Below are positions 1 to 64,000 of a stretch of 64,000 nucleotides of DNA, in pieces. How positions within the stretch are numbered: position 1 is the stretch's first letter; the number at the start of each line of letters is the position of its first letter. A model generated the notes under the pieces. That model saw only the letters and a program-made list of their open reading frames with translations. It did not search any database and was not told the DNA's origin. This stretch comes from Candidatus Campbellbacteria bacterium. Its GTDB lineage: Bacteria > Patescibacteriota > Minisyncoccia > Phycocordibacterales > EsbW-18. Where the stretch lies: the NCBI GenBank assembly GCA_045863475.1, contig BTUR01000002.1:410-64409 (forward strand), given 5' to 3'. Both the position numbers and the translations under genes were made by a program.

Positions 1-1427
1 AAAAGTTAGATGGTGTTGGCATATTAGCGTGGCATCCTGATCGCCTCGCGCGTAATTCGATTGACGGTGGACGAGTTATTTACGCCGTAGACACTCGAAA
101 AGTTGTGTCTTTGCGCTTTCCGACATTTTGGTTTGAACCAACCCCGCAAGGGCTCTTTATGCTGCAAGTGGCGTTTGGTCAATCCAAATATTATTCGGAT
201 AACTTATCGGACAATATCAAGCGTGGTGTCCGCCAAAAACTGCGTCGTGGAGAATGGTTGAACTTAGCTCCCTTTGGCTATCAGAATAACCCCCGTATTA
301 GAAATATCGAACCTCATCCAACAAATGCTCGCGTAGTGAAGTTGGCTTTTGAAGAATACGCCAAAGGGTCGCACACTTTTATTTCGCTCGCACAATTTTT
401 GGCGGACTTGGGCGTGGTGACTCGTAACCAAACGCCACTTGCCAAAGTTTCCATCAAACGACTTTTGACACACAGAGCATATCTCGGCTTCGTCAAACAT
501 GGTGATGAATGGTTTGATGGAAACTTTGAGCCAATTGTTACTCCCGCATTGTTTGAAGCCGTGCAGAAAGTATTGCAAACAAAAGAAAGGCCGCGCAAAA
601 GGAAAATCAAGCACGATTTTCCTTTCACTGGACTTTTTCGATGCGCCGAGTGTGGGAGTATGATTTCCGCGCAATGGGCGACTGGAAAATCTGGTGGTCG
701 CTATCGGTATTATCGGTGCTCGAAAAAGCGCGGCCACTGTTCGCAAGCGTATTTGCAAGAAAGCGAACTTACTCGGCAAATCTGTGCACGGCTTCAAACA
801 ATCTCGCTTTGCGATCGCTATACCAACTGGATGTTGGACAAAGTGAGACTATGGGAGCGTGAGGAAATTGGAGCGTCGCAAAGCGAGGTTCAAAATCTTT
901 CGAGTGGAATCAAAGCGAACGAGGAGCGCATGGAAAAACTGCTCTCGGCGTATCTTGATGGCGATGTACCGAAAGATGTTTATCTCAAGCGAAAAGATAC
1001 GCTCATGCGCTCTCTCGCCGCTTTGAAGGAACAAATGAAAGATTTTGAACGCGGGAGAAACAATTGGGTCGAACCCTTGCGGGAATGGATTTTAGATACG
1101 AAACAAGCCAATTTTTTGTCCTCCTCCTCTGATTTGTACCAAATCAAGTCGTTCGTCCAAAAAATCGGAACGAACCCCTTGGTTCGTGACAAATCCGCCC
1201 ATTTCGCCCTGCCCATTCCGTCCCAATTCGTCGCGAAGCGACGCCACCTTTTGCCCAGCCCCGCGCCAAAGGCGCGTGGCGCATCTCGGCTTTCAGAACA
1301 GGAAGTTTCTTTCTGCGGTGAGGGTGGGATTCGAACCCACGGTCCAGTTTCCCGGACACCACATTTCGAGTGTGGCGCTTTCGACCACTCAGCCACCTCA
1401 CCAAAATCAAAACTCAAGATGAGGTAG
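1..1427 (+). CDS. Large serine recombinase (integrase/resolvase family), 5'-partial. The resolvase catalytic domain runs off the window start. The open frame reads antisense through tRNA-Ser with no earlier stop.
   Basis: Translation from nt 3 gives KLDGVGILAWHPDRLARNS.. (DRLxR resolvase motif), then a recombinase domain, a zinc-ribbon (CAECGS..YYRC..C) and a coiled-coil tail. Codon usage is lower-GC (Q=CAA, K=AAA) than the core genes. Confidence 0.8.
   Translation, partial: KLDGVGILAWHPDRLARNSIDGGRVIYAVDTRKVVSLRFPTFWFEPTPQGLFMLQVAFGQSKYYSDNLSDNIKRGVRQKLRRGEWLNLAPFGYQNNPRIRNIEPHPTNARVVKLAFEEYAKGSHTFISLAQFLADLGVVTRNQTPLAKVSIKRLLTHRAYLGFVKHGDEWFDGNFEPIVTPALFEAVQKVLQTKERPRKRKIKHDFPFTGLFRCAECGSMISAQWATGKSGGRYRYYRCSKKRGHCSQAYLQESELTRQICARLQTISLCDRYTNWMLDKVRLWEREEIGASQSEVQNLSSGIKANEERMEKLLSAYLDGDVPKDVYLKRKDTLMRSLAALKEQMKDFERGRNNWVEPLREWILDTKQANFLSSSSDLYQIKSFVQKIGTNPLVRDKSAHFALPIPSQFVAKRRHLLPSPAPKARGASRLSEQEVSFCGEGGIRTHGPVSRTPHFECGAFDHSATSPKSKLKMR
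1316..1402 (-). tRNA. tRNA-Ser(CGA), long variable arm
   Basis: The reverse complement GGTGAGGTGGCTGAGTGGTCGAAAGCGCCACACTCGAAATGTGG...GTGGGTTCGAATCCCACCCTCACCG folds as a cloverleaf with a CGA anticodon and a long extra arm. Confidence 0.85.
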
Positions 1428-1601
1428 CTGAGTGTTCGACAAGTCGTCCACCTCGTCCGTTTTCAACGGACTCGGATGAATGCTGTCTAAACAGCCTTCA
1501 TCCACTCAGCCACCTCACCAGGTGTTGATTTGCCGCCTCATTTTGCCATATTTCCTTAAAAATGCTATATTTTTTCGCGTCGGTAGAAGGGAAAAGAATA
1601 C

Positions 1602-1676
1602 GGCCTCATCGTCTAGCCTGGTCTAGGACGTCACCCTTTCACGGTGAAAACTCGGGTTCGAATCCCGATGAGGTCA
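1602..1676 (+). tRNA. tRNA-Glu(UUC)
   Basis: GGCCTCATCGTCTAGCCTGGTCTAGGACGTCACCCTTTCACGGTGAAAACTCGGGTTCGAATCCCGATGAGGTCA has the acceptor, D, anticodon (loop CTTTCAC) and T arms. Confidence 0.9.
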
Positions 1677-1677
1677 C

Positions 1678-2640
1678 ATGAAATTTGAAAGACCCCCCAG
1701 CAATCCTGCGGAGACCCAGTACGGCTCATATCTCGAGAAAAACGAAACGCTCATTGAACGGGCGCACGAGAAAGCGGCAGCCCTCATCGCTCGTGAAGCT
1801 GTCGACCCGAAAGGGTTTGATGACGTGTACTCGTCCGATGAGATTGAAAATGACTTGAAGCGCGTTGCAGAGCGCACGGCGACGTTTGAGAACAAAGACC
1901 GTTCGTCGCTTATGGATAAGGCGGCGCTTGCAGCGGAGGCGCTCATGTACGAGCAGGTTGGCAAGAGCGACTGGCTGTCCGGAGAAGGGGTGAAAGTATA
2001 TCCGGAGAAAACAACTGACTCCGATGATATTTTCAATAAGACCGACTTGGTGCTGACGTTTGAAACAGGGGAAGACGAGGAACCGCTTGCGGTGACGGTT
2101 GATGTGACCATCGGTATGCGCACGCTCACCGAGAAAATTCACTCAATTAAACAGGAAATTGATACGCAGTCACTGACGACGGTTAAGTATCACGAAACAC
2201 CGTCAGGAGAACATGTACCGCTGGAAAAAGCACCGCGGGTTATTCTTGGGATAGAGCCGGAGACGCTCATGGAGCTCCTGCCGTTATGGCTGACAGGTGA
2301 TGCACAAGGCAGGGAACGACTCAAGACACACCCGGTACAACTGGATGTGGCACTGGCGATTGAGATGCAGCTGAAGGCCTATGAAGAGTATGCGCGTACT
2401 ACAGGAAAGGAAAACACGGCCGATCGTTTTAAAGCTGCCTCGGGTATTATTACAGCGATTTGTCGGGGAAAAGTACGAAGCAGCACTGAACCTGTGAAAA
2501 GAAAAGAAGGCCGCCTGTTGCGTGACTTGCGTACGGCACTTGATTCCCAACTCTTGAACCCTTCATCAAAAAAGGTTCTGAAAGAAAGTTCTCTTGAGGA
2601 GCGTAAACGTTTGGAGATTATCAAACGTTTGCGGCGCTAG
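1678..2640 (+). CDS. Hypothetical protein (320 aa), acidic, no recognisable domain
   Basis: Long ORF with native-like codon usage that begins 2 nt after tRNA-Glu. Function unknown. Confidence 0.5.
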   Translation: MKFERPPSNPAETQYGSYLEKNETLIERAHEKAAALIAREAVDPKGFDDVYSSDEIENDLKRVAERTATFENKDRSSLMDKAALAAEALMYEQVGKSDWLSGEGVKVYPEKTTDSDDIFNKTDLVLTFETGEDEEPLAVTVDVTIGMRTLTEKIHSIKQEIDTQSLTTVKYHETPSGEHVPLEKAPRVILGIEPETLMELLPLWLTGDAQGRERLKTHPVQLDVALAIEMQLKAYEEYARTTGKENTADRFKAASGIITAICRGKVRSSTEPVKRKEGRLLRDLRTALDSQLLNPSSKKVLKESSLEERKRLEIIKRLRR

Positions 2641-3605
2641 AGTGCAGACACCCTCTCGTTGCCGCATTCTTTCTGTATCGTCGTACCGTCTTTCTCCAGA
2701 TAGACGGTCGTTTCTTTTGTGGTGTACGAAAAATCTTCCGGGTTGATGGAGAGTGTTACGAAAAGGCCGCAGCGAACGTTGTCGTTCCAGTACTGGTCAA
2801 AGACGAGATTACCGAGCGAGTAATAAATGTCTTTTCCGTTGTAGGTCTCGCGTGTCTGTATGACGTGCGGGTGGCCGCCAACGATAAAATCTGCTCCGGC
2901 ATCAATGAACTCCCGAGCAAGGGCTTTCTGATATTCGTTCGGCTCATTCGTGTATTCGTATCCCCAATGCGTGAACACGACCACGAAATCTGTCGTCGTT
3001 GCGAGCGAGCGGATAGTGGCAACGACATCGTCTTTTCCCGGTGGAAAGAATTCGTTAAATCCGACGAAACCAATGCGTGTTCCGCGGATGTCCTGTATGT
3101 GGTGCGTCTGCGCGAACGGCTCGCCGAAGTATGAGAGTCCAACGTCGCTGAGATGTTGTTTTGTCTGTGAAAGTCCCGGGTTGCCGAAATTAAATACGTG
3201 GTTGTTGGCGAGCGAGAGTACGCCGATATTGGCGCTCGTGAGTGCCTCGACCGTCTTCGGTGAGAACGTAAACACGTAGTTGTTCTGCTCAAGCGGCTTT
3301 GAGCCCTGGCTGACCGATTCGAATGTGGTGACCGATCCCTCCAGATTCGCAACAACAACATCGTGTGATGAGAAGAGAGGCGCGAGAGGTGCAAGGATGG
3401 CGTCATACCCAAGCAGTTCTGCTTTTTGACGGATGTATCGGTCAAACATGAGGTCACCACCGAAGCCGATGACAACGGGTTCTTGTTTTGGAGAAAGGCG
3501 ATTGACGATGTGTTGCAGCGGCGTCGGCGCACCTGCGGGGCGCGGGAAGGTGAGTATTCCGGCAACAAGTGCGACAACGACAATAATCAACCAGCCCTTT
3601 TTCAT
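2637..3605 (-). CDS. CapA/PgsA-family metallophosphatase (poly-gamma-glutamate synthesis-type), membrane-anchored
   Basis: MKKGWLIIVVVALVAG signal/TM, then calcineurin-like motifs (GDLMFDR, GGHPH). The upstream ORF extension overlaps tRNA-Val and is discarded. Confidence 0.7.
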   Translation of the reverse strand: MKKGWLIIVVVALVAGILTFPRPAGAPTPLQHIVNRLSPKQEPVVIGFGGDLMFDRYIRQKAELLGYDAILAPLAPLFSSHDVVVANLEGSVTTFESVSQGSKPLEQNNYVFTFSPKTVEALTSANIGVLSLANNHVFNFGNPGLSQTKQHLSDVGLSYFGEPFAQTHHIQDIRGTRIGFVGFNEFFPPGKDDVVATIRSLATTTDFVVVFTHWGYEYTNEPNEYQKALAREFIDAGADFIVGGHPHVIQTRETYNGKDIYYSLGNLVFDQYWNDNVRCGLFVTLSINPEDFSYTTKETTVYLEKDGTTIQKECGNERVSAL

Positions 3606-3649
3606 GGTGCAGTTATAGCACGAAAAAAGTCCCGAAAAAACAAAAGGTG

Positions 3650-3723
3650 TGGGCGATACAGGACTCGAACCTGTGACCTTCACAATGTCAATGTGACGCT
3701 CTAACCAGCTGAGCTAATCGCCC
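3650..3723 (-). tRNA. tRNA-Val(GAC)
   Basis: The reverse complement GGGCGATTAGCTCAGCTGGTTAGAGCGTCACATTGACATTGTGAAGGTCACAGGTTCGAGTCCTGTATCGCCCA has anticodon loop TTGACAT. Confidence 0.9.
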
Positions 3724-3804
3724 GAACGCGAAGCCATTGTAGACCAAAGTGGCAGTTTTCTCAATATTTGTTTTTTTCGTCTGTACGCGTACAAATTCTA
3801 CACA

Positions 3805-5235
3805 TTACTCCTCCTCCCATGTGATGGTGGTGTATTGGTCAGTTACCAACGGGAATGACGGTGGTGGTCCGTACAAGAGGCTTCCGTCGTAGTTGATGTT
3901 TCTTGTCTGGTATCCGGTATTGTCGGTGTAGGCAAAACCGTATCGCTGACTGGTCGCAATCATACCCCACAGTGTTATGGTTTGCCGTGTGTGGTACGGC
4001 GAGCATCGCTGTGAGTTGCCGCTCGGTCCGCGGTAGTAGTATCGTCCGACACGGCCATTCTGTGCGATGAGTGCGCCATCAATTCTCAAATCGTCTTCAC
4101 TTACCAATCCGACGGTCACGTTGCCTTGCGCAATGAGACCGAGCACATCAGTGCCATCATAATTTGTGTAGAGGAGATCATTGTTTACGACTATGTTTTT
4201 TCGGAACGGCGGATTGTCAGGAAGAAACGCGGCAACGATGGTGAGACGGCCGCCGTCTATCTGCCCATCAACAAAGATGTCGTCTTCCAAAAAGATGATG
4301 CCATTTTCCGGGAACGGATATGTGTCAATCAAATGCTGGTTTCGTATGCTCCATGTCCCCCAACCGGACTGATCTGCACTGTTCGTGCATCCCGACGGTG
4401 CGTTGGTAAAGCCCGTGACGCGATAGAGATCAAACGTGTCGTCGGTCTTCAACACGATGTGGTACCCCAATGCGCCCGCACTCGGCCGGTAGAAACCTGC
4501 AGTTTGCGCGTCGGTTTTCATTTGTGCGAGATCGGTGGTGATACCGAAGAAGTCCACGGCCGGAACAGGGAACTGGCGGCCGATTTGGAACACATCGGTT
4601 CGGTTTGGTACCGCCGACGGCGGAAGCGGGTCAACAGGAGCGACGTGGGTGTGCACACCAAACTCGTTTCCTCCCGTATGGTCAGGATCGTTGTAGGTGG
4701 CAACCGCGCTTGAAATCACGTTGTGCGCGATACCATCAAAGCGCACGCCTTGGTTGGAGTGAACGGGTCCGAACACCTCTGTACCTTCTCCGAACCGCAT
4801 AACGTCGTTTGCGGCAACGGCATATTTTGCGATGGACGGTTTGGCAAACTGCACTGCGATTTCACGATCAAGCGTTTCGTTGTCGGCCACGTTTCCTTTT
4901 GATGAGACCTGAACGAGTGTGGAACCAAGCGGTGGCGGTGTAATGTCGAGGGTGAATTGACCGACAACATTGTCGTCTTTGTCGCGGAAGTCATGCGTGT
5001 ACGGGCCTGAGGTGCCGGTTCCGTCTTGGAAGTCCTCAGGCGCGTGCGCGAGGTGCCATCGGTAGTAATCAATACCCGCCTCCGCAATCTGAAGTGTCTT
5101 CTCACGGTCCACGGCTTGTCGTCCCGCTTTCACATTGAGGAGTGCCCACGACGCGGACGCGTTCAGGAGATATACGGCGACTGAGCCGAAAATGATTACC
5201 GGTGCCAATATGAATCCTGCGGTGCGCGTGCTCAT
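3805..5235 (-). CDS. Pilus-associated protein (PilX/minor-pilin-like), N-terminal TM anchor. Last gene of the pilin-like operon.
   Basis: N-terminal hydrophobic helix and a Gly/Thr/Asp-rich extracellular body. Its start overlaps the stop of the upstream pseudopilin gene by 4 nt. Confidence 0.5.
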   Translation of the reverse strand: MSTRTAGFILAPVIIFGSVAVYLLNASASWALLNVKAGRQAVDREKTLQIAEAGIDYYRWHLAHAPEDFQDGTGTSGPYTHDFRDKDDNVVGQFTLDITPPPLGSTLVQVSSKGNVADNETLDREIAVQFAKPSIAKYAVAANDVMRFGEGTEVFGPVHSNQGVRFDGIAHNVISSAVATYNDPDHTGGNEFGVHTHVAPVDPLPPSAVPNRTDVFQIGRQFPVPAVDFFGITTDLAQMKTDAQTAGFYRPSAGALGYHIVLKTDDTFDLYRVTGFTNAPSGCTNSADQSGWGTWSIRNQHLIDTYPFPENGIIFLEDDIFVDGQIDGGRLTIVAAFLPDNPPFRKNIVVNNDLLYTNYDGTDVLGLIAQGNVTVGLVSEDDLRIDGALIAQNGRVGRYYYRGPSGNSQRCSPYHTRQTITLWGMIATSQRYGFAYTDNTGYQTRNINYDGSLLYGPPPSFPLVTDQYTTITWEEE

Positions 5236-5855
5236 AGGTTGTCTTTGAGGTTTCTCATTGAAACTTGCGTCGTCAGGGTGATTGCCCCCGGCGGCTCCTG
5301 GGCGTCTTTGTCGATGACTATTGTTATTTTTGCCAACCGTACGGTGGATATGTCCACGGGGTCGGAAAGCGGGTCCGTTGTGCCGTCATAGCTGTCGTCG
5401 TAGTAGGCGAAGACGGACGTCGTGCCGTTGGCAACGTCGTGAATGAATTCAGTCACGACTTCGTCGCCAGGGTTGTAGGTCAGTGGTGATCCGGTCGGTT
5501 TTGTGATGCCTTTTTTCAGTATTGTACCGTCGAGGAAGTATCGCACATGCTCTTTGAGTTGGTCGTCGTCCACGTTGCGGTAGAAGGCAATTGATGATGA
5601 GGAAGTTTCTGACAGGGCGTATGCACCGAGACTGGACGGGGAAGCGGAACGAATCTCCGCACTCATCATTTTAAGTCCTCGACGCGCCTCATTCTGTGCC
5701 GTCAGGCTTTCCGAGATGACTCGGTTTATTGAGAAGACATCTTTCTGGAACGCATAGAGGACAAGTCCGAGCACAATGAGCAGTGCAATACCGAAGAGCA
5801 TTTCAACGACAGTGAACCCGAAACGGAAACGATTTTTATTGCGGTGTGCGTTCAT
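5232..5855 (-). CDS. Prepilin-type N-terminal cleavage/methylation domain protein (pseudopilin/minor pilin)
   Basis: N-terminus MNAHRNKNRFRFGFTVVEMLFGIALLIV matches the class III signal (G|FTxxE + hydrophobic helix). Confidence 0.7.
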   Translation of the reverse strand: MNAHRNKNRFRFGFTVVEMLFGIALLIVLGLVLYAFQKDVFSINRVISESLTAQNEARRGLKMMSAEIRSASPSSLGAYALSETSSSSIAFYRNVDDDQLKEHVRYFLDGTILKKGITKPTGSPLTYNPGDEVVTEFIHDVANGTTSVFAYYDDSYDGTTDPLSDPVDISTVRLAKITIVIDKDAQEPPGAITLTTQVSMRNLKDNL

Positions 5856-5858
5856 GGT

Positions 5859-7661
5859 TTACGGTGATAAGGTGATTTCTCGCTGCTGCCACGATTCGTC
5901 CATCGAGACGGTATCGGTGGATTGCTGGTAACCGGATTTGGAGACCGTCAGCGTGTACGTACCTGCACCAAGACCGGTGAAGAGTGCCTGGCCCGGCGGT
6001 ACACACGACGACGTGAAAGTGAATGAGACGTCGGAGATTGTCGGTGTCCACGTTGTACTTGCGGTTTGCAGGTACGCTTTGTAGCGCAGATATCGTGAAC
6101 CGTCATGCAGTGCGTTGATGTTTTGGTCGGCCGCGGTGTAGTAGGAAGCGGATGTGCCGTCCGGTCCCACAAAATTCCATGCGAGCTTGTCGTTGTTTGT
6201 GGCGATTTGAAAACGGACACTGTCTGCACCCGTCGGCGGCGGCTGATCTTGCGGTTGCCAAAGAATTTGATGGAAATTTGCCGATGATGAACCGACGTCA
6301 AACGTTGAGGAAATAAGCCAGCCGGATGTCTGGTATTCATCAAGAATTTGTCTCAAGTGAAATTCGCCGGCAGGGTCGTTTGTTCGGATGTCTCCGTCGG
6401 AGTCGAAATATTCAGTTGTGTTGACGTAGTCTTCCTGTCCCGATCCTCCTGACCAGTCGGTCTGGCGTATAAAACCTTGTCCGGTGGTCAGTGTTTCGTC
6501 GTAGCCGGTTTTCTCGAGCCGGACGGTTGCGTCAGTAAGCGGAAGCTGTGTTGACGCGTCTTTGACGGTTACCAGCAGTGTTCGCGGGGTTTTTGGCGTG
6601 ACGATGAACTTCAGGTCTTGTGTCGAGTCAGGATTAAGTGATAACGGCAAAAGTGGAATGGTTCCCGCGAGGTCGTAGACGCCGTCGGTGAGGTCTACGT
6701 CGTATGTGTCCCACTCAAGCCCGGACACGTTTCGGTCTCCCGCGGCATTGGTTGAGAATGAAGCATCGTACTTCAGAATCTCAGGGTCCGTACCGATGAG
6801 TTTGGAGCCGAACAGGGAGAACCCGACGGAGGGAACAGGTGTGCAGGTATCCGTCATGCTCGAGATTGAAAGTGAGCTCGTGCGGTCAATGGAGAAGCTG
6901 ATTTGTGTGAGCTGTTGGAGGGCCACGGTTGCGTGCGGTTTAACCGGGTTGGGGTTGTCTTCATCGCCTGAAGGATACGTCATGTCCGTTGAGTAGCCGG
7001 ACTTCGAGACGGTTACCTCATATGCTTCGACGCCGGGCGGTGCATCGACGATTTGGAGCAGTCCGTTGTTATTCGTTGAGTCGTCAATAACGATGGAGGA
7101 CGTCCCTTGATTGTTTTCTACGTGCACATCGGCATCGACTATCGGTTGTCCCGACGCATCAAAAACCTGAACAAAGAGCGCGCCGTTCGTTGAAGCGGTT
7201 TCAAGCGCTCGCGGTCCGACGTGCGTGGTGAAGGAAAGTGGTGTGAAATTTCTGCACGACGCACAGCTGATTTCCAATTCAATGAGTTTGTAGTCGCTCG
7301 GAGAAAGGTCCGTAGGACTGCCGTCTATTGTGCCGTCAAACGGGTCGTCAATGTTGCGTATGGTGGTTTCCACGGAGAACTCATTGCCATCGCGCGTCAG
7401 CGTCTGTATGTGGGGAATCTTGCCGTCCGGAATACCATCGGGTATACCGACATCCGTGTACGGCAGGTTGCGGATGATTTCAAATTGTTCATTGGCAAGC
7501 GCCGCAGCTGCGACTTTGAGACGAGACGCTTCAATCGCGCGCATAGTTACGATATACCCCTGGTAGACACTGACCGCGATGACGAGAAAAACGAATATCC
7601 CGACGAGGGATTCTACGAGCGTAAATCCGTGCTGTGATTTAGAGGCGTGCATGACAAGCAA
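5859..7661 (-). CDS. Large prepilin-type N-terminal domain protein (600 aa) with beta-rich carboxypeptidase-regulatory-like repeats
   Basis: HGFTLVESLVGIFVFLVIA prepilin signature near the N-terminus. First gene of a three-gene co-directional cluster. Confidence 0.7.
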   Translation of the reverse strand: MLVMHASKSQHGFTLVESLVGIFVFLVIAVSVYQGYIVTMRAIEASRLKVAAAALANEQFEIIRNLPYTDVGIPDGIPDGKIPHIQTLTRDGNEFSVETTIRNIDDPFDGTIDGSPTDLSPSDYKLIELEISCASCRNFTPLSFTTHVGPRALETASTNGALFVQVFDASGQPIVDADVHVENNQGTSSIVIDDSTNNNGLLQIVDAPPGVEAYEVTVSKSGYSTDMTYPSGDEDNPNPVKPHATVALQQLTQISFSIDRTSSLSISSMTDTCTPVPSVGFSLFGSKLIGTDPEILKYDASFSTNAAGDRNVSGLEWDTYDVDLTDGVYDLAGTIPLLPLSLNPDSTQDLKFIVTPKTPRTLLVTVKDASTQLPLTDATVRLEKTGYDETLTTGQGFIRQTDWSGGSGQEDYVNTTEYFDSDGDIRTNDPAGEFHLRQILDEYQTSGWLISSTFDVGSSSANFHQILWQPQDQPPPTGADSVRFQIATNNDKLAWNFVGPDGTSASYYTAADQNINALHDGSRYLRYKAYLQTASTTWTPTISDVSFTFTSSCVPPGQALFTGLGAGTYTLTVSKSGYQQSTDTVSMDESWQQREITLSP

Positions 7662-7718
7662 TATGAATACTCTTTATGATAGCAAAAGAAAAAACCTTTT
7701 TGCTATAAAACAGAGGGT

Positions 7719-8639
7719 TTAGTGAGCTCGCGCTTTCAGGTGGAGATACAGGTCTTCAAGTGCGCGCACGGCGTCGCCGGCGGCGATGTTGTTTTGATGG
7801 TAGCGGACGTTCGTGCAGTCACCCGCGGCCCAAATCCCCGGAATGTTTGTTGCGTTGGTCCACGGGTCGATTTCGATGCGTCCGTATTCGTCCAGCGCAA
7901 GAAGTTCTTTCGCAAAATCCGTGTTCGGCAACATGCCGATTTCCACAAAGATGCCGGTGACGGGAAGTGTGTGCTCACCACTCTGGTCTTCGTAGGTGAG
8001 GCCGGAGACAAACGCGTCTCCCGTAACCCCTGTGATGCGCGCGCCGGTGATGACCTTCATGTTGGGGTGGGCGGATACTTTTTGTACCGTTATGGCGTCT
8101 GCTTTGAACGTGTCGCTTCGGTTGAGCAAGGTGACTGATGTGCAGTAGGCGAGGAGTTGTGCGGCGCTTTCAAATCCGGCGTTGCCGCCGCCGATGACCG
8201 CAACGTCTTGGCCCGCGAAGACGGGACCGTCACATGATGCGCAGTACGAGATACCTTTGTTCTCAAACTGTTCCGCGCCGGGAACGTCGAGTTTTTTGCG
8301 TGACGAACCGCTTGTTATGAGAATGCTCCGCGTTGTGTAGGATGCCTTATCGGTTGCAACGGAGAATTCGTCATCTTTCTTTGTGATGCCGGTAACCCGC
8401 TCTCCCGTGTTAATAGTGATGAACGAGTCTGCGTACGCGCGGATGTGGGCCTCAAATGCTTTTGCAAGTTCGTTGCCGGGAATAGACGGTGTGCCGATCC
8501 AGTTTTGTATGTCGGGGGAGACGACGCTCTGTCCGCCGAAATCAGGTGTAATGAGCAGTGTTTTGAGTTGTTTGCGCGCCGCGTAGACCGCTGCTGCGGT
8601 TCCTCCGGGTCCTGCGCCGATGATGATGAGGTCGTACAT
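7719..8639 (-). CDS. trxB: Thioredoxin-disulfide reductase
   Basis: GAGPGG FAD motif, CASC redox-active site, GGGNAG NADPH motif. 306 aa. Confidence 0.9.
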   Translation of the reverse strand: MYDLIIIGAGPGGTAAAVYAARKQLKTLLITPDFGGQSVVSPDIQNWIGTPSIPGNELAKAFEAHIRAYADSFITINTGERVTGITKKDDEFSVATDKASYTTRSILITSGSSRKKLDVPGAEQFENKGISYCASCDGPVFAGQDVAVIGGGNAGFESAAQLLAYCTSVTLLNRSDTFKADAITVQKVSAHPNMKVITGARITGVTGDAFVSGLTYEDQSGEHTLPVTGIFVEIGMLPNTDFAKELLALDEYGRIEIDPWTNATNIPGIWAAGDCTNVRYHQNNIAAGDAVRALEDLYLHLKARAH

Positions 8640-8673
8640 GAAAACCAGTATACCAGAGGATGAAATGGGAACG

Positions 8674-8708
8674 AAAAAAACCGTCCCGGCATACCGGGAC
8701 GGTTTTCG
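8674..8708 (-). terminator. Intrinsic terminator downstream of ftsZ (minus strand)
   Basis: GC hairpin ACCGTCCCGG cataccggg ACGG flanked by an A-run on the plus strand, which is a T-run on the minus strand. Confidence 0.6.
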
Positions 8709-8738
8709 CGCTTTCAGAAATATAAGGTGAACGGAGCG

Positions 8739-9956
8739 TTATTTTTTGCGGCGGAGGAATGCGGGAATTGCACCCCACTCGTCCTCTTCCTCTTCCACTG
8801 CTTTTGGCTTCAACTCCGTCTTTTCAACAGGTGCTGCCTTTTCGACAACAACCTCCTCCTTCCGCTCTTCTTTCTTCTCCTCCTTCTTTATGTCGCTCGC
8901 GGTTGTTTTTGTGAATGAATTGAAGATTCCTGTCGCTGCAGCTTCTTCTTTTTCCTTTCGCGCCGCTGCGCCGAAGAGTGAAGGTGAAACCGCGTTGCCC
9001 TCCGGGAATCCGGATGCGATGACAGTTACCTTGAGCTCGTTCTTCTTGAGGCGTTCGTCGCGAACCGCACCGAAGATAATCTTTGCTTCCTTGTCCACGT
9101 TTTCGGTGATGATTTTCGCGGCATCCTGGATTTCCATCATCGTGAGATCGTCACCGCCGGCGATTGCAAAGAGTACGCCCTTTGCACCCGATACGGATAC
9201 GTCGAGGAGCGGTGAGTTGATTGCAAGCTGTGCGGCTTCGACTGCACGTCGTTCACCACCGGCAACACCGATACCCATGAGGGCCGAGCCGGTGTTTTGC
9301 AACACAGCGCGAATGTCGGCGAAGTCGAGGTTGATGATACCCGGCATGGTGATGAGGTCAGCAATACCTTCAACTGCCTGGCGGAGCACCTCGTCACACA
9401 ACGCGAATGCGTTGCGGAGCGTCGTGTCTTTCTGGATAACGTTGAATAGTCGATCGTTGGGGATGACGACAAGTGAGTCCACCTCTTTCTTGAGCTCGTC
9501 GATACCCTGTTGGGCGATGCGCTGACGCTGCATACCCTCAAAGGAGAACGGTTTTGTGACGACACCGACAACGAGTGCGCCGAGTTCTCGCGCAACCTGC
9601 GCGACAGTCGCGGATGCACCTGTTCCCGTGCCGCCTCCCATACCGCACGTGATGAACACCATGTCAGCGCCTTTGAGCGCCTCCTGCATTTCTTCTTTTG
9701 TTTCTTCTGCCGCACGTCGTCCGACAGTCGGATCCATACCTGCACCGAGACCCTTCGTCAGGTTCTTGCCGATGTGAATTTTTTTCTTCGCAATCGAGTG
9801 GTGCAAATCCTGCGCATCGGTGTTTATAGAAATGAATTCAACGCCACGCACCTTTTGGTTGATCATGTGGTTGACTGCGTTGAGTCCTGAACCACCAATA
9901 CCAACGACTTTTATTCGGGCAAATGACTCTACTTCCGGTTCTATTTTTGTTGCCAT
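8739..9956 (-). CDS. ftsZ: Cell division GTPase FtsZ
   Basis: GGGTGTG tubulin signature, NTDAQ, and a C-terminal acidic/Lys-rich tail. Confidence 0.95.
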   Translation of the reverse strand: MATKIEPEVESFARIKVVGIGGSGLNAVNHMINQKVRGVEFISINTDAQDLHHSIAKKKIHIGKNLTKGLGAGMDPTVGRRAAEETKEEMQEALKGADMVFITCGMGGGTGTGASATVAQVARELGALVVGVVTKPFSFEGMQRQRIAQQGIDELKKEVDSLVVIPNDRLFNVIQKDTTLRNAFALCDEVLRQAVEGIADLITMPGIINLDFADIRAVLQNTGSALMGIGVAGGERRAVEAAQLAINSPLLDVSVSGAKGVLFAIAGGDDLTMMEIQDAAKIITENVDKEAKIIFGAVRDERLKKNELKVTVIASGFPEGNAVSPSLFGAAARKEKEEAAATGIFNSFTKTTASDIKKEEKKEERKEEVVVEKAAPVEKTELKPKAVEEEEDEWGAIPAFLRRKK

Positions 9957-10107
9957 ACAGACTAGAGGGAGGCCTGCATCCCGTGCACGCCGCTTAATTA
10001 ACCCCGTAATACTGCCATCGTATCAGATACGGGCGTGTGGTGCTACACCTTTCGCGTCTGGGTGGGGAAATTGACGCGGTGGCACTTCTGTTTCTTAATC
10101 AGCTCCT

Positions 10108-11313
10108 TTACGGGAGTAGTTTTCTAAAAAGATTTCCTAGTGCCGAACCGATACCTTTAAACCCTTTAGAGCCGTTGCCTGAAAGGCTTGAAAGTGCACT
10201 GCCTGCTGAAACATCCGGAGAAAGACCCAACAGTGAGAGTCCGTATGCGACTGTCCATGACGGATCGTACACCTGCCCGTGTGCGGTTGCGTTGACTTCG
10301 ATGACACCGAGACGCGAGGGGAGCGACAAGACGCTGCGCGCAAGTTCTTGTACGCTTTCGGTCTGTGCGCCGCCACCGGTGATGACGATACCCGCGGGCA
10401 GCAGTCCGTTCTTACCGATTTTTTTAAGATGTGTTTCGACGAGGTCAAAGATGTCGCGGAGTCGTGCATTTACGATTTCGTCGAACTTCTTTTTCGGTAC
10501 ATTGATACTGTTCATGTCACCGAGCACCTTTGCTCTCTCCGCATCTTCAAGTGAGACGCGCAACCCGAGCGCAAGATCTTTTGTGATGTCGTGTGCACCG
10601 CGGGGAAATACTTTGAGCGAAATTGGCACATCGTTCTCATAGACGATGAGTGAGATGGTCTCTGCACCGATGTCGACGAGTACACACCCGGCAATACGTT
10701 GTGTCTTTGAGAGTACCGCAACGGCTGACGCAATCGGTGCGGCGACAATCTCACGCACCTCAATATTTGCACTCTCCACTGCATCGATGAGGTCGGCGAG
10801 GTGTTGTTCAAGCGCGGTGACGAATATCGTTTTTACTTCAAGCTTCAATCCTTTCATGCCAAGGACGCGACCGAGCACTTCTTTACCGTCGAGTTTGTAG
10901 GAAAGCGGTATCGTGTGGATCGTTTTGCGGTTGAGTTTTGCCGCGTCGGGGAGCGCTTCTTCGGAGGCTTCAATGGCACGCGAAACATCGAGTTCCGTAA
11001 TCTCGGAGTCAGCGCGCGAAATCATTGCGGTACCGCTCGTGACGAACGCTTCAAGCCCTGTACCGCCGACGGCAAGCATCACGCTCTGAATTGGTGTGCG
11101 TGCGCTCTTCTGTGCGGCAAGGAGCGCTCGCGTGACGTTGCGCGTGACGTTGGTTGCGTCCACGATGTAGCCGTGCCGCAGACCTGTGGATTCCGATTCT
11201 CCGGTACCGATGATGCGCCGAACCGGTCCGCGTTCAGCGCGCGCGTATTCGGAAACGACCGCCCGCACCGTCATTGTGCCGACGTCTAAGCCTGTGGAAA
11301 CTATTCTGCTCAT
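10108..11313 (-). CDS. ftsA: Cell division protein FtsA
   Basis: Actin-like ATPase fold motifs (GLDVGT, VDIGAETI, ITGGGA). Located immediately upstream of ftsZ. Confidence 0.9.
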   Translation of the reverse strand: MSRIVSTGLDVGTMTVRAVVSEYARAERGPVRRIIGTGESESTGLRHGYIVDATNVTRNVTRALLAAQKSARTPIQSVMLAVGGTGLEAFVTSGTAMISRADSEITELDVSRAIEASEEALPDAAKLNRKTIHTIPLSYKLDGKEVLGRVLGMKGLKLEVKTIFVTALEQHLADLIDAVESANIEVREIVAAPIASAVAVLSKTQRIAGCVLVDIGAETISLIVYENDVPISLKVFPRGAHDITKDLALGLRVSLEDAERAKVLGDMNSINVPKKKFDEIVNARLRDIFDLVETHLKKIGKNGLLPAGIVITGGGAQTESVQELARSVLSLPSRLGVIEVNATAHGQVYDPSWTVAYGLSLLGLSPDVSAGSALSSLSGNGSKGFKGIGSALGNLFRKLLP

Positions 11314-11385
11314 ATTTCAATTTTCAGTATAACAAAAAAGCCCGCACAAAGGCGTTTTTTGGTGGATTGCGCAATGTGGAAAAGA

Positions 11386-11793
11386 TTACCGGCCTGTTTC
11401 TCGGTAAAACTTTTTCATCACCTCGCGCTCCAGGCGCTCCATGCGCGCACCGTGGTCAAGACCTTTGAGGTGCAGGAGTCCGTGTACGAACAGAAAGTAG
11501 ACGTGGCGGTGGGGCGTTGCGTCAAAGAGCGGTGCCTCGCGCATGCACAGCGGTAAGTCGAGGTACAGCTCACCGCTGTTTTTGGAGAGGGGAAAGGAGA
11601 GTACGTTCGTCGGCTTATCTTTTCTGCGGTACGTCCGGTTAAGCGTCCGGGAGCGCGCGTCGCCGACGAAGACAACGGAGAGGTCGTATGAACGACCGAG
11701 CACCGACGTTGCAATACGTTCTAAAAGACGACCCTCTTTCTGAAGGGAAAGAGGGGTCGTGCGTGAAAGTGTCGAGGAAAACGAAACGGTCAT
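11386..11793 (-). CDS. ybeY: rRNA maturation endoribonuclease YbeY
   Basis: HGLLHLKGLDHG metal-binding motif. 135 aa. Confidence 0.85.
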   Translation of the reverse strand: MTVSFSSTLSRTTPLSLQKEGRLLERIATSVLGRSYDLSVVFVGDARSRTLNRTYRRKDKPTNVLSFPLSKNSGELYLDLPLCMREAPLFDATPHRHVYFLFVHGLLHLKGLDHGARMERLEREVMKKFYRETGR

Positions 11794-11796
11794 GGA

Positions 11797-12024
11797 TTAG
11801 ACGCGATCGAGGTGGCCGAGCTTGAACAGTCGTACGCGGGTCTCTTTCTTCTCAATGGCGCGCAAGCGGTTCTTTTTCGTGACGTACGATGAAAGATCGC
11901 GCTTGTGGTATCGCTTTGAACGGACCTTGCGCAAACCGCCCCATTCATTCACCTTCTGCCGAAAACGGCGAAGGATGCTCATGTTGTTCTCGCGGTCCGA
12001 TCTGGTTATGTGAATATTTGCCAT
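11797..12024 (-). CDS. rpsU: 30S ribosomal protein bS21
   Basis: MANIHITRSDRENNMSILRRFRQKV.. aligns to the S21 N-terminus (ALRRFKR). Basic 75 aa protein. Confidence 0.75.
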   Translation of the reverse strand: MANIHITRSDRENNMSILRRFRQKVNEWGGLRKVRSKRYHKRDLSSYVTKKNRLRAIEKKETRVRLFKLGHLDRV

Positions 12025-12066
12025 ACGAGTCGCCATGGTACCACGGCAAAAAAGGGCCTGCAAGGC

Positions 12067-13251
12067 CTAGCCGCGCTTTGCGCGGTCTTTGAGATAGTCA
12101 GGAAGCCGAGAGAGCGGTATAGAATCCTGCTGGTTGGTTGCGATGTGCCGGACGAGTGCTGTGCCGTCGTAGACCTCTTTTTGGCCGATGATGACGATGA
12201 AGGGGGTTCCCAGGAGCCGTGCGCGGTCCATCTGTTCGGCGACGTTGTTTTGGTGCAGTGTCGTGCGGACGCGGATGCGTGCTCGGCGAAGGTTTTCCCC
12301 GATGGCAAGCGTTCTGATTTTCGCCTGCAAACCGACCTGTACGACGAATACGGACGGTGTTTTTGCCGGGCGCTTGTTGATGACGTAGCGTTCGCGGGAC
12401 GAGCGCATTGGCAGTGAGAGCGTTGCCTGAAGTGCGGGGATACTTTTTTTATGACCTATCTTGCGGGAGAGGTGATCGTACCGTTCTCCGTAGGCGAGCG
12501 GTCCGTCCAGATTTTCAGTTTCTCCTGTAGGTGCAAATGAGAATACGGTTCGTGAGGTGTAGTGTTCGGGGCCAACGAGAAACGGGTCAACGTTATACGG
12601 AATCTCAAGTGATTCAAGATACTCAAGCACTTCTTTGAAATGGGCGCGGCTCGGCTCCGACAGATAGTTGAGCGACTGCGGTGCTTCGGTGCGCACCTCG
12701 AGGCATTTGTGGTGCGTGCAACGCAGTGGAGCAAACACGCTTTCTTTGAATGCTTCACGACACGATCCTTCAAGGTCGTTGAGCCGCGGGCGGTAGTATG
12801 CGGCAAGCGCCTGCGCGTATGCGGCGACTGATTCGCGTCCGCCGACGGAGTTGATGGTTGTTGTCAGGTCGCGGTAGCCGTACTCATGCAGGATTGCCTG
12901 CACGGTCTGGAAGAGCAGTCCTTCCGCGGAGCTTTCGCGGTCGCCGATGACCTCAAGACGAAGCTCAAGGTTCTTTTTGTAGGGCGCTTTGCGTGTGTGT
13001 GCAGCCAGAACAACATTACCTTGATGCACATCGTTGGTGACGAAGGTGCGGAGTGCTGCGGCGTGGTGTACCGGGCAGTTGTGCTTCTGCTCACACATCC
13101 TGTCCTCTTTTGAAATGGTAAGCGGACGCGAGAGCGAGAAACCGTAGTAGTCGGCAATCTCAATGGCCCGCTTCAAGTCGCCTTCGTATCCGTATGACGC
13201 ATCCTCAAATGAATGAACACGGCGGCTTTTTAGTTGAGGTGTGTGGTGCAT
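12067..13251 (-). CDS. hisS: Histidine--tRNA ligase (class II), start trimmed to avoid overlap with lepB
   Basis: GERYDHL (GGRYD-like HisRS motif), class II motif 3, and a C-terminal anticodon-binding domain (PFIVIIGQKE). The N-terminus is atypical. Confidence 0.65.
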   Translation of the reverse strand: MHHTPQLKSRRVHSFEDASYGYEGDLKRAIEIADYYGFSLSRPLTISKEDRMCEQKHNCPVHHAAALRTFVTNDVHQGNVVLAAHTRKAPYKKNLELRLEVIGDRESSAEGLLFQTVQAILHEYGYRDLTTTINSVGGRESVAAYAQALAAYYRPRLNDLEGSCREAFKESVFAPLRCTHHKCLEVRTEAPQSLNYLSEPSRAHFKEVLEYLESLEIPYNVDPFLVGPEHYTSRTVFSFAPTGETENLDGPLAYGERYDHLSRKIGHKKSIPALQATLSLPMRSSRERYVINKRPAKTPSVFVVQVGLQAKIRTLAIGENLRRARIRVRTTLHQNNVAEQMDRARLLGTPFIVIIGQKEVYDGTALVRHIATNQQDSIPLSRLPDYLKDRAKRG

Positions 13252-13267
13252 ACGATAGGTGGATACA

Positions 13268-13906
13268 TTACTCCGTTTCGGTGGCGTCATCGACGAGCAC
13301 GTACTCGTGCTCACCCGGGAACAGTGCCGCTTTTGTTACCGGGAGCAGTCGGACAAGTGCGCGCCCGATGATAAAGTCGCGCTCAAGCGGCCCCCAGACG
13401 CGCGAGTCAGAACTTGCGGGTCGATTGTCTCCCATGACGAAGTATTCGGTGTCATCAAGAACGACGGTCATGTCGCCGAGTGTCGGGTGTGATAGGTATG
13501 TTTCGTCGAGCTTGAAGCCTTCAGGGTTGGCATCGTTTTGTATGATGACCGAACTTGCCGAGACGATGACCCGCTCTCCGGGCAATCCGATGATGCGCTT
13601 GATGAAGAACTTCGTCGGGTCGTTCGGGTACTTGAAAATGACCACATCGCCGCGCGCCGGCTCCTCAAATCGGTATGAAATTTCATCAACAATGAGGTAT
13701 TCGCCGTTTTTAAACGTCGGGTCCATAGAAGATCCCGACACAATGAACGGCTGTGCGATGAAGACGCGAATAGGCAGTACGACGAAGACAGCAATAAGTA
13801 CGAAGCGAATAAGTTCAGAGAAGAAAACACTCGAACCGCTTTTCGCAGGTTGTGGTGATGGCGTCGCTGTAAGTTGTTCGTGCGATTCCATTTTTGTTTG
13901 TGTCAA
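13268..13906 (-). CDS. lepB: Signal peptidase I
   Basis: TM helix plus SGSSMDPT (Ser box), KRIIGLPGE (Lys box) and GDNRxxSxDSR. Confidence 0.9.
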   Translation of the reverse strand: MTQTKMESHEQLTATPSPQPAKSGSSVFFSELIRFVLIAVFVVLPIRVFIAQPFIVSGSSMDPTFKNGEYLIVDEISYRFEEPARGDVVIFKYPNDPTKFFIKRIIGLPGERVIVSASSVIIQNDANPEGFKLDETYLSHPTLGDMTVVLDDTEYFVMGDNRPASSDSRVWGPLERDFIIGRALVRLLPVTKAALFPGEHEYVLVDDATETE

Positions 13907-13970
13907 TTGTATGCGTGCGTTGCTCTTGACGCAAGATTTTTAATCGTGTTGCAACTCTTTTTATGTTTCA

Positions 13971-13999
13971 TTGACGACGGATTCGCGTCTGACTACAAT
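13971..13999 (+). promoter_or_regulatory. sigma70-like promoter of pth (TTGACG-17-TACAAT) that ends 11 nt before the ATG, so the mRNA is near-leaderless
   Basis: TTGACGacggattcgcgtctgacTACAAT. No SD between the -10 and the ATG. Confidence 0.5.
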
Positions 14000-14010
14000 G
14001 ACATGCACAT

Positions 14011-14604
14011 ATGAACTACCTCATTATCGGTTTGGGAAATCCCGGAGAGAACTACGAAGGCACGCGGCACAACGTTGGACGCATGTTTGTTGATTTTGTG
14101 CGCACACAGGAAGATTTTCCGGAGTGGGAGAATGAAAAAAAAGCGGTCGCGCAGCTCTCAAAGGGAAAAATAGGAAAACATGACGTGTTTTTGTCGCTTC
14201 CGGACACCTTTATGAACAAATCAGGGAGCGCGGCGGCGTATCTTGCCCGAGCCAGAAAGGTAAAATCGGAGCACGTCGTCGTCGCGTATGACGACATTGA
14301 TTTGCCGCTCGGCACGCTCAAAATTTCTTTCGACCGCGGATCCGGCGGACATCGCGGACTTGAATCGGTTATCAAGGCGCTGAAGACGCGCGAATTTTTG
14401 CGCGTCCGCTTCGGTATCTCGGGTGCGACACCAAAAGGTAAGACGAAGAAACCGCAGGGAGAAGAGAAGGTGTTGAAGTTCCTGCTCGGTGCATTTAAGA
14501 AAGAGGAACTCACTGCGCTCAAAAAAATATTCAAGAAAGCGCACGAGGCGATTGAGGTTGCTATTACAGAGGGAAGAGAGAAGGCGATGTCGCAATTCAA
14601 TTAG
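14011..14604 (+). CDS. pth: Peptidyl-tRNA hydrolase
   Basis: MNYLIIGLGNPG..RHNVG N-terminal signature. Confidence 0.9.
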   Translation: MNYLIIGLGNPGENYEGTRHNVGRMFVDFVRTQEDFPEWENEKKAVAQLSKGKIGKHDVFLSLPDTFMNKSGSAAAYLARARKVKSEHVVVAYDDIDLPLGTLKISFDRGSGGHRGLESVIKALKTREFLRVRFGISGATPKGKTKKPQGEEKVLKFLLGAFKKEELTALKKIFKKAHEAIEVAITEGREKAMSQFN

Positions 14605-14633
14605 GGAACAGGGACTCGTGAACAGAGGATGGA

Positions 14634-14672
14634 AAACAAAAACGGTTCGCCAGGGGCGAACCGTTTTTGTTT
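14634..14672. terminator. Bidirectional intrinsic terminator between pth and rpsA
   Basis: AAAAACGGTTCGCC aggg GCGAACCGTTTTTG, with A/T runs on both sides. Confidence 0.7.
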
Positions 14673-14685
14673 ACTCGAAGCGAAT

Positions 14686-15804
14686 TTACTTCTTTTCGGG
14701 AACGTAGGAGAGCGTCATGCGCTGTTCCTTCGGATCGAAGAGATTAATCTTGAACGTGTATGACTTACCAAGCTCAAGCTGTTCGCGAAGTTTGTCGATA
14801 GATTCAAACTCCGAGACGTGCACCAATCCGGCGACACCTTCTTCAACCGATGCGAGTGCACCGTGCTTGTTGTACTTGATGATGACCGCGGAAACCACGT
14901 CATCCTTCGTGTACTTCTTGCCGGCGGAAACCCACGGGTTTTCCTTGAGTGCCTTGATTGAGAGTGAAATCTTGCCGTCTTTTATCTCAATAATCTTCGC
15001 GCGGACTTTTTCACCGACGGAGAAGATCTTGCGCGGGTCTTCAACGAGACCCCAGTCGAGCTCCGAGATGTGCGCGAGTCCTTCGAGGCCGTCTTCAACT
15101 TTCATGAATACACCGAAGTCCACAATGCCGGTAATTTCACCTTCAACTTCGTCGCCGACACCGTATTTTTCGATGAGTACTTCTTTTTCTTTCTCACCGA
15201 TACCTTTCTCAGAGAAAATGAGTTTTCCTTCCTTCGGGTCTGCAGTGATAATGACGACCGTGAGGAGTTCACCGACGAGTTTTGCCAACTCATCGAAGAT
15301 GCGCTCTTTGTCGCCGCCGTCAACGCGCGGGTAGTGCTCTTTGCCGAGCTGGGATGCCGGCAAGAAGCCCGCAATACCTTGCCACTCGACAATGAGACCG
15401 CCCTTGTTCGCTTCTTTGACAGGAAGGACGAAGGTCTTCTTTTCTTTTACCGCCTTCTCCGCGTCGCTCCAGATGATTGCCTGGCGTGCTTCGCGCAGTG
15501 AGAGTTCGTAATAACCGTCTTCATTGTTCGTCTCGACGATGGTACCCGATACCTCGTCGCCGATGGCGATGTTTTTGATGATGTCACGCGCGTTGTTGTA
15601 CTCGCGTCCGAAGATGATACCCGAGCCGAATGGCGGGATATCAACGATGACTGAGGACTTGTGGAGCGCAATGACGCGTCCTTCCACGATGTCGCCGACG
15701 GAGGGCGGTGTTTTGCTCGCAGCGAGCATCAACCCCATCGGGCTTTGATCTACTGCCGGTGCCTCGTCTGTCGTCTGCTTGTCTTTTGTAATACTTGCTT
15801 CCAT
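14686..15804 (-). CDS. rpsA: 30S ribosomal protein S1 (four S1 domains)
   Basis: Repeated S1 OB-fold motifs (GxV..I..FGAFV-like: GRVIALHKSSVIVDI, GIVDFGVFMKV, etc.). Confidence 0.9.
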   Translation of the reverse strand: MEASITKDKQTTDEAPAVDQSPMGLMLAASKTPPSVGDIVEGRVIALHKSSVIVDIPPFGSGIIFGREYNNARDIIKNIAIGDEVSGTIVETNNEDGYYELSLREARQAIIWSDAEKAVKEKKTFVLPVKEANKGGLIVEWQGIAGFLPASQLGKEHYPRVDGGDKERIFDELAKLVGELLTVVIITADPKEGKLIFSEKGIGEKEKEVLIEKYGVGDEVEGEITGIVDFGVFMKVEDGLEGLAHISELDWGLVEDPRKIFSVGEKVRAKIIEIKDGKISLSIKALKENPWVSAGKKYTKDDVVSAVIIKYNKHGALASVEEGVAGLVHVSEFESIDKLREQLELGKSYTFKINLFDPKEQRMTLSYVPEKK

Positions 15805-15952
15805 ATATGTTGCGTCTGATACGCAAAAAAGGGCAAAAACCCCCGTGATGACCCGTCATGCGACGGCATCTATTGGTTTTGGTTACTTACTAATGGCCTT
15901 GTCCCCTTATGACAAAGACAGGGAAGAGTATAGCACGCGTATTACCGGAGAT

Positions 15953-16300
15953 TCAACTCTTCGGTTGAGTGACCCCGGCTTCGATTTCTGCATGGCAATT
16001 CTTACAAACAAGGGTGCATTTTTTTGCTTCTTTCACGATGCTTTCCCACGAATAGGAGAGTCCTTTAACACTTAATGCAAATTCCTTCTTTTTTGAATCA
16101 ATATGGTGAAAATCAAGAGCACCAATGTATTTTTTGTATCCGCAAACGGAGCATTTGCCGCCGAATAACTGTACAAGGCGAGCTTTCTTACCTCGCCTGT
16201 TTTTGACGACCCACGCAGACGCACATTTTCCGCAACGGTACGAACCATCGGGTCGAAGGAAATGTTTTGTTGAGCCGTGTTTTCTACAGATTCGATTCAT
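15953..16300 (-). CDS. Free-standing HNH endonuclease with Zn-finger, adjacent to the intron-containing tRNA
   Basis: CxxC..CxxC plus DFHHIDSKKKEF..CKNCHAEIE (HNH motif). AT-rich codon usage unlike the core genes. Confidence 0.7.
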   Translation of the reverse strand: MNRICRKHGSTKHFLRPDGSYRCGKCASAWVVKNRRGKKARLVQLFGGKCSVCGYKKYIGALDFHHIDSKKKEFALSVKGLSYSWESIVKEAKKCTLVCKNCHAEIEAGVTQPKS

Positions 16301-16381
16301 TGTGCGAACAGTATAACACCACGTGTTAAGGTTGTCTTTTCCCGATAATTCTCTATACTATTTTTAGATGTTCCACAATAT

Positions 16382-16680
16382 TCCGGTGTAGCTCAATGGT
16401 AGAGCAGCGCCCTGTAACACTTGCAGCTTTCTCGAGTAATCGAGATCGAACACGAGGTGAATTCGGTGAAACCCTTCATGTATTTGTGGGGCAATACCGA
16501 GCCAAGCCGCGCACGGCGCGGAAGGTGTAGAGACTATCCCTTCAGGGAGTACTTCTTCGGAAACGAAGCGGGAAGCGCCTCGCCCCCATCATGGTGGGGT
16601 GATGATATAGTCCATACCTGTAGGTAACTACGGGATTCTATGTAAGGCGTTGGTTGTAGGTTCGAATCCTACCACCGGAG
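16382..16680 (+). tRNA. tRNA-Asn(GUU) interrupted by a group I intron. Exon 1 is 16382..16415 and exon 2 is 16643..16680.
   Basis: The spliced product TCCGGTG TA GCTC AATGGTA GAGC A GCGCC CTGT|TAA GGCGT TGGTT GTAGG TTCGAAT CCTAC CACCGGA G has U1-A72 and a CUGUUAA loop, as in bacterial tRNA-Asn. Confidence 0.7.
16416..16642 (+). ncRNA. Group I self-splicing intron (about 227 nt, no internal ORF) in the anticodon loop between nt 35 and 36
   Basis: P1 (exon CUGU : IGS GCAG, U.G at the splice site), P2 CTCGA-GTAA-TCGAG, P7 GACUAU/AUAGUC with a G-binding site, GAAA and GUAA tetraloop hairpins (P8/P9), and an omega-G at 16642. Confidence 0.7.
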
Positions 16681-16693
16681 CTGAGGATAAAGA

Positions 16694-16719
16694 AAAAGCA
16701 CCCGAACGGGTGTTTTTTC
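16694..16719 (+). terminator. Intrinsic terminator after tRNA-Asn
   Basis: GCACCCG aa CGGGTG followed by TTTTTTC. Confidence 0.6.
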
Positions 16720-17012
16720 TTTCCATCCGAAGCGAACGGTGGCAATATAGTTATTACCACCGGAGCAAACATAGAATGGTCATAGATATAGAACTGACGT
16801 TGAATAGGTTCGGCTTTGGAAAGATTTCTGAAAATAAATTTCAGTTTCTTTGTTTTAGATTTTCTAAATGGGACATTCCAGATAAATATTCAATCTCTTT
16901 TGAAATAAACTGGCGAGTAAAAGGAAAGGTGTAGCGGTGTTTTCGACAGGGGGTTGGGGGATGAAAAGCCCCGTTTGCTATACTGGTCGAATTATTCGAC
17001 TAGTATAAAAAT

Positions 17013-17306
17013 ATGATTATCGTACACGACACTTTTGTTTGTAAGCCGGGGAATGCTTCAAAAATGGCGAAGTTGTTTAAGGAGGTTATGGAAAATCAAC
17101 CCGGGGTGCTGTATGTCATGACTGATATGACCGGACAGTGGCACAGAGTAATCATGGTAAGCCAGCACGAAAACCTGACTGCGTATGAAAAGAACTGGGA
17201 GAAGCACATGGAGGATACCGAGGAAAACAGAAAGATGGGAGAGAAAATGAAAGAGATCAATAATATGTACGTGTCCGGCTCCCGAGAGATATTTAAGGTT
17301 TGGTAG
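17013..17306 (+). CDS. Small AT-rich-codon protein (97 aa), possible ABM/dimeric alpha+beta-barrel fold
   Basis: MIIVHDTFVCKPGN..GVLYVMTDMTG.. alternating beta/alpha pattern. A perfect 15-nt palindrome GTCGAATTATTCGAC sits in its promoter region. Confidence 0.4.
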   Translation: MIIVHDTFVCKPGNASKMAKLFKEVMENQPGVLYVMTDMTGQWHRVIMVSQHENLTAYEKNWEKHMEDTEENRKMGEKMKEINNMYVSGSREIFKVW

Positions 17307-17323
17307 TGCCGCAGAACACCTGT

Positions 17324-17506
17324 ATGAATAAAAAAAGAGCACTTCTCTCCACTCTCGAAATCGTACTGGGGGTGCTCATGATTGTGTACGGCGGATACGA
17401 TGACAGTCCCGGAGCGCAGCTGCTCGGACTCGTGGCGGTTGTTTTCGGTGTCGTGGGTATGGTAAGAAACAGGAAGAAGAACGCTGTTCCACCGATTCAA
17501 AAATAA
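17324..17506 (+). CDS. Small membrane protein (about 60 aa)
   Basis: A single hydrophobic helix LSTLEIVLGVLMIVYGG and GLVAVVFGVVG. Confidence 0.3.
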   Translation: MNKKRALLSTLEIVLGVLMIVYGGYDDSPGAQLLGLVAVVFGVVGMVRNRKKNAVPPIQK

Positions 17507-17507
17507 A

Positions 17508-17535
17508 AAGAGCCCGTACGGGCTCTTTTTATTTC
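17508..17535. terminator. Bidirectional intrinsic terminator
   Basis: AAAGAGCCCG ta CGGGCTCTTTTT. Confidence 0.75.
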
Positions 17536-17945
17536 CCGTAGCGGTGCTTCTTCGCAATGCACCGACAGCCGTACGGCTTGATGTGTTCGTCAAAATATTC
17601 CTGCTGATAGTCGTACGTGAGTTCTTCACCCGACGCTATCTTTCGCAGTGCAAAAACGTAAATGCGTCCGCGCAGAATGTCGATTTTACAGTTCGGTGTG
17701 CAGGAGTGATTGATGTACCGCGCGATGTTTTTTCTGCTGCTGCCATCTATAAATCGGTTTTTGTTTGTTTCAAATAGGTACTTGCCACCGCGTGCGTCAG
17801 CCTGTGTAAGTGTCAGTACCGGTCCTGTGTATTCAATAACGAACCCGCGCCGCTCAATAGGCGCGTCGGTAAACAATCCCAGGCCACTGACACCGCGTCG
17901 TACACGCAGGGAACGGGTGATATGTCGGTATTTTTTAGGTAACAC
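17529..17945 (-). CDS. SET-domain protein (putative protein-lysine methyltransferase)
   Basis: GFVIEYTG, NHSCTPNC, ELTYDY and a post-SET Cys (CRC). Confidence 0.75.
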   Translation of the reverse strand: MLPKKYRHITRSLRVRRGVSGLGLFTDAPIERRGFVIEYTGPVLTLTQADARGGKYLFETNKNRFIDGSSRKNIARYINHSCTPNCKIDILRGRIYVFALRKIASGEELTYDYQQEYFDEHIKPYGCRCIAKKHRYGK

Positions 17946-18182
17946 AGACGCCAGTATGCCAGAGTGTCTTTAAAAATAAAGAGAAAAAGCATACCCGCGC
18001 ATTTTTCCACCAGTTATCACCTTTTTTATCCCCACATGGGGCTTTTTTTATTGACACACAACACTCTGCTCGCGACAATGAGTACAGGTTTCGGAGTCGG
18101 ACAGGCTGGATCGCAAGTGAAGGCCACGCACGTGAGGCTTCGGCCGATAGAGTGCTACGACTGTGTGACCTACTCAAAAATT

Positions 18183-18204
18183 CCTACGCAAGTAGGGATT
18201 TTTG
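18183..18204 (+). terminator. GNRA-loop hairpin terminator (CCTAC-GCAA-GTAGG + TTTTTG)
   Basis: Closes a roughly 150-nt promoter-to-terminator unit (TTGACA at 18052) with no credible ORF. Confidence 0.45.
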
Positions 18205-18223
18205 ATTTTAGGAGAGACAAGGG

Positions 18224-19423
18224 CTACTCAAAGATATCCCACATTTCTTTGTCTTCGTTGCCGTCGAATTTAAATATCGCAACACCTAAAAGGTCGTACT
18301 CTTTCGCGAGGTCCACTTTTTGCCGGATGGCTTCCGCATCGCTCCACGTCGCGTAGTAGAACACGGACGGCAAGCCTGTCTGTTTTGTATAAGCGAAACT
18401 CAGTGCCGCGGCACGGCTTGCGTCAGACGTTGTGTTCGGGATTGATACCGCACCGTTGAATTGAGGTGCGTTTTTGAGTGTCGGGAAGGAGAAGGAAAGT
18501 TCTCCGGCGTCACTTCGCTCAGGTGTCACACGCTCGTGTTTTGCGGTCTTACTGCCGTAGGATGGATTGAATGCGCCGGTTTTGTTGTAGGCCTGGTACG
18601 CGTCTGAATATACGACGACTTCGTACTCGTGCCCGTACGTGGGGATACCCAAACTAAGCTTTTCTTTCGGAATGGTTTGCAGTGTCAGTTCAATAACCTT
18701 TCGCACCCATGCGGGATCGGATACCGGAATATAGGGTTCACCGGGGTGGCTTTTGTTGAGTTTGAGGTCGGCGCGTTGCTGGTCGTACGTCATGATGTTG
18801 ACGTGGTCGCAGTACTTTGCGATTGCATTAAAATCGTTTGCGTAGCGAAGGTCCGCGGGCATTGTTGTATAGAGCGAGTCCGGCGGCGTGCGCGCTTCAA
18901 TGGTGCAGGAAAGTACTTTGTTTTTTCCAAGTTCATCTTTCAGCTCGCGCAGGAAAAGTGCAAAAGCATCGTGTGTTTCGGCGAGCTTGCCTTCGTAGTC
19001 GATGTCCACGCCGTCGTATTTTCCTTTGCGCACCATGTCACTGATTTCTTCAACGTGATTTTTTCGGAGGTCTTCATTGGTAAGTACCGCGTGCATCATG
19101 TACGTGTTGCTCCACATAACCGTCGGAATAACGAGGATGTCTTTTTTGCGCGCGGTTGAGAACAGTTTTTTCCACGTGCTTTTTTTGAGTTTTGCGAGAT
19201 CAGTGAGCGAGCCGTCGTTTTTTACCGTGTAAGCAAACGGGAAGATGACGGAGAGTTCGCTGAGGTGTTTGCGTGCATCACGCGTACCACTTGAGGCAGC
19301 CCAGTAGGGAATCCACCCGGACACTTCAAGGTCAGATGCAGCGAACAGCGGGGCGGGGGAAGCACCGAGTAGAAGCATTGTCGCGCAGAGCAGTACAAGT
19401 TTGTTTTGCAGTGCGTGTTTCAT
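18224..19423 (-). CDS. Secreted glycoside hydrolase family 18 (chitinase-like)
   Basis: Signal peptide MKHALQNKLVLLCATMLLLGA and the DGVDIDYE catalytic motif. The 126-aa upstream ORF extension is discarded. Confidence 0.8.
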   Translation of the reverse strand: MKHALQNKLVLLCATMLLLGASPAPLFAASDLEVSGWIPYWAASSGTRDARKHLSELSVIFPFAYTVKNDGSLTDLAKLKKSTWKKLFSTARKKDILVIPTVMWSNTYMMHAVLTNEDLRKNHVEEISDMVRKGKYDGVDIDYEGKLAETHDAFALFLRELKDELGKNKVLSCTIEARTPPDSLYTTMPADLRYANDFNAIAKYCDHVNIMTYDQQRADLKLNKSHPGEPYIPVSDPAWVRKVIELTLQTIPKEKLSLGIPTYGHEYEVVVYSDAYQAYNKTGAFNPSYGSKTAKHERVTPERSDAGELSFSFPTLKNAPQFNGAVSIPNTTSDASRAAALSFAYTKQTGLPSVFYYATWSDAEAIRQKVDLAKEYDLLGVAIFKFDGNEDKEMWDIFE

Positions 19424-19509
19424 ATACATACAGTATACCTTGCGATACACAAAACGTTTCAGATTATTTATCCGCACATTCATGTGTTCTTCAGGTGGTA
19501 TGGTGATAC

Positions 19510-19537
19510 TTGACAAAATACCGTAGAGTGCTATACT
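19510..19537 (+). promoter_or_regulatory. Near-consensus sigma70 promoter with extended -10 (TTGACA-16-TGcTATACT) driving cassette A
   Basis: TTGACAaaataccgtagagTGcTATACT. Confidence 0.55.
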
Positions 19538-19585
19538 GTACACGGACAATCGAATGGTCGATTGCCGGACGCTTCGGAGGCATTC

Positions 19586-19816
19586 ATGGCGAGCAACAAG
19601 AAGTTCTGGCGGAGGGACTGCGACAAGAGCCTGCGGAACATCGGACGCCGGAGCTACTGGTTCCGCGAGCCGAGCGCTCGTCGTGAAGCGGTTCTGCCGG
19701 GTTCGAAGCTCATCCGTACCGCCGTCGTGGCCGGGTTCGAGAAGAACCGTGAGCGGTTGCCGCCGAACGTGTTCAACAGCCGCGGGGGCTGCTGCCGCCA
19801 CTTCGGCATCGCCTAG
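19586..19816 (+). CDS. Cassette A: small Arg-rich protein (76 aa) with extreme GC3 and a strong SD. Compositionally foreign.
   Basis: GGAGG sits 5 nt before the ATG. Codon positions 3 are almost all G/C (AAG, GAG, TTC, CGG..). MASNKKFWRRDCDK...GGCCRHFGIA. Confidence 0.5.
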   Translation: MASNKKFWRRDCDKSLRNIGRRSYWFREPSARREAVLPGSKLIRTAVVAGFEKNRERLPPNVFNSRGGCCRHFGIA

Positions 19817-19838
19817 AAGTCGACCAAGAACTACCGAA

Positions 19839-19876
19839 GGCGCCTCAGCACACAGTGTGCAGAGGCGCTTTTCTCA
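19839..19876 (+). terminator. Intrinsic terminator of cassette A
   Basis: GGCGCCTC agcacacagtgtgcaga GAGGCGC followed by TTTTCTCATTT. Confidence 0.6.
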
Positions 19877-19894
19877 TTTGCTACAATTATATTC

Positions 19895-20464
19895 ATGACA
19901 AATGACGCGCGCGTGAACACAGAAAACGAAATCGCGGTGTTCGGCGGAGGATGTTTTTGGTGCACTGAAGCAGTTTTCAAAGAACTTCGCGGTGTAGTTT
20001 TCGTTGAGCCAGGATATACCGGCGGAACAAAAGAACGTCCAACGTACGAAGAGGTGTGCTCGGGAACGACCGGTCACGCAGAGGCGATTCGCATCACGTA
20101 TGACCCGAAGCTTATCGCGTTCCGCGATCTCCTCACCGTGTTTTTTGCGACGCACGATCCGACGACACCAAACCGGCAGGGAAATGACGTCGGCACGCAG
20201 TACCGCTCAGCGATTTTTTACACGACACCGCAACAAAAAGAAGAAGCAGAGCGTTTTATAGCCGAGCTTGAAAAGCAGAGCACACTCGGCGGACACGTGG
20301 TTACCGAAATTACTCCATTGAGTACGTTTTTTGAAGCGGAAGGATACCACCGAGACTACTTCGCGCGGAATCCGGAGAAAGCGTACTGTCAGCTTGTTAT
20401 CAATCCGAAACTGGAGAAGGTACAAAAACAGTTTGCGGAGCTTTTGAACGATCACACACTGTAA
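19895..20464 (+). CDS. msrA: Peptide methionine sulfoxide reductase MsrA
   Basis: GGGCFWC active-site motif. Confidence 0.9.
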   Translation: MTNDARVNTENEIAVFGGGCFWCTEAVFKELRGVVFVEPGYTGGTKERPTYEEVCSGTTGHAEAIRITYDPKLIAFRDLLTVFFATHDPTTPNRQGNDVGTQYRSAIFYTTPQQKEEAERFIAELEKQSTLGGHVVTEITPLSTFFEAEGYHRDYFARNPEKAYCQLVINPKLEKVQKQFAELLNDHTL

Positions 20465-20483
20465 CGATTAAAAACGCACAACA

Positions 20484-20513
20484 AAAAAGACCCCTGTGCA
20501 GGGGTCTTTTTTG
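20484..20513. terminator. Bidirectional intrinsic terminator
   Basis: AAAAAAGACCCCTG tgca GGGGTCTTTTTTG. Confidence 0.8.
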
Positions 20514-20542
20514 TTGTGCGTCACATCACGTGATGTGTACCG

Positions 20543-21967
20543 CTATGCTCCTGATTCGGTTGTCGTTGACAACTCATCCGACAAAGATGCGTTATCCGAT
20601 TCATCAACCGACTGCACTCTCAGGTAGTAGAGGGTGGCTGGTGAGAGATCCTCAATAACCAATTCGTGATCGGTTACGAGTGCGTCACTGCCGATGAATG
20701 CCCCTGTCTCGCTGACATCAACGGGTGTGCTTGTCCCGAAGAATGCCTTCGAGTCAGACGGCTCGTCGGTCGTCCACTGCACGACTATGGACTCATCTGC
20801 GGGGAGCATAATGATGTCGCTGATAACAGGCGGTACATCATCCGGCGGAGGCGGAACATCCTTGACCTCAACTGATGTCGTTGCTACCGCGGTTGCACCG
20901 GCGTCGTCTTGTACCGTGAAGGTGATGATGTACGAACCAGCCTCCGCGTATGTGTGCGTGAAGGTCGAGGTTTGTACAAACGGCTCGCCCATCATGATGC
21001 TGCTTCTGAGTGTTGCACTGTCGCCCCAGTCAACGGAGTAGGAAAGCGGTCCGTCCTCCGGATCAAGGGCGTTGACTGTCCATTCCCCTTCCGCGTCAAC
21101 CTCAATCGTCTCCGGTCCCGCAACCGATGTGATAACCGGGTCTTCGTTCTCGGGCGGCTCGACCGCCGGCGTCGTGAAGGTTACCTCAGACGATGTCGCC
21201 ACACCGCCGTCCCGTGTTTCTGAACGGGCGACTGCGTAGTACATGGTGTCGGGTTCAAGGTGCTTTAGGTTGATGACGTGGTGCTTTACCCGGCCGCGAC
21301 GGTGTACATCCGGGTCATCTGACATATCAACCGGGGATGAGGTGCTCACCCACACCGAACTGTCGGAGCGAATGTCGGTGTCCCACACAATCTTTGCCTT
21401 GTACGGCGACTTCACATCGACCGAAAGATCGGAGATTACCGGGGCCTGGACTTCATCGCCATCTACGCGCACCGTGACGGATGACTTTGCCGTGCGCCCC
21501 TCCTCATCCATCACCGTGAATCGAACGGTGTAGACGCCATCGTGGTCGTAGACGTGCGAGAAGGTTGCCGTTTGCACGAACTCTTGTTCAGCCTTGAATG
21601 CGCGAGAGAACATGTTGCTGTCTCCCCAATCAACGGCGTAGGAGAGGGAGCCGTCCTCGGGGTCCGATGCGCGAACCTCCCACGTACCTTCCTGTCCTGC
21701 GGATAGAACAGTCGGTGCGGTTATGCCGGAGATGACCGGCGCGCGATTTTCCGCTGCGAACGCTGAGCGCGTGCGGCCTTCCAAGAACTTACTCCAGAAG
21801 GAACCCCAGCGCGATGCGTCATCGCGAGAATCCGACTTGAATTCCGCGCGCGCCTTGGTTTCAGAATATGCACGACCGTCCTTCTTTTCAGCCAGCGCGA
21901 ATGCTGACGGAAAGGCGAGAGCGGCGAGCATAAGTGATCCAAGGACTATTTTTTGTGTTTTTCTCAT
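20543..21967 (-). CDS. Secreted repeat protein with 2x (PKD-like + FN3-like) modules
   Basis: A signal peptide, then two roughly 190-aa internal repeats (..DPEDGSLSYAVDWGDS.. and ..DPEDGPLSYSVDWGDS..), each followed by a PVISD..VWDTD / VQWTTD module. Confidence 0.7.
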   Translation of the reverse strand: MRKTQKIVLGSLMLAALAFPSAFALAEKKDGRAYSETKARAEFKSDSRDDASRWGSFWSKFLEGRTRSAFAAENRAPVISGITAPTVLSAGQEGTWEVRASDPEDGSLSYAVDWGDSNMFSRAFKAEQEFVQTATFSHVYDHDGVYTVRFTVMDEEGRTAKSSVTVRVDGDEVQAPVISDLSVDVKSPYKAKIVWDTDIRSDSSVWVSTSSPVDMSDDPDVHRRGRVKHHVINLKHLEPDTMYYAVARSETRDGGVATSSEVTFTTPAVEPPENEDPVITSVAGPETIEVDAEGEWTVNALDPEDGPLSYSVDWGDSATLRSSIMMGEPFVQTSTFTHTYAEAGSYIITFTVQDDAGATAVATTSVEVKDVPPPPDDVPPVISDIIMLPADESIVVQWTTDEPSDSKAFFGTSTPVDVSETGAFIGSDALVTDHELVIEDLSPATLYYLRVQSVDESDNASLSDELSTTTESGA

Positions 21968-22084
21968 GTGGTGTACCAGTGTGTACTGGTAAAGGTTAGT
22001 AACTCATAAAGGTGGCGTGCGCGACCGACGAAAGCGCGCGAACGCCGAGAGGTGAGTATAGACAAGGCACGTTGAGTTTTTGGT

Positions 22085-22106
22085 GAAGCCCGTAGGGCTT
22101 TTTTGG
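22085..22106 (+). terminator. Hairpin + T-run
   Basis: GAAGCCCG ta GGGCTTTTTTGG. Confidence 0.5.
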
Positions 22107-22158
22107 GATGTGTGGATAACTCACTTGCCAAGGTTTGGTGGTGGTGTAGCATCAATTC

Positions 22159-22190
22159 TGCAGATGTCTCCACGCAAGTGGGGACATTTG
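22159..22190 (+). repeat. GNRA-capped hairpin 1 (14-bp stem, GCAA loop)
   Basis: GCAGATGTCTCCAC-GCAA-GTGGGGACATTTGC. Confidence 0.6.
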
Positions 22191-22273
22191 CATTTTAGGA
22201 GGGAAAATGACAGAAACTGCCCGCTGTGGATAACGCGCTTGCACTCCTTTCTATGGTTTTGTACGATGGCTCC

Positions 22274-22307
22274 TGTAAACGTCTCCACGCAAGTGGAGGC
22301 GTTTACA
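22274..22307 (+). repeat. GNRA-capped hairpin 2. Same apical GTCTCCAC-GCAA-GTGGAG as hairpin 1, with a covarying basal stem.
   Basis: TGTAAACGTCTCCAC-GCAA-GTGGAGGCGTTTACA. Confidence 0.6.
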
Positions 22308-22332
22308 CGTTTATGGGAAAGTTTGTGAAAGA

Positions 22333-22581
22333 ATGGAAGACGGTATACTGTCGGCAATGCCCTATATACAGGTGAAAGTAACGCCGAGTGCCCGCACGGA
22401 ACGCTTTGAAGTTCGCAATGACGGCCTGTTCGTTATTGCGGTGAGAGAGAAGCCAAAAGACGATGAGGCGAACATTCGGGTGCTCGCTCTCTTGGCAAAG
22501 CATCTCAAAGTCCCTAAAACGAGTTTGCGTATCAAGCGCGGTCTCCGGGGCAGGAATAAGCTCATCGAGATCGCGGAATAA
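22333..22581 (+). CDS. DUF167/YggU-family small protein
   Basis: 82 aa with the ..KVTPSAR.ERFEV...L.I.V.E.P..GEAN..V..LLAK.L.VPK..L.I..G pattern. Confidence 0.55.
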   Translation: MEDGILSAMPYIQVKVTPSARTERFEVRNDGLFVIAVREKPKDDEANIRVLALLAKHLKVPKTSLRIKRGLRGRNKLIEIAE

Positions 22582-22742
22582 GTGCACGTGTAATAGAAAA
22601 GCACCGTACTGCGCGGTGCTTTTTCTAATCACCCCTATTTCTTGAAACCTTTCATGAAGTCTTCACTATATACATAGTATCCTTAGCCACAGCCGTACTA
22701 TGCAGTACATTTCCACGGCGTTAGCAGGTATAACACACACCC

Positions 22743-23417
22743 ATGCGTATACTCATCGTAGAAGACGAACAAAAACTCGCCGAGACGCTTGCCCAGGGTC
22801 TTGAGCGCAAAGGGTACGCAAGCGATATAATTGAAGATGGCGAAAAGGCGTTGACGCGCATCCTGATGCACCGCGACGATTACGACCTGATTATTCTTGA
22901 CCTCATGCTTCCGACGCTTGATGGTCGCGAAATATGCCGTCAGGTTCGGGAACAGAACATCACGGTGCCGATTCTCGTGCTCACTGCGCGCAATGAGACC
23001 GAGAACAAAGTTGATTTGCTCGAATCCGGAGCGGATGACTATCTCGTCAAACCGTTTTCGTTCAGCGAACTGCTCGCGCGCGTACAGGCGCTCTTGCGCC
23101 GGCCGACGACGATGTTGCCGGTGACGCTGCGATTTGCGGACATCGAGCTGGATGTCGCGCAGCACACGGTGACGCGCGACGGAAAACCGGTTCCACTGAC
23201 ACTCAAAGAGTTCACGCTCTTGGAGTACTTCATGCGGAATCCGGACACGGTTATTAACCGCGAAGATATTCTCAGCCACTTGTGGGACTTCAACTATGAA
23301 TCATTCAGCAACGTCGTCGACGTCCACGTCAAAAACCTCCGACACAAACTCAACGCCGGGGGTCGCCCGAATCTACTGGAAACGGTTCGCGGGGTTGGGT
23401 ACCGGCTTCGCGAATAA
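22743..23417 (+). CDS. OmpR-family response regulator
   Basis: Receiver domain (D at ILDLMLP) and a winged-helix C-terminus (VHVKNLRHKL..GYRLRE). Confidence 0.9.
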   Translation: MRILIVEDEQKLAETLAQGLERKGYASDIIEDGEKALTRILMHRDDYDLIILDLMLPTLDGREICRQVREQNITVPILVLTARNETENKVDLLESGADDYLVKPFSFSELLARVQALLRRPTTMLPVTLRFADIELDVAQHTVTRDGKPVPLTLKEFTLLEYFMRNPDTVINREDILSHLWDFNYESFSNVVDVHVKNLRHKLNAGGRPNLLETVRGVGYRLRE

Positions 23418-24492
23418 GTACCGGTCCGACATCTTTTTTCGCACGAAGACGAACATCATCGTGCTCCAGACCGGCTTTACGGTGCTGCTCATTGTGCTCA
23501 CCGGCGTCGGGTTCGACTATTTTTATAAAGATCTCTCAAGTGCGCTCATCGAAGAGGTCATTGAGAGTTTGCAGTCGTCTCCGAGCATGGAGCGAGCCGG
23601 CGTCATTGCCGCTGAACTTGAATACGTGAAGACGCGTGCGCTGATACTTGCGATTGCCGCAGTGCTTTCGGTCGCAGCCGTATTCGGTTATGGTGTCGCA
23701 CGTCTTACACTGGCCCCCACACGTAAGGCGCTTTCCTCACAAAAACGCTTTATCGGTGATCTTGCACACGAAATTCGAACACCGGTGACGATTCTCAAGA
23801 CCAATATGGAAGTTGCACTTTTGGAAGAGGGTCTGCCGTCGTCACAACGGAAAGCAATACGCAGTAACATTGAAGAGCTCGACCGTATCGCGGACCTTAT
23901 CAATAACTTACTTTCACTCAACGCGCTGTTTCGTCCGGAGCGGATGGAGTTTAAGGACATAGACTTCGGTGAAGTTGTCGATGACGCGCTGAGTAAGTTG
24001 TCTGAGTTTGCGGAGCACAAAAATCTTCATATCACGAAACGGAAGAGCACAACCCGCATGGTTCGCGGTAATGCAACTGCGCTCGGACAAGTTGCCATGA
24101 ACGTGCTTAAGAATGCGATGTGGTATACGCCGGAGAACGGCCAGATCGACATCGCCGTCATACCTGATTATCAAGGATTCATCGAACTGACCGTTCGAGA
24201 CTCCGGTATCGGCATTGCGCGCGATGATTTGTTCCATATTTTCGAACCGTTCTATCGTGCTGAGCGTTCGCGTGCGCGGCACAGCGGCGGTAGCGGGCTC
24301 GGGCTCGCCATTGTCAACGACATTGTAAAGCTACATAACGGCAAGATTGCAATTAAGAGTGCCCCAAAAAAAGGAACAACAATAATGATATCGATTCCGT
24401 GCGGCTCACCCGGCTCTGAAGCGGACACTCCCAAAAAACCCAAAGGGGAAGTTGCCGTCGATTTTTCTAACAAACAAAACGAAACTGTGTAG
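23296..24492 (+). CDS. Sensor histidine kinase (2 TM, HisKA + HATPase_c). The annotated ATG overlaps the regulator gene by 122 nt, so the true start is probably a downstream non-ATG codon.
   Basis: H-box IGDLAHEIRTPVT, N-box NVLKNAMWYTP, G-boxes DSGIGI and GGSGLGLAIV. Confidence 0.8.
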   Translation: MNHSATSSTSTSKTSDTNSTPGVARIYWKRFAGLGTGFANKYRSDIFFRTKTNIIVLQTGFTVLLIVLTGVGFDYFYKDLSSALIEEVIESLQSSPSMERAGVIAAELEYVKTRALILAIAAVLSVAAVFGYGVARLTLAPTRKALSSQKRFIGDLAHEIRTPVTILKTNMEVALLEEGLPSSQRKAIRSNIEELDRIADLINNLLSLNALFRPERMEFKDIDFGEVVDDALSKLSEFAEHKNLHITKRKSTTRMVRGNATALGQVAMNVLKNAMWYTPENGQIDIAVIPDYQGFIELTVRDSGIGIARDDLFHIFEPFYRAERSRARHSGGSGLGLAIVNDIVKLHNGKIAIKSAPKKGTTIMISIPCGSPGSEADTPKKPKGEVAVDFSNKQNETV

Positions 24493-24646
24493 CGCCGCTG
24501 CTCTTCTTCACCGCCCTTTCAGCACGAGGCGTGTATAGTGTGCGTTCGTCGGGGGGATAGCGCGGAGCACTGTGCTTCGCGCAGTACAACATATGCACAC
24601 AGCGCATGGTACAATAGGCACATTATCCATTGACCATACCTATCGT

Positions 24647-25027
24647 ATGATCAACATCAACTTGAAAGCATCGGGTATCGATTTGACGCCCGCGCTCCGC
24701 TCGTACGTAGACGACAAGATGAAGGCGTTGGAGAAATTTATTGATCCGAATATTGCCGCGCAAGCGGACGTTGAGATTGGTCAGACGACGCACCACCACC
24801 AGTCCGGGAAGATTTTTCGATGCGAAATAAATCTTGTGGTTCCCGGTGATCTTATTCGGGTAGTCGCGCAGGAGGAGGACCTCTACGCCGCGATTGACGT
24901 CGCCAAAGACGAATTGCTCGACAAAGTCAGAAAGCGCAAGGATAAGAAGACAAAGGACGTTCGGCGTGCCTCGCGCATGTTTAAAAGCGTGCTCCGCAAG
25001 TTTGGTTTTGGCAACGACGAGGCCTAA
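24647..25027 (+). CDS. hpf: Ribosome hibernation promoting factor (HPF/RaiA, short form)
   Basis: MININLKASGIDLTPALRSYVDDKM..KF matches the sigma54-modulation/RaiA family. Confidence 0.8.
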   Translation: MININLKASGIDLTPALRSYVDDKMKALEKFIDPNIAAQADVEIGQTTHHHQSGKIFRCEINLVVPGDLIRVVAQEEDLYAAIDVAKDELLDKVRKRKDKKTKDVRRASRMFKSVLRKFGFGNDEA

Positions 25028-25887
25028 CGGAGGAAATCCTCGTACGCCATCTCTTTTCTTCCTTCAGGAATGACGCGCTCAAGAATGAGCGCGTCATTCT
25101 CAATTCGTGCTGAGGTTACGACGACACGAACTCGAGCACCGTTTTTTTCTGCAAAAAAGTACGCACGCGGCCAGATGTCATAAGCGAGTATTGCGCGGTA
25201 ATTTTTTATCGGATCATCGGACAGGTCAATGCGCGCGTCGTCCTTTGTAATCATGGAACAGTACGTTGCGGCAGTGTCGTCTTGAGGCACGGGTGTGAGT
25301 GTGCCGGAGAGATACGGTGCAATGCTTCGTGTGAGGAGGTGTGCGCCACGCCTTGCCGCCAGTGCGCGCAGGCGCGATGCGGTAACGGGCCACTCGGGAA
25401 GCTCGTCGACGACGGACTCTTGCGCGAGCACTGGACCGTGGTCCATCTTTTCGTCCAAGAGCATTACCGAGACGCCCACATTCCGTGCGTTTGTTTCAGA
25501 GAGTATTTGTGACTCAATAGGCGAAGGTCCGCGGTGTTTCGGTAAGAGCGAGGGGTGCATATTGAGTGCACCGTGTTTCGGGATATCAAGAAGCGCTTGC
25601 GGAATAATTTTGCCGTACGCAACAACAATGAAGAGATCCGCACCGACGGCCCGGATATTTTCAACAACACTTTCCTCGGAGAGTTTTACAGGCTTGAGTA
25701 CGGGAACGCCGTGCGCGTGCGCCCATTGCGCCGCGTCCGACGGTGTTAACAACATACCGCGCCCTTTTTTCGTATCAGGTGCGGTGACGATAAGCGACGG
25801 TATCATGCCGGCGTCGTGGAGTGTCTGGAGGGACACGACCGCGATGTCAGGCGTGCCGAAAAAAACAAATCGGAAAGGGTTAGTCAT
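25024..25887 (-). CDS. fmt: Methionyl-tRNA formyltransferase
   Basis: FFGTPDIAV N-terminus, HPSLLPKHRG, and a C-terminal Fmt domain. The N-terminal ORF extension is discarded. Confidence 0.85.
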   Translation of the reverse strand: MTNPFRFVFFGTPDIAVVSLQTLHDAGMIPSLIVTAPDTKKGRGMLLTPSDAAQWAHAHGVPVLKPVKLSEESVVENIRAVGADLFIVVAYGKIIPQALLDIPKHGALNMHPSLLPKHRGPSPIESQILSETNARNVGVSVMLLDEKMDHGPVLAQESVVDELPEWPVTASRLRALAARRGAHLLTRSIAPYLSGTLTPVPQDDTAATYCSMITKDDARIDLSDDPIKNYRAILAYDIWPRAYFFAEKNGARVRVVVTSARIENDALILERVIPEGRKEMAYEDFLR

Positions 25888-26392
25888 TTTCTTTTGGCGG
25901 CGGAATATCACGTACGTCCCGGGCAGTGTCGGTGAACAAGACGCCGTTGAGGTGGTCGGTTTCGTGCTGAAATATTTGTGCGAGGAGCCCTGAACCGCCG
26001 AGGGTGAATTTCTTTCCGTTTTCATCATGTGCGGTGACCGTTGCTTTCAGTGCACGCGGCACCTCGCCGTACTTCCACCGCACCGACAAGCAGCCCTCTT
26101 CAAGCCATTCTCTTTCTTTTGAGAGTTTCGTGATGTTCGGGTTGATGAAAACGCGGTCGGGAGGCAGTGGTGCATCAATATCTTTTGCAAATACTTTTCC
26201 GGAGATGACAAAGATGCGCAGAGAGACGCCGATTTGTGGTGCGGCAATAGCAACACCGTCAGGCTCTTGTGCAAGTGCTTTCTGCATATCCGCAAGAATC
26301 TTTTTTAGCTTTGTGCTTCCGATATCTTGTATCGGCACGTCCTGCGCTATTGCGCGTAGCACCTTGTCCTCTGCTTGGACGATTTCTTTCAT
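25880..26392 (-). CDS. def: Peptide deformylase
   Basis: GVAIAAPQIG, EGCLS and HETDHL motifs. Overlaps the fmt start by 8 nt. Confidence 0.9.
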   Translation of the reverse strand: MKEIVQAEDKVLRAIAQDVPIQDIGSTKLKKILADMQKALAQEPDGVAIAAPQIGVSLRIFVISGKVFAKDIDAPLPPDRVFINPNITKLSKEREWLEEGCLSVRWKYGEVPRALKATVTAHDENGKKFTLGGSGLLAQIFQHETDHLNGVLFTDTARDVRDIPPPKEND

Positions 26393-26616
26393 GATGTCCC
26401 AGTATACATGGCGAGCGGCGCCGTTTCTATTTTGGACAAAAAGGCCCCTGGCAGAGGAGGGGTTCCCGCCAGGGGTTGAAGAAGCGAGCCGGTCGAGGGC
26501 GGAACGACACGCGCGTTCCGATGCAGACAGCCGACTCTGGACGCTCTGCACGGCCTCATCATACTGCCTGTCGGGGTCGCGTCAAACCGCTTGTCGGTGT
26601 GGTAGGCTGTCCTCGT

Positions 26617-27681
26617 ATGAGTCGCGTATATGTTGCAATGTCGGGTGGTGTTGATAGTTCAGTGTCGGCGGCGCTCCTCAAGCAAGCGGGGCACGAGGTG
26701 ACGGGTGTGTTTATAAAAACATGGCACCCACCGTTTTTGACGTGCACCTGGCGAGAAGAGCGAAAGGACGCAATGGCCGTGTGTGCGACGCTTGGCATTC
26801 CGTTCCAAACGATTGACTTGGAGGCTGAATATAAAAAAGAGGTGGTTGACTACATGCTTGCTGAGTATGCCGCGGGACGGACGCCGAATCCGGACGTTAT
26901 GTGTAACGACAAAATAAAATTTGGTGCGTTTTTTGATGCCGCACAGCGTGCCGGGGCAGAGTATGTGGCAACGGGGCACTACGCACGGGTTGTCACTGAT
27001 GCAGCGGGACAAACACACCTCCTCGCGGGTGTTGATGGTAATAAAGACCAATCATATTTTTTGTGGCGTCTGCGGCAGGAAACACTCACGCATGTGCTAT
27101 TTCCCGTCGGTGACCTGCAGAAACCGCGTGTGCGGGAACTCGCACACGAATTTGGATTGCCAGTCGCGGATAAAAAAGACAGTCAGGGCGTTTGTTTCTT
27201 AGGTCATGTTGATATTAAGGATTTTTTGAAACGATTTATTACCATCACACCAGGGAGCGTGTTGGACGAAACGGGGGGGGTTATCGGCACGCATGACGGT
27301 GCGATCCTCTACACGCTCGGACAACGGCACGGTTTTTCGGTGACGCGCAAGCAGCCTGAAGACGGTGCGTTTTATGTTGTCGCGAAAAACGTGTCAGAGA
27401 ACACCATTACGGTGTCGCGGCACCTTACAACAACGAATACGTTCGACGTGTCATCGGTTGTGCTTGAAAATTGCAATTGGGTTGCGGGTGTTGCAGCTGA
27501 AAGCGGCGAGTACCTCGCGCGGTTCCGCTATCGCCAGCCGCTGTTTGAATGTGTCTATGATGCTGACACGGCGGCCGTACGTTTTTCCTCCCCGCAGAAA
27601 TCTGTTGCGCCAGGCCAGTCGCTGACACTGTATCGCGGAGACGAACTTATCGGCGGCGGTGTGGTTAGTGCAGTGTCGTGA
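26617..27681 (+). CDS. mnmA: tRNA 2-thiouridine(34) synthase MnmA
   Basis: VAMSGGVDSSV PP-loop and MnmA catalytic Cys residues. Confidence 0.9.
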   Translation: MSRVYVAMSGGVDSSVSAALLKQAGHEVTGVFIKTWHPPFLTCTWREERKDAMAVCATLGIPFQTIDLEAEYKKEVVDYMLAEYAAGRTPNPDVMCNDKIKFGAFFDAAQRAGAEYVATGHYARVVTDAAGQTHLLAGVDGNKDQSYFLWRLRQETLTHVLFPVGDLQKPRVRELAHEFGLPVADKKDSQGVCFLGHVDIKDFLKRFITITPGSVLDETGGVIGTHDGAILYTLGQRHGFSVTRKQPEDGAFYVVAKNVSENTITVSRHLTTTNTFDVSSVVLENCNWVAGVAAESGEYLARFRYRQPLFECVYDADTAAVRFSSPQKSVAPGQSLTLYRGDELIGGGVVSAVS

Positions 27682-27698
27682 TGTGATACGATACAAGC

Positions 27699-28526
27699 AT
27701 GCTCGTCACTAAACTTGACGGAACACTTGAAGAATTTGAGCCGCAGAAGCTCGCTGACTCGCTCCGCCGTGCGGGTGCAGCAGAAGATGTTGTTCAGTCC
27801 ATCGTTTCACATATTGAAAAAGAAGTGGCCGAGGGAATGACGACGTCGCATATCTACAAACAGGCGCTGCACATGCTGCGAAAAACGACGCACGCGCCTG
27901 TTGCCGCACGCTACTCATTGCGGCGCGCTATTCTTGAGCTCGGCCCGTCAGGGTATCCGTTTGAGCAGTTGCTTGGCGAGGTGCTGCGTTCAAAAGGCTA
28001 CAAAATCGACGTCGGCGCAACGCTCAGAGGAAAGTGCGTGACGCACGAAATCGATGTCGTGGCGCAAAACGATAAAGAGCTTATTTTAGTTGAGGCGAAA
28101 TTTCATAACGCGCAGGGGTTCAAGACCGATGTGAAAGTTGCGTTGTATATCCACGCACGAATGCTTGATTTGCGCGACAACCACTATGACAATCTCTGTC
28201 CGCCGGGTGGCACCTGTTCGTCGTGGCTTGTGACGAATACAAAATTTACCGAAAACGCAATTGCATACGGCAAATGCGCGGGCATGCACCTCATTGGCTG
28301 GGGATATCCGCACCACGGGCACCTTGAACAACTTATTGAAGAGACAAAACTGCACCCGCTGTCGTGTCTGACGACGCTGTCGCAAAAGGAACGCCAGATT
28401 ATGTATCAACGCGGCATCGTGTTGTGTAAGGACGTGACGCAGAATCCGAACGTGTTGGAAAGTGTCGGTGTCACCGGTAAGAAAGTTGATGCGGTGTTGC
28501 AAGAGGCGCGACGTTTGTGTGTGTAA
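27699..28526 (+). CDS. ATP-cone domain fused to a restriction-endonuclease-like (Mrr-type PD-(D/E)xK) domain
   Basis: N-terminus MLVTKLDGTLEEFEPQKLADSLRRAG is an ATP-cone. The C-terminus ..HEIDVVAQNDKELILVEAKF.. has an E-x-D-x-K-like nuclease core. Confidence 0.55.
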   Translation: MLVTKLDGTLEEFEPQKLADSLRRAGAAEDVVQSIVSHIEKEVAEGMTTSHIYKQALHMLRKTTHAPVAARYSLRRAILELGPSGYPFEQLLGEVLRSKGYKIDVGATLRGKCVTHEIDVVAQNDKELILVEAKFHNAQGFKTDVKVALYIHARMLDLRDNHYDNLCPPGGTCSSWLVTNTKFTENAIAYGKCAGMHLIGWGYPHHGHLEQLIEETKLHPLSCLTTLSQKERQIMYQRGIVLCKDVTQNPNVLESVGVTGKKVDAVLQEARRLCV

Positions 28527-28557
28527 TGTTTTATATATAAAAATGTAACGTACGTAT

Positions 28558-29028
28558 ATGGAGTCATTTATTTCATTTTTAAACGATTCGCACGCCGTGC
28601 AGTTGCTTGTCGCACTGCTCCTCGGTGTGTTTGTTGGCGCTGAGCGCTCACGGGCGGGGAAGACGGCGGGATTGCGCACGTACGGCCTCGTGTCACTCGG
28701 TTCATGTCTCTTTGTGCTTGTCTCGGTTGCGGTTGTGCCGTCGGTGGTCGGTGTCACCGGTGCTGACGTCATGCGCGTTGTTGCGGGTGTGGTCACTGGT
28801 ATCGGCTTCTTGGGTGCCGGCGCCATCATCATGCGTGGGGAGACACTCACGGGACTCACGACTGCAGCAGGGCTGTGGGTATCCGCCGGCATCGGTGTTG
28901 CGGTTGCCCTTGAACTCTACGCACTGGCAGTTGTAACAACCGTCCTGACCTTACTGGCGTTTACTGTTTTGTGGTCTGTGGAACACAAGGTTGTGGGTGT
29001 TGATGACAAAATAGACGGGAACTACTAA
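28558..29028 (+). CDS. MgtC/SapB-family membrane protein
   Basis: 4-5 TM helices and a GLTTAAGLWVSAGIG motif. Confidence 0.75.
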   Translation: MESFISFLNDSHAVQLLVALLLGVFVGAERSRAGKTAGLRTYGLVSLGSCLFVLVSVAVVPSVVGVTGADVMRVVAGVVTGIGFLGAGAIIMRGETLTGLTTAAGLWVSAGIGVAVALELYALAVVTTVLTLLAFTVLWSVEHKVVGVDDKIDGNY

Positions 29029-29029
29029 C

Positions 29030-29059
29030 TTGACTTTTTTGACATTTGTGTAGTATAAT
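29030..29059 (+). promoter_or_regulatory. Consensus sigma70 promoter (TTGACT-18-TATAAT) for cassette B
   Basis: TTGACTtttttgacatttgtgtagTATAAT. Confidence 0.55.
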
Positions 29060-29089
29060 CTACACGGATTCCGAAAGGAGAGATTTCCG

Positions 29090-29362
29090 ATGGCAAAGGC
29101 CTTCTACCGAAAGGAAGAGGCTCTTGAGAGGGGTTTTTGCCCGAGCTGTGGCTGGGAAAAGGACAACGAGGACAGGTCGCAGTCGAACTGTTTCGACTGC
29201 TGTGTCCTCCCGCCGACCACCCGGACTCGCTCAGCAACCCCGACCTCTCCCAAGAGACAGTCGAGGCGAAGCACTCCGAAGAGCGTTGCTTACCGCAAGG
29301 TGCAGTCGCTCTGCCAGATGGCCGAGTCTCGGAACAACCCGAGACGCACGCCGCGCTGGTGA
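29090..29362 (+). CDS. Cassette B: small protein with an N-terminal zinc-ribbon (CPSCGW..CFDCC) and an Arg/Ser/Thr/Pro-rich tail. Extreme GC3 with a strong SD.
   Basis: AAAGGAGAG sits 7 nt before the ATG. A GC-rich hairpin + T-run terminator follows at about 29383-29424. Confidence 0.45.
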   Translation: MAKAFYRKEEALERGFCPSCGWEKDNEDRSQSNCFDCCVLPPTTRTRSATPTSPKRQSRRSTPKSVAYRKVQSLCQMAESRNNPRRTPRW

Positions 29363-29438
29363 AGGTCTCCCTCGCACATGGTCCCCAAAGCGGTTTTCCG
29401 CAGCGGGGGCTTTCTTTTTTCATGGTACACTGCACGCT

Positions 29439-30233
29439 ATGGCAGGATATCGGCAAAAACTTTTTGACCCGGAGTCGAAAGAGCCGTTCAAGCTCTCTCG
29501 TTCCAAAATCGATCTCTTTACGCAGTGCCCTCGTTGCTTTTATCTCGACCGACGCCTCGGTGTTTCGCGCCCCTCGATGCCCGGCTTTACGCTCAACGTC
29601 GCAGTCGACCATCTTTTAAAGAAGGAATTTGATACGCACCGCGCAGCCGGCAGCGCGCATCCGCTCATGCAACAGTACGGCGTTGATGCGGTGCCGTTTG
29701 ATCACGTCAATATGGATGTGTGGCGCGAGAACTTCAAGGGTGTTCAGTACACAGATCCGGAAACGAACTTTTTGATTACCGGTGCCGTTGACGATATTTG
29801 GGTAAATTCCAAAGGAGAACTTCACGTCGTTGATTACAAAGCAACGTCAAAAGAAGAGGACCCGAACCTCGACGGTATCTGGCAGCAGGGATACAAGCGG
29901 CAAATGGAGGTGTACCAATGGCTGCTGCGTAAAAACGGATTTGATGTTTCAAACACCGGCTACTTTGTGTACGTGAACGGCAAGAAAGACCGCGCGGCGT
30001 TTGATGCAAAACTTGAGTTTGATGTGCTTCTCATTCCGTACGACGGTGATGATGCGTGGATAGCAACAACACTTGCCGCCGCGCGCGAAACGCTTTCAAA
30101 GAATGAGTTGCCGCCGGTCGGAGACCGCTGTGAGTACTGTCCATACCGTGAAGCAGCGGGCAAGTCGCTGCAGGCGCTCGTTAAAAAAGGTCATGCAAAA
30201 CAAAAAGAAGGAGAAGAAACCCTTTTCGGGTAG
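29439..30233 (+). CDS. PD-(D/E)xK nuclease with 4-Cys cluster (Cas4/RecB-family, DUF83-like)
   Basis: N-terminal Cys (QCPRCFY), core VVDYKATSK (D..K), QMEVYQWLL, and a C-terminal CEYCPY. The 130-aa upstream ORF extension is discarded. Confidence 0.65.
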   Translation: MAGYRQKLFDPESKEPFKLSRSKIDLFTQCPRCFYLDRRLGVSRPSMPGFTLNVAVDHLLKKEFDTHRAAGSAHPLMQQYGVDAVPFDHVNMDVWRENFKGVQYTDPETNFLITGAVDDIWVNSKGELHVVDYKATSKEEDPNLDGIWQQGYKRQMEVYQWLLRKNGFDVSNTGYFVYVNGKKDRAAFDAKLEFDVLLIPYDGDDAWIATTLAAARETLSKNELPPVGDRCEYCPYREAAGKSLQALVKKGHAKQKEGEETLFG

Positions 30234-30492
30234 TACGACCGCGTTTGCGCAAAAGGTGTACGCAGTCGTCGCAAAAATTCCGAAAGGCATGATGATGACG
30301 TACGCGGGGGTTGCAAAGTGCGCCGGGCGCCCACACGCCGCGCGCGCCGTGGGAACCATCATGAGCCGCAATCGCGATACACGCGTGCCGTGTCATCGCG
30401 TCATTCGCTCCGACGGCGGGATGGGCGGGTACGCGTTCGGCGGTCCCGCAAAGAAACGCGCTCTCCTCAAGCGGGAAGGCGCCATGCTATAA
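30193..30492 (+). CDS. ogt: Methylated-DNA--protein-cysteine methyltransferase, DNA-binding/catalytic domain only (Ogt-like)
   Basis: [36 protein letters not shown] has the canonical PCHR active site. Overlaps the 3' end of the nuclease gene in another frame. Confidence 0.7.
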   Translation: MQNKKKEKKPFSGSTTAFAQKVYAVVAKIPKGMMMTYAGVAKCAGRPHAARAVGTIMSRNRDTRVPCHRVIRSDGGMGGYAFGGPAKKRALLKREGAML

Positions 30493-30502
30493 TCAGCGTG
30501 CC

Positions 30503-31054
30503 ATGGCATATAATTTCACACACCTGAAGACAAAAACGAAAGAAATCGGCGACTGGCTCGGGAAGGAACTTTCTGCAATTCACACCGGTCGTGCAAGCGC
30601 CGCGCTTCTTGACGGTATCCGTGTGTCTGCATACGGCAGCATGATGCCGATTAATCAACTCGCCAACATCGGTGTTGAAGACGCGCGCACAGTGCGCATT
30701 ACGCCGTGGGATCACAGCGTGGCCAGCGGTATTGAAAAAGCGATTCAAGACGCGTCGCTCGGCGTATCAGTCGGCAACGACGGCAAGGGTATACGCGTTT
30801 CGTTTCCGGAGCTGACCGGCGAGAGTCGGGAGAAGTACGTGAAAATTGTCGGCAAGAAGCTCGAAGAAGCACGCATTTCGGTACGTTCTGCTCGTGAGGA
30901 AGTATGGAGCGATATTCAGAAACAGGAGAAGGATGGCGCAATGAGCGAAGATGACAAATTCCGCGCGAAAGAAGAAATGGAAAAAATAATCAAAGAAGGC
31001 AACGAGGCGCTCGACGCACTCGCTGAGAAAAAGGAAAAGGAAATCCTCGGCTAG
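30503..31054 (+). CDS. frr: Ribosome recycling factor
   Basis: Full-length RRF pattern (..LGKELSAIHTGRAS..LDGIRV..YG..). Confidence 0.9.
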   Translation: MAYNFTHLKTKTKEIGDWLGKELSAIHTGRASAALLDGIRVSAYGSMMPINQLANIGVEDARTVRITPWDHSVASGIEKAIQDASLGVSVGNDGKGIRVSFPELTGESREKYVKIVGKKLEEARISVRSAREEVWSDIQKQEKDGAMSEDDKFRAKEEMEKIIKEGNEALDALAEKKEKEILG

Positions 31055-31055
31055 C

Positions 31056-32159
31056 ATGACCGTTATTCTTTTCATCGTCGTACTTGCAGTGCTCGTGTTC
31101 GCGCATGAACTCGGGCATTTTCTTGCTGCGAAACAGTGCGGTGTTCGCGTCAGTGAGTTCGGTATCGGATTCCCGCCGCGCTTGTATGCCTGGAAACCGG
31201 CGGCAAGCGAAACGACCTACTCTATAAACTGGATACCGTTCGGCGGTTTTGTGAAGCTCTTCAAAGAAGACGAAGATACCGGCGCACTGCCCCGTGAAGA
31301 ATTTGAGAAGACACTTGATGCACGGCCGTGGTGGCAGAGACTGTGGGTGTTGTTCGCCGGCGTCTTTTTCAACGTGCTGTTGGCATGGGGACTACTGTCC
31401 ATCGGGCTGTTCATTGGATTGCCGATGTCCGTAGATGAAGACACACGGGGCGTCGTTGGGGAGCCTTCGGTTGTTGCAATTCACGTGGAAGAAAATACAC
31501 CCGCATATGAAGCGGGGTTTATCCCGGGCGACGTTGTTCTGGCGGTTGTTGACGAAGAGGGCGAGCAGTCCGGTTCGTCTATTGAAGATGTGCAGGCATT
31601 CATAGCCGCCCACGAAGGGAAGGAACTCTCATTTACCGTACAGCGCAAGGATGTGGAAGAAACGCTCGTTGCGATGCCTGTTGCGCGCGAGCTAGACGGG
31701 GAGACGCGGGCGGTCGTGGGTATCGCACTGGACACTGTGGCGGTTGTTCGTTTGCCGGTGTGGGACGCACTTGTTACCGGCGGGAAGACGACGCTGTTTG
31801 CACTCAAGGCGGTTGCCATCGGTCTCGGGGAATTTCTTTTCCAGGCGGTTACGGGTCGCGCGGACTTCTCACAAGTCGCAGGGCCGGTCGGTATTGCAGG
31901 GCTTACCGGAGATGCGGCGCGCCTGGGACTTGCGGCACTCCTGTCATTTGCAGCGATGCTGTCGCTCAACCTCGCAATCATCAACTTGGTTCCGTTTCCG
32001 GCGCTTGATGGCGGGCGCATACTTTTCACCTTCATTGAGGTGGTGAAAGGGTCTCCGATACGGCCGAGCATCGCCAACACAATGAACTTCATCGGATTTG
32101 CACTCCTTATTTTATTGATGATCGCGGTGACTATCCACGACATCCTGAAGCTTTTGTAG
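31056..32159 (+). CDS. rseP: Site-2 protease RseP-family zinc metalloprotease with PDZ domain
   Basis: HELGHFLAAK HExxH motif, a PDZ segment, and a C-terminal LDG motif. Confidence 0.85.
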   Translation: MTVILFIVVLAVLVFAHELGHFLAAKQCGVRVSEFGIGFPPRLYAWKPAASETTYSINWIPFGGFVKLFKEDEDTGALPREEFEKTLDARPWWQRLWVLFAGVFFNVLLAWGLLSIGLFIGLPMSVDEDTRGVVGEPSVVAIHVEENTPAYEAGFIPGDVVLAVVDEEGEQSGSSIEDVQAFIAAHEGKELSFTVQRKDVEETLVAMPVARELDGETRAVVGIALDTVAVVRLPVWDALVTGGKTTLFALKAVAIGLGEFLFQAVTGRADFSQVAGPVGIAGLTGDAARLGLAALLSFAAMLSLNLAIINLVPFPALDGGRILFTFIEVVKGSPIRPSIANTMNFIGFALLILLMIAVTIHDILKLL

Positions 32160-32161
32160 AT

Positions 32162-32202
32162 AAAAAAATCGAGCCGCGGCGCCTCTCTGGGGCGTCGCGG
32201 CT
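32162..32202 (-). terminator. Intrinsic terminator of cassette C (minus strand)
   Basis: AGCCGCGGCGCC tctct GGGGCGTCGCGGCT followed by a T-run on the minus strand. Confidence 0.6.
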
Positions 32203-32212
32203 TCGTACGTCT

Positions 32213-32473
32213 TCACACGGGAACGGCATGCTCGTCGTAGGAGATGTCGGTTCCTGACAGCGCCGAGAGGAGTGCCAGATTGCGATCGGCGTCCGACATC
32301 GGGTCATGTCGCAGGTCTTCGATGAGCTCGCTCGCGGCGCGAAGATGCTTCTCGACCTTGTTGCGGCGCTCTCCCGCAGGAAGCTGTCCTATCTGCTTGA
32401 GCAGTCCGCTGATGCGTACCTTGAAGTTCCCGATCCAGTGTTCGTGTCCGGAATGCGGAGCAATCTTCCTCAT
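32213..32473 (-). CDS. Cassette C: small helical protein (86 aa) with extreme GC3 and a strong SD
   Basis: GGGAGGAAACC immediately precedes the ATG. The extended -10 TGgTACGAT lies upstream. MRKIAPHSGHEHWIGNFKVRISGLLKQ... Confidence 0.5.
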   Translation of the reverse strand: MRKIAPHSGHEHWIGNFKVRISGLLKQIGQLPAGERRNKVEKHLRAASELIEDLRHDPMSDADRNLALLSALSGTDISYDEHAVPV

Positions 32474-32556
32474 GGTTTCCTCCCGGGTGGTCGTTCTGCC
32501 CGGCATCGTACCACACTTCTTGTTGAAAATGCGACCACCACGTACAATGTTTTTAT

Positions 32557-33816
32557 ATGCGACAATCACAGCTGTTTACCAAAACACGAAAAGAAGCGCC
32601 GTCGGACGAAGTGGCGAAGAACGCACAACTGCTTATTCGTGCCGGGTTTGTGCACAAAGAAATGGCGGGGGTGTACGACTTGCTTCCGTTGGGGTTACGT
32701 GTATTGAACAGGATACGAAAAATAATCGGGGAAGAGATGGAAAAACTTGGCTCACAAGAGATTATTATGTCGGCACTTCAGGATAAGGCGGTGTGGGAAA
32801 AAACTGATCGGTGGGATGATGAAAAAGTTGATATTTGGTTTAAATCAAAATTGAAATCAGGCAATGAAGTTGGGTTTGGATGGTCACATGAGGAGCCTAT
32901 TACAAATATGATGGTGCCGCATATCGCCAGCTATAACGATTTGCCGCGATACGTTCACCAGTTCCAAACAAAGCTTCGAAATGAGACACGTGCAAAAAGC
33001 GGTCTTCTTCGTGGCAGGGAGTTTGTTATGAAGGATATGTACTCTTACGCCGTATCAGAGGAGGACCATATGGCATTTTACGAAAAAGCACAGGAAGCAT
33101 ATATGAATGTTTTTCGTCGTATGGGGTTAGGTGACATCACCTATGTTACATCGGCCTCGGGCGGCTTTTTTACCGATAAATTTAGCCATGAATTCCAAAC
33201 GCTTTGTGATGCAGGTGAAGACACAATTTATATCAACGCAAAAGAAAATTACGCCATAAACGGAGAGGTGTTCAATGCAGAGACGCTTGCAAAATTAGGA
33301 GCAAAAGAGTCTGATTTTGAAGCAAAAAAGGCGGCGGAGGTTGGGAATATATTCACGTTCGGAACAAGTAAGTGTGAGGAACTTGGTTTGATGTATACCA
33401 CAAAAGAAGGTGTGCGTGTGCCAGTGTTCCTGGGTTCGTACGGTATCGGTCTAACAAGACTGATGGCTGTTATTGCCGAAGTGTACGGTGACGAAAAAGG
33501 ATTGCGCTGGCCGAAGGAGGTCGCACCGTTTGACGTGCATGTTGTTGTGCTTGAAAGTCGCGAAGGAAAAGGCGTGCACACGTACGCTGAAAAAATTGTT
33601 ATGGAGCTTGAGCGCGAAGGCAGAGCGGTGCTCTACGATGACCGTGCTGTCTCAGCGGGAGAGAAGTTTGCGGATTCGGATCTTATCGGTATTCCGGTTC
33701 GCGTCGTCATATCGGAGAAACATCTGGAAGGGAAGACTGTCGAGCTTAAACGGCGTGACAGCGACACGGCGGAGGTTATCCCGGAGTCGGAACTTTCCCG
33801 TGCCCTTGACGCGTAG
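32557..33816 (+). CDS. proS: Proline--tRNA ligase (short bacterial form lacking the editing domain)
   Basis: N-terminus MRQSQLFTKTRKEAPSDEVAKNAQLLIRAGF aligns to ProRS, with class II motifs and a C-terminal anticodon-binding domain. Confidence 0.85.
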   Translation: MRQSQLFTKTRKEAPSDEVAKNAQLLIRAGFVHKEMAGVYDLLPLGLRVLNRIRKIIGEEMEKLGSQEIIMSALQDKAVWEKTDRWDDEKVDIWFKSKLKSGNEVGFGWSHEEPITNMMVPHIASYNDLPRYVHQFQTKLRNETRAKSGLLRGREFVMKDMYSYAVSEEDHMAFYEKAQEAYMNVFRRMGLGDITYVTSASGGFFTDKFSHEFQTLCDAGEDTIYINAKENYAINGEVFNAETLAKLGAKESDFEAKKAAEVGNIFTFGTSKCEELGLMYTTKEGVRVPVFLGSYGIGLTRLMAVIAEVYGDEKGLRWPKEVAPFDVHVVVLESREGKGVHTYAEKIVMELEREGRAVLYDDRAVSAGEKFADSDLIGIPVRVVISEKHLEGKTVELKRRDSDTAEVIPESELSRALDA

Positions 33817-33926
33817 CTATTGTATAGCCCCTATCGTTGGATGAAATTTTGATGCCTGCAAGCGCACGTATATACTACGTGCATATATTCATGTGGGAGA
33901 AACTACGACAGAGGCTGCAAGGCCTC

Positions 33927-34955
33927 ATGAGCGATGATATTGGTATCGACCTCGGGACGGCCAATACACTGGTGTACGTCCGCGGCCGCGGCATCATCAT
34001 CAATGAACCGACGGTCGTTGCACTCAATCAAAAAACCGGTCAGGTGGTTGCTACTGGAACGGAGGCAAAACGAATGCTCGGCAGAACACCCGAACATATC
34101 GTTGCGGTGCGACCGCTTGTTGACGGTGTTATCTCCGACTTTGAAGTTGCAGAAGAATTTCTTGCGCACCTCATTCGTCGCGTACAAGAAGGAAAGAAAA
34201 AACTATTTGGTCCGCGTGTCGTCATCGGCGTTCCGTTTGGTACGACGAACGTGGAGCGAAGAGCGGTTCGTGATGCCGCGCTCAATGCCGGTGCTCGTGA
34301 GGTTCATGTTGTTGAACAGCCCATGGCAGCGGCAATCGGTATTCGACTGCCGATTGAGGATGCGTCCGGATCGATGATCGTGGACATCGGCGGCGGAACG
34401 ACCGATATCACGGTGATGTCGTTAAACGGTGTGGTTAACGGCAAAAACATCAAAGTTGCGGGAAACCGCCTCAATAATGACATCATTTCGTACATCCGGG
34501 ATGAGTTTAAAATTCTTATCGGGGAACGTACGGCCGAGGACCTCAAAATTCAGGCCGGTTCCATCATCCCAGGCCCGACACCGATTGAGGTAACTATTCG
34601 CGGACGTGACCTGGTAACGGGATTGCCGCGCGAAGTGGTTGTGACCGATGCCGATGTGCGCGAGGCAATTGCACCGTCCATTGATGCGCTTGTTGAAGCA
34701 ATCAAAGAAGTACTTGAGACGACGCCGCCGGAAATTCTCTCAGACGTCATGCGTCGCGGTATCTACCTTGTCGGCGGCGGCGCACTCATCCGCGGCTTTG
34801 ATGAATTCTTGCGCGAGTGGCTCAAGCTTCCGGTGTACATCGCCGACGATCCGCTGACGTCCGTTGCACGCGGTACGGGAATCGTTTTGGAAGACATAGA
34901 ACGTTTTGCCGAGGTAATCATTAATGAAGAACATGCGCTTCCCCCACAACTATAG
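33927..34955 (+). CDS. mreB: Rod shape-determining protein MreB
   Basis: DIGIDLGTANTLVYV, then the actin-like fold to the C-terminus. Confidence 0.9.
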   Translation: MSDDIGIDLGTANTLVYVRGRGIIINEPTVVALNQKTGQVVATGTEAKRMLGRTPEHIVAVRPLVDGVISDFEVAEEFLAHLIRRVQEGKKKLFGPRVVIGVPFGTTNVERRAVRDAALNAGAREVHVVEQPMAAAIGIRLPIEDASGSMIVDIGGGTTDITVMSLNGVVNGKNIKVAGNRLNNDIISYIRDEFKILIGERTAEDLKIQAGSIIPGPTPIEVTIRGRDLVTGLPREVVVTDADVREAIAPSIDALVEAIKEVLETTPPEILSDVMRRGIYLVGGGALIRGFDEFLREWLKLPVYIADDPLTSVARGTGIVLEDIERFAEVIINEEHALPPQL

Positions 34956-35703
34956 ACGGCGACGCTTCAATACTGCGGGACTGCTTGGCATCGGCGCCTC
35001 ACTTTTTTTGGTTGTGCTCGCGGCTCTCACGCCAGATGTCCTTACCAAAACGTTTCTCGCGATAGGGCGTCCGCTACACCTCGTGCGCCAAAATACAACT
35101 GCCGCAGCCGAAGGGGCATTTGGCGGCTTTGCATCAAAAGAAGAACTGGTGGAGGATAACCGGCGCCTTACGGAGGAACTCAGAAAAGCGGAGATTAAAG
35201 CGGAATTGTTCGATGAGCTTCGCGGAAACATGTATGCGGGTCAAAGCGGCACGACGACTCTGCGCGCCGCACGCGTGCTCTCAACACCGCCGTTTTCTCC
35301 CTATGACACGCTCGTACTTGATCGCGGGTCTCGCGACGGCGTCGCGGTTGGTGACGTTGTGTCGTTTGACGACACGGTTGCACTCGGCACCATCGATACG
35401 GTGACGAATACAACTTCACGGGTGCAGCTGTACTCATCGCCCGGTACCGAGCAGTCCGTTCGCATTGGGAGTCATGACTTCCTGGTTGTTGCACGCGGGG
35501 AAGGCGGTGGCGCGTTTCGCATGCTTGTGTTGAAAGAGGAAGACGTTGGACGCGGCGACAGCGTCTTTTTGTCCGATGGTCGTCTGATGGCCCGCGTCGA
35601 AAAGGTTATTCCAAACGAATCTGACGCGTTTGCACTCGTGTATGCCGCCGTTCCGTTCAATCTTTTTGAAATCAGGGAAGTGATGATCAATCCGACCCGT
35701 TGA
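34924..35703 (+). CDS. mreC: Rod shape-determining protein MreC-like
   Basis: N-terminal TM, a coiled-coil (LTEELRKAEIKAELFDEL) and a beta domain. Sits directly after mreB. Confidence 0.6.
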   Translation: MKNMRFPHNYRRRRFNTAGLLGIGASLFLVVLAALTPDVLTKTFLAIGRPLHLVRQNTTAAAEGAFGGFASKEELVEDNRRLTEELRKAEIKAELFDELRGNMYAGQSGTTTLRAARVLSTPPFSPYDTLVLDRGSRDGVAVGDVVSFDDTVALGTIDTVTNTTSRVQLYSSPGTEQSVRIGSHDFLVVARGEGGGAFRMLVLKEEDVGRGDSVFLSDGRLMARVEKVIPNESDAFALVYAAVPFNLFEIREVMINPTR

Positions 35704-35972
35704 TTTTAGGCGCCATGCTCCGCTACCTCATCGCATTTTGTACCATTGTCAGCGCGTTTATGTTCCCGTGGTGGACGGCGCTTTTGTTTTCACTATACGG
35801 CGCGTTCCGATTCCCATGGTTTCTTGAGGCGCTCGTTGCCGGACTCATCATTGACTCCGTGTACGGCACGCACACAGTTCTCGGTGTACCCGGCATCGCG
35901 ACGGTAACCGCGCTGTGCATCGTGGGTGCCATGATGTTTTTCCGTCGGTACGTTCGCTATGAGAATCTTTAA
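35700..35972 (+). CDS. mreD: Small polytopic membrane protein, MreD-like by position
   Basis: 90 aa and very hydrophobic, between mreC and PBP2. Confidence 0.4.
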   Translation: MILGAMLRYLIAFCTIVSAFMFPWWTALLFSLYGAFRFPWFLEALVAGLIIDSVYGTHTVLGVPGIATVTALCIVGAMMFFRRYVRYENL

Positions 35973-37677
35973 TCGCACAAAGACCGTTGTTCACGATATT
36001 GCACCGGATGAAATATTTCTGGATGCGCACAACCTGCCGCATTTCAACCGCGATCAGTTCGAAGGAAAGATTGAGAAGCCTATTTCGCGCCGTGCGCTCT
36101 TTCTGTTCTCTATGTCACTGTGTCTGCTCGGCATGGTTGCCATCGGGCGCGTTTTTTTTCTACAGGTGGTGCAGGGCGAGTCGTACGCGCTCCATGCGCG
36201 GAACAACTGGCTTGATGAAGAGATTATCTTCTCACAGCGCGGACTAATTCTGGACCGCACGGGGGAGAAGCTCGCGTGGAACGAATCACGAATCGGCACG
36301 ACGACAGGCGAGGAGGCGGAGGACACGTTTCCGTTTCGCCGTTATGACCCGCATCCGGCACTCTCGCACATTCTCGGCTATGTTCGTTATCCGCAAAAAG
36401 ACCGTAACGGTAACTACTTCCAGGACGCGGTTGTGGGTGTTGAAGGGCTCGAGCGCGTCTATGACGACACGCTCTCCGGCGCGCAGGGACACGTTATTAC
36501 CGAGCGTGATGCGCTGAATACCGTCGTGTCACAGTCAACGATTGATACGCCCGTTGACGGGCAACCACTGCAACTGACGATTGATGCGCGGCTGCAGAAA
36601 GCGCTGTATGACTTTGCGGAAGAACTCTCCAAGGACGTCGGATTCTCGGGAGGTGCGGGTGTTGTCATTGACGTTGCCACGGGCGAGCTCATCGTTTCCA
36701 TGAGCATGCCCGGATACGACCCGAATGTGCTTGCAGACGCGTCCGACTCTGACGCGGTCCAGGCATACCTGGATGACCCGCAGGTGCCGTTTCTCAATCG
36801 CGCCGTCGGCGGTCTCTACACGCCCGGTTCCATTCTCAAACCGTTCTTTGCCATCGGTGCGCTTGCAGAAGGTATCGTGACGCCGGAAAAAGAATTTTAC
36901 AGCGACGGCGCACTGCGCGTGCCAAATCCATATAACCCGGACCAACCGACAATTTTCAAAGACTGGAAAGCGCACGGATGGGTTGATATGCGTCGCGCGC
37001 TTGCGGTGTCGTCCAACGTGTACTTCATGACCATCGGCGGCGGTTTCGGCGACCAAAAAGGTTTAGGTATTCAAAACATCGAGAAGTATGTGCGGATGTT
37101 TACTATTGCTCAGAAGACCGGCGTTGATATTCCCGGTGAAGTTGAAGGTGTCATTCCGAGCATCGCATGGAAGAAAAAGCTATTTCCTGATGATCCATGG
37201 CGGCTCGGTGACACGTACAACAGTTCTATCGGTCAGTACGGTTTTCAGGCAACACCACTGCAGATGGCGCGTGCGGTGGCGATGATTGCCAACGGCGGAC
37301 TCACCGTTGTTCCGCACGCGCACGCAGACACCACCGTCGTTCCTGTCGGCACCATCCCCATCTCTCAAGAGGTGTTTCAGGTCGTACGCGAAGGTATGAG
37401 GGCGTCGGTGCTTGATGGTACGGCGCGTGCGTTGAATGTCCCGTACGTCAACATTGCCGGAAAAACCGGCACCGCGGAACTCGGTGTGTCCAAGGAAAAG
37501 GTCAACTCGTGGATTATGGGATTCTGGCCGTATGAGAATCCTCGGTACGCGTTTGCAATGGTCATGGAGAAAGGACCGGTGACAAACCTTATCGGTTCGG
37601 CGTCAGTCATGCGTCGATTTTTCGACTGGATGCACCAGAATGCCCCCGAGTATCTTGACACGTCGGCGGGAGCGTAG
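35959..37677 (+). CDS. mrdA: Penicillin-binding protein 2 (elongasome transpeptidase)
   Basis: SILKPF (SxxK), SSN and KTGTAE motifs. Confidence 0.85.
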   Translation: MRIFNRTKTVVHDIAPDEIFLDAHNLPHFNRDQFEGKIEKPISRRALFLFSMSLCLLGMVAIGRVFFLQVVQGESYALHARNNWLDEEIIFSQRGLILDRTGEKLAWNESRIGTTTGEEAEDTFPFRRYDPHPALSHILGYVRYPQKDRNGNYFQDAVVGVEGLERVYDDTLSGAQGHVITERDALNTVVSQSTIDTPVDGQPLQLTIDARLQKALYDFAEELSKDVGFSGGAGVVIDVATGELIVSMSMPGYDPNVLADASDSDAVQAYLDDPQVPFLNRAVGGLYTPGSILKPFFAIGALAEGIVTPEKEFYSDGALRVPNPYNPDQPTIFKDWKAHGWVDMRRALAVSSNVYFMTIGGGFGDQKGLGIQNIEKYVRMFTIAQKTGVDIPGEVEGVIPSIAWKKKLFPDDPWRLGDTYNSSIGQYGFQATPLQMARAVAMIANGGLTVVPHAHADTTVVPVGTIPISQEVFQVVREGMRASVLDGTARALNVPYVNIAGKTGTAELGVSKEKVNSWIMGFWPYENPRYAFAMVMEKGPVTNLIGSASVMRRFFDWMHQNAPEYLDTSAGA

Positions 37678-37724
37678 CTCTCCACTTGTGCGCCTTCATC
37701 TTTGCGTGTATAGTGCTTGCCAAT

Positions 37725-38195
37725 ATGGGAGAGGATAAGCAGTATCTGACCGAAGCAAAATACAACGAGCTCAAAAATGAGCTTGATTTTTTAATTACAA
37801 CGCACCGCAACGAAGTCGCGCGTCAGCTTGAAACCGCACGCGCATTCGGTGACCTCTCTGAGAACGCGGAGTACCAGGAAGCGCGTCAGGAGCAGGGCAA
37901 AACGGAGTCGCGTATCAAATATCTCGCAGGCCTCCTTAAGAAAGCGGAAATCGTAAAAATACATCACAGCAGTGACGTTGAGGTAGGTTCAACGGTCACA
38001 CTTCAGAAAGCAGGGGAAAAAGAGAAGAAGGAATTTAGCATCGTGGGTTCTGAAGAGGCGGACACGGCAACAGGCCGTATCTCGTCGCACTCACCTCTGG
38101 GTCACGCACTCTTGGGTAAAAAGAAAGGGGAGACATTTACGTTTACAACGCCGTCCGGCAAAACGGTTGAGTATACCGTTGTTTCCATAGACTAG
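37725..38195 (+). CDS. greA: Transcription elongation factor GreA
   Basis: The DLSENAEY acidic finger motif and a C-terminal FKBP-like domain. Confidence 0.85.
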   Translation: MGEDKQYLTEAKYNELKNELDFLITTHRNEVARQLETARAFGDLSENAEYQEARQEQGKTESRIKYLAGLLKKAEIVKIHHSSDVEVGSTVTLQKAGEKEKKEFSIVGSEEADTATGRISSHSPLGHALLGKKKGETFTFTTPSGKTVEYTVVSID

Positions 38196-38251
38196 CCCGA
38201 CTGAGGACCTTCGTGTAGCATAGAGGTACAGCTTTTCGCTGTATCTCTATC

Positions 38252-39700
38252 ATGTCTTTGGAAGATATTCGGAACGAACGATTGAAGAAACTCGCACTGC
38301 TGAAAGAGCAGGGCATAAATCCGTATCCGGCAACGTCACGTCGCACGACAACCATCAGCAATCTCCTTGAGGGCTTTGATGGGAAAGTTGACGGTGCTTC
38401 CGTGACCATCGCAGGTCGCGTTATGTCCATCCGCGAACATGGCGGAACTATTTTTTGTGATTTGTATGACGGCACCGGAAAAATTCAGGGATATCTGAAA
38501 GAAGACGAACTCGGCGAGCACTTTGCGTCGTTTGGCCACACGGTCGACATCGGTGACTTCATTGACCTCTCCGGAACACCGACGAAAACGAAACGAGGTG
38601 AGAACAGCGTCTTGGCGTCATCGTGGACGATGCTCTCGAAGTCCTTGCGCACGCTTCCGGAGAAGTGGGTGGGTATTACCGACCCGGAGGAACGTCTGCG
38701 CCGTCGTTACCTTGATATTCTCTCCAACGAAGAGGCACGACGCATCGTTGAAAAACGATCCGTTTTTTGGAACAGCATGCGCACGTTTTTCCTTTCCCGC
38801 GGATACACGGAGGTGGAAACACCGGTGCTTGAAACCGTAACCGGCGGCGCCGAAGCCCGGCCGTTTGTTACACACCACAACGCGCTTGATATTGATGTGT
38901 TTTTGCGCATTTCAGCGGGAGAATTGTGGCAGAAGAAACTTATGGTTGCCGGCATTCCGAAAACCTTTGAAATCGGACGCATTTTTCGCAATGAAGGCAT
39001 GTCCGCAGAACACCTGCAGGATTACACCCAGATGGAGAGCTACGAAGCGTATGCGGATTTTGAAACGGGTATGCAGCTCGTGCAGGATTTGTATCGGACG
39101 GTTGCACAAGAGACATTCGGAACGACGACATTTACCATCGGTGAATTCAGCGTTGATTTGAATGGCGAGTGGCCGAAGCTTCACTTCTGCGAACTTATAG
39201 AGAAGGAATACGGCATTGACCCGCGAACCGTGTCAGAGAAAGAGGCGATTGCGCTGTATAAAAAAACACACCCGAAGATGCCTGTTCCTGAGACAAAGGA
39301 GCGCGCAGTAGACGGTCTCTGGAAAAATATTCGCAAGACCATCGGCGGTCCCGCATTCCTTATCGGTGTTCCGGTATATCTTGAACCGCTTGCAAAACGC
39401 TCACGAGATGACGACGCGACGGTGGAGCGCTTCCAGGTCATTCTTGCCGGCTCCGAAATGGGGAAGGGATTTTCTGAACTTAACGACCCGATTGACCAGC
39501 GGGAGCGATTCCTCCACCAACAGTCACTGCGGGACCGCGGTGATGAGGAGGCGCAGATGGCGGATCTCGAATATGTTGAAGCGATGGAATACGGCATGCC
39601 GCCGACCTTCGGTTTCGGTGTCTCCGAGCGCCTATTCAGCTTTCTGATGAATCTATCCGTCCGAGAAGGCCAGATTTTCCCGCTCATGCGGCCCCGATAA
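38252..39700 (+). CDS. lysS: Lysine--tRNA ligase (class II)
   Basis: N-terminal OB anticodon-binding domain, then the class II catalytic core (..FRNEG.., GGAEARPF). Confidence 0.9.
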   Translation: MSLEDIRNERLKKLALLKEQGINPYPATSRRTTTISNLLEGFDGKVDGASVTIAGRVMSIREHGGTIFCDLYDGTGKIQGYLKEDELGEHFASFGHTVDIGDFIDLSGTPTKTKRGENSVLASSWTMLSKSLRTLPEKWVGITDPEERLRRRYLDILSNEEARRIVEKRSVFWNSMRTFFLSRGYTEVETPVLETVTGGAEARPFVTHHNALDIDVFLRISAGELWQKKLMVAGIPKTFEIGRIFRNEGMSAEHLQDYTQMESYEAYADFETGMQLVQDLYRTVAQETFGTTTFTIGEFSVDLNGEWPKLHFCELIEKEYGIDPRTVSEKEAIALYKKTHPKMPVPETKERAVDGLWKNIRKTIGGPAFLIGVPVYLEPLAKRSRDDDATVERFQVILAGSEMGKGFSELNDPIDQRERFLHQQSLRDRGDEEAQMADLEYVEAMEYGMPPTFGFGVSERLFSFLMNLSVREGQIFPLMRPR

Positions 39701-39705
39701 GGACT

Positions 39706-40419
39706 ATGAAAGATAAGACGCTAGCTTCTGTAATCATCGGTGTGGGTGTACTGGTGGGTCTTGTAATTTTTCTTGGAGACGAGTTTTCAAAGGCACGGCG
39801 ATTTGCACGGCTAGAGAGTGAATGGGAGGGATTGTTGTTGGAACAGACGACAGGTTCTCAAGTAGGAGGGAACAAAAAAGAGAAAGAAAATTATGAGCGG
39901 AAATTAGCTGAATCTAAGGACGGTATTTTTTCAGACGGGGTAGAGGTGGGCATAAGACTCCCTCGGGAAAGTTTTTCTCCGGAGGGAAATTTTCGCTACC
40001 ATATTGAGTGTAAACCAGACACGGATTCATGCGGAGGGTTTGTTACGGACCTTCGTAAGAATGTAAGCGTTTTCGTTCCGACATTCCAAACACTTGCCTG
40101 GTATGAAGAAGAATATCTTGTCGGGTTGCCCACACTGATGGGTGGGAGCCAAGGACTTTTCTTTGTTCCGCTTGGTGAAATGGAGAAGTTGGAACAGTTT
40201 CAATCCCTTCAAGAGCATTTTGGGTTTTTTCAGCAGGCTTTTCAAATAAGCAACACCGCGTACAGTCCGGAGCGCGCTTTTATAAAAAACGTCAATTTGG
40301 TTTCGGATGGTGTGTACTATACTCGCTTCTACCCAGAATTGGGGAGGTTTTCAGATAGTTTTTATGACAGGGGATTACGTCGCTCGACCATGATCGCTGA
40401 CCAGGGGGAAAGCTACTAA
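39706..40419 (+). CDS. Hypothetical membrane-anchored protein with AT-rich codon usage
   Basis: N-terminal TM LASVIIGVGVLVGLVIFL. No known domain. Followed by a strong terminator. Confidence 0.5.
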   Translation: MKDKTLASVIIGVGVLVGLVIFLGDEFSKARRFARLESEWEGLLLEQTTGSQVGGNKKEKENYERKLAESKDGIFSDGVEVGIRLPRESFSPEGNFRYHIECKPDTDSCGGFVTDLRKNVSVFVPTFQTLAWYEEEYLVGLPTLMGGSQGLFFVPLGEMEKLEQFQSLQEHFGFFQQAFQISNTAYSPERAFIKNVNLVSDGVYYTRFYPELGRFSDSFYDRGLRRSTMIADQGESY

Positions 40420-40426
40420 ACAGGCT

Positions 40427-40470
40427 CAAAAACACCCCCGCCCGTAGACATACGGGCGGGGGTGTTTTGT
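40427..40470 (+). terminator. Strong intrinsic terminator
   Basis: AAAAACACCCCCGCCCG tagacata CGGGCGGGGGTGTTTTGT. Confidence 0.8.
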
Positions 40471-40480
40471 ACTCATAAAA

Positions 40481-40547
40481 GTGGATAAAAGTGCTTGATG
40501 GTGGGATAGGGTGGGGTAAAATAATAGTCATGTGGGACAAAGTGGGA
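40481..40547 (+). promoter_or_regulatory. Putative MraZ operator: six GTGGR repeats phased at 10 bp upstream of mraZ
   Basis: GTGGA(40481) GTGCT(40491) GTGGG(40501) GTGGG(40511) ... GTGGG(40532) GTGGG(40542). MraZ is known to bind direct TGGGN repeats in dcw promoters. Confidence 0.55.
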
Positions 40548-40616
40548 AACGACACTTTGTCGTTTCCCCTGTGTCCAAAAATGTTTACTGCAGGTCGTTC
40601 CTCATCTTTATCCATC

Positions 40617-41051
40617 ATGCTCATCGGCGAATACAAACATACGCTCGACGACAAGAAGCGACTTTCACTTCCGGTGAAGTTCCGTCAGGAACTCGGAAAG
40701 AAAATTGTCGTGACGCGTGGTCTTGAAGGATGTCTGTTTGTGTATTCGCAGAAAGAGTGGAAGGCGATAGCAGAGCAGCTTAAATCCTTGGGCATGGGCC
40801 AACAGGGCACGAGAGGATTTGCGCGCTTTATGCTTGCTGGCGCATCGGAGGTGGACGTGGATTCTGCGGGACGCATGTTGATACCGGATTTCTTGAGAGA
40901 CTTCGCGGAGCTGAAGGGAAAGGTGGTATTCGCGGGTGTTGCCTCGCGGGTTGAAATCTGGAATGAGCGTCAGTGGGATGCCTACACGCGACGCATTGAG
41001 AAAGAGGCCGATGTTCTCGCCGAGCAGCTCGGAGGAGTCGGCGCGATTTAG
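40617..41051 (+). CDS. mraZ: Transcriptional regulator MraZ
   Basis: MLIGEYKHTLDDKKRLSLP plus two DXXXR-containing halves. Confidence 0.85.
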   Translation: MLIGEYKHTLDDKKRLSLPVKFRQELGKKIVVTRGLEGCLFVYSQKEWKAIAEQLKSLGMGQQGTRGFARFMLAGASEVDVDSAGRMLIPDFLRDFAELKGKVVFAGVASRVEIWNERQWDAYTRRIEKEADVLAEQLGGVGAI

Positions 41052-41057
41052 AGAGGC

Positions 41058-41942
41058 ATGCACATTCCTGTTCTTTTACAAGAAGTGATCGACGGTTTGG
41101 CGATTGCCTCCGGCGACACCCTCATTGACGCGACGGTCGGCGGCGGCGGGTACACCCGAGCGCTGTGCGAGAAAGTCGGCGGCAAAGGAGTGGTCGTGGG
41201 ATTTGACCAAGACGGCGATGCAATTGCGCGTGCGCAAGCACTGCTTGTCGATGTTCCCTGTACGCTTCATCTCGTGTGTGCGAATTTTCGAGAGATGCGC
41301 GCCGAGCTCCAGAAGCTGGGCATACAGCACATCGACGGTGCAGCATTCGACCTCGGGTTCTCAAGCAATCAACTTGAGGAGTCGGGAAGAGGGTTCAGCT
41401 TTCTTGCAGACGAACCTCTTCACATGGCGCTTGCGACCGACAAGAAAAAAGTACCGTTTACCGCACGCGACATCGTGAACGAGTGGAACGAGGAAGATAT
41501 TGCCAATGTCGTATTCGGGTACGGAGAAGAACGCTACGCGCGCCGCATCGCAAAAGCAATTGTTGAGGCGCGGCAGGGTGAAGAAATCGCGACGACGAAT
41601 CAATTAGTCGCGATTATCAAGAACGCGGTTCCCGGACGATACAGAACCGGCGCGATTCACCCGGCGACACGAACGTTCCAGGCACTGCGCATTGCGGTCA
41701 ACGACGAGCTCAATGCTCTCCGAGAGGGACTGGAAGCGGCGTATGAGATGCTTTCTCCCGGAAAACGAATCGCCGTTGTCTCATTTCACAGTCTCGAGGA
41801 TCGCATCGTCAAAGAATTTTCGAAAGAAAAAGAGAAAGACGGGGCGGTGCGGGTGACGAAGAAGCCCATAACACCAAGCGAAGCAGAGATTCGGAGCAAT
41901 CCACGGTCACGTTCAGCAAAACTGCGCATCTTACAAAAATAA
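41058..41942 (+). CDS. rsmH: 16S rRNA (cytosine1402-N4)-methyltransferase RsmH
   Basis: MHIPVLLQEV..DATVGGGGYT SAM motif. Confidence 0.9.
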   Translation: MHIPVLLQEVIDGLAIASGDTLIDATVGGGGYTRALCEKVGGKGVVVGFDQDGDAIARAQALLVDVPCTLHLVCANFREMRAELQKLGIQHIDGAAFDLGFSSNQLEESGRGFSFLADEPLHMALATDKKKVPFTARDIVNEWNEEDIANVVFGYGEERYARRIAKAIVEARQGEEIATTNQLVAIIKNAVPGRYRTGAIHPATRTFQALRIAVNDELNALREGLEAAYEMLSPGKRIAVVSFHSLEDRIVKEFSKEKEKDGAVRVTKKPITPSEAEIRSNPRSRSAKLRILQK

Positions 41943-41958
41943 CTTTTATACAATACCT

Positions 41959-42276
41959 ATGGTACGAGAACTCCTACAACTCAATACGTTTCACAAAAAG
42001 GCGATTACCGCCTTGTTCGGTGTTCTCGTAATGCTTTTGTTTGCGTACGGACTGCTCATGTCCCGTGTCATTTTGCAGGTTATGGCACGCAACGATATTG
42101 AGCGCTCAATCGCGGGCGCTACCGCAGATATCGCGTTTTTGGAGTCTGAATACATGAAGATGGCTGACTCATTGACGCTTGCGCGAGCGCACGAGCTCGG
42201 TTTTGTTGATACACACGTCTCATTGTTCGTTTCGCGCCGCGCAGACGCGTTCTCTTTCCGTACCAACGCCGAATAA
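41959..42276 (+). CDS. ftsL: FtsL-like cell division protein (single TM + coiled coil)
   Basis: Position between rsmH and ftsI. TM helix ITALFGVLVMLLFAYGLLM. Confidence 0.5.
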   Translation: MVRELLQLNTFHKKAITALFGVLVMLLFAYGLLMSRVILQVMARNDIERSIAGATADIAFLESEYMKMADSLTLARAHELGFVDTHVSLFVSRRADAFSFRTNAE

Positions 42277-42282
42277 CCCTGC

Positions 42283-44010
42283 ATGAAGAGCGATACGCAT
42301 CACAGAAGGATCCACTTCCTCTTCGGGGTTTTTTTCGTCATCGCACTTGTTTTTATCGGCAAACTGTACCTCGTACAGATTGTGCAACATGATTCATGGG
42401 ACGATCGCGCCGATCGGCAATTCTCACTACCCTCAGGAAGAATTTTTGATCGCGGCACTATCTTTTTTCAAGACAAGGCAGGTGAACGCATATCAGCCGC
42501 AACACTTGCGTCCGGTTTAACGCTTGCCATACTGCCGGACAAACTCGAAGACCCAAGCGACGCGTACGACAAACTCTCCGCAATCGTTGCAATTGACAAA
42601 GATGAGTTCATGGAAAAAGCTGCGAAGAAAGGAGACCCGTATGAAATGATTACGCGGCGCATTGATGCAGAAGATGCAGAACAGATACTGTCTCTTGGTA
42701 TCGGCGGCGTCGTCTTGGAGAAGGAACGCTGGAGGTTGTACCCGGGAGACGAGCGCGCCGCAAACACCATCGGCTTTGTCGGTTTCGATGGGGATGACCT
42801 CGTCGGACGGTACGGACTTGAACAGTTTTACGAAGAGGTGTTGCAGCGTCGGGACGAGAAACTCTACAAGAATATTTTTGTTGAGGTGTTTTCCGGTGTT
42901 CAGGATGTCGCGAAAGCGCGAGAGAACGAAGCGCGCGGCGACGTGGTCACCTCTATCGAACCGAACGTGCAGAGTTACCTTGAAGGATTGCTCACCGGGC
43001 TTAACGAAGAACTTTCTCCACGATCGCTCGGCGGTGTCATTATGGACCCGATGACGGGAGAGATAGTTGCACTTGCCATTTTGCCGACGTTTGACCCGAA
43101 CGAATTTTATGATGTTGAAGACCCGCACGTGTTCGGCAATCCGGTCGTTGAAAGCATTTTTGAAATGGGTTCCATCATCAAACCGCTCACCATTGCCGCG
43201 GGTCTGGATGCCGGTGTGATTACGCCGCAGAGTACGTATAACGACCGCGGATTCGTTGAAGCAAACGGAAGAACAATTTGGAACCATGACGCAAAAGGCC
43301 GCGGACCGGGAACGTCCATACAGACGGTACTCGGTGAATCACTTAACACGGGTGTTGCACATATCGTCTCATTACTCGGCAATAAAAAGTTTGCCGACTA
43401 CATGCGAGCCTACGGGCTGGACCAGGAAACAGGCATTGACCTTCCCGGAGAGGTGCGGGGCAAACTGGGCAACCTCGACACGTCGCGTGACATCGAGTAC
43501 ATTACCGCCTCGTACGGACAGGGTATCGCACTAACACCGATTGCCACTGTTCGTGCGCTTGCCGCACTGGGCAACGGCGGCAAGCTCGTTGTGCCGCACA
43601 TAGCCACCGAAACGATAAGTGATCTTGGGATAGCAAAAACACTGACCCGTTCGGGAGAAAAGCAGGTGCTCTCTCCGGAGACAAGTGAAACCATTACACG
43701 GATGCTCGTTGAGGTTGTGGACAAGTATCTTCTGGGCGGTACGATTAAGAAGGACAACTACGCGATAGCAGCAAAGACGGGAACGGCACAGGTAACGAAT
43801 CCGGCGACGGGCAAGTACTACGAAGACCGATTTTTCCACTCGTTCTTCGGCTACTTCCCGGCGTATAACCCACGCTTCATTATCTTTTTCTACGCCGATG
43901 ACCCGAAGGGGACGAACTTCGCATCGCAGACATTCACGCTTCCGTTCCGAGATACTGTTGATTTTCTCATCAATTACTACGAGATTCCGCCTGACCGACA
44001 ACAACAATGA
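42283..44010 (+). CDS. ftsI: Penicillin-binding protein (FtsI-type transpeptidase)
   Basis: SIIKPL (SxxK), SLN and KTGTAQ motifs, with an N-terminal TM. Confidence 0.85.
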   Translation: MKSDTHHRRIHFLFGVFFVIALVFIGKLYLVQIVQHDSWDDRADRQFSLPSGRIFDRGTIFFQDKAGERISAATLASGLTLAILPDKLEDPSDAYDKLSAIVAIDKDEFMEKAAKKGDPYEMITRRIDAEDAEQILSLGIGGVVLEKERWRLYPGDERAANTIGFVGFDGDDLVGRYGLEQFYEEVLQRRDEKLYKNIFVEVFSGVQDVAKARENEARGDVVTSIEPNVQSYLEGLLTGLNEELSPRSLGGVIMDPMTGEIVALAILPTFDPNEFYDVEDPHVFGNPVVESIFEMGSIIKPLTIAAGLDAGVITPQSTYNDRGFVEANGRTIWNHDAKGRGPGTSIQTVLGESLNTGVAHIVSLLGNKKFADYMRAYGLDQETGIDLPGEVRGKLGNLDTSRDIEYITASYGQGIALTPIATVRALAALGNGGKLVVPHIATETISDLGIAKTLTRSGEKQVLSPETSETITRMLVEVVDKYLLGGTIKKDNYAIAAKTGTAQVTNPATGKYYEDRFFHSFFGYFPAYNPRFIIFFYADDPKGTNFASQTFTLPFRDTVDFLINYYEIPPDRQQQ

Positions 44011-45290
44011 GGTCGTTCTACAAAAAAATAATCGTTGCACTCCTTTTCTTTGAAGCTAAAGTAGCGCTGTGGATGCACCGACCGCGTATTGTCGGCGTCA
44101 CCGGTTCCGTCGGTAAGACATCAACGAAAGATGCCATTGCAAGTGTGGCGCGTCAGCTCGGGAGCACCCGCGCAAGCGCAAAAAGCTACAACTCCGAACT
44201 CGGACTCCCGCTTACCATTTTGGGTCTGGAAACGGCGTGGGGAAGCGTGTTCGGGTGGGCTCGAAATCTTATTCGTGGTCTGTTTTCGGCAATTTTCTCT
44301 TTTTCGTATCCAAAACTGCTCGTCCTTGAACTCGGAGTGGACCATCCTGGTGACATGGACCGTGCCATACGGCTGCTTTCATTGGATACGGCGGTTATCA
44401 CGCATATCGGAGAGGTGCCGGTGCACGTGGAGTTCTTCGAGTCTGCCCGCGGTGTCCTTCAGGAGAAGGCAAAAATTATACGGGGACTTTCCGAAGACAG
44501 TGTGCTTATTTTGACGTATGACGATGAACGCGTGCGGGAACTGAAAAATGAATGCAAATGCAGAGTTATCACATTCGGCAGGCAAGAAGGGGCGGATGTG
44601 CACGGTGATTACTACAACGTGATGTATGACGAGGCGGGGAGGCCCACGGGGGTGACGTTTAAGGTGCTCCATGGCGGCAACGTGGTGCCCATCGTACTCT
44701 CTGGTGTTCTTGGTAAACAAACCATGTACCCCTCACTTGCCGCTGCCGCATTCGGTATCACCCACGATTTGAATCTTGTAGAAGTCGGCGATGCGCTCTC
44801 ACAACGCGTGTTTCCGCCCGGACGCATGCGTGTTCTGGAAGGGTTGCATGGGACGACTATTATTGATGACACGTACAACGCATCCCCAATTGCGGTGCGC
44901 GAGGCACTCACCACACTCAAAGACCTCTCTGTGAAGGGAAAAAAAATTGCGGTGCTCGGCGACATGGCTGAGCTCGGTGAGCTTTCGGAACAGGCGCACG
45001 AGGACGTGGGCAGTCAGTGTGCCGGACTGGATGTACTCGTAACTGTAGGGAATCGCATGCGAGGAGCACGAGACGCGGCGAAAAGGACAGGTGTCGGGCG
45101 CATAGAGAGTTTTGAGAATGCGCGAGACGCGGGGTTGTTTGTCAAAAGTATTCTAAAAGAAGGAGACATCGTTCTTTTCAAAGGTTCACAGTCTATGCGT
45201 GTTGAGCGCGCGGTGGGAGAGATACTTGCACACCCAGAAAAGAAGCATGAGCTCCTTGTTCGGCAAGGTGGGGAATGGGGACGCCGGTAA
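44007..45290 (+). CDS. murF: UDP-N-acetylmuramoyl-tripeptide--D-alanyl-D-alanine ligase
   Basis: VGVTGSVGKTSTKD P-loop and the Mur ligase middle and C-terminal domains. Confidence 0.85.
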   Translation: MRSFYKKIIVALLFFEAKVALWMHRPRIVGVTGSVGKTSTKDAIASVARQLGSTRASAKSYNSELGLPLTILGLETAWGSVFGWARNLIRGLFSAIFSFSYPKLLVLELGVDHPGDMDRAIRLLSLDTAVITHIGEVPVHVEFFESARGVLQEKAKIIRGLSEDSVLILTYDDERVRELKNECKCRVITFGRQEGADVHGDYYNVMYDEAGRPTGVTFKVLHGGNVVPIVLSGVLGKQTMYPSLAAAAFGITHDLNLVEVGDALSQRVFPPGRMRVLEGLHGTTIIDDTYNASPIAVREALTTLKDLSVKGKKIAVLGDMAELGELSEQAHEDVGSQCAGLDVLVTVGNRMRGARDAAKRTGVGRIESFENARDAGLFVKSILKEGDIVLFKGSQSMRVERAVGEILAHPEKKHELLVRQGGEWGRR

Positions 45291-45306
45291 TCCTGATTTT
45301 AAAACA

Positions 45307-45343
45307 AACACGGCAACCTAAAGGTTCTTAGGTTGCCGTTTCT
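45307..45343. terminator. Bidirectional terminator between murF and cassette D
   Basis: CGGCAACCTAA aggttc TTAGGTTGCCG with T-runs on both strands. Confidence 0.65.
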
Positions 45344-45352
45344 CCATGTGGC

Positions 45353-45646
45353 CTAGCGGGTCAGGGGCCAGGACTTATCTCCGAACGTGTCAGTCCCAGT
45401 CGACCGCTCGCTTCCCGTGACGGTGGGAACGCGTTCGCGAGCGATCTCCACCATCTCGATGAAGAGGAGGTGTGCCTGGTAGTCAGGGTCGTCCTTGTCC
45501 GGGATGTCCAGGACACTCCACATCCTCAACAGCACCGGGAATGCCTTCTTGGGACCGACCTCCTTCGCGAAGACGTCGTACATCTTCTGTGCCCGCTCGC
45601 GAGTTTTCGCGAGTTCCTGGTGTACCTGGTCTGCTGTATCCGTCAT
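45353..45646 (-). CDS. Cassette D: small acidic helical protein (97 aa) with extreme GC3 and a strong SD
   Basis: AAAGGAGCATACCCC precedes the ATG on the minus strand. A TTGACAAAATAG box lies upstream. MTDTADQVHQELAKTRERAQKMYDVF... Confidence 0.5.
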   Translation of the reverse strand: MTDTADQVHQELAKTRERAQKMYDVFAKEVGPKKAFPVLLRMWSVLDIPDKDDPDYQAHLLFIEMVEIARERVPTVTGSERSTGTDTFGDKSWPLTR

Positions 45647-45939
45647 GGGGTATGCTCCTTTCTGGCGAGCACAATATTATAAAAAAACTATTTTGTCAAT
45701 AAACGAGCACGGCGACTCCGTACCGGAGTCGCCGTTGCGTTCACCCCACGACGCGCTTATAGAGCGTGTGTCCGATGGCGAACGTGAGAAGCGTTACGGA
45801 GATGCCCACCACGACAACCGTGGCCGTCAGCGTGACCCACTTTGGCATGGCGACCTCCTTTCTTTCTGAACCCATCATTCGCCTGTACCTTGAAAAAAGC
45901 AAGTGTGACAAAAAATACGCCCCGCGGGCGTATTTTCTA

Positions 45940-46017
45940 TGGTGACCTCATCGGGATTTGAACCCGAGTTTACGCCGTGAGAGGGCGTCGTCCTGGACCA
46001 GGCTAGACGATGAGGCC
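45940..46017 (-). tRNA. tRNA-Glu(CUC) with encoded CCA
   Basis: The reverse complement GGCCTCATCGTCTAGCCTGGTCCAGGACGACGCCCTCTCACGGCGTAAACTCGGGTTCAAATCCCGATGAGGTCACCA. A hairpin + T-run terminator follows at 45912-45938. Confidence 0.9.
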
Positions 46018-46066
46018 ATGTACCACGGCACCATGCGTCTGTGTAGTCCACGTTGTTCTCACGGTT

Positions 46067-46130
46067 CCGTGAGAGGGATTGAGGGCACTGGTGTGCCGTC
46101 AATCCGTAGACCAGGCTAGACGATGAGGCC
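46067..46130 (-). pseudogene. tRNA-Glu 5' fragment (24 nt identical to the tRNA-Glu(UUC) 5' end) plus an anticodon-loop-like remnant. Not a complete tRNA.
   Basis: The minus strand reads GGCCTCATCGTCTAGCCTGGTCTA..CCCTCTCACGG but lacks the 3' acceptor and T arm. Confidence 0.55.
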
Positions 46131-46188
46131 GTGCGGACAGAATACAAGAAAACGAAAGCCAAATCAATAAAAGGCGAGCGCAATTTGC

Positions 46189-46776
46189 GTGTTAAAATTC
46201 GATTACATGAAATCTAAGACTCGTTGCCCGTGGGTGCCGGAGGGAGACGCACTGTACGCGAAATATCACGACACCGAATGGGGTGTTCCCGTACGCACTG
46301 ACCGAAAACTCTTTGAGTTTCTCGTGCTTGAATCATTCCAGTCAGGGCTTTCCTGGCGCACTATCCTGCACAAACGGGAGAATTTCAGAAAAGCGTTTGC
46401 AGGTTTTGACCCGAAAAAAGTTGCTAAGTTTACCGCAAAGGATTTTAAACGCCTGATGCATGATGTGGGTATCGTGCGGAACCGTCTCAAAATAGCCGCG
46501 GCGATTGCAAACGCTAAAGCATTTTGTGCGGTGCAAAAAGAATTCGGCACATTCGCGAAGTATCAATGGTCATTTGTCGGCGGTACACCTATCAAACACT
46601 CATTAAAAACGCTCGCCGACTACCAGCCAACCATTCCCGAGGCACGTATCATGGCAAAAGACATGAAGAAGCGAGGATTCAAGTTTTTGGGTCCGACGAC
46701 ACTGTACGCACACATGCAAGCAGTCGGTATGGTCAACGATCACGTACGCAGCTGTTTTCGACGCGCAGAACGATAG
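46189..46776 (+). CDS. tag: DNA-3-methyladenine glycosylase I
   Basis: The CPWVPEGDALYAKYHDTEWG zinc-binding Tag signature. Confidence 0.85.
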   Translation: MLKFDYMKSKTRCPWVPEGDALYAKYHDTEWGVPVRTDRKLFEFLVLESFQSGLSWRTILHKRENFRKAFAGFDPKKVAKFTAKDFKRLMHDVGIVRNRLKIAAAIANAKAFCAVQKEFGTFAKYQWSFVGGTPIKHSLKTLADYQPTIPEARIMAKDMKKRGFKFLGPTTLYAHMQAVGMVNDHVRSCFRRAER

Positions 46777-46845
46777 TTTTCTGGTGAAAACGGGAGTATA
46801 GTTTCTGTAGCAAACAAACGTTCTTTGTCGCGGAAGGGGGGAGGT

Positions 46846-47196
46846 ATGAGAACAGCACTGCGACAGCACGGTCGGCGTCTCTTCGTCCGGTTCATGATGT
46901 GGTTCGCGAGTTGCAAGCCATGCCATGCCGATGACGGGGTTTCCTGGGAGTTTCACTGCTTCAATTTCTCAGGTGGTCCGCGCTTCTGCATCCTCCGCAA
47001 GGACGGTTTCATAGACGTCGGGTCCTGGTGGGCGATTCGAGTCCTGTTGAACAAGGACGGCGAGCTCGTCAACTGCCGGTTCTGGCGCAACGTCATGGAA
47101 CCCGGCGATGTGCGCACCACCGGCAAGAGGGCACAAGCGGCGTTTACCGCCTGGGTGGAATACCGGGATCCGTCTGCCGCAATCGGCTTGAGATGA
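46846..47196 (+). CDS. Cassette E: Cys/Trp-rich small protein (116 aa) with extreme GC3 and a strong SD
   Basis: GGGGGGAGGT immediately precedes the ATG. Two hairpin terminators follow at 47218-47265 and 47300-47325. Confidence 0.5.
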   Translation: MRTALRQHGRRLFVRFMMWFASCKPCHADDGVSWEFHCFNFSGGPRFCILRKDGFIDVGSWWAIRVLLNKDGELVNCRFWRNVMEPGDVRTTGKRAQAAFTAWVEYRDPSAAIGLR

Positions 47197-47343
47197 CAGC
47201 CCGCTCCGGGCCACGACTTTGCCGCCGCTATCGTTTTTACAACGATGACGGCGGCATTTCTTTTGTACCCTGTTGCTCCGCGGCATTTTTTGTTGTAGTA
47301 TCGTTTGCACCGCCCACGGGGCGACTTTTCTTTTATGGATGCC

Positions 47344-47455
47344 GTTAGAGATATCATAGGTTCTCTAAACAAAATGCATAAAAATACTGAGTATAGAAAA
47401 TAAATTTACGAAATCGACATCACTACGGAAAACAAAGTTTTCCCATCTCTAACGG
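47344..47455 (+). repeat. Perfect 11-bp inverted repeat pair (CCGTTAGAGAT ... ATCTCTAACGG) enclosing a 90-nt AT-rich spacer and ending 1 nt before the typA ATG
   Basis: Left arm 47344-47354, right arm 47445-47455. The same arms recur before rnc. Confidence 0.7.
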
Positions 47456-47456
47456 T

Positions 47457-49241
47457 ATGGAAGTACGAAATATAGCCATCATCGCGCACGTCGACCACGG
47501 AAAAACGACACTCACCGACGCCCTCTTACGTCAGTGCGGCGCCGTCGCCGAGGGTATTACCATGGACTCCAACACACTTGAACTTGAGCGTGGTATTACC
47601 ATTTACGCAAAAAATGCATCGGTGTCGTACCGTGGCACCAAAATCAATATTGTGGACACGCCCGGACACGCTGACTTCGGTTCAGAGGTGGAGCGCGTGC
47701 TTCGCTCGGTGGATTCCGTGCTGCTCGTTGTTGATGCGCAGGAAGGCCCCATGCCGCAAACTCGGTTTGTTTTGAAGAAGTCACTTGAGCTCGGCTTGCA
47801 CCCCATCGTCGTTATCAACAAAATCGATAAGCCGGCGGCAAATCCTGCACACGCGGAAGAGCTCGTGCTTGAGTTGTTTCTTGAACTCGGTGCAAACGAT
47901 GAACAGGCGAATTTTCCCGTGGTGTACGCAGTCGGCCGCGAGGGTATTGCCAAGAAAAAACTTGAAGACACTTCAACCGACCTCACACCGCTTCTTGACG
48001 TCATCCTTGAACACGTGCCGGCGGCAGGTGCGGGGGATGAGAATAAAACACTCCGTCTACAACCGTTTAACCTCGGCTATGACAACTTCCTCGGGCGTCT
48101 TGCCGTTGCGCGTGTCTATGAAGGCAGTGTGTCAGCGAACCAAAACGTGTTCATAAAAAAGGCAACCGGAGAAACGCGTGAGGGAAAAATCACCAAACTG
48201 TTTACATTCAAAGGACTTGAAAAGGTGGATTCTAAAGAAGCCGGTGCAGGTGACATTGTCATGATTGCCGGATTGCCGGATATTGATATTGGCGAGACGG
48301 TGACGACGGACGCATCCGTGGAGCCGTTGCCGGCGATTGCTGTTGATGAGCCGACCATCACGCTAAACTTTTTGGTGAACAACTCGCCGTTTACCGGACG
48401 CGAGGGAAAATTTGTGACCTCACGGCAGATTCGCGAGCGCCTGGAGCGCGAGCTTGAGGTGAACGTCGGATTACGCGTGGATTTCGATACATCTGAAAAC
48501 TTTGTCGTCTCGGGGCGCGGTGAACTGCACATCGCAATTTTGCTTGAAAACATGAGCCGCGAGGGGTATGAACTGCAGGTGTCACAGCCGCACGTCATCA
48601 CCCACGAAGAGAATGGAGTAAAAACGGAACCGTTTGAAGAAGTGGTTGTGGACACGCCGAACGAATTTCAAGGAGTCGTTATTGAACGCCTTGGTAAGCG
48701 CGGATTCGTCCTGCAAAACATGCGCATGCACGGAGAAACCGTCCGCCTCATTTTTGAAGGTCCGACGCGCGGTCTTTTGGGATACCGAAACCAATTCATT
48801 ATTGATACAAAAGGCGAGGGGATACTCTCCTCGCGCGTTGTCGGCTTCAAACCGTTTGCCGGCGAGATTGTGAAGCGTCCGACGGGTTCGATGATTTCCA
48901 TGGTCTCCGGCAAGACGCTCGGATATGCGCTCTGGAACTTGCAGGAGCGCGGCGTGCTGTACGTCGGTCCGGCGACTGAAGTGTATGAAGGCATGGTCAT
49001 CGGCAACACATCCAAGGGTGAGGAGATGCCAGTGAATCCGACGAAGGGAAAACAGCTGACCAACATGCGCGCATCTGGCTCTGATGAAGCGATTAACCTC
49101 GTGCCGCCGTTCACACTTTCCATTGAGCGCGGGCTGGAAGTCATGGCGGACGATGAGTATCTCGAAATCACACCGAAATCCGTTCGTCTGCGCAAACAAC
49201 ACCTCTCCGAGCTTGAACGAGCCCGCGCTCGCAGAAGTTAA
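47457..49241 (+). CDS. typA: Translational GTPase TypA/BipA
   Basis: [14 protein letters not shown]1, DTPGHADF G2/G3, NKIDK G4, and a C-terminal BipA domain. Confidence 0.9.
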
Positions 49242-49296
49242 TACGCAGATTGCGGGTACTGGACAAATACAAAAATTCAGGTTATTATTGTCCGCA

Positions 49297-49321
49297 GAAA
49301 GAGGCATCGTGCCTCTTTTTC
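49297..49321 (+). terminator. typA terminator
   Basis: GAAAGAGGCA tcgt GCCTCTTTTTC. Confidence 0.7.
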
Positions 49322-49350
49322 AGTTCTCTGACAACAAGGAGACAAAAGAG

Positions 49351-50430
49351 ATGAAGAGGGCATTCCGTCTGTTCGCAGTACTACTGCTTCTGCCGCTCTC
49401 AGCGTTCGCCCAGTCCCTGCTGGTCTGCGCCGCCGACACCCACATCGCCCGTAAGGGCGACTTCCTCAACGGTACGACCAGCGTCGTGGACCAGGGCGTC
49501 TGGGAGTGGGAGATCGATTCGGGCAACACCTACTCCAACATCCAGGGTGTTTCGGCTCACGGGATGCTGTACGCGACGAACTCGCTCAGCGATCCCATCT
49601 ACGCGTTGTCGGTGTTTTCCACCGCCAACCTGCTCGTCGGCCGCTACAACGCCAATCCGACGACGCGCCCGTACGCACAAGACGTGGACTTCCTCTGGGA
49701 CGTCTGCCTCTTCGATCCGGCCGCCTACGGGATGACCGTGGAGCTTTTCGAGGGCATGGAGGGGAACGATGGTTACTGCACGATGGCGACGGGTTACTAC
49801 GCTCGTCTCATCGGCCAGTTCCCGAACCCGTACGACAATGTCGACCGTCATCTGACGGCCGGGCGCGGTTCGCTTTCCGGCTGGGACCTCTCGGCGCACA
49901 TTCGCGCTTCGTGGCGTTCGGGATTCGTCTCGTACGCCCAGGGCATGGTGGAACGCATTCTGGAACGTCGTCCCGACTGGGAGCACGTGCTTCTCGGCGG
50001 ATACGACTACACGGAATCGTCCCACGGCGCACTCGCGCGTGTCATCGGCGAGATGCACGCGACGGGTGACGTCAACGAAGACGCATACCAGGAGAGCCTG
50101 GACCTCGTGGATCTGCTGCTTGCCGCACAGGCACCCGACGGGTCCTGGGGTCAGAGCGACTACCAGAGCACGGCGTACGTGCTTCTGGGGCTTCGCTCCG
50201 ACGAAGGGGGGTACACCGCCTCTGCTGCGCGTCGCACAGCAATCATCGCGGGTGAAAACTTCCTGCAGGACAGCGCGACCTCGTCGCCTTCGTGCGGCTG
50301 GAGTCATCCGCCGGAGTACGGCGAGATGAACAGCGAGGTCATCATGGCACTCTCACTCATCAACTCTCTGCCGTTCCTCGACGGCTTCGAGAGCGAGGAC
50401 ACTTCGGCCTGGACCGCCGCGGCGGAGTAA
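49351..50430 (+). CDS. Cassette H: secreted 359-aa protein with prenyltransferase/squalene-cyclase-like (alpha/alpha-toroid) repeat motifs. Extreme GC3 with a strong SD.
   Basis: AAGGAGA lies before the ATG. Signal peptide MKRAFRLFAVLLLLPLSAFA. DGSWGQSDYQSTAYVLLGL resembles the PFTB/SQHop repeat. A hairpin + T-run follows at about 50453-50505. Confidence 0.55.
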   Translation: MKRAFRLFAVLLLLPLSAFAQSLLVCAADTHIARKGDFLNGTTSVVDQGVWEWEIDSGNTYSNIQGVSAHGMLYATNSLSDPIYALSVFSTANLLVGRYNANPTTRPYAQDVDFLWDVCLFDPAAYGMTVELFEGMEGNDGYCTMATGYYARLIGQFPNPYDNVDRHLTAGRGSLSGWDLSAHIRASWRSGFVSYAQGMVERILERRPDWEHVLLGGYDYTESSHGALARVIGEMHATGDVNEDAYQESLDLVDLLLAAQAPDGSWGQSDYQSTAYVLLGLRSDEGGYTASAARRTAIIAGENFLQDSATSSPSCGWSHPPEYGEMNSEVIMALSLINSLPFLDGFESEDTSAWTAAAE

Positions 50431-50533
50431 CTCCGTCTTCTTGGTCCTTCGCCCCGCCTCTGTATTCGTGTTTGCCACGAGTGCAGTGTGCGGGGTTTTT
50501 CTTTTTCAACACACAGCGTGGTGGTACAGTGAT

Positions 50534-50860
50534 GTGGTGAAAAAAACAATCGGACCAACCTTTAGCGAGCGGGTTATCCGACTCGCGCAAAAAATTCCCC
50601 CAGGGCGCGTGACGACGTACGGGCGCATCGCGCGTGCAGCCGGCGGTGGCGGTATGGCGGCACAGAGTATTACGTCTATTTTAGCAAAAGCATCTGAGCA
50701 GGGAATTACAATTCCGTTTCACCGCATCGTGTACGCTGACGGCCGCATTTGGGTGAACGAAACGTACCGCGCAAAGCGCATGAAGGTATACAAACAAGAG
50801 GGAATAGAAATTGAAAACGATCGCATCAAGCATTTTTGGGACGTTTTGTACGAGTTTTAA
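50534..50860 (+). CDS. Alkyltransferase-like (ATL) protein: an MGMT DNA-binding domain with the active-site Cys replaced by Phe (PFHR). GTG start.
   Basis: KIPPGRVTTYGRIA..ITIPFHRIVYADGRI is homologous to the Ogt HTH + PCHR region but lacks the Cys acceptor. Confidence 0.5.
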   Translation: MVKKTIGPTFSERVIRLAQKIPPGRVTTYGRIARAAGGGGMAAQSITSILAKASEQGITIPFHRIVYADGRIWVNETYRAKRMKVYKQEGIEIENDRIKHFWDVLYEF

Positions 50861-50867
50861 TATATCC

Positions 50868-51263
50868 ATGACACCGATATCGCGCGAAGATTTTGAGGCG
50901 ATGATGGAAGAAGCGTTTTTGCGCTTGCCTGAAAAATTTCGGATACTGACGAAAAATGTTGCATTGCTTGCGGAGGATGTTGTGCCGCCTGACGTTGTAC
51001 GCGATATGAAACTTGAATCAAACAGGGAATTACTCGGGCTCTATCATGGCGTGCCGAGAACCGACCGGCACAACGATGCAGGATTCTCGTTTCCCGACAC
51101 GGTAACGCTCTATAAACTGCCCCTGGAAGAATATGCCGCAGAGACGGGTAAAACCCTGGAAAACGTCATATACGAGACACTGTGGCACGAAATCGGCCAC
51201 CACTTCGGCCTAGAGGAGGAAGAGGTGCGCAAACGGGAGGAGGAGAGGTTTGGCACGGAGTAG
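50868..51263 (+). CDS. Zincin-like metallopeptidase-family protein (HExxH)
   Basis: WHEIGHHFGL HExxH motif. Small soluble protein. Confidence 0.6.
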   Translation: MTPISREDFEAMMEEAFLRLPEKFRILTKNVALLAEDVVPPDVVRDMKLESNRELLGLYHGVPRTDRHNDAGFSFPDTVTLYKLPLEEYAAETGKTLENVIYETLWHEIGHHFGLEEEEVRKREEERFGTE

Positions 51264-51322
51264 GTTTCTCGCAGGTCCTTTTCCTGATACTCTCTTTTGG
51301 GGAGTTCTTGAGGAGGGTAAAT

Positions 51323-51544
51323 ATGCGGCGTCGTTGCCACAAGTGCAAAGTATGTATCGAAGCATGTTTTGGCTTCGTAAAGTCCGGGGATTTCCTCGAA
51401 GCATTGGAGGGAACGCGCGCGTGGGAGGATGTGCGCGAACTCTGCGGCAGGTGTGTCCTTGTGGTGTCGCTCAATCTCGATGGCACACCAAAACCCTACG
51501 AGGAGTTCTGTGCGCGCCTCGAAGAGATTTACGCTGCGGCGTAA
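51323..51544 (+). CDS. Small ferredoxin-like Cys-rich protein (CxxCxxCxxxC)
   Basis: CHKCKVCIEAC 4Fe-4S-type motif plus CGRC. GAGGAGGG SD before the ATG. Confidence 0.4.
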   Translation: MRRRCHKCKVCIEACFGFVKSGDFLEALEGTRAWEDVRELCGRCVLVVSLNLDGTPKPYEEFCARLEEIYAAA

Positions 51545-51596
51545 CAACAAGCCCGTCCCGGCTATGCCGAGGACGGGCTCTCACATAACAGATGTT

Positions 51597-53348
51597 TTAA
51601 AGCGCTCGCGAAGAAATCTCGTCTGAGAGTTTGGCGATGATGTCAGCGATTGAGAGCACCTCTTTTTCGCCGGAGCGCGACTCTAGGGTGAGTTCGTTGC
51701 TCTCTACTTCTTTGTCGCCCAGTACGATTGCATACGGAGTTTTTTCAACTTTCCACGCACGAATCTTTTTGCCGATAGTTTCATTGGAATCATCAAGAAG
51801 CACGCGAATGCCGGACGCCTTAAGCGAGTCTACAACACTCTGTGCGTAGGAGAGGTGTTTGTCCGAGATGGGGAGTACGCGCACTTGCACGGGCGAGAGC
51901 CACAGCGGGAATGCACCTGCGGTGTGCTCGATCAAAATAGACATAAAGCGTTCAATGGAACCCATGATTGCGGCGTGAATCATCACGATGCGCTCTTTCT
52001 CTCCCTTTTCATTTATGCACGAGAGGTCAAAGTTCTCAGGCATGTTCATGTCCAGCTGAATTGTTGCGACCTGCCACTGTCGTCCCAGGGAATCTTTTGC
52101 CATGAAATCAAGCTTCGGACCGTAGAAAGCCGCTTCGCCAAGACCGTCAATTGCATCAACATTTTTCTCTTTTACGATTTCGCGGAGCATTCCCTCGGCC
52201 TTTGCCCAGCGTGCTTCGTCACCGAGATATTTGTCCGGGTGTGCGGGATCGTGGGTGGAGAGACGTACTTCCAAGTCAAAACCGAATGCGCCGTAGAATT
52301 CGTAAATGATGTCCCACACCTTGAGGAACTCATCCTTTGCCTGTTCAAGGCGGCAGAATACGTGCGCGTCGTCCTGGGTGAAACTGCGTGCGCGCGAAAG
52401 TCCGGAAAGCTCGCCGGACTGTTCATCGCGGTAGCACATTGTCGTGTTCGCGTAGCGCTGGGGCAATTCGCGGTAACTCCACTGGCGACGTGCGTAAATT
52501 TGCGTGTGGTGCGGGCAGTTCATCGGCTTCATCGCAAAGAGGTGACCTTCGCGCGTCGTGATTTTGAACAGCTCGTCCTGGAACTTCGCCCAGTGACCAC
52601 TCTTTTCATACAGGTCTTTTTTGGTGATGTGCGGAATCTCCACACGCTCATACCCGCGTGCTGATCGCAATTCCCACACGAAGCTGTCGAGCAAATCGCG
52701 CAACATGGTGCCTTTCGGCGTCCACAGTGGCAGTCCTGAGCCGACTAAGTCGGAGAAGACGAAGATGTCCATCTCGCGGCCGAGTTTTTTGTGGTCGCGC
52801 TTTTTTGCTTCTTCAATCTGCGTTTTGTACGCATCGAGGTCTTCTTTGGTGGAGAAAGCGAGGCCGTAGACACGGGTGAGCATCGTGTTTTTTTCATCAC
52901 CGCGCCAATATGCACCTGCAAGATGTGAGAGCTCGAATGCATCCGGGTCAATGTCTTTTGACGGGTGCTCCACGTGGCCACCGCGGCACAAGTCGGTGAA
53001 CTCCCCGCACGTATAGAGCGTGAGTTTCTCACCGCGGGCGACAATCTCTTCAATGAGCTCCTGTTTGTACGGGTTGCCTTCAAAGCGTGAGAGCGCTTCT
53101 TCTTTAGAAACCTCCTCGTGAGAAAACTCTTTCCATGACGGAAGAAGTTTTCTCATTCGTTTCTCTACGTCCTTGAGATCGTCGTCGGTAATCGGTGTGG
53201 GGAATTCAAAATCGTAGTAAAAACCGTTGTCTATCGCGGGACCCAAGGTGAGGAGGGCGTCGGGGCGCACTTCCAGTATCGCAGCGGCCATGAGGTGCGA
53301 GAGCGTGTGACGCATTGCGGAGAGGTCCTGAGGTGCTTTTTTGGTCAT
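51597..53348 (-). CDS. thrS: Threonine--tRNA ligase (lacks the N-terminal TGS domain)
   Basis: Second additional (editing-like) domain, the class II core (..HRDLK.., FRLEQ..) and a C-terminal anticodon-binding domain. Confidence 0.9.
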   Translation of the reverse strand: MTKKAPQDLSAMRHTLSHLMAAAILEVRPDALLTLGPAIDNGFYYDFEFPTPITDDDLKDVEKRMRKLLPSWKEFSHEEVSKEEALSRFEGNPYKQELIEEIVARGEKLTLYTCGEFTDLCRGGHVEHPSKDIDPDAFELSHLAGAYWRGDEKNTMLTRVYGLAFSTKEDLDAYKTQIEEAKKRDHKKLGREMDIFVFSDLVGSGLPLWTPKGTMLRDLLDSFVWELRSARGYERVEIPHITKKDLYEKSGHWAKFQDELFKITTREGHLFAMKPMNCPHHTQIYARRQWSYRELPQRYANTTMCYRDEQSGELSGLSRARSFTQDDAHVFCRLEQAKDEFLKVWDIIYEFYGAFGFDLEVRLSTHDPAHPDKYLGDEARWAKAEGMLREIVKEKNVDAIDGLGEAAFYGPKLDFMAKDSLGRQWQVATIQLDMNMPENFDLSCINEKGEKERIVMIHAAIMGSIERFMSILIEHTAGAFPLWLSPVQVRVLPISDKHLSYAQSVVDSLKASGIRVLLDDSNETIGKKIRAWKVEKTPYAIVLGDKEVESNELTLESRSGEKEVLSIADIIAKLSDEISSRAL

Positions 53349-53430
53349 ACAATAAAAATTGCTCGTTCGTATCTTTGTAGTATATAGTTTCCGGCGGACT
53401 CTACAACTGCTCTTTTTAGAGGAGAAATCA

Positions 53431-53910
53431 GTGGCTCACACACACGACGCGATGCAAGAACGAGTCTTGACAGAAGCCCTCGCTCGCGGCTTTCCCGCAC
53501 GGCGCATCGAAACGGTGCGTCCAAACCGCGTCAAACTGTTGAGTAAGACGGATGTTTTTATCAACGGTCGGTTGTGCCATTTGCACCACCTCATTGGTTT
53601 CCGAAGAATGGACGAACGGTGCTACTCGATGCTGGGTGTCAGAAAATCATCACTCGCGTTATCGGCATTTACCTTCGTGCTGTGCAGAATGTGTGATGGC
53701 AGGGAACAGCTGTACATCATTCCCAGTCGGGTTCTCCTGAATGCTATGCGCGACAGCAAGGCTTTCAAGCGCTTTTACATTCCGCACCAGCCGAAGGACC
53801 GTTGGCGGATTGTGTTTCTCGGGAATCTCGACTGGTCCCTCTACGAAGACGCGTGGCACCTGCTCTCGCAGGAGTCCGTCGCTTCCAGCGCCTCAACCCG
53901 TACGGGTTGA
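53431..53910 (+). CDS. Hypothetical protein (159 aa), GTG start with an AGAGGAGA SD. Its C-terminus is encoded inside the terminator hairpin.
   Basis: ORF with His/Cys-rich segments (LCHLHHL, CRMCDG). Terminator GCCTCAACCCG ta CGGGTTGAGGC GTTTTT at 53887-53920. Confidence 0.45.
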   Translation: MAHTHDAMQERVLTEALARGFPARRIETVRPNRVKLLSKTDVFINGRLCHLHHLIGFRRMDERCYSMLGVRKSSLALSAFTFVLCRMCDGREQLYIIPSRVLLNAMRDSKAFKRFYIPHQPKDRWRIVFLGNLDWSLYEDAWHLLSQESVASSASTRTG

Positions 53911-53921
53911 GGCGTTTTTCT

Positions 53922-56900
53922 TTACATCTTTTTTACTTTATCGGCGAGGAGTGAGATTTCGCCGTTACGTTCCGAGATTTTTCCTTTCACGCCGATGCAC
54001 ATGCCCGGTACGACAATCTCGCGTGCCTCCGTGTAGCTTTTTGGAAAGAACACAACCTCGAGCATGCCGGTGAAGTCGCTTATGCGCACGAACGCCATAC
54101 GTTCTCCTTTCTTGGTAAGTATTGGACGGACCTCCTCAACAAGTCCGTAGGCAACCGATGTCATGTTTGGGTGGAGTTTTTTCAGTTTTTCAATGCTCAC
54201 ATTCGCAGCATCAAAGAATTTTTGATGCTTATCCAGCGGATGTCCGGAGATGTAGAGGCCGAGCAAATCTTTTTCCCATGCGAGTTTTTGTTCCTGGGGT
54301 GCGGGGTCAGCCGGGGCGAGTGTGAGATGAGAGAGAAACGGACCGGCACCACCGAAGAGTGAGTCTTGTGCTGCACCGCGACTCCCGGACTCTTTGTTGA
54401 ACGCAAGGAGCAGATTGATGTTCCCGAGCATTTGTCCGCGTTCTCCGAAACGGTCGAGTGAGCCGGATTGGATGAGCGACTCAAGGGATTTTTTATTGAG
54501 ATTGCGGTCGTGGATGCGTGTGAGGAAGTCTTCAAGCGACGCGTACGCGCCATTTGCTTTGCGTTCCTCAATAATAATGTCGCCGATGCCTTGCCCGAAG
54601 TTTTTTATGGAGTAGAGACCGAAGCGGATCTTTTCGGTGCCATCGTTGGTTTTTTCTTTTGGCACGACGGAGAAGTCTCCGAAGGATTCGTTGATGTCCG
54701 GCGGGAGCACTTCAATACCCATCTGTTTGCAGCCTCCGATGAGTCCGGAGATTTTTTCCACGTCACCGGCGTCAGCGGAAAGCACCGCCGCCATGTACGC
54801 GGTCGGATAGTGCGCTTTCATGTACGCGGTTTGGTATGCGAGACGTCCGTAGGAAGCCGCGTGCGCTTTGTTGAAACCGTATCCCTGGAACGGCTCAAAG
54901 AGCGCCCAGAGACCTTCCGCCTGTTGTGCGGTCATGCCGGAGTGCTCAATGCATCCTTTCACGAAAATTTCGTGCTGCTTTGCCATCTCTTCGGGAATTT
55001 TCTTTCCAACGGCTTTACGGAATTTGTCCACCGTTTCCCACGTGTAGCCGGCAAGTTCAAGCGCGGTGGAGAGAAGATCATCTTGATACACCAAGATACC
55101 GTACGAACGCTCCAAGAAATTTTTCATCTTAGGGTGGTAGTACGTGATTTGTTTATGGCCGTGTTTGCGCGCGATGTACTCCGGGATGTTTTTCATCGGA
55201 CCCGGGCGGTAGAGGGCGACCATCGCGTTGATGTCGTGAATGGTCGACGGGCGGAGTTCTTTGAGGAACTGCGTCATCGCATCGCCTGAGAGCTGGAAGA
55301 CCGCCATGGTGTCACCTCTCGCCAACATCTCAAATGTTTTTTTGTCATCAAGCGGAAGCTCTTCAACGTCGACCTCTTCACCGTAGACGGCGCGTACGCG
55401 GCGGACAGCCTCAGCTAAGATGGCAAGGTTTTTGAGGCCGAGGAAGTCAAATTTTAGCAGTCCGACATCTTCAACGGCATGCATGTCGTACTGGGTGAGT
55501 TGTTTGCCTTCACCCTTCGGATCCCATTGCGTGGGGACGACTTCATCGAGGTGTACGGGTGAGATGACGACACCGGCGGCGTGCACGGAGATGTGACGGG
55601 CACATCCTTCAATCTTGCGCGCCATGTCCACAATTGCCTTCGTGTCCTCATCGCTTTGATAGAGTTTTTTGAAATCGGGCTCTTCTTCAAGCGCGCGGTC
55701 AATGGACATCGGGAATCCCTGCGAACCGAACGGGATGAGTTTGGCGATGCGGTCGGCAAGTGCAAGGTCATAGCCGAGTGCGCGCGCGGTATCGCGCACA
55801 GCACCGCGTGCCATCATCGTTCCGAAGGTTCCGATTTGTGCGACATTATCCGCACCGTACTTTTCGCGCGCGTATGCAATCATTTCATCGCGCCGGTTAT
55901 CCGCGATGTCCAGATCGATATCAGGCGGGGACGGACGCAGTGGGTTGAGGAAGCGTTCAAACGGCAGCTGGTACTCAAGCGGATTGACGGTTGTGATGCC
56001 TAAAACGTACGAAACCAGTGAGCCGGCGACGGATCCTCTCGTGTTGGTGAAAATTTTGTGCTCGCGCGCGTAGCGCAGCAAGTCGCCGACGACGAGGAAG
56101 TACGGCGCGTAGCCCTTATCAATAATCGTTGAGAACTCGTATTCAATTCTCTCAGTTATCTCGGGAGAAAGTTCGAGTCCGCGTCTCAAAATTCCGTCGG
56201 TAACCTGTCGTCGAAGCTCCGTGGCGTGGTTTGAATTCTCCGGGACGGGAAACGCGGGAAACATCCAGCTCCCCAGGGGAATTTCCAGGTCGCAGAGAGC
56301 AGCAATGCGCACGGTGTTGTCGACGGCTTCCGGTGTGTCGGCAAACACCTCGCGCATGCGCGCTTCGTCGATAAATGAGAAATCAGCATCCGTGTCGGTG
56401 AATCCGCCCCGGCGGTTCTCACCGCTGGATTGTACCGAGAGTAGTGTGCGGCGCGCCGGCGCATCATCAGGAGAGAGGTACTGCACATCGTTTGATGCAA
56501 CCAGTGGCGTGTTGGTCTCTTTCGCAAATGTGATGACGCGTTTCACGCGCTCGGCGTGGTTATCAATTTCCGGGTGGTGTGTAATTTCAAGGAAGACACT
56601 GTCATCACCGTAGAGTTTTTTGTAGAACGACAGTGTTTCGTGCGCACGCTCGTCGTTGCTGCTTGCAAGCGCGTTTGCGACGGCGCCGTTGAACACGGGG
56701 ACAACAGCGACGAGTCCCTCGTGATATTTCTCAAGCAGTTCGCGGTCCACACGGGGTTTGTAGTAAAACCCTTCAAGGTGCGAGTACGTGACGAGTTTGA
56801 TGAGGTTTTTGTAACCGTCGTGATTCTTCGCAAGCAGGATGAGGCGCTCGCGTTTGCTGTCGATGCCGGATTCGCGGTCAAATCTCGTGCGTGCCGCGAG

Positions 56901-57110
56901 ATAGAAGTCTACGCCGAGTATCGGCTTGATGTCGGCTTTTTTGCACGCCTTATAGAACTCAATGGCTCCGTAGAGATTACCGTTATCGGTGAGTGCAAGA
57001 GCGGGCATCCCGAATTCCTTTGCGCGTTTCACCAAATCAGGCACCTGTGGCAGCGCAGAGAGGAGTGAATAGTGCGAATGCGTGTGTAGATGGACGAACC
57101 CTCCGTTCAT
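53922..57110 (-). CDS. dnaE: DNA polymerase III alpha subunit
   Basis: PHP domain N-terminus (VHLHTHSHYSLL), the polymerase core and an OB-fold C-terminus. 1062 aa. Confidence 0.95.
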   Translation of the reverse strand: MNGGFVHLHTHSHYSLLSALPQVPDLVKRAKEFGMPALALTDNGNLYGAIEFYKACKKADIKPILGVDFYLAARTRFDRESGIDSKRERLILLAKNHDGYKNLIKLVTYSHLEGFYYKPRVDRELLEKYHEGLVAVVPVFNGAVANALASSNDERAHETLSFYKKLYGDDSVFLEITHHPEIDNHAERVKRVITFAKETNTPLVASNDVQYLSPDDAPARRTLLSVQSSGENRRGGFTDTDADFSFIDEARMREVFADTPEAVDNTVRIAALCDLEIPLGSWMFPAFPVPENSNHATELRRQVTDGILRRGLELSPEITERIEYEFSTIIDKGYAPYFLVVGDLLRYAREHKIFTNTRGSVAGSLVSYVLGITTVNPLEYQLPFERFLNPLRPSPPDIDLDIADNRRDEMIAYAREKYGADNVAQIGTFGTMMARGAVRDTARALGYDLALADRIAKLIPFGSQGFPMSIDRALEEEPDFKKLYQSDEDTKAIVDMARKIEGCARHISVHAAGVVISPVHLDEVVPTQWDPKGEGKQLTQYDMHAVEDVGLLKFDFLGLKNLAILAEAVRRVRAVYGEEVDVEELPLDDKKTFEMLARGDTMAVFQLSGDAMTQFLKELRPSTIHDINAMVALYRPGPMKNIPEYIARKHGHKQITYYHPKMKNFLERSYGILVYQDDLLSTALELAGYTWETVDKFRKAVGKKIPEEMAKQHEIFVKGCIEHSGMTAQQAEGLWALFEPFQGYGFNKAHAASYGRLAYQTAYMKAHYPTAYMAAVLSADAGDVEKISGLIGGCKQMGIEVLPPDINESFGDFSVVPKEKTNDGTEKIRFGLYSIKNFGQGIGDIIIEERKANGAYASLEDFLTRIHDRNLNKKSLESLIQSGSLDRFGERGQMLGNINLLLAFNKESGSRGAAQDSLFGGAGPFLSHLTLAPADPAPQEQKLAWEKDLLGLYISGHPLDKHQKFFDAANVSIEKLKKLHPNMTSVAYGLVEEVRPILTKKGERMAFVRISDFTGMLEVVFFPKSYTEAREIVVPGMCIGVKGKISERNGEISLLADKVKKM

Positions 57111-57208
57111 ACCGTGTATGGTACACGAAGCATCGCCAAGCGGCTTAGTGGATTGTGCGCTGTGCGGTTTCCGCGGCTCGTTGTAAAGGGATGCTACACT
57201 AAAAATCC

Positions 57209-57793
57209 ATGAAAACCGTCATCGGCATAGACGAAGCAGGCAGGGGACCACTAGCCGGACCGGTTGCCGTCGGATGTGTGGTGATTCGCTCACGCGCGGT
57301 GTACAAAGCGTTTCCACGCGTACGGGATTCCAAGAAGCTTTCACCGCAACGTCGCGATGAGTGGTTTGCCAAAATCCGTCGTCTCAAAAGGGAAGGTGCA
57401 CTTTCATATGCCGTTCGAATGGTTAGTGCGTCCCTCATAGATACACACGGCATCGTTTGGGCGATTTCACGCGGGATTACGTCGGCGCTGAAGGGTGTTG
57501 ATGCCCGCCCGGGTATGAATGTGCTTTTAGACGGCGGATTACGTGCCCCACAGGAATACACACACCAAACAACCATTATTAAAGGAGATGAAAAAGAGCT
57601 TGCGATTGCGCTTGCTTCCATTGCGGCGAAAGTGACACGCGATCGGTACATGGTGAGAGTTGGGAAGCAATACCCGCGCCATGGATTCGGGATTCATAAA
57701 GGATATGGGACAAAAGCGCATGCGCGGGCAATACGAAAATTTGGAGTGACGCCCCTACACCGAAAGACGTTTTGCCGTGCTTTGACAAAATAG
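57209..57793 (+). CDS. rnhB: Ribonuclease HII
   Basis: GIDEAGRGPLAGPV signature. Confidence 0.9.
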   Translation: MKTVIGIDEAGRGPLAGPVAVGCVVIRSRAVYKAFPRVRDSKKLSPQRRDEWFAKIRRLKREGALSYAVRMVSASLIDTHGIVWAISRGITSALKGVDARPGMNVLLDGGLRAPQEYTHQTTIIKGDEKELAIALASIAAKVTRDRYMVRVGKQYPRHGFGIHKGYGTKAHARAIRKFGVTPLHRKTFCRALTK

Positions 57794-57810
57794 AAATAAA
57801 ATGATACTAT
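57782..57810 (+). promoter_or_regulatory. sigma70 promoter with extended -10 (TTGACA-17-TGaTACTAT) for cassette F
   Basis: TTGACAaaatagaaataaaaTGaTACTAT. It overlaps the rnhB stop. Confidence 0.5.
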
Positions 57811-57871
57811 TGATACCGGCAAAAGGTTCCTTCTTAAATAAACCAGCTTCACTGAGAGATAGGGGGTTACT

Positions 57872-58405
57872 GTGGGAAGTGGTGCAGAGTGGTTCTGCGC
57901 GGGGACGAAAGCTCCCGCTGGAAAGGCCGAGCTACTTGTCGGCAGGTACTACCCGGACTTCAAAAGAGATCCGGAGCACTTCCAGATCAAGTTCCTCGGA
58001 GGTACCCAGAAGGTCACAAAGGGTGTGTGTGAAAGCACTCCTGAGGAAACGCTGTATCGGGAGATGCTCGAGGAGGTACTCGCACCCGGCGGACGAGTAA
58101 TGTCCTGCGAGCAAATCGATGCCGCAACCGTTTCACTCCCCGGCCACAAGAAGTGCTTCTATCTCATCACACTCGAGGGGCCGCTTCGTGAAAGCGATCT
58201 CTACGAGATCGAGTACGACGTGCGACTGAAGCGCGATCGCACCGAGAAGCTCTCGCCGCCGTTCTACATGGACGTGCGCGAGCTGTGGCACGCGATCTTT
58301 CCAGGGCACCGTGAGGCGCTTAGGCAAATCATCTACTATCTTGCCGCGCGTCGGCCCGAGTGGGCGTGGGCGGCAGCAGATCTCGCCGAGGAGCTTGCCG
58401 CTTGA
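57872..58405 (+). CDS. Cassette F: 177-aa protein with a possible degenerate NUDIX-like box (REMLEEV). Extreme GC3, GTG start and a strong SD.
   Basis: AGGGGG precedes the GTG. K=AAG and E=GAG throughout. Terminator GGCCTGAAGTTG...CAACTTCGGGCC TTTTCG at 58409-58460. Confidence 0.45.
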   Translation: MGSGAEWFCAGTKAPAGKAELLVGRYYPDFKRDPEHFQIKFLGGTQKVTKGVCESTPEETLYREMLEEVLAPGGRVMSCEQIDAATVSLPGHKKCFYLITLEGPLRESDLYEIEYDVRLKRDRTEKLSPPFYMDVRELWHAIFPGHREALRQIIYYLAARRPEWAWAAADLAEELAA

Positions 58406-58496
58406 TACGGCCTGAAGTTGTTTGACCGAAAAGGTCCAGCAACTTCGGGCCTTTTCGTTTGCACAAAAAACCCATATTTGTTATAGTGTTTTTTGT

Positions 58497-58769
58497 ATGA
58501 CAGTCCGAATGCGTCACACGAAAGGCCACACCGGCAACCGCCGGTCGCACCACGCCCTTAAAGGGCCGCGTTTTTCCGTGTGTGCATCATGCGGAAGCTC
58601 ACACATCCGGCACCAGGCGTGCCCGACGTGCGGCAACTACCGCGGACGGACGGTCATTGATATGAAGTCCCGCCAGGACAGAGCGCTTGCTCGCAAGCAG
58701 GCGAAACTCCGCGCACGGGGCGAGAATGCCAAGGAGGCAGCGAAAAACGAGTCAAAGGACTCGAAGTAG
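58497..58769 (+). CDS. rpmF: 50S ribosomal protein bL32 with a Lys/Ala-rich C-terminal extension
   Basis: MTVRMRHTKGHTGNRRSHHAL...CxxCG..H..CP.CG.Y zinc-ribbon L32 signature. Confidence 0.75.
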   Translation: MTVRMRHTKGHTGNRRSHHALKGPRFSVCASCGSSHIRHQACPTCGNYRGRTVIDMKSRQDRALARKQAKLRARGENAKEAAKNESKDSK

Positions 58770-58809
58770 GAGTTTGACACTTCCGCGCCGCGCATCGGCG
58801 CGCACATAA

Positions 58810-59709
58810 ATGAGTAATCGCCACTTAGCGAGATCAGTTGTTCTTCAGACGCTTTTCCAGATCGATTTCTCCTCGGTATCACCGAAGGAGGCCGATGGGA
58901 TTCTATCGCATGTCGCGGACGAATACGCGCCCGGCATCAGCGAGAAGGATTTCATGAGATCGCTCTTGAAAGGAGTTATCCAGAAGCGTAAGGATCTCGA
59001 CACCATCATCGAGAAGGCCGCACCTGAGTGGCCGATAGACAAAATCTCGCTTGTTGACCGAAACGTTCTGCGTCTCGGACTCTTCGAACTTCTGTTCGGC
59101 GACCGCGCGCACGTACCGGCGAAAGTCGCCATCAACGAAGCCATCGAGCTTGCCAAAAGCTTCGGTGGGGACTCAAGCGGTCGCTTCGTCAACGGCGTGC
59201 TCGGTTCCGTCTACAAAGAACTCGGCGAGCCGGGGAAAAACGAAACGTCAAAGAAGAAAAAAGATGTGCCGTATGATGAGATGCCGCAAGAAGTACTCGG
59301 CGGTGCATTCGTCTACGCGCGCCACGAGGATGACATCTACATCGCGTTTGTGCACGACGTATTCGGTCACTGGACGCTTTCCAAGGGTCGGATTGAAAAC
59401 GGTGAAGACGTGCGCACGGGAACGGCGCGCGAGATTCAGGAAGAATTGGGTCTGGAGGTGGCGATTCAGGAAGAAATTGGCAGCAACGAGTACATCGCAT
59501 CGCATCCGGAGAAGGGAAAAATGCGCAAGCGCGTCACGTACTTTATTGCAGAGGCACCGTTTCGCGATTTGAAACTTGGCACGTCCGGCGGTCTCGACGA
59601 TGCTCGATGGTTCCGCCTCAGTGAAATCGTGAATCTCAATATCTACGACGACATTCTGCCGCTCATCACAAAAGCAATCACTCTGCTCTCACAAAAGCAG
59701 CACACGTAA
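58810..59709 (+). CDS. nusB: NusB (antitermination factor) fused to a C-terminal NUDIX hydrolase domain
   Basis: N-terminus ARSVVLQTLFQIDF...AINEAIELAKSFGGDSSGRFVNGVL is NusB. The C-terminus has GRIENGEDVRTGTAREIQEELGL, a canonical NUDIX box. Confidence 0.75.
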   Translation: MSNRHLARSVVLQTLFQIDFSSVSPKEADGILSHVADEYAPGISEKDFMRSLLKGVIQKRKDLDTIIEKAAPEWPIDKISLVDRNVLRLGLFELLFGDRAHVPAKVAINEAIELAKSFGGDSSGRFVNGVLGSVYKELGEPGKNETSKKKKDVPYDEMPQEVLGGAFVYARHEDDIYIAFVHDVFGHWTLSKGRIENGEDVRTGTAREIQEELGLEVAIQEEIGSNEYIASHPEKGKMRKRVTYFIAEAPFRDLKLGTSGGLDDARWFRLSEIVNLNIYDDILPLITKAITLLSQKQHT

Positions 59710-59717
59710 TCATGAAT

Positions 59718-59817
59718 CCCGTTAGAGACCACTCGCGTATGTTCGTGCCCACTATTCAAAAAATATTGATGTATTGTTCGTATGCACACGAAAGTGTGAT
59801 AACCATTCTCTAACGGG
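59718..59817 (+). repeat. Second copy of the inverted-repeat pair (CCCGTTAGAGA ... TCTCTAACGGG) with a 78-nt spacer, ending 1 nt before the rnc ATG
   Basis: Left arm 59718-59728, right arm 59807-59817. The spacer is unrelated to the copy before typA. Confidence 0.7.
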
Positions 59818-60510
59818 ATGAAAGATTTTGCTCCACTAGAAAAAAAAATCGGACACACATTCGCCGACCAGTTTTTGCTTACAACGGCGTTGACGCATCG
59901 CTCCTTTATCAATGAGTCACGCAAGCACGGCGGCACGCACAACGAGCGTCTTGAGTTTTTGGGCGACGCGGTCTTGGAACTCATCACGACGGAATTTTTG
60001 TATGCACGCTACCCGCACAAAGCGGAAGGCGATCTCACCTCGTACCGTGCAGGACTCGTCAATACGTCCACACTTGCAACGGTTGCACTAGAGCTGGGTG
60101 TCAACGACTTTTTGCTGCTGTCAAAAGGAGAGTCAAAAGATACCGGTCGCGCGCGGCAGTATATTCTTGCCAACGCGTTTGAGGCAATCGTCGGTGCGTT
60201 GTTTCTCGACGGCGGTTACGAAGCCGCCCGTGCATTCGTTTCAAAGTTCCTCTTGCCGCTGACGGAAGATATTGTCGGCAAACACCTTTGGCGCGACGCA
60301 AAAAGCCGTTTTCAGGAAAAAGCGCAGGAGAAAGTCGGTATCACACCGTCGTACAAAACAACCCGGGAAGTAGGACCCGACCACGACCGCGAATTTACCG
60401 TTGCCGTTTTTTTGGGCGACGAGAAAGTTGCCGAAGGGGCGGGGAAGAGCAAGCAGGAAGCGGAACAGTCCGCTGCGGGCAACGCACTTGAGAAGAAACA
60501 CTGGTCTTAA
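59818..60510 (+). CDS. rnc: Ribonuclease III
   Basis: ERLEFLGDAVL RNase III signature and a C-terminal dsRBD. Confidence 0.9.
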   Translation: MKDFAPLEKKIGHTFADQFLLTTALTHRSFINESRKHGGTHNERLEFLGDAVLELITTEFLYARYPHKAEGDLTSYRAGLVNTSTLATVALELGVNDFLLLSKGESKDTGRARQYILANAFEAIVGALFLDGGYEAARAFVSKFLLPLTEDIVGKHLWRDAKSRFQEKAQEKVGITPSYKTTREVGPDHDREFTVAVFLGDEKVAEGAGKSKQEAEQSAAGNALEKKHWS

Positions 60511-60606
60511 ATAGCTATTGACGTAGTACCATTTTTCGTGGTACGTTCCATGCGGATTTTGTTTCGCGTCAACTACATGTCCTTGAGTGGACAGAAAGGA
60601 AGAAGA

Positions 60607-60981
60607 ATGAGAAGTGACGTTCTGGAGTTCGGTCTCTCGAAGGAAATCGCGTGCGTGGCCCTCATCGGCTACGACGGGAGGGAGATCAACCCGACCATCC
60701 TGGTGCGCTCCTGGCCGCACGAGAACTCGAACAAGACGGTCATCGTGACCGGGACTCTGAAACCGGAGCTTGTGCACGGCAGGATCGCCAAGGGATGCCA
60801 CCATTACCTGGACGGGAAGGCCTGCTCGCTCCGCACAACCCCCAGCGGCCCTATCCTCGTTGTGTGGATGTGGAGCGACGGCAAGCCTCTCCCGGAGGAA
60901 GACGAGCGGGGGTTTCAGGAGGAGTTCGACCGCGTCGCGAAGGCGATGCGCGGTCTCGCAGGACTCGCCAGCGCTGCCTGA
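60607..60981 (+). CDS. Cassette G: 124-aa protein with extreme GC3 and a strong SD
   Basis: AAGGAAGAAGA precedes the ATG. TTGACG-17-TGgTACGTT lies upstream. Terminator GCGGTGTCACC aaatcaa GGTGGCACCGC TTTTCG at 61001-61036. Confidence 0.5.
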   Translation: MRSDVLEFGLSKEIACVALIGYDGREINPTILVRSWPHENSNKTVIVTGTLKPELVHGRIAKGCHHYLDGKACSLRTTPSGPILVVWMWSDGKPLPEEDERGFQEEFDRVAKAMRGLAGLASAA

Positions 60982-61074
60982 GACGCGCAAGCACCCCAGG
61001 GCGGTGTCACCAAATCAAGGTGGCACCGCTTTTCGCATGGAAGGATTCACATTTTTTTGAGATAATAGACAGGT

Positions 61075-63375
61075 ATGTATCTGAAATCGCTCGAACTTTC
61101 CGGATTCAAGTCCTTCGCCAAGAAAGCAACGCTTGAATTCAAAACACCCATTACCGCGATTGTCGGCCCTAACGGCTCCGGCAAGTCCAATGTCGCTGAG
61201 GCGTTTCGCTTTGTGCTCGGTGAACAGTCGCTTAAATCCATGCGCGGAAAGCGCACCGAAGACCTCATTTGGAACGGTTCGAAAGACGCACCGAAGAGCA
61301 ACCGCGCGCATGTCAAACTCACCTTTGACAACAACCCGTCCGCAGGACAAGACGGAAAGCGACTTTTTGATATTGATTTTGATGACGTAACGCTTGAGCG
61401 CATCATTTTCCGCGATGCGTCGTCGGAATACCAACTCAATGGCTCCCCCTCTCGGCTGAAAGATATCTTTGAACTGCTCTCCGGCGCGCATATCGGCGCG
61501 TCAGGTCACCACATCATCTCGCAAGGAGAAGCCGACCGAATTTTGTCCGTCAATTCGCGGGAACGAAAAACAATGGTGGAAGACGCGCTCGGTCTTAAAA
61601 TTTACCAGTACAAAAAAGAGGAAAGCATCCGAAAGCTCGACCGCACGCGGGAGAATTTGGATAAAGCGGAAAGCATTCGCCGCGAACTGAAACCACATCT
61701 TAAATTCCTGGAGAAGCAGGTAGCAAAGGTTGCAAAAGCGCGCGAACTCGCGGAACTCCTCGTCAAAGACTACAAAGAGTACTTCGCACGCGAAAAGCAC
61801 TACCTCACACAGCAGCGTTCGCGTATTGAGGACGAACTTATCCCCGAGGAGAAGCGAATGCACCACTTGGAGAGTGAGATAACAACCGCGCGCGAGCGTT
61901 TACAGAAACTTTCGCAGAAAGATACGACATCAGATGCGCTCCTCTCCGGCGAAGAAAAATTGCGCGATATCCGAAAAGAAAAGGATGAGAAGGTGCGCGA
62001 TGCCGGACGGCTTGAAGGAGAGATGTCGGCACTCAAAACGCTTATTGCGCGTGAAGAAAAACGGCAGACGGAGGACGCGCACCGCACCGTGCCGTTTTCA
62101 TCTGTGTCGAACATGGCGACCAAGCTTTTGGGGAGCATCACAAACGCACTCTCGCTTTCAGATGTTGCCGCGCTTAAACAGACGCTTACTGATATGAAAG
62201 CGCTTGTGTCGGAGTTTATTGGAGCGGTTTCCGGAGTCGAACACGCATCAGATAAGGAGCTCGCGGATTTGCGCGAGCAATTTGCAAACCTCGAGCATGA
62301 GCGTACGGCGGTGAACAAGGAAATTGAACGCATCGAACGGGAAGAAAAAGAGCGCGAAGGAGAGTACAAACGCATTCAATCAACAATCGAAGAAGACCTT
62401 ACATCTGGCCGCGAAATGGAGCGCACCATTTTTGCGCTGTCCAATGAACAGCAGGAGGTTCGCATGCGCGTACAAACGCTCAGGGCAACGCTGCAATCAC
62501 TCGCGCTTGAGGAAGAAGAATTTAAACGGGAACTCATGGAAGCGGGGGCGCTTGCGGGCGTTGAAGCGGTACGCTTCGGTGAAATTACACGACTGCTTGA
62601 GGAATCAGATACCTCAGAGGACCGCAAAGAACAACTTGCGCGCAAGAAAGAAATTGAGCGCATGAAAATCCGCCTTGAGGAAGCGGGGAGTGCCGGCGGA
62701 GACGACGTGATGAAAGAGTATGAAGATGTTTCAGCGCGTGATGCGTTTTTGGAAAAAGAAATCACTGACTTGCTTGCATCGGCCGACGCACTCAAACTCC
62801 TCATTGAAGACCTCGATGCAACGCTGTCGCGCGAGTTTGCCGAGGGTATCAAGAAAATCAATACGGAATTCAGCGCGTTCTTCGGATTGATGTTTGGCGG
62901 CGGAACCGCTTCCTTGGAAGTTGTACGCGAGGTGAAACGCTCACGCAAAGACACCGAACTGGAAGAAATACTTGAAGGAGACGTCCCCGAGGAATCCGAC
63001 GGGGAGGAAGAAAAGGTGCTTGAGGGTGTTGAGATTCACGTATCACTGCCGCGCAAGAAAATCCGCGGACTTGAAATGCTCTCGGGTGGTGAACGCGCAC
63101 TTACGTCAATCGCGCTTATCTTTGCGATGTCACAGGTCAATCCGCCGCCGTTTATCATTCTTGATGAGACGGACGCGGCGCTTGATGAGGCAAACAGCAA
63201 GCGTTACGGCGACATGATTGAAAATCTCGCGCAAAAAACGCAGCTTATTTTGATAACACACAACCGCGAGACAATGTCCCGTGCGGGAGTCCTCTACGGT
63301 GTCACCATGGGACACGACGCGGTATCGCAACTCCTGTCGGTTTCGTTTACAGAGGCCGTGGCGGTCGCGAAATAA
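61075..63375 (+). CDS. smc: SMC-family chromosome segregation ATPase (short, 766 aa)
   Basis: N-terminal Walker A GPNGSGKSN with FKSF, long coiled coils, and a C-terminal LSGGERALTSIALIFA signature/Walker B (ILDETD). Confidence 0.8.
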   Translation: MYLKSLELSGFKSFAKKATLEFKTPITAIVGPNGSGKSNVAEAFRFVLGEQSLKSMRGKRTEDLIWNGSKDAPKSNRAHVKLTFDNNPSAGQDGKRLFDIDFDDVTLERIIFRDASSEYQLNGSPSRLKDIFELLSGAHIGASGHHIISQGEADRILSVNSRERKTMVEDALGLKIYQYKKEESIRKLDRTRENLDKAESIRRELKPHLKFLEKQVAKVAKARELAELLVKDYKEYFAREKHYLTQQRSRIEDELIPEEKRMHHLESEITTARERLQKLSQKDTTSDALLSGEEKLRDIRKEKDEKVRDAGRLEGEMSALKTLIAREEKRQTEDAHRTVPFSSVSNMATKLLGSITNALSLSDVAALKQTLTDMKALVSEFIGAVSGVEHASDKELADLREQFANLEHERTAVNKEIERIEREEKEREGEYKRIQSTIEEDLTSGREMERTIFALSNEQQEVRMRVQTLRATLQSLALEEEEFKRELMEAGALAGVEAVRFGEITRLLEESDTSEDRKEQLARKKEIERMKIRLEEAGSAGGDDVMKEYEDVSARDAFLEKEITDLLASADALKLLIEDLDATLSREFAEGIKKINTEFSAFFGLMFGGGTASLEVVREVKRSRKDTELEEILEGDVPEESDGEEEKVLEGVEIHVSLPRKKIRGLEMLSGGERALTSIALIFAMSQVNPPPFIILDETDAALDEANSKRYGDMIENLAQKTQLILITHNRETMSRAGVLYGVTMGHDAVSQLLSVSFTEAVAVAK

Positions 63376-63378
63376 AAA

Positions 63379-63987
63379 CTAGGCTCGGTTTGAGAGTATC
63401 TCGCCGTGCGCCCGCATAATGGTTTCTTTTACCAACATCGGGTTGGCGGCGTTTTTGATGGTAAAGCCTGGTTCAAGATTATTGCCCACTCCGTGCAGTT
63501 CTCCTCCGGCGGTGTGAATGTGAATGTCGCCGAAGTGGAGAAATGTCGCAAACACGCCGTTGACGGACACGGTCACGTCTTGCACTTGTTCAAGTCGCGT
63601 CACCGAGATGTCGCGGCGGAAAACACCTTTTTGTTCTATGTCAAAAATCCTGCGGTTCGTGATGACCCACACATCAAGGTAGTAGTCAGTCCAGTAGTAG
63701 AAAAAGAGCACCCATAAAAAGAGACACCACAGTAAAAAGAAGAATCCTGAGACAATACCGCCGAAATCTCCTCCGGTTATTCGATCGATGACGGCGGCAA
63801 TGCCGGGCACGAAGAGCAACGGTGCAAAGAAAAACACGAGCAGTGCCGCAACGCGGCCGTAGAGAATGAACATATGCCGACGGACTTCCAAGAGAATGTT
63901 TTCTCCCGGCTCAAGATTGATGAGCTCTTGGATGTTTTGATCCGGTGCGGCGGCGTGTTTGGCGCCGGCGGTGTAAGGATTGTGCAT
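63379..63987 (-). CDS. Membrane protein with a bacterial PH (bPH_2/YdbT-like) domain
   Basis: Two TM helices followed by a PH-like beta segment. Confidence 0.55.
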   Translation of the reverse strand: MHNPYTAGAKHAAAPDQNIQELINLEPGENILLEVRRHMFILYGRVAALLVFFFAPLLFVPGIAAVIDRITGGDFGGIVSGFFFLLWCLFLWVLFFYYWTDYYLDVWVITNRRIFDIEQKGVFRRDISVTRLEQVQDVTVSVNGVFATFLHFGDIHIHTAGGELHGVGNNLEPGFTIKNAANPMLVKETIMRAHGEILSNRA

Positions 63988-64000
63988 ACTACAGTGAAAA

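What the first reader, a model, noticed from the sequence alone, without database searches (positions are those of the whole stretch)
1..1520. Partial large serine recombinase abutting tRNA-Ser, with an 18-nt duplicate of the tRNA 5' end 100 nt away
The window opens inside a large serine recombinase gene (resolvase DRLxR motif, zinc-ribbon, coiled coil). Its reading frame runs antisense across tRNA-Ser(CGA). The 18-nt segment CACTCAGCCACCTCACCA (1386-1403, the tRNA 5' end on the minus strand) recurs at 1503-1520. The DNA between the copies does not fold into a tRNA. Recombinase, tRNA and a partial tRNA repeat together are the classic footprint of an integrative element boundary. The recombinase's lower-GC codon usage supports foreign origin, and the element body would lie upstream of the window.
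Basis: partly seen in the sequence, partly recalled or inferred. Interest (0 to 1): 0.5.

Follow-up and report, generated by a model that had tools for sequence, protein, structure and literature searches.

The report
Serine-integrase element end at tRNA-Ser
The window opens in the right-hand end of a small mobile element whose serine integrase inserts it at the last bases of a tRNA gene, as do hundreds of related elements in ultra-small (CPR) bacteria, while the 18-base repeat belongs to a separate structured insert in front of the tRNA.

Summary
There is a partial large serine recombinase (LSR) whose frame runs antisense through tRNA-Ser(CGA), and an exact 18-nt copy of the tRNA 5' end 117 nt away.

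The LSR does mark a mobile-element boundary, but the junction is at the tRNA 3' end (window 1315-1321). In at least 66 of 82 related loci the LSR gene ends at the same nucleotide of a tRNA gene (Ser, Glu, Arg, Leu, Gly, Val, Ala or Lys).

Twenty-one relatives have both ends defined. They are 3.3-8.2 kb and share only a 4-nt core (base +1, discriminator, positions 72 and 71) at attL, attR and an internal attP-like site.

Two features are unusual. The crossover lies inside the LSR reading frame. The last ~134 nt of the gene are repeated, inverted and near-identical, just upstream of its start in 66 of 69 loci.

The 18-nt repeat is not an att site. It is the outer arm of a covarying, structured ~117-nt leader module found 5' of six tRNA-Ser genes. 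Analogous modules occur at other tRNAs, including a second in this window; some carry GIY-YIG genes.

No description was found in the literature searched. Serine integrases were reported as rare at tRNA genes.

The parts
1..1319 (+). Partial large serine recombinase gene (frame starting at base 3). It corresponds to about residues 70-509 of full-length ~510-590-aa homologues, so the first ~69 codons, including the catalytic serine, lie outside the window.
   Evidence: Pfam Resolvase, Recombinase and Zn_ribbon_recom. 95% identity to P0138 residues 70-514. Conserved protein and DNA homology ends at ...EVSFCG / ...TTTCTGCGGTG.
1188..1321 (+). 'a' arm: the last ~134 nt of the LSR gene, forming the element-side arm of the right attachment site (attR). 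In relatives an inverted copy, mostly 97-100% identical, lies at window-equivalent -362..-229. That position is outside this window.
   Evidence: The inverted repeat is found in 66 of 69 evaluable loci, always with its inner boundary at window-equivalent 1188.
1315..1321 (.). Crossover region GCGGTGA. The minimal core is GCGG (1315-1318): the base after the tRNA, the discriminator, and acceptor positions 72 and 71. Bases 1319-1321 are additionally shared with the a|b site of close relatives.
   Evidence: Three-way comparison of X|b, a|b and a|tRNA in 21 elements. Logan contigs of this same organism begin exactly at 1292 = 1322 minus 30. That fits a k=31 assembly branch point after 1321; the k value is my own knowledge, not a tool result.
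1320..1427 (+). Non-conserved C-terminal tail of the LSR frame, read antisense through the tRNA (EGGIRTHGPV...KMR, stop at 1425-1427).
   Evidence: ORF list. Tails differ between loci beyond SFCG.
1316..1402 (-). Intact tRNA-Ser(CGA), the host target. Its 3' end abuts the element.
   Evidence: ARAGORN; Rfam RF00005 at 64.6 bits over the full model.
1403..1520 (-). Structured leader module 5' of tRNA-Ser. The distal copy of tRNA nt 1-17/18 (1503-1520) pairs with an 'anti' segment (1417-1434). Three hairpins lie inside this helix (1438-1448, 1455-1471, 1474-1503). A T-rich spacer (1403-1416) follows.
   Evidence: Repeat statistics and folding. Covariance model R1 hits 1403-1519 (-) at 74.8 bits, plus five other tRNA-Ser leaders. 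Covariation counts. Absent from five syntenic relatives.
1602..1677 (+). tRNA-Glu(TTC), a host neighbour, preceded by a promoter-like site at 1543-1571. It is context only and not part of either element.
45940..46130 (-). Second instance of the leader-module class in this window: tRNA-Glu(CTC) at 45940-46017, with a 22-nt copy of its 5' end at 46109-46130 and a structured 113-nt leader.

Best explanation
Window 1-1321 is the right end (attR side) of an integrated element of a large family that moves among Patescibacteria/CPR genomes. The window's organism is a Candidatus Campbellbacteria MAG.

Proposed mechanism. The element's large serine recombinase recombines an element site, a|b (attP), with the extreme 3' end of a tRNA gene (attB). 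The 'a' arm is the last ~134 nt of the recombinase gene itself. The crossover falls inside a 4-nt core made of the base after the tRNA, the discriminator, and acceptor positions 72 and 71 (GCGG for tRNA-Ser). The tRNA therefore stays intact. The recombinase frame runs on into tRNA antisense sequence. The other end of the element, X|b, carries the same core.

By analogy with 21 delimited relatives, the unseen body upstream should contain, in this order: an inverted, near-identical copy of 'a' fused to a 'b' arm (a second, intact attP-like site about 25 nt before the LSR start codon); a divergent XRE-type regulator; 1.5-6 kb of variable cargo; a conserved terminator-like hairpin; and the outer 'b' arm.

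What is shown: the domain architecture, the invariant junction position, the shared cores, the inverted repeats, the size range, and the horizontal-transfer pattern.

What is inferred: conservative serine-recombinase chemistry at the core, a circular intermediate, and the role of the internal a|b copy.

The 18-nt repeat is a separate matter. It is the distal arm of a ~117-nt leader module lying 5' of the tRNA. In this module a copy of tRNA nt 1-17 pairs with a complementary segment around internal hairpins. G.U pairs indicate selection on the tRNA-sense RNA. The module is probably an ORF-less relative of the GIY-YIG cassettes that occupy the same position at other tRNAs.
For: LSR architecture:
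- Pfam domains.
- The nucleophile motif YARKST is read directly in a relative (L012).

Family size:
- More than 4,444 proteins at E <= 1e-10.
- At least 571 loci in GTDB species genomes.

Junction:
- 66 of 82 loci have a minus-strand tRNA whose 3' end sits at the same offset. The targets are Ser 32, Glu 19, Arg 7, Leu 3, Gly 2, and Val, Ala and Lys 1 each.
- Homology to tRNA-less loci stops at window ~1320.

Both ends and cores:
- 21 elements of 3.26-8.2 kb share the cores GCGG, GTGC or GTGA according to target.
- LSR clusters at 78% identity track the target class.

Inverted repeats:
- The 'a' repeat is present in 66 of 69 loci.
- A b-type arm follows the left copy of 'a' in 48 loci, nearly all of those with enough flanking sequence.

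Horizontal transfer:
- The LSR is 89-94% identical to relatives, whereas host proteins of the window are 45-66% identical to the same loci.
- GC content is 2 SD low.

Not a fixed neighbour of this tRNA:
- The Campbellbacteria relative L104 has tRNA-Ser(CGA) with no LSR within 21 kb.

Second 'a' copy in the window's own organism:
- Logan contigs start at 1292.

Leader module. GIY-YIG cassettes.
Against: - The window lacks the left part of the element. Its presence here rests on analogy plus the Logan contig break.
- No orthologous empty site and no excised circle were recovered. Mobility is therefore inferred from distribution, not seen directly.
- An intact internal a|b copy is not required by a simple attP x attB model and remains unexplained.
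- The tRNA sits at the LSR 3' end in 66 loci and at the 5' copy in only 2-3 loci (L063, L097). That bias is unexpected if the two a|b sites were equivalent.
- Some LSRs of the family sit beside prophage-like genes or b-type flanks rather than tRNAs (L003, L004, L019, L040, L092).
- For the leader module, the link to GIY-YIG cassettes is geometric only. No promoter or processing data exist.
Confidence: 0.75

Rival explanations
1. One reading: an integrative element whose attachment-site duplication is the 18-nt tRNA 5'-end repeat. The recombinase, the tRNA and the partial tRNA copy would then form one footprint.
For: The repeat is exact and non-random. It lies next to a recombinase-tRNA pair.
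Against: - The element junction maps to the tRNA 3' end.
- The repeat is on the other side of the tRNA.
- Five relatives with the same LSR-tRNA-Ser(CGA)-tRNA-Glu arrangement lack it.
- The same kind of repeat occurs at tRNAs with no LSR nearby, including window 45940-46130.
- It belongs to a covarying structured module.
Confidence: 0.03
2. The LSR is mainly a resident DNA invertase. The ~134-nt inverted repeats make the recombinase gene an invertible segment (a switch), and adjacency to tRNAs is secondary.
For: - Near-perfect inverted repeats bracket the gene in 66 of 69 loci.
- Both orientations relative to tRNA and cargo exist: the standard form, and the inverted form in L063 and L097.
- Half of the assemblies break within 600 nt upstream of the gene.
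- JGI names some members 'DNA invertase Pin-like'.
Against: - The architecture is that of an integrase-type LSR, not a small invertase.
- The same element ends abut at least 17 different tRNA species and carry different cargo.
- A 4-nt core recurs at a distal end 3-8 kb away.
- LSR identity far exceeds host identity.
- Orientation is strongly biased: 66 loci against 2-3.

Inversion could still be an additional activity.
Confidence: 0.1
3. The LSR is simply the integrase of a temperate CPR phage, and the window holds a prophage end.
For: L092-L094 and L004 have LexA-like repressor, ParB-methylase and terminase-like genes next to the LSR. The nearest solved or characterised relatives are phage integrases (SprA, A118) at about 22-25% identity.
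Against: - The 21 delimited elements are 3.3-8.2 kb and carry no structural phage genes.
- No relative was found in 2.9 million IMG/VR viral contigs.
- Cargo consists of metabolic or unknown genes plus an XRE regulator.
Confidence: 0.08
4. The 99-nt interval with the 18-nt repeat is a decayed tandem duplicate of tRNA-Ser (a pseudogene) with no function of its own.
For: The distal copy matches the tRNA through the D-loop (27 nt at 89%). One internal hairpin resembles the tRNA-Ser variable arm, and in four relatives the long hairpin loop contains CUGCU, as in a Ser(GCU) anticodon loop (by eye).
Against: - Six members from different genomes keep the outer and inner helices through 12 compensatory pair changes. 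Pairing is 86%, against 41-47% in slid controls.
- The 'anti' segment tracks each local tRNA's acceptor sequence.
- There is no T-arm, and no tRNA call.
- Mirror-image modules exist at tRNA 3' ends.
Confidence: 0.12

Closest known systems
Large serine integrases of phages and integrative elements (SprA of SPbeta, A118/LI integrase, Bxb1, phiC31)
   Same: Same three-domain architecture: Resolvase, Recombinase and zinc ribbon. Short identity core at the att sites and no long direct repeats. The solved relatives 9dxh (SprA/YokA) and 4kis (A118) are detectable by sequence.
   Different: - Only about 22-25% identity to them.
- The target is the extreme 3' end of tRNA genes.
- The crossover lies inside the integrase's own reading frame.
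- A second, inverted attP-like copy sits just upstream of the gene.
- The elements are only 3-8 kb.
tRNA-targeting genomic islands of the Islander/TIGER type, and tycheposons of Prochlorococcus
   Same: Small cargo-carrying integrative elements sit at tRNA genes in streamlined genomes. The integrase is next to the tRNA, and arrays form at one site (tycheposon preprint 10.1101/2020.12.28.424599).
   Different: - Those use tyrosine integrases almost exclusively: 910 of 937 tycheposons. The rate of t(m)RNA-gene use is 44.5% for tyrosine integrases against 4.9% for serine integrases, and serine-integrase use of a tRNA gene was 'not reported previously' (PMC7192596).
- They regenerate a displaced tRNA fragment as a direct repeat. 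Here the tRNA is not split and only 4 nt are shared.
SCC elements with Ccr recombinases
   Same: Large serine recombinases insert cassettes at the 3' end of one conserved gene. Composite or tandem arrays occur, and so do recombinase-less cassettes. CcrB is the best NCBIfam match.
   Different: The score is far below the family cut-off (78 bits against 900). The target is different, and SCC elements have no inverted repeats around ccr.
Hin/Gin/Pin invertible segments
   Same: A recombinase gene bracketed by inverted repeats (as hin lies inside the H segment; my own knowledge). Two orientation isomers are seen here.
   Different: Those are small serine recombinases with 26-bp sites and an enhancer. 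Here the enzyme is an integrase-type LSR with 131-134-nt (up to 399-nt) repeats, variable cargo and tRNA targets.
Free-standing GIY-YIG homing endonuclease cassettes near tRNA genes (for example T4 SegB)
   Same: Small GIY-YIG genes sit immediately 5' of tRNA genes in these genomes, in the position the window's leader module occupies. The SegB-tRNA association is described in PMC2330249 (abstract only).
   Different: The window's module has no ORF. The exact 15-22-nt duplication of the tRNA end, with a complementary 'anti' segment, is not a described feature of such cassettes as far as I found.

Membership tests
Large serine recombinase (serine integrase) | N-terminal resolvase catalytic domain with the serine nucleophile | tested here: inconclusive
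   The window holds only profile positions 67-145 of PF00239, including the DRLAR motif. The nucleophile lies in the ~69 missing codons. Homologues at 95% identity have the full domain (P0138 residues 8-154). L012 reads ...YARKSTEDD.
Large serine recombinase (serine integrase) | Recombinase domain (PF07508) followed by a zinc-ribbon domain (PF13408) | tested here: met
   PF07508 at E = 1.5e-13 and PF13408 at E = 9.2e-11 in the window protein.
Large serine recombinase (serine integrase) | Coiled-coil motif embedded in the zinc-ribbon domain | not tested
   A helical, charged stretch is visible in the translation of about 850-1080. No coiled-coil predictor or structure model was run.
Large serine recombinase (serine integrase) | att sites that share only a short central core, with the crossover at a 2-nt stagger | tested here: met
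   The minimal shared core is 4 nt in 21 relatives. The 2-nt stagger itself cannot be tested with these tools.
tRNA-integrating genomic island (Islander type) | Tyrosine integrase | tested here: not met
   The enzyme is a serine recombinase.
tRNA-integrating genomic island (Islander type) | Element flanked by the regenerated tRNA and a displaced tRNA fragment as a direct repeat | tested here: not met
   The distal ends (X|b) carry only the 4-10-nt core. The 18-nt repeat is a 5'-end copy on the wrong side of the tRNA and is absent in syntenic relatives.
Integrative mobile element (general) | Variable presence: an empty orthologous site in relatives | tested here: inconclusive
   No orthologous empty site was found. 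A related Campbellbacteria genome (L104) has tRNA-Ser(CGA) without the LSR, but in a rearranged context. The element occurs at different tRNAs in different genomes.
SCC Ccr recombinases / XisF / IS607 transposase (NCBIfam equivalogs) | Score above the curated family cut-off | tested here: not met
   CcrB 78 bits against a cut-off of 900; XisF 63 against 375; IS607 25 against 110.
Hin/Gin-type DNA invertase | Small serine recombinase with a C-terminal HTH and no recombinase or zinc-ribbon domains | tested here: not met
   The domain architecture is of the LSR type.
tRNA (for the interval 1403-1520) | Cloverleaf recognised by ARAGORN or Rfam RF00005 | tested here: not met
   No call by ARAGORN. 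No RF00005 match even at E <= 1.
GIY-YIG homing cassette (for the interval 1403-1520) | Encodes a GIY-YIG endonuclease | tested here: not met
   The 99-nt interval has no ORF. The long versions at L006 and L035 do encode PF01541 proteins.

The most novel reading that the evidence does not exclude
The family is more than an integrase-plus-cargo element. It would be a CPR-wide, tRNA-anchored modular gene-capture system run by a serine integrase.

- LSR modules are bounded by inverted 'a' arms. Cargo modules are bounded by inverted 'b' arms. The two kinds alternate in arrays, and every junction carries the same short core.
- The b arm carries a T-loop-like CGAAC motif 6 bp further from the core than the tRNA arm does. 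This matches the attP-versus-attB half-site offset known for serine integrases.
- The internal a|b copy would serve as a second recombination site or as an operator.

Separately, the tRNA-end 'decoy helix' modules (5' and 3' types, some with GIY-YIG genes) would be a second, undescribed class of tRNA-targeting mobile RNA/DNA elements.
Probability: 0.25. Interest if true: 0.8.

Novelty: new variant of a known kind. Interest (0 to 1): 0.6.

Why it matters
Serine integrases are prized genome-engineering tools, and they have been regarded as almost never using tRNA genes. In PMC7192596 the rate of tRNA-gene use is 4.9%, against 44.5% for tyrosine integrases, and such use was 'not reported previously'.

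Here a whole clade is dedicated to the 3' ends of tRNA genes. It comprises thousands of proteins and at least 571 loci in species-representative genomes. Its sub-clades track the target tRNA.

Because the sequences are so similar across the clade, it forms a natural series for studying how integrase specificity is re-targeted.

These elements may also be a main route of gene flow in CPR bacteria, whose mobile elements are poorly known.

The self-overlapping attP and its inverted duplicate pose a mechanistic question that can be tested directly.

The leader modules suggest an unrecognised layer of tRNA-gene parasitism or regulation.

Tried and rejected
1. Extending the window upstream. Exact look-up of the neighbouring 320-aa protein returned only two 1.4-kb Logan contigs. 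No cluster member is identical to the window's LSR. The NCBI contig of MAG AMXMBFR44 was identified only by name.

2. Empty-site searches. The exact tRNA-Ser pattern has 0 hits in JGI metagenomes. The tRNA-Leu pattern of array L088 has 3 hits: two occupied, and one contig that ends exactly at the junction. Orthologue neighbourhoods L102 and L103 lack the tRNA pair, and L104 is rearranged.

3. Viral origin. There is no relative in IMG/VR.

4. Quasi-palindromic a|tRNA site. I first thought the 'a' arm mirrored the tRNA arm (12 of 22 positions in the Ser clade). Across 67 junctions the symmetry score at that centre is 7.9 of 30, which is chance level, so I dropped the idea.

5. Circular form. Contig L096 (3,923 nt) has a 399-nt, 100%-identical inverted repeat on both sides of the LSR. 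It is collinear with a ring, but about 200 nt are missing at the putative closure, so circularity is not shown.

6. Rfam gave only sub-threshold chance hits in 1371-1453.

7. No sigma-70-like promoter for tRNA-Ser was found in or beyond the leader.

8. Literature searches for CPR serine-recombinase/tRNA elements and for GIY-YIG/tRNA duplications found no description.
Full report
**1. The observation**

Window 3-1427 (+) is one open reading frame. It matches Pfam Resolvase (profile positions 67-145 only), Recombinase and Zn_ribbon_recom. The gene is therefore a large serine recombinase (LSR) whose first ~69 codons lie outside the window. Its best full-length relative, P0138, aligns from residue 70 at 95% identity.

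ARAGORN and Rfam place tRNA-Ser(CGA) at 1315/1316-1402 on the minus strand. The LSR frame reads through it and stops at 1425-1427.

The 18-mer CACTCAGCCACCTCACCA is exact at 1386-1403 and 1503-1520. An inverted 3-mismatch copy lies at 1417-1434. Chance expectation is 0.05 matches. The LSR has 47.8% GC against 52.8% +/- 2.4 for the rest of the window.

**2. Where the element really ends**

The LSR belongs to a very large family. More than 4,444 proteins match at E <= 1e-10, up to 95% identical, and almost all are labelled Patescibacteria/CPR. At least 571 loci occur in GTDB species genomes.

In loci L003 and L004, which have no tRNA at this position, DNA homology to the window stops at ...GGAAGTTTCTTTCTGCGGT(G/C). 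This corresponds to window ~1319-1320, the 3' end of tRNA-Ser.

Across 82 loci, 66 have a minus-strand tRNA gene whose 3' end sits at the same offset from the LSR C-terminus. The targets are Ser (all four isoacceptors) 32, Glu 19, Arg 7, Leu 3, Gly 2, and Val, Ala and Lys 1 each. Several further loci show tRNA fragments or tRNAs cut by a contig end.

LSR clusters at 78% identity track the target class. The window's cluster uses tRNA-Ser, plus one tRNA-Arg with a Ser-like acceptor end.

**3. Both ends, and the core**

In relatives with enough upstream sequence the layout is:

X | b - terminator-like block - cargo - XRE regulator - rc(b) rc(a) - LSR - a | tRNA

- 'a' is the last ~134 nt of the LSR gene (window 1188-1321).
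- 'b' is a ~205-260-nt arm.
- X is the flanking host sequence at the far end.

Comparing the three junctions X|b, a|b and a|tRNA in 21 elements gives a minimal shared core. It is GCGG for Ser, GTGC for Leu/Gly/Arg and GTGA for Glu. In every case these are the base after the tRNA, the discriminator, and acceptor positions 72 and 71. Element sizes are 3.26-8.2 kb.

The tRNA is not split, and only its 3' trailer is replaced. In the window the core GCGG is at 1315-1318. Identity with the a|b site of close relatives runs through 1321 (GCGGTGA).

Independently, two Logan contigs from the window's own organism start exactly at 1292. This is 1322 minus 30, the position where a k=31 assembly would branch if a second copy of 'a' with a different neighbour exists in that sample. 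The k value is from my own knowledge.

**4. Unusual anatomy**

The crossover lies inside the LSR reading frame. Protein homology ends at ...EVSFCG. The tail is then encoded by whatever follows: tRNA antisense in the window, or a b arm in the long forms P0002 and P0006.

In 66 of 69 evaluable loci the last 131-134 nt of the gene recur inverted. The copy ends about 25 nt before the start codon and is mostly 97-100% identical within a locus, although 'a' diverges below 70% between loci. In 48 loci, nearly all of those with enough flanking sequence, this copy is followed outward by a b-type arm with the motif ..TAACCnnnGCKCGAAC... The integrated element therefore keeps an intact, inverted attP-like a|b site.

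The CGAAC motif of b lies 6 nt further from the core than the T-loop CGAAC of the tRNA arm, in all clades (read directly). This resembles the known outward shift of the zinc-ribbon motif in attP versus attB half-sites of serine integrases. That comparison is my own knowledge and an inference here. A supposed mirror symmetry between 'a' and the tRNA arm did not hold family-wide.

Other forms exist:

- Two loci show the inverted isomer, tRNA(+)|rc(a)-LSR-a|b-HTH (L063, L097).
- Contig L096 has a 399-nt perfect inverted repeat on both sides of the LSR and no tRNA.
- JGI loci L087-L090 are arrays of modules, each bounded by inverted repeats. The array in L088 ends at the 3' end of tRNA-Leu, beside an LSR-less mini-module.
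- Half of all loci (40 of 82) have a contig end within 600 nt upstream of the gene. These repeats are the likely cause, and the same may explain why the window starts inside the gene.

**5. Mobility**

The LSR of the window is 89-94% identical to those of genomes whose host proteins are only 45-66% identical to the window's. Near-identical LSR-'a' ends abut different tRNAs. Several genomes hold two or more copies at different tRNAs, for example CP060229.1 (loci L051 and L055).

A related Campbellbacteria genome (L104) has tRNA-Ser(CGA) without any LSR within 21 kb.

Cargo varies. It includes a kinase-like APH, histidine phosphatase, a GTP-cyclohydrolase-II fusion, DinB, NUDIX, methyltransferases and secreted proteins. 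An XRE regulator is always present.

There are no relatives in IMG/VR. The nearest phage or plasmid LSRs are 22-25% identical. NCBIfam equivalogs (CcrB, XisF, IS607) score far below their cut-offs.

I did not recover an orthologous empty site or a circle. Excision and integration therefore remain inferred.

**6. The 18-nt repeat**

Five relatives with the same LSR-tRNA-Ser(CGA)-tRNA-Glu arrangement have a 55-85-nt spacer between the two tRNAs. The window has 199 nt, and the extra 117 nt are the 99-nt interval plus one repeat copy.

Exact copies of the first 15-22 nt of a tRNA occur upstream of the gene at 12 of 163 tRNAs scanned. They lie either 104-119 nt or 308-347 nt upstream. One is a second case in this window, tRNA-Glu(CTC), with its copy at 46109-46130. 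They are not enriched at LSR-adjacent tRNAs (5 of about 65 against 7 of about 98). The long versions encode 78-87-aa GIY-YIG proteins.

A covariance model built from the short tRNA-Ser versions finds six members, all directly 5' of a tRNA-Ser gene. In these, the outer helix (5' copy paired with an 'anti' segment) and a long inner hairpin are kept:

| Measure | Observed | Slid controls |
|---|---|---|
| Cells forming a standard pair | 86% | 41-47% |
| Pairs with a change on both sides | 12 | 1-4 |

The caveat is that there are only six sequences and the alignment was fitted to the model.

The window's three DNA 'mismatches' in the outer helix include G.U pairs on the tRNA-sense strand, which also folds more stably. 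This points to an RNA-level structure in the tRNA leader.

Mirror-image modules also exist. Their layout is tRNA, terminator, inverted copy of the tRNA 3' end, hairpins, then a direct copy of the last 16-22 nt.

The repeat is therefore real and biological, but it belongs to a separate class of tRNA-end modules and is not the recombinase's att site. How these modules arise is not resolved. An ORF-less derivative of GIY-YIG cassettes is my best guess.

**7. Comparison and novelty**

Functionally the element resembles tRNA-targeting islands and tycheposons, and SCC cassettes. Mechanistically it is a serine-integrase element.

It is not a member of the Islander-type class, because it lacks a tyrosine integrase and a displaced tRNA fragment. 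It is not a member of the Ccr, XisF or IS607 families.

The literature held here describes serine integrases as rare at tRNA genes: 14 of 297 elements, with such use 'not reported previously' (PMC7192596). Tycheposons are 97% tyrosine-recombinase elements. Searches for CPR serine-recombinase/tRNA elements found nothing.

I rate the finding as a new variant of a known kind. The window itself holds only its right end.

Noticed in passing
window 45940-46130 (-): A second leader module. A 22-nt exact copy of the 5' end of tRNA-Glu(CTC) lies 113 nt upstream of the gene, enclosing a strongly folding interval (-53 kcal/mol).
   Followed up: partly
L006 1886-2193, 4077-4423, 9807-10152; L035 18424-18761; L098 2285-3061: 78-106-aa GIY-YIG (PF01541) genes sit immediately 5' of tRNA genes. 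In L006 and L035 they lie between a 15-16-nt copy of the tRNA 5' end and the full tRNA (Ser, Cys, Glu, Val).
   Followed up: partly
L104 9838-9984; L014 6354-6530 and 10988-11140; L006, L043, L055, L060: Mirror-image 3' modules. The layout is tRNA, terminator hairpin, inverted copy of the tRNA 3' end, further hairpins, then a direct copy of the last 16-22 nt, 130-240 nt downstream.
   Followed up: partly
L087 1-13228; L088 1-9700; L089; L090: Arrays of four to six modules, each bounded by its own perfect inverted repeats (68-181 nt). L087 has two different LSR genes. L088 ends at tRNA-Leu(TAA) beside an LSR-less 'rc(z)-z' mini-module, and a 127-nt direct repeat lies at both ends of the array.
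   Followed up: partly
L104 8958-10954 versus window 1315-2640: In a related Campbellbacteria genome the tRNA-Glu(TTC)/tRNA-Ser(CGA) pair is inverted relative to the orthologous 320-aa gene. That gene follows the 3' end of tRNA-Ser there and the 3' end of tRNA-Glu in the window. tRNA 3' ends may therefore be rearrangement breakpoints.
   Followed up: no
L012 about 7807-7968 and equivalent positions in L004, L007, L009, L021, L026, L029, L035, L040; L096 1-50: A conserved ~100-150-nt block lies between the cargo and the outer b arm. It begins with a 12-bp GC-rich hairpin (CCCCGCCGTTTT...AAAACGGCGGGG) and is probably the cargo operon terminator.
   Followed up: partly
L092 8523-15620; L004 12727-17466: Some family members have prophage-like genes to the right of the LSR instead of a tRNA. 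These include a LexA-like repressor, ParB-methyltransferase and terminase.
   Followed up: no
82 LSR loci: Forty of 82 assemblies have a contig end within 600 nt upstream of the LSR gene, inside or just beyond the a/b repeats. This is a systematic assembly break that hides these elements in MAGs.
   Followed up: partly
L085 7780-7900: The internal a|b copy of this element lacks 23 nt of the core-proximal part of the b arm. The site may be inactivated.
   Followed up: no
L026 (JBAXFJ010000001.1) about 4700-8470: The element is flanked by a 191-nt, 100%-identical direct repeat that contains a truncated tRNA-like sequence. Extra LSR N-terminal fragments lie nearby, suggesting tandem or nested insertions.
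   Followed up: no
window 1678-2640: The 320-aa ORF that starts one base after tRNA-Glu is 100% identical to a protein of MAG Candidatus Campbellbacteria bacterium AMXMBFR44. This identifies the window's source organism.
   Followed up: yes

Follow-up and report, generated by a model that had tools for sequence, protein, structure and literature searches.

A free-standing HNH nuclease gene adjacent to an intron-containing tRNA-Asn gene: a candidate split endonuclease/intron pair on a bacterial chromosome

Results

Organization of the locus

The locus lies in a 64-kb stretch of bacterial DNA, referred to here as the window, one gene of which exactly matches a sequence entry named Candidatus Campbellbacteria; the features of the locus are collected in Table 1. 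The two elements of principal interest, a gene for a small HNH nuclease and a tRNA-Asn gene, are on opposite strands, divergently transcribed and separated by 81 nt (16301-16381), as had been described in an earlier reading made from the sequence only.

Table 1. Coordinates of the features at and downstream of the HNH/tRNA-Asn pair
Feature	Position	Strand	Remarks
Free-standing Zn-ribbon + HNH nuclease gene	15953-16300	-	115-aa ORF; Pfam and PHROG matches; invariant residues
-10 hexamer of HNH promoter, TATACT	16310-16315	-	preceded by TGT (extended -10); 9 nt 5' of ATG; promoter scan
17-bp palindrome, ATAACAC-CAC-GTGTTAA, candidate operator	16313-16329		overlaps HNH -10 box
Promoter-like site of tRNA gene (TTGTCT, 16 nt, TATACT)	16332-16359	+	promoter scan
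tRNA-Asn(GUU) 5' exon	16382-16415	+	ends ...CUGU (anticodon positions 34-35); splice reconstruction, alignment with relatives
ORF-less group I intron, 227 nt, at 35/36	16416-16642	+	Rfam RF00028
tRNA-Asn 3' exon	16643-16681	+	discriminator G at 16680; includes repeat copy 1 (16670-16681)
Intrinsic terminator hairpin of tRNA gene	16689-16722	+	inverted repeat I2; RNA fold z-score -7.0
Second copy of tRNA 3' end, TACCACCGGAGC	16755-16766	+	3' arm of small hairpin with CGGTGG (16737-16742)
Near-perfect palindrome, 29 nt, one G.T position	16979-17007		core GTCGAATTATTCGAC at 16986-17000; ends 5 nt before NIPSNAP start codon
NIPSNAP-family (ABM-clan) gene, 97 aa	17013-17306	+	variable neighbor, outside HNH/intron module
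Small membrane protein gene	17321-17506	+	about 61 aa from ATG, 68 aa from TTG at 17300; variable neighbor
SET-domain protein gene, 138 aa	17529-17945	-	PF00856, 80 bits (cut-off 22.4), E 2e-22

The tRNA gene is interrupted, as recognized earlier, and ARAGORN did not detect the split tRNA-Asn in the window sequence; when the exons are joined by hand (16382-16415 to 16643-16681), the same program reads tRNA-Asn(GTT), so that splicing would yield a canonical tRNA-Asn(GUU). The group I intron match in Rfam (16405-16634) scores 60.3 bits, the gathering threshold being 50, and the P1 helix can be drawn as CUGU^AA...UUGCAG, where the caret marks the splice site, with a U.G pair at that site; the 5' splice site is preceded by U and the last intron base is G. 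The intron belongs to the class found at position 35/36 of tRNA-Asn in Patescibacteria and, by analogy with published homologues, would be self-splicing. The promoter pattern of the tRNA gene, GTTTGT ... TGTGTATAAT, is kept in relatives. Relative to intron-less tRNA-Asn DNA with CCCTGTTAAGGCG, L017, L021 and L035 have a G39C/C31G variant.

The HNH protein and its gene

The nuclease has an N-terminal ribbon (C5-x2-H8 ... C23-x2-C26) followed by an HNH core comprising C50xxC53, D63-F-H65-H66 and C99xxC102-H103, the pattern CxxC...DFHH...CxxCH, of which C50, C53, D63, H65, H66, C99, C102 and H103 are present without exception in 21 homologues. The last histidine of the canonical CxxCHxxxH is replaced by Glu107 in most members of the clade, and by Gly or Ser in a few. 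The Pfam HNH model PF01844 matches marginally (21.7 bits, cut-off 21.4) and clear matches are obtained to HNH-endonuclease families of PHROG (phrog_2255, E 6e-24; phrog_3106, E 3e-20). In an AF2 model (pLDDT 90.9), the best Foldseek matches in the PDB are all HNH domains, including those named as Cap5, T4 endonuclease VII, Cas9 HNH and Gme HNH, all weak (E at least 0.035, TM-score about 0.37-0.39); a sequence search of the PDB with the family profile gave spurious zinc-ribbon matches only. Neither NCBIfam nor PADLOC has a model for the protein; a role in a defense system was dropped.

Homologues number 431, with 62-80% identity among the best 120 of these. The AT-rich codon usage attributed to the gene is borne out by its GC3 of 0.405, compared with 0.593 +/- 0.049 for 35 long ORFs of the window, and in 31 of 33 loci the flanking genes exceed the HNH gene in GC3. 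Strong purifying selection acts on the gene (dN/dS 0.04-0.13), including in L017, L021 and L026 (0.04-0.06), lineages in which the intron has been lost and the HNH gene is intact; this persistence makes a maturase role unlikely. Decayed copies occur occasionally (L037, L055, L056, L058).

No Shine-Dalgarno sequence precedes the HNH start codon and the -10 box is only 9 nt from it, so that the mRNA is probably leaderless; relatives share the arrangement TGTTATAMT-N7-9-ATG. The 17-bp palindrome overlapping this box occurs once in the window. Among 88 loci, 37 have its form TAACAC-N3-GTGTTA, each in exactly one copy that lies 10-40 nt before the HNH start codon. The arms are invariant and the spacer free, and the element accompanies the gene in all topologies, its position being independent of tRNA orientation. 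The palindrome is probably an operator of the HNH gene, its likeliest role being an autorepression that would hold nuclease levels low. The half-sites read TGTTA(A/T), and TGTTA(A) is also found in the anticodon loop where the intron is inserted. The likeness extends over 6 nt generally and 7 nt (TGTTAAG) in 26 of 53 loci, while TGTTAAGG occurs in the operator of only 8 of the 53; these counts weaken the proposal that 7-8 nt of the target are reproduced in the operator.

Downstream repeat and neighboring genes

The end of the tRNA gene, TACCACCGGAGC, is repeated exactly 85 nt downstream, as had been noted; there is no third copy in the 64 kb, and the two copies enclose a 73-nt spacer with the terminator. 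Equivalent 12-20 nt duplicates are found in 12 other loci, and the repeat is seen at 15 of 74 intron-bearing and 2 of 69 intron-less loci. Since it is recurrent, and commoner where an intron is present, the proposal of a recombination scar is plausible and, for the second copy, likely. For the window, the possibility that the two tRNA repeats enclose an integrated element was rejected on three grounds, i.e. the short spacer, the missing third copy and the finding of no integrase domain in the adjacent ORFs scanned (14011-19801).

The stretch between the tRNA and NIPSNAP genes (16682-17012) is AT-rich, as described (GC 0.38). The perfect 15-nt palindrome reported there is present, as the core of a longer near-perfect one, yet the repressor control proposed for it is unsupported because it is not conserved elsewhere, being missing from 288 loci and also from the DNA that precedes close NIPSNAP homologues (L289-L291). 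Perfect palindromes with 7-nt arms occur in the window at chance level (10 observed, 8.5 expected), and with the core at chance level and absent elsewhere, a conserved operator was rejected for the NIPSNAP gene. Palindromes of the class to which the 29-nt one belongs (12-nt arms, at most one mismatch) number 6 in the window and 0 in 5 shuffles.

The gene that follows had been called ABM-like. Its existence stands, and homologues with 66-85% identity are assigned to PF07978 and named NIPSNAP family protein; the window protein itself is below threshold for both NIPSNAP (17.6 bits, cut-off 22.3) and ABM (14.5 bits, cut-off 23.1). The NIPSNAP gene is absent from all the HNH loci, and its closest homologues lie in contexts unlike CPR genomes. 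The SET-domain assignment is confirmed (Table 1); the SET gene has normal codon usage (GC3 0.547) and is also found near the HNH/tRNA pair in L001, L011, L018, L072 and L076. More generally, the flanking genes (NIPSNAP, 68-aa membrane protein, GH18, S1/Pth) vary from species to species.

Linkage of the HNH gene to the tRNA-Asn intron

Among about 55 non-redundant loci with a full-length gene, the HNH gene is divergent from an intron-containing tRNA-Asn in 37, in tandem with it in 6 and beside an intron-less tRNA-Asn in 6; the arrangement characteristic of collaborative, or trans, homing is seen in the window and at 43 further loci. About 50 species of Paceibacteria, with unrelated flanks, all have the HNH/tRNA-Asn pair. 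In an unbiased, tRNA-centered metagenome sample, 14 of 33 loci with an intron but only 1 of 57 without one have an HNH gene (odds ratio 41, p 1e-6), i.e. it is absent from 19 intron-bearing loci with adequate flank and from 56 intron-less tRNA-Asn loci.

An HNH-only form resides inside the tRNA-Asn intron, in loop L1, in at least 13 species. It aligns to window residues 31-115 with about 50-60% identity, and the same PHROG families are matched by the free-standing and intron-encoded forms. In L064, for example, the ORF (4950-5267) lies in an intron preceded by a 5' exon with its last base at 4911, and GCAG, the guide sequence, is within the 3' end of the ORF. The assignment of the window HNH to a homing-endonuclease lineage is therefore upheld, its core being 55-60% identical to ORFs in the same tRNA-Asn intron, and homology identifies it as the free-standing counterpart of the intron-encoded HNH of other Patescibacteria.

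Comparison of syntenic genomes, proposed as a check in the sequence-only reading, reveals differences in both elements, and intron-less alleles exist. L044 has the HNH gene and intron whereas L126, with syntenic flanks 80% identical, has neither. In a second syntenic set, L064 has the ORF inside the intron, and a free-standing gene was not detected in it; a free-standing HNH and an ORF-less intron are found in L036, L038 and L057; and L017 and L021 have a free-standing HNH and no intron. Presence and absence at one locus in related genomes are thus documented in both cases.

In close pairs, HNH identity follows flank identity; it then levels at about 70% while neighboring genes drop to 35-45%. 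As identity tracks the flanks and then saturates, recent horizontal spread was rejected as the cause of the high HNH identity. HNH and intron distances correlate (Mantel rho 0.46). From these comparisons the pair appears to be vertically inherited and conserved across the class Paceibacteria. Beside a Zn-ribbon HNH gene, the base that follows TGT^TAA at the insertion site (base 39) is G in 44 of the 47 alleles with an intron but in only 1 of the 5 without one (p 6e-4, without phylogenetic correction), a possible pattern of self-immunity. L049 is a counter-example, in that the HNH gene is kept next to an unaltered TGTTAAGG site.

Outside Patescibacteria, 65 of 80 viral homologues have a tRNA gene no more than 600 nt away (about 80% of those sampled, in tRNA arrays); these arrays are intron-free, and the closest full-length viral homologues adjoin tRNA-Asn. 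Acidobacterial homologues are located between tRNA-Gly and tRNA-Cys. A palindrome like that of Paceibacteria was looked for in the viral homologues and none was found. Relationships of this type place the window HNH in a phage-borne HNH family living in tRNA gene arrays.

Discussion

The interpretation that best accommodates these results, to which we give a probability of roughly 0.6, is that the segment 15953-16681 is a split endonuclease/intron pair of the collaborative homing type on a bacterial chromosome. It draws on directly observed homology, linkage, three gene topologies, purifying selection, alternative syntenic states and a conserved palindrome, from which we infer the cleavage site, protection by the intron and autoregulation. 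The nuclease would recognize tRNA-Asn DNA near the anticodon loop (TGT^TAA being our guess at the target) and nick or cut uninterrupted alleles; the intron would split the target, so protecting the resident gene, as in collaborative (trans) homing. With an allele that carries the intron as donor, repair would then copy the intron, together with the nuclease gene where the flanks permit. Expression would be from the gene's own extended -10, probably leaderless promoter, overlapped by the palindrome and subject to autorepression.

Against this interpretation, the HNH gene evolves slowly and looks, in its identity pattern, like a host gene passed on vertically. It is also kept intact and under purifying selection where the intron has been lost and, in L049, beside an unaltered target-like site; the final His of CxxCHxxxH is replaced, by Glu in most members of the clade; 19 intron-bearing loci have no HNH gene; and the operator resembles the anticodon loop over 6-7 nt only. 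The protein may instead be a domesticated descendant of a homing endonuclease, which no longer homes and has a cellular job, e.g. as a palindrome-binding regulator or a repair/maintenance nuclease, the position beside tRNA-Asn being frozen ancestry. The vertical-looking identity of the HNH protein, which is far more conserved than its neighbors, is consistent with this proposal, as are the low dN/dS even without an intron, the operator-like palindrome invariant across the class, the substitution of His at position 107 and retention of the gene beside a target-like site in L049. By contrast, the remaining catalytic and zinc ligands are invariant, GC3 is persistently below that of host genes, as a selfish gene would show, and decayed copies, presence/absence and replacement of one form by another between syntenic genomes all occur. 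There is no match to any defense or housekeeping family, and its absence from 19 tRNA-Asn loci with an intron and 56 without one implies that the gene is dispensable. On balance, domestication seems unlikely, and less probable than a split pair.

The habits of the phage and acidobacterial homologues, in intron-free tRNA arrays and between tRNA-Gly and tRNA-Cys respectively, together with the six HNH loci beside intron-less tRNA-Asn and the precedent of T4 SegB (PMC2330249), could alternatively indicate a free-standing endonuclease that uses tRNA genes as a landing pad ('intronless homing') and to which the intron is unrelated. An independent intron is, however, difficult to reconcile with the association of the gene with intron-bearing alleles, the covariation of HNH and intron distances, the base-39 pattern, which differs between intron-less and intron-bearing alleles, and a sister clade that is physically within the intron; we regard this explanation as quite improbable. 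The least credible alternative, and one largely refuted by the comparative data, is that of the sequence-only reading, i.e. that 15.9-18.0 kb is a single islet, recently acquired through site-specific recombination at the tRNA. The repeated tRNA 3' end and the AT-rich intergenic DNA are as that reading has them, the NIPSNAP gene appears to be horizontally acquired, and the flanks are indeed variable, differing even from those of the closest relative, L006. The HNH/tRNA-Asn core, however, is not part of one block that is present or absent: it is conserved in about 50 species whose flanks are unrelated, and its divergence follows that of the hosts. Moreover, the repeats enclose 73 nt only, without an integrase; the NIPSNAP, membrane protein and SET genes have host-like GC3; and distant relatives, too, have a SET gene close to the pair.

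An extension of the split-pair interpretation, offered tentatively and which we consider doubtful, is one of "intron addiction", in which an autorepressed HNH nuclease polices tRNA-Asn and an allele survives only by carrying the intron or a mutation at base 39. The ORF-less intron would be an immunity element that splits the TGT^TAAG site, kept in these streamlined genomes for this reason rather than as a neutral or regulatory insertion, and the known arrangements would form a full series along the long-hypothesized path of a free-standing endonuclease into an intron, from phage array, to a position beside the tRNA, to one upstream of the 5' exon, to loop L1. The proposal assumes a single-copy tRNA-Asn, as checked within the 64-kb window.

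The introns themselves have been described. Nakagawa et al. (2026, mSystems; PMC13011429) reported group I introns at 35/36 of tRNA-Asn(GUU) in Patescibacteria, four of them with an HNH ORF, and self-splicing for two homologous introns. The window intron shares with these the insertion site, the U before the 5' splice site, the 3' G and the property of being missed by tRNA finders; the four HNH-ORF introns correspond to the HNH-only clade described here. That study sought endonuclease genes only within introns of >500 bp and concluded that most of the tRNA introns are without endonucleases and of limited mobility (PMC13011429). It is silent on a free-standing homologue beside the tRNA, as carried by the window and about 50 Paceibacteria species; thus, the intron and four intron-encoded HNHs were already published, and the free-standing partner was not.

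The survey, the sole one of these introns, leaves them nearly immobile and their persistence in very small genomes unexplained. Because an HNH gene adjacent to the intron is conserved in Paceibacteria, introns supposed to lack an endonuclease may have a nuclease partner. If the adjacent HNH does act in trans, many 'ORF-less' introns are not orphaned, and their persistence becomes testable as retention for protection from a resident nuclease. A nuclease family of 115 aa that has a matching operator and probably a defined target within a tRNA gene conserved universally would also be compact for study or engineering.

With respect to other systems, T4 SegB is a free-standing GIY-YIG homing endonuclease in a phage tRNA gene cluster (PMC2330249). 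The likeness is in the lodging of an endonuclease gene among tRNA genes, with tRNA DNA as a conserved target, which is the habit of 65 of the 80 viral homologues; SegB differs in belonging to another nuclease family, in having no intron and in its setting, which is phage co-infection and not a locus of a cell. The HNH nicking enzymes F-TflI/II/IV are encoded in the tRNA region of phage T5. I-TevI reportedly represses its own synthesis, via an operator that lies over its own promoter and resembles its homing site, as Edgell et al. are said to have described in 2004. The window HNH gene is similar in having an invariant palindrome over its -10 box, with TGTTA(A) half-sites; by contrast, I-TevI is an intron-encoded GIY-YIG enzyme, and the resemblance here is over 6-7 nt, with binding predicted.

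The closest parallels are the two cases of collaborative homing in phages, i.e. F-CphI with the psbA intron of cyanophage S-PM2, and mobE with the I-TevIII-defective nrdB intron of T4 (PMC6083498, PMC2790892; reviewed in PMC3984707). In these, the target of the endonuclease is the insertion site of the intron, as proposed for the window pair. F-CphI has an Endo VII-type motif, whereas the window protein, a putative homing enzyme, is a Zn-ribbon HNH. Unlike the phage cases, the present arrangement is on a bacterial chromosome, involves an interrupted tRNA gene and is fixed, and apparently vertically inherited, across a class rather than sporadic. The collaborative model predicts the later entry of the endonuclease into the intron, and both states are present among the tRNA-Asn loci; the locus may thus provide a natural series of intermediates for the model in which an endonuclease invades an intron, for which there were previously two phage cases.

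Results

The core formed by the HNH gene and tRNA-Asn is constant despite variable surroundings. In each of the first three homologue contigs (3/3), the HNH gene and an intron-containing tRNA-Asn are transcribed divergently, and the region between them is conserved. A one-genome-per-species scan gave 80 loci; of the ~55 non-redundant loci with a full-length HNH gene, 37 have this same divergent arrangement, with a tandem intron-containing tRNA-Asn in 6, an intron-less tRNA-Asn alongside in 6, a separation of ~4 kb in 1, and the remainder cut by contig ends. By contrast, among the HNH loci, the S1 and Pth genes of the window are common to one other locus only (L006), its 68-aa membrane protein has a match in L028 only, and NIPSNAP and GH18 were found at 0 loci. 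Thus, the proposal of a variable islet, made by the sequence-only reading, holds for the surroundings, which vary between relatives, but not for the core, in which the reported 81 nt between HNH start and tRNA-Asn start, on opposite strands, was recovered.

The Pfam HNH score of the encoded protein is marginal (21.7 bits vs 21.4), but the HNH assignment is upheld by clear matches to phage HNH-endonuclease families (phrog_2255, E 6e-24) and by residues invariant among homologues, both in the N-terminal ribbon (C5/H8/C23/C26) and in the core (C50xxC53, D63-F-H65-H66, C99xxC102-H103). The AlphaFold model is confident (pLDDT 90.9), and its best PDB matches, with weak scores, are all HNH domains. 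There are 431 homologous clusters, the best 120 of which are 62-80% identical; the named homologues among these 120 are all from Patescibacteria. The AT-rich codon usage remarked on earlier (GC3 0.405 vs 0.593 +/- 0.049 for long ORFs of the window) is a family trait, since HNH GC3 lies below that of flanking genes in 31/33 loci (means 0.40 vs 0.55); across loci the two correlate (r 0.71). Proteins of 220-430 aa with two tandem zinc-ribbon and HNH modules (P0121, P0122, P0123, P0127), from arginine/alanine-rich, probably high-GC organisms, make up many of the best 50%-cluster matches. Such proteins could represent this nuclease as a covalent dimer, and the fusions would fit a dimeric working unit.

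ARAGORN gave no tRNA at the tRNA-Asn locus of the window sequence; Rfam matches a group I intron there, and joining the two exon sequences yields a canonical tRNA. P1 is CUGU|AA...UUGCAG, with a U.G pair at the 5' splice site, the final intron base is G, and the intron is of an already known kind (PMC13011429). One metagenome contig (L120) has two intron-containing tRNA-Asn copies; no HNH gene was detected on it.

When 120 metagenome loci were sampled with the tRNA as the centre, picked by 5' exon alone, HNH was present at 14/33 intron-bearing alleles with adequate flank vs 1/57 intron-less alleles (odds ratio 41, p 1e-6, from counts that ignore phylogeny). Both HNH and intron are present in L044, and both are absent from L126, the flanks of which are 80% identical. 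Loci syntenic with L064, which has an ORF within its intron and no detected free-standing HNH, have a free-standing HNH with either an ORF-less intron (L036, L038, L057, L032, L055) or no intron (L017, L021). In L126, 12 nt of the tRNA 5' end (ATTCCGGCGTAG) are repeated 72 nt upstream of the tRNA, exactly at the HNH gene position of L044; this repeat may mark a loss or an alternative insertion. Beside ribbon-type HNH genes, G follows TGT^TAA in 44/47 intron-bearing vs 1/5 intron-less alleles (p 6e-4, in a small sample in which L017 and L021 are non-independent), L049 being an exception; this pattern is what self-immunity via change of the putative target site would produce.

Upstream of the ribbon-type gene, TAACAC-N3-GTGTTA occurs once per locus in 37/88 loci, always 10-40 nt before the HNH start, with any tRNA orientation and with the intron present or absent. 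Its arms are invariant and its spacer free, which fits a predicted protein-binding site, not an RNA helix. The proximal arm is continuous with an extended -10 box (TGTTATAMT), which 7-9 nt separate from the ATG; no Shine-Dalgarno sequence was found before this ATG, and we infer a leaderless mRNA. A similar TGGTATACT-N9-ATG precedes genes of the intron-encoded clade; no palindrome was found upstream of these or at viral homologues. The half-site includes TGTTA(A), which is also the sequence of the anticodon loop where the intron is inserted, with the 7-nt match TGTTAAG in only 26/53 loci. Autorepression is known for the homing endonuclease I-TevI. The conservation of the palindrome, its overlap with the -10 box and the likeness of its half-site to the insertion site lend modest support to the hypothesis that the HNH nuclease may likewise repress its own gene.

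The direct repeat of the tRNA 3' end, confirmed here, had been taken as a scar of site-specific recombination. In 13 loci, 12-20 nt of the locus's own tRNA-Asn 3' end are duplicated 83-572 nt downstream, and duplicates are found at 15/74 intron-bearing vs 2/69 intron-less loci. They are placed after the terminator, are often preceded by a complementary stretch (in L064 forming a perfect 12-bp inverted repeat) and by a recurring CGAAGCGA/CGAGGCGAAC motif; since several hold T-loop remnants, they resemble pieces of a tRNA 3' portion that was displaced. The second copy in the window forms a small hairpin past the terminator. In L004 a third copy lies 1.9 kb away, and three small ORFs are bracketed. 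The recurrent duplicates make a recombination scar plausible, and a fair reading of the window repeat, but no integrase was found near it and only 73 nt are bracketed; it may have originated as an integrase att site or by imprecise repair during intron acquisition.

The SET domain is solid (Pfam E 2e-22). The gene described as ABM-like probably belongs, to judge by its homologues, to the NIPSNAP family, which is of the ABM clan; the palindrome before it, taken to suggest repressor control, is present but not conserved at other loci or upstream of NIPSNAP homologues. The NIPSNAP, small membrane protein and SET genes have ordinary GC3 for the window, and SET composition is host-like. NIPSNAP has >3000 homologous clusters, and a fragment labelled Candidatus Campbellbacteria is 100% identical, by which the window is assigned to Paceibacteria. 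Horizontal acquisition of the gene is likely, and a transfer across phyla is suggested, since contig neighbours of its closest relatives (80-85% identity) look unlike those of CPR genomes (CHU_C, T6SS_HCP, GGDEF) and its first 18 nt are identical to those of L289. In five other species (L001, L011, L018, L072, L076) the HNH/tRNA-Asn pair has a SET gene no more than 5 kb away; the nearness of SET to the pair in six species with otherwise different flanks is above the expectation for genes present once in genomes of 0.6-1 Mb. The inverted repeat beside SET is a predicted bidirectional terminator. The longest GH18 ORF has a ~140-aa low-complexity N-terminal extension, and translation probably begins at ~19420, with the Met that precedes the signal-peptide-like MKHALQNKLVLLCATMLLLGASPAPLFA.

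Coordinates of the features discussed (window positions unless a locus is named)
Feature	Position	Strand	Size	Remark
HNH nuclease ORF	15953-16300	(-)	115 aa	
Palindrome before HNH gene	16313-16329			unique in 64 kb
tRNA-Asn(GTT) exons	16382-16415; 16643-16681			
Rfam group I intron match	16405-16634			60.3 bits
tRNA-Asn intron	16416-16642		227 nt	between anticodon positions 35 and 36
tRNA 3'-end repeat, TACCACCGGAGC	16670-16681; 16755-16766		12 nt	nowhere else in 64 kb
Strong terminator hairpin	16689-16722			between both repeat copies
Duplicates downstream of tRNA-Asn	16732-16766; L004:3700-5590; L015, L028, L043, L053, L055, L064, L071, L079			
Palindrome before NIPSNAP	16986-17000		15 nt	chance level alone
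Same, extended	16979-17007		29 nt	one G.T position
NIPSNAP-like gene and relatives	17013-17306; L289:5001-5294; L291:5001-5294			
Inverted repeat, AAATAAAAAGAGCCCGT/ACGGGCTCTTTTTATTT	17501-17534		17 bp	perfect, loop-less; between convergent small membrane protein and SET genes
SET gene	17529-17945; L001:6582-7028			
GH18 gene	18224-19801			
tRNA 5' exon end, L064	4911			
Intron ORF, L064	4950-5267			
Region of tRNA 5'-end duplicate	L126:1015-1190 vs L044:4955-5350			
Two intron-containing tRNA-Asn, L120	3259-3526; 7430-7682			opposite orientation, ~4 kb apart
Viral locus, example	L210:4675-5620			
tRNA-Gly/HNH/tRNA-Cys, Pyrinomonadaceae	L081, L083-L088, ~4600-5330			kept across several genomes
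LOOT RNA (RF03000)	L065:9588-9699; L076:9264-9379; L082:10174-10264			~4 kb from tRNA-Asn

Discussion

In comparisons limited to locus pairs with common neighbouring genes, HNH vs flank identities in close pairs are 95/98, 91/91, 82/82 and 79/78%, and HNH identity levels off at 65-80% where neighbour genes fall to 33-50%. The dN/dS range for HNH, 0.04-0.13, covers the intron-lost and intron-encoded clades, HNH and intron distances correlate (Mantel rho 0.46, p 0.001), and gene arrangement follows the HNH tree. Taken together, these patterns point to vertical co-inheritance of HNH and intron under strong constraint, rather than to recent spread. Decayed-looking HNH copies occur in L037, L055, L056 and L058. 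That the HNH protein has been domesticated is a serious rival explanation, favoured by the strong vertical conservation of its gene.

The settings in which relatives occur bear on the origin of the family. A short form, equivalent to window residues 31-115 (50-60% identity) and without the zinc ribbon, is carried within the tRNA-Asn intron, in the orientation of the tRNA, by at least 13 species, among them Doudna-, Berkel- and Woesebacteria and some Paceibacterota; Nakagawa et al. 2026 (PMC13011429) described this intron-encoded HNH in four genomes. In L064 the P1 guide GCAG falls within the last ORF codons and the ribozyme core comes next, which places the ORF in loop L1. Short-clade members also lie directly upstream of tRNA (L065, intron-less; L066, L069, L082). 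In Acidobacteria a zinc-ribbon homologue lies between tRNA-Gly(GCC) and tRNA-Cys(GCA), on the same strand. On viral contigs (L209-L288), 65/80 homologues are <=600 nt from a tRNA gene, within phage tRNA arrays, and the closest, full-length ones adjoin tRNA-Asn directly. From these intronic, upstream, acidobacterial and viral settings, the family is, as judged by gene context, a tRNA-gene-associated lineage of phage type, and the free-standing, ribbon-bearing HNH looks ancestral. The three loci with a nearby Rfam LOOT RNA are from non-Paceibacteria Patescibacteria.

In the literature, no report was found of a free-standing homologue of this intron's own endonuclease that is fixed next to a tRNA gene on the chromosome throughout a bacterial class, of the conserved palindrome before the gene of that homologue, or of outside, adjacent and inside states coexisting within one protein lineage. 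An endonuclease gene among tRNA genes has a precedent in T4 SegB (PMC2330249). By mechanism, the nearest known system is the collaborative, or trans, homing of phages, e.g. F-CphI with psbA and mobE with I-TevIII (PMC6083498, PMC2790892, PMC3984707).

Follow-up and report, generated by a model that had tools for sequence, protein, structure and literature searches.

What does the cell make of a tRNA gene whose anticodon is cut in two, and does the nuclease gene lying beside it have a part in the insertion? Both questions are raised by a locus in the window (the whole 64,000-nucleotide stretch of DNA that was analysed), where two tRNA halves are separated by 227 nt. The coordinates of all the features discussed are collected in Table 1.

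Exons, boundaries and flanks of the split tRNA-Asn gene

The window carries a tRNA-Asn(GUU) gene at positions 16382-16680 whose anticodon is interrupted between nucleotides 35 and 36. When introns were allowed, ARAGORN reported tRNA-Asn(gtt) with exactly the 227-nt intron, and the sequence spliced in silico was also called as a tRNA. The split gene was seen neither by ARAGORN in its default mode nor by the Rfam tRNA model. The 5′ exon, TCCGGTGTAGCTCAATGGTAGAGCAGCGCCCTGT, supplies the loop nucleotides C32, U33, G34 and U35; the 3′ exon, TAAGGCGT...CACCGGA plus the discriminator G73, starts with U36, A37 and A38, and CCA is not encoded.

U-1 and omega-G were both obtained only with the split CUGU-intron-UAA. 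Splicing restored YUGU-UAA in 82 of the 82 homologous loci with fixable boundaries, and the call for nearly all homologous loci was either tRNA-Asn or 'Thr(tgt)', a known artefact of a 2-nt shift. An uninterrupted metagenome tRNA-Asn(GTT) is identical to the in-silico spliced product at 71 of 73 positions and has the same anticodon stem-loop; in at least 120 genes that have these exons and no interruption, the sequence is CTGTTAA. The first-pass annotation had predicted the loop CUGUUAA and a U1-A72 pair after splicing. Both are present, and the uninterrupted genes match the predicted exon junction. We consider it highly probable that this is a tRNA-Asn(GUU) gene into which a group I intron of 227 nt, without an ORF, is inserted between U35 and U36.

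The -35/-10 pair of the promoter-like site in front of the tRNA is kept in the homologous intergenic regions of three other loci (L122, L125 and L128). The terminator-like hairpin behind it is also listed on the minus strand, and A-runs and T-runs flank it on both sides.

Table 1. Features of the interrupted tRNA-Asn locus, in window coordinates
Feature	Position	Strand	Description	Basis
Free-standing HNH endonuclease gene (predicted)	15953..16300	-	115 aa; divergent from the tRNA gene, 82 bp away	
Palindrome	16314..16328	.	TAACAC-CAC-GTGTTA; between endonuclease start codon and tRNA -35	
Promoter-like site	16332..16359	+	TTGTCT-16 nt-TATACT; ~22 nt 5′ of tRNA	Consensus scan
5′ exon	16382..16415	+	Acceptor 5′ strand, D arm, anticodon stem 5′ strand	ARAGORN intron mode
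P1	16412..16426	+	CUGU and intron AA (16412-16417) with UUGCAG (16421-16426); 3-nt loop	
Group I intron	16416..16642	+	227 nt, ORF-less; omega-G at 16642	RF00028, ARAGORN, covariation
P2 hairpin	16430..16445	+	6 bp, GUAA tetraloop	Compensatory changes in 6/6 pairs; 98.7% of cells paired
P3 5′ strand	16453..16459	+	CGAGGUG; partner 16576-16582	
P4-P5-P6-P6a domain	16463..16526	+	P5 register less certain	Covariation, RNAalifold
P7 5′ strand	16532..16536	+	GACUA, guanosine-binding helix; partner 16608-16612	RF00028 consensus AGACUA / AUAGUC
P7.1 and P7.2	16537..16568	+	UCCC-UUCA-GGGA and CUUCG-GAAA-CGAAG	Sequence, single-sequence fold
P3 3′ strand	16576..16582	+	CGCCUCG	Covariation alignment
P8 hairpin	16584..16599	+	Family register shifted 1-2 nt; window register uncertain	RNAalifold covariation
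P7 3′ strand	16608..16612	+	UAGUC; J8/7 before it	RF00028, covariation alignment
P9.0	16614..16641	+	A16614-U16641 and U16615-A16640, around P9	RNAalifold, unprompted
P9	16617-16634	+	7 bp, GUAA loop	6/7 pairs covary
3′ exon	16643..16680	+	Anticodon stem 3′ strand, variable loop, T arm, acceptor 3′ strand	ARAGORN
Terminator-like hairpin	16699..16718	+	CACCCGAACGGGTG then TTTTTT; 19 nt 3′ of tRNA	Sequence

Fold, covariation and predicted splicing of the intron

The Rfam group I intron model (RF00028, Intron_gpI) matched positions 16405-16634 over its whole length (1-253 of 253) with 60.3 bits against a gathering score of 50 (E 8e-13). This match, the intron mode of ARAGORN and the covariation described below all bear out the group I intron that the first-pass annotation had placed between the tRNA halves. 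The score is only 10 bits over the threshold. The single-sequence MFE and centroid folds recovered P1, P2, P3, P4-P6, P8 and P9 with a z-score of -3.18, and the GAAA and GUAA tetraloop hairpins named in the same annotation are present in the sequence.

We aligned 53 homologues with MAFFT and used 500 shuffles and slid partners as controls. In this alignment 88.7% of the structure cells were paired, compared to 72.5% after shuffling (0 of 500 shuffles reached the observed value) and 31-48% with slid partners. The covariation score was 0.439, compared to 0.06-0.14 with slid partners, and 44 of the 69 pairs had changes on both sides. Compensatory base changes were present in P1, P2, P3, P4, P6, P6a, P9 and P9.0. 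RNAalifold, run independently, gave the same helices again and added P9.0. Every helix pairs in the window intron, and the positions invariant across the 53 homologues, including the P1 U.G, P7, J8/7 and the omega-G, are all intact in it.

The individual helices behaved as follows. The wobble U16415.G16423 marks the 5′ splice site, and the CUGU/GCAG pairs including this U.G, already recognized in the first-pass annotation, are invariant in 53 of 53 homologues; the first intron pair of P1 covaries (AU 24, CG 9, GC 9, UA 2). The GUAA-capped P2 had likewise been read correctly. P3 was paired in 99.7% of cells, with both-side changes in three pairs; P4 (two covarying pairs) and P6 were paired in 100%, and P6a in 98.1% with five of five pairs covarying. 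P7 was invariant and 100% paired in the 53 sequences, an invariance that is uninformative on the pairing itself. This helix had been drawn as GACUAU/AUAGUC. The helix stands, but its sixth pair does not, as U16537 goes by covariation to P7.1 and P7 is left with 5 bp. P7.1 and P7.2 had compensatory changes in all pairs, and only 65-76% of their cells were paired in the MAFFT alignment because several family subtypes occur in this region. Together with the hand-drawn registers of P8 and P5 they span 59-76% paired cells; for P8 the RNAalifold register is better. The two P9.0 pairs covary (AU 45 / GC 7, and AU 31 / CG 10 / UA 6 / GC 6), and this places G16642 as the omega-G, the terminal nucleotide that had been proposed. 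A P10 formed with the 3′ exon is at best a weak pairing.

From this anatomy, splicing may be envisaged as follows. Transcription would probably start ~15 nt upstream of the tRNA, at the sigma-70-like promoter, and end at the hairpin and T-run. P1 would present the 5′ splice site as the U.G wobble between exon CUGU and intron GCAG, the guanosine-binding core would be formed by P3-P8 with the invariant P7, and P9.0 and P9 would bring G16642, the last nucleotide of the intron, into place. An external guanosine would then attack after U16415, and the freed exon after G16642, joining the exons into a normal 72-nt tRNA with the loop CUGUUAA. For the intron, what is observed is its anatomy, its homology, its covariation and the exon junction; its catalysis is expected by homology to the tRNA-Asn 35/36 introns that self-splice in vitro.

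Two other readings of the locus were weighed against this one. A dead intron relic in a tRNA pseudogene, with another tRNA-Asn gene serving the cell, would agree with the modest Rfam score and with the gene loss that occurs in Patescibacteria genomes. We regard it as very unlikely, as all the family-invariant positions are intact and all the helices pair, promoter-like and terminator-like signals lie on both flanks, the exons share 97% identity with a gene that has no interruption and looks functional, and in the genomes tested in PMC13011429 interrupted genes of this kind are the only tRNA-Asn copy. Other boundaries or another host, such as a tRNA-Thr(UGU) interrupted at 33/34 (a 2-nt shift), are extremely improbable, and so is an intron spliced by proteins. 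ARAGORN did call ~30 homologous loci tRNA-Thr(tgt/cgt), tFind gave the shifted reading too, and PMC13011429 reports this ambiguity as well, as a confusion of the class named 'Asn.4Ug' with Thr.2Ug. In the window, however, the shifted intron would end in A and not in G, and ARAGORN calls Asn. Moreover, U35 forms the P1 wobble with G in all the 53 sequences, the P9.0 covariation pins G16642, and the uninterrupted genes with these exons read as Asn. The discriminator G73 also fits tRNA-Asn identity. The 2-nt-shifted tRNA-Thr(UGU) reading was rejected on the P1 wobble, the omega-G and the uninterrupted genes.

The intron family and its subgroup

An Asn host had been considered unusual in the first-pass annotation. 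This view did not hold, as tRNA-Asn introns at 35/36 are catalogued as the class 'Asn.4Ug' (Williams 2020, bioRxiv 10.1101/2020.01.27.920355, via PMC13011429), and Nakagawa et al. (mSystems 2026; PMC13011429) found 15 such tRNA-Asn(GUU) introns in 95 complete genomes of Patescibacteria, the phylum of the window. As cited there, 'Asn.4Ug' describes what is seen in the window: a tRNA-Asn cut behind nucleotide four of the anticodon loop, with an intron that follows a U and ends in G. Patescibacteria introns of this class (e.g. GCA_016700035.1, spliced in vitro) have the same tRNA, insertion point and phylum as ours, follow the same U-1 / omega-G rule, belong to the same sequence family and are missed alike by standard tRNA finders. 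Their in vitro self-splicing is precise and is lost in an omega-G-to-C mutant (PMC13011429). The host of the window intron is a bacterium of Paceibacteria type; the named relatives of its TypA, 77-79% identical to it, all belong to Patescibacteria. The window intron is a further case of this class, described and tested between 2020 and 2026. Taken alone it matters mainly for annotation, a point already made in the same paper: because default tRNA finders miss the split gene, a Patescibacteria genome seems to be without tRNA-Asn and receives a lower completeness score (PMC13011429).

The family is much wider than the 28 cases from complete genomes. One restrictive pattern scan of GTDB species genomes, which sets a lower bound, found at least 119 homologous loci (species genomes) in Patescibacteria, Nitrospirota, Acidobacteriota, Ignavibacteriota, Bacteroidota, Bdellovibrionota and others. 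The window intron is 77% and 74% identical to the published Nitrospira and Bipolaricaulota members, respectively, and aligns over its whole length with their relatives; the closest intron among the genome-contig matches is 75% identical (L089, Adlerbacteria). At 227 nt it is among the shortest, only one of 81 sampled family members being shorter. About a quarter of the relatives (31 of 119) have an endonuclease ORF inside the intron, in the P1 loop. The relatives in PMC13011429 also carry HNH endonuclease ORFs within the intron, whereas the window copy is short and ORF-less: a tblastn search with the endonuclease found no homologue within it, and its P1 loop has 3 nt. All the stages of an endonuclease life cycle are visible in the family, namely intact P1-loop ORFs, remnants, loss, and copies outside the gene.

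Between P7 and P3′ the window intron is 37 nt longer than the Rfam consensus, and this insertion forms two hairpins. Its relatives in Nitrospira and Bipolaricaulota are classed IA1 (PMC13011429). Assignment of the window intron to IA1 is likewise suggested by homology to introns so classed, with P7.1/P7.2 covariation being partial. The classical tRNA introns, in Leu(UAA) of cyanobacteria such as Anabaena, fMet, Ile(CAU) of Azoarcus and Arg(CCU) of Agrobacterium, are IC3. They resemble the window intron in being self-splicing ribozymes (by homology in our case) of ~200-250 nt in the anticodon loop, and share with it the core motifs GAAUUC..GAAAC in P4, AGCCAAG, GGUGUAGAGACUA and GAUAUAGUC. However, they are inserted at 33/34, 34/35 or 36/37 and not at 35/36, and are without the hairpin pair between P7 and P3′. 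A classical IC3 tRNA intron was rejected on these two hairpins and on the IA1 classification of the close homologues. Several of the IC3-shared motifs lie in P4-P6 and J6/7.

A free-standing HNH gene beside tRNA-Asn

The ORF upstream of the tRNA matched PHROG HNH families with an E-value of 6e-24, and Pfam HNH marginally (21.7 bits, cutoff 21.4). It has 429 homologues, and tblastn against intron-borne ORFs gave 40-61% identity in 31 loci. Across 42 homologues neither the Zn ligands nor the catalytic residues vary, and both are intact in the window protein. The best structural matches of its AF2 model (pLDDT 92.9) are HNH domains, and these matches, although weak, are compatible with such a fold. 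As judged from these comparisons, the 115-aa ORF is an intact HNH nuclease, homologous to the endonucleases inside the long versions of the intron. An identical neighbouring gene was found in only two Logan metagenome contigs. JGI annotators named members of the family McrA or Elf1-like.

The linkage of this gene to tRNA-Asn recurs. In a nuclease-first sample that ignores kinship, the ~113-aa free-standing family adjoined tRNA-Asn in 11 of 11 loci, 10 of them intron-bearing. tRNA-Asn genes with an ORF-less intron and an adjoining HNH gene are those of the window and of L087, L107, L122, L125, L128, L131, L133, L134 and L136; in L127 a copy of the long-form nuclease lies beside an intronless tRNA-Asn. 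Three different arrangements of the long-form nuclease and tRNA-Asn occur across the 11 loci, and the linkage is therefore not simple synteny. Members of the long-form family are 62-80% identical; in nine loci the divergent arrangement is fixed and the intergenic region conserved. The family is accompanied by introns of at least two subtypes. In the intron-first contrast the long-form nuclease flanked three of ~78 HEG-less intron loci and none of 67 intronless tRNA-Asn alleles, a difference too weak to stand alone, the nuclease-first sample being the stronger evidence; for many related HEG-less introns no nuclease neighbour was found. This free-standing HNH family beside tRNA-Asn appears to be undescribed so far, and PMC13011429 makes no mention of endonuclease genes outside the intron.

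The palindrome in front of the nuclease gene is unique within the window and overlaps the extended -10 of the endonuclease (16338 to 16310, minus strand). It lies 10-40 nt upstream of the long-form endonuclease in seven of the seven loci checked, whatever the orientation of the tRNA, and is absent from the checked loci that lack this endonuclease. We infer that it is a putative operator of the nuclease gene. I-TevI represses its own expression by way of an operator similar to its homing site. The window has a comparable feature in the palindrome overlapping the -10 of the nuclease gene. TGTTAAGG is common to the distal half of this palindrome with its flank (GTGTTAAGG) and to the exon junction CUGU-UAAGG; this 8-mer match has a post-hoc chance expectation of ~1% and is to be read as a resemblance only.

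The presence of the nuclease next to an ORF-less intron suggests 'collaborative homing'. In collaborative (trans) homing, the intron of the cyanophage S-PM2 psbA gene is paired with the free-standing F-CphI, and the T4 mobE with the defunct I-TevIII intron (PMC3984707; PMC2790892; PMC6083498). Those cases are in phage protein-coding genes, with cleavage of the insertion site demonstrated, whereas the present locus is a bacterial chromosomal tRNA gene studied through its sequence; also, in contrast to S-PM2 and T4, the free-standing nuclease and its intron-borne counterpart are homologous, and the former persists across a large clade. Here, the free-standing homologue would be expressed from its own promoter, with the putative palindromic operator, 82 bp upstream of the tRNA, and would cut intronless tRNA-Asn alleles at 35/36. 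The gene of the carrier would be protected, as the intron splits this target site. That the intron lost or never had a P1-loop HNH gene, has a diverged free-standing homologue upstream instead, and may act together with it is a reading we put forward tentatively. The fuller version, a two-part chromosomal homing system whose nuclease shares its ancestral stock with the intron-borne ones and is held in check by an exon-junction-like palindromic operator, is rather doubtful.

It is nearly an even chance that the HNH gene is not a homing partner at all, but a domesticated or independent protein (a regulator acting on the palindrome, or a McrA-like nuclease) kept in inherited synteny. The identity range and, in nine loci, the fixed divergent arrangement and conserved intergenic region speak for long vertical inheritance and not for recent mobility. 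The JGI names, the member beside an intronless tRNA-Asn (L127) and the introns of two or more subtypes that accompany the nuclease also agree with an independent protein. On the other hand, such a protein would have to combine clear homology to endonucleases inside the same intron family with invariant catalytic and Zn residues, and it would have to adjoin tRNA-Asn at every sampled nuclease locus and at none of the intronless alleles.

If collaborative homing does operate at this locus, it would be the first cellular case, and the first in a tRNA gene, of a process known until now from phages. Such a system would be conserved in a large Paceibacteria clade and would offer living intermediates for the moves of endonucleases into and out of group I introns. 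Provided that its target is confirmed, the nuclease family beside tRNA-Asn could serve as a tractable natural series for the long-standing problem of the union of homing endonucleases and group I introns. The long vertical persistence of the family and the purifying selection on it are atypical of a purely selfish homing gene.

Structure of the split tRNA-Asn(GUU) gene

Inspection of the sequence showed that the two halves of the tRNA-Asn gene (16382–16680) are separated by 227 nt, as the first-pass annotation had stated. ARAGORN in its default mode found four other tRNAs in the whole window and missed this one, which is the annotation problem described by Nakagawa et al. (mSystems 2026, PMC13011429; preprint July 2025). 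When introns were allowed, it reported a tRNA-Asn(gtt) interrupted by 227 nt, 16416–16642, which gives the same boundaries, and it recognised a normal cloverleaf once the intron was removed in silico. An Rfam scan of the window gave a significant match to Intron_gpI (RF00028) at 16405–16634, over the full model length (60.3 bits, E 8e-13; gathering score 50); this was the sole non-tRNA Rfam family matched in the window.

The secondary structure was drawn from the Rfam alignment, a single-sequence fold and inspection (Table). Every pair in it is canonical in the window, and the single-sequence fold (MFE −93.2 kcal/mol, z = −3.18) was more stable than all of 200 shuffles. The elements listed in the first-pass annotation are all found in it, namely P1 with a U.G wobble at the 5′ splice site, a GUAA-capped P2, the P7 pair with the guanosine-binding site, GAAA- and GUAA-capped hairpins and a terminal omega-G.

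Table. Features of the tRNA-Asn locus and its surroundings, with the closest uninterrupted homologue among the matches listed
Feature	Position	Strand	Details
SET-domain protein gene	17529–17945	−	Pfam E 2e-22; about 850 bp beyond tRNA
HNH nuclease ORF, 115 aa	15953–16300	−	intact; starts 82 bp from tRNA 5′ end, divergent
Palindrome TAACAC-CAC-GTGTTA	16314–16328		between nuclease start codon and tRNA −35; overlaps extended −10
Promoter-like TTGTCT-16-TATACT	ends 22 nt 5′ of tRNA		consensus match
5′ tRNA half	16382–16415	+	TCCGGTG-TA-GCTC-AATGGTA-GAGC-A-GCGCC-CUGU
P1	exon CUGU + intron AA with UUGCAG		U16415.G16423 at 5′ splice site
P2	16430–16445	+	GUAA loop
P3	16453–16459 with 16576–16582	+	
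P4-P5-P6-P6a	16463–16526	+	
P7	16532–16536 with 16608–16612	+	GACUA with UAGUC
Two extra hairpins	16537–16568	+	UUCA-capped, GAAA-capped
P8	about 16584–16599	+	
P9	16617–16634	+	GUAA loop
Intron terminal nucleotide	G16642	+	
3′ tRNA half	16643–16680	+	UAA-GGCGU-UGGUU-GUAGG-UUCGAAU-CCUAC-CACCGGA-G
Hairpin + T6	19 nt 3′ of tRNA		sequence inspection
Uninterrupted tRNA-Asn (L152)	about 5636–5708		metagenome contig Ga0307375_10004355

A scan of metagenome contigs yielded at least 120 uninterrupted tRNA-Asn loci with window-like exons. The closest among the matches listed, L152, is identical to the in-silico spliced tRNA at 71 of 73 positions and throughout the anticodon stem and loop, in agreement with the spliced loop CUGUUAA claimed earlier. 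Nakagawa et al. fixed splice boundaries by the same kind of comparison.

Covariation and standing of the intron family

Aligning the window by eye with supplement sequences of published tRNA-Asn introns gave the pattern GCAGCTT-N18-34-GGTGAATTCRGNGAARCC, which was scanned against one genome per GTDB species and matched at least 119 loci. Judging by record titles, the matches listed include Patescibacteria, Nitrospirota, Acidobacteriota/Aminicenantes, Ignavibacteriota, Bacteroidota, delta-proteobacterial lineages, Bdellovibrionota, Clostridia, Binatia, Stahlbacteria, Margulisbacteria, Gemmatimonadota and others. For most of these ARAGORN reported tRNA-Asn(gtt) with an intron, and for most of the remainder 'tRNA-Thr(tgt/cgt)', a 2-nt-shift artefact known from the literature. 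The exons read YUGU/UAA in all 82 listed loci where both boundaries could be fixed by an explicit rule. Among the matches listed, MAGs of Adlerbacteria and Parcubacteria supply the nearest introns (74–75% identity); the named best relatives of the window's TypA protein (77–79% identity) are Kaiserbacteria, Niyogibacteria, Adlerbacteria, Yanofskybacteria and 'Paceibacterota'.

A MAFFT alignment of 53 ORF-less family members contained 73 invariant columns, mainly in P1, J3/4-P4, J6/7-P7 and J8/7-P7. In this alignment 88.7% of the structure cells were paired, compared to 72.5% in column shuffles (0/500 as high) and 31–48% when partners were slid by 1–3 columns; the covariation score was 0.439 versus 0.06–0.14 with slid partners. 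Changes on both sides occurred in 44 of 69 pairs. Covariation support was strong for the anticodon stem (5/5 pairs), P2 (6/6), P6a (5/5) and P9 (6/7), and also for P3, P4 and P6. P7 did not vary, and neither did the exon portion of P1 with its U.G. P5 and P8, like the two extra hairpins, had weaker support in this alignment because lengths and subtypes differ there. RNAalifold, run without the drawn structure as input, recovered the same helices and added a covarying P9.0, A16614-U16641 (AU/GC) and U16615-A16640 (AU/CG/UA/GC), which pins G16642 as omega-G.

Williams (2020, bioRxiv 10.1101/2020.01.27.920355) raised the number of bacterial tRNA intron settings from the classical four to 21, with 'Asn.4Ug' among them according to PMC13011429. 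The latter study found group I introns at position 35/36 in 15 tRNA-Asn(GUU) and three tRNA-Asp genes of 95 complete Patescibacteria genomes, HNH endonuclease genes inside four Patescibacteria tRNA-Asn introns, and precise self-splicing in vitro that was blocked by an omega-G-to-C change. In 4,934 complete genomes it counted 28 introns at 35/36 over all tRNA hosts, 25 of them class IA; 19 are from Patescibacteria and the rest from Cyanobacteriota, Nitrospirota, Bacillota_A, Bipolaricaulota and Pseudomonadota. Over aligned positions, the window intron is 77% and 74% identical to the IA1-classed introns of Nitrospira japonica and Bipolaricaulota, respectively, near-identical relatives of which are in our alignment. 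The window intron belongs to the class of tRNA-Asn 35/36 introns, which has already been described and validated by experiment. With its anatomy, homology, covariation and exon junction established, the tRNA-Asn(GUU) gene very probably carries a self-splicing group I intron, whose catalysis would be expected from the tested homologues. The earlier remark about the rarity of Asn hosts has been overtaken, as Asn introns have been published and the window is from Patescibacteria. The tRNA-Asn intron is real and was rightly interpreted, but has been ordinary for the phylum since 2020–2026.

The HNH nuclease beside the tRNA gene

The 115-aa ORF gave a marginal HNH match in Pfam and matched PHROG HNH endonuclease families with an E of 6e-24. 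In tblastn, its product is 40–61% identical (residues about 31–112) to intron-borne ORFs, which occur in 31 of the 119 listed loci, in the P1 loop of long introns (483–593 nt) and on the tRNA strand. In the window, then, the intron lacks an ORF, and a gene related to the intron's own homing endonuclease lies immediately beside the tRNA gene. A protein search retrieved 429 homologues, and in the best 120 clusters the proteins measure about 113 aa, are 62–80% identical and, where named, come from Patescibacteria. These long-form proteins formed their own clade in a neighbour-joining tree, and have an N-terminal zinc ribbon where the intron-borne enzymes have a basic N-terminus. A few other extragenic copies (L024, L084, L059, L063, L065 and L018, at loci with related introns) nest among the intron-borne nucleases, some being truncated or mutated.

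Several stages of nuclease decay can be seen. Damage in extragenic copies includes an in-frame stop and an H-to-Y change (L087), a C-to-R change (L065) and a truncation (L018). C-terminal nuclease remnants (..CANCHRELH..) were also seen in the P1 loop of the otherwise ORF-less introns L100 (952–1267, −) and L014.

We scanned the flanks of 11 long-form genes, those of the window, L087, L107 and eight homologues on long contigs, and a tRNA-Asn gene adjoins the nuclease at all 11. Nine have the window-like divergent arrangement with an intron-bearing tRNA; at L107 the intron-bearing tRNA lies upstream of the nuclease on the same strand. The single locus without an intron, L127 (3001–3452), has the long-form nuclease and the palindrome, with an uninterrupted tRNA-Asn(GTT) 33 nt downstream (anticodon stem TAACGAG versus TAAGGCG in the window). 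If the share of intron carriers among Patescibacteria tRNA-Asn genes is about 16% (15/95), the 10 of 11 seen here lie far above expectation, in a count uncorrected for the relatedness of the loci. Among the matches listed, 67 intronless tRNA-Asn loci had two flanks of at least 500 nt each; a long-form copy was seen at none of them and a short-form copy at three. At least two intron subtypes occur at the 11 loci, some window-like and others compact (184–214 nt) without the extra hairpins.

Short-form homologues were observed 102 nt downstream of the L152 tRNA on the same strand (64% identity to an intron-borne one), and 83 nt upstream of the uninterrupted tRNA-Asn at L164 and L206. The compact introns at four long-form loci (L122, L128, L131 and L133; 184–214 nt by ARAGORN) lack the two post-P7 hairpins and differ in P4-P6 sequence; the tRNA is on the complement strand, about 75–230 nt upstream of the nuclease gene. 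Although the intron differs, these loci agree with window-type loci in the nuclease and the intergenic region and almost completely in the exons, suggesting that the intron was replaced or that divergence at this one site was very uneven.

Possible joint homing or domestication

The motif TAACAC-N3-GTGTTA occurs once in the window. In 7/7 loci checked it preceded the long-form gene by 10–40 nt, whatever the tRNA position, and it was absent from the checked loci without the long form. Its distal half and flank in the window, GTGTTAAGG, has TGTTAAGG in common with the spliced junction CUGU/UAAGG; the 64-kb window contains this 8-mer a single time, and the resemblance is a post-hoc one with a chance expectation of roughly 1%. 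I-TevI represses its own expression at an operator similar to its homing site. The palindrome recalls that operator, the window case being purely a resemblance of sequence.

We tentatively propose, as a possibility somewhat short of even, that the nuclease and the intron work together. The nuclease would cut empty tRNA-Asn alleles, the intron would shield the carrier's own gene, and repair would copy both the intron and the nuclease gene. This is the same scheme as the collaborative homing of psbA/F-CphI in phage S-PM2 and mobE/I-TevIII in T4 (PMC3984707, PMC2790892, PMC6083498). As the main alternative, the nuclease may have been domesticated, for instance to act as a regulator on the palindrome beside the tRNA promoter; its long persistence under purifying selection, the fixed gene arrangement and the copy adjoining the intronless gene at L127 argue for this. 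In the papers searched we found no mention of the extragenic nuclease, its tRNA-Asn linkage or the operator-like palindrome, and the nuclease gene with its tight linkage and palindrome is the part worth pursuing.

Only two public contigs, L001 and L002 (Logan, DRR491769 and DRR491768), encode an identical neighbouring S1-domain protein. Both stop at a position matching window ∼17530, within the region of the SET-domain ORF, suggesting that the assembly breaks there. At L122 and at L037, a locus with a related intron, a SET-domain gene is likewise found no more than about 3 kb from tRNA-Asn.
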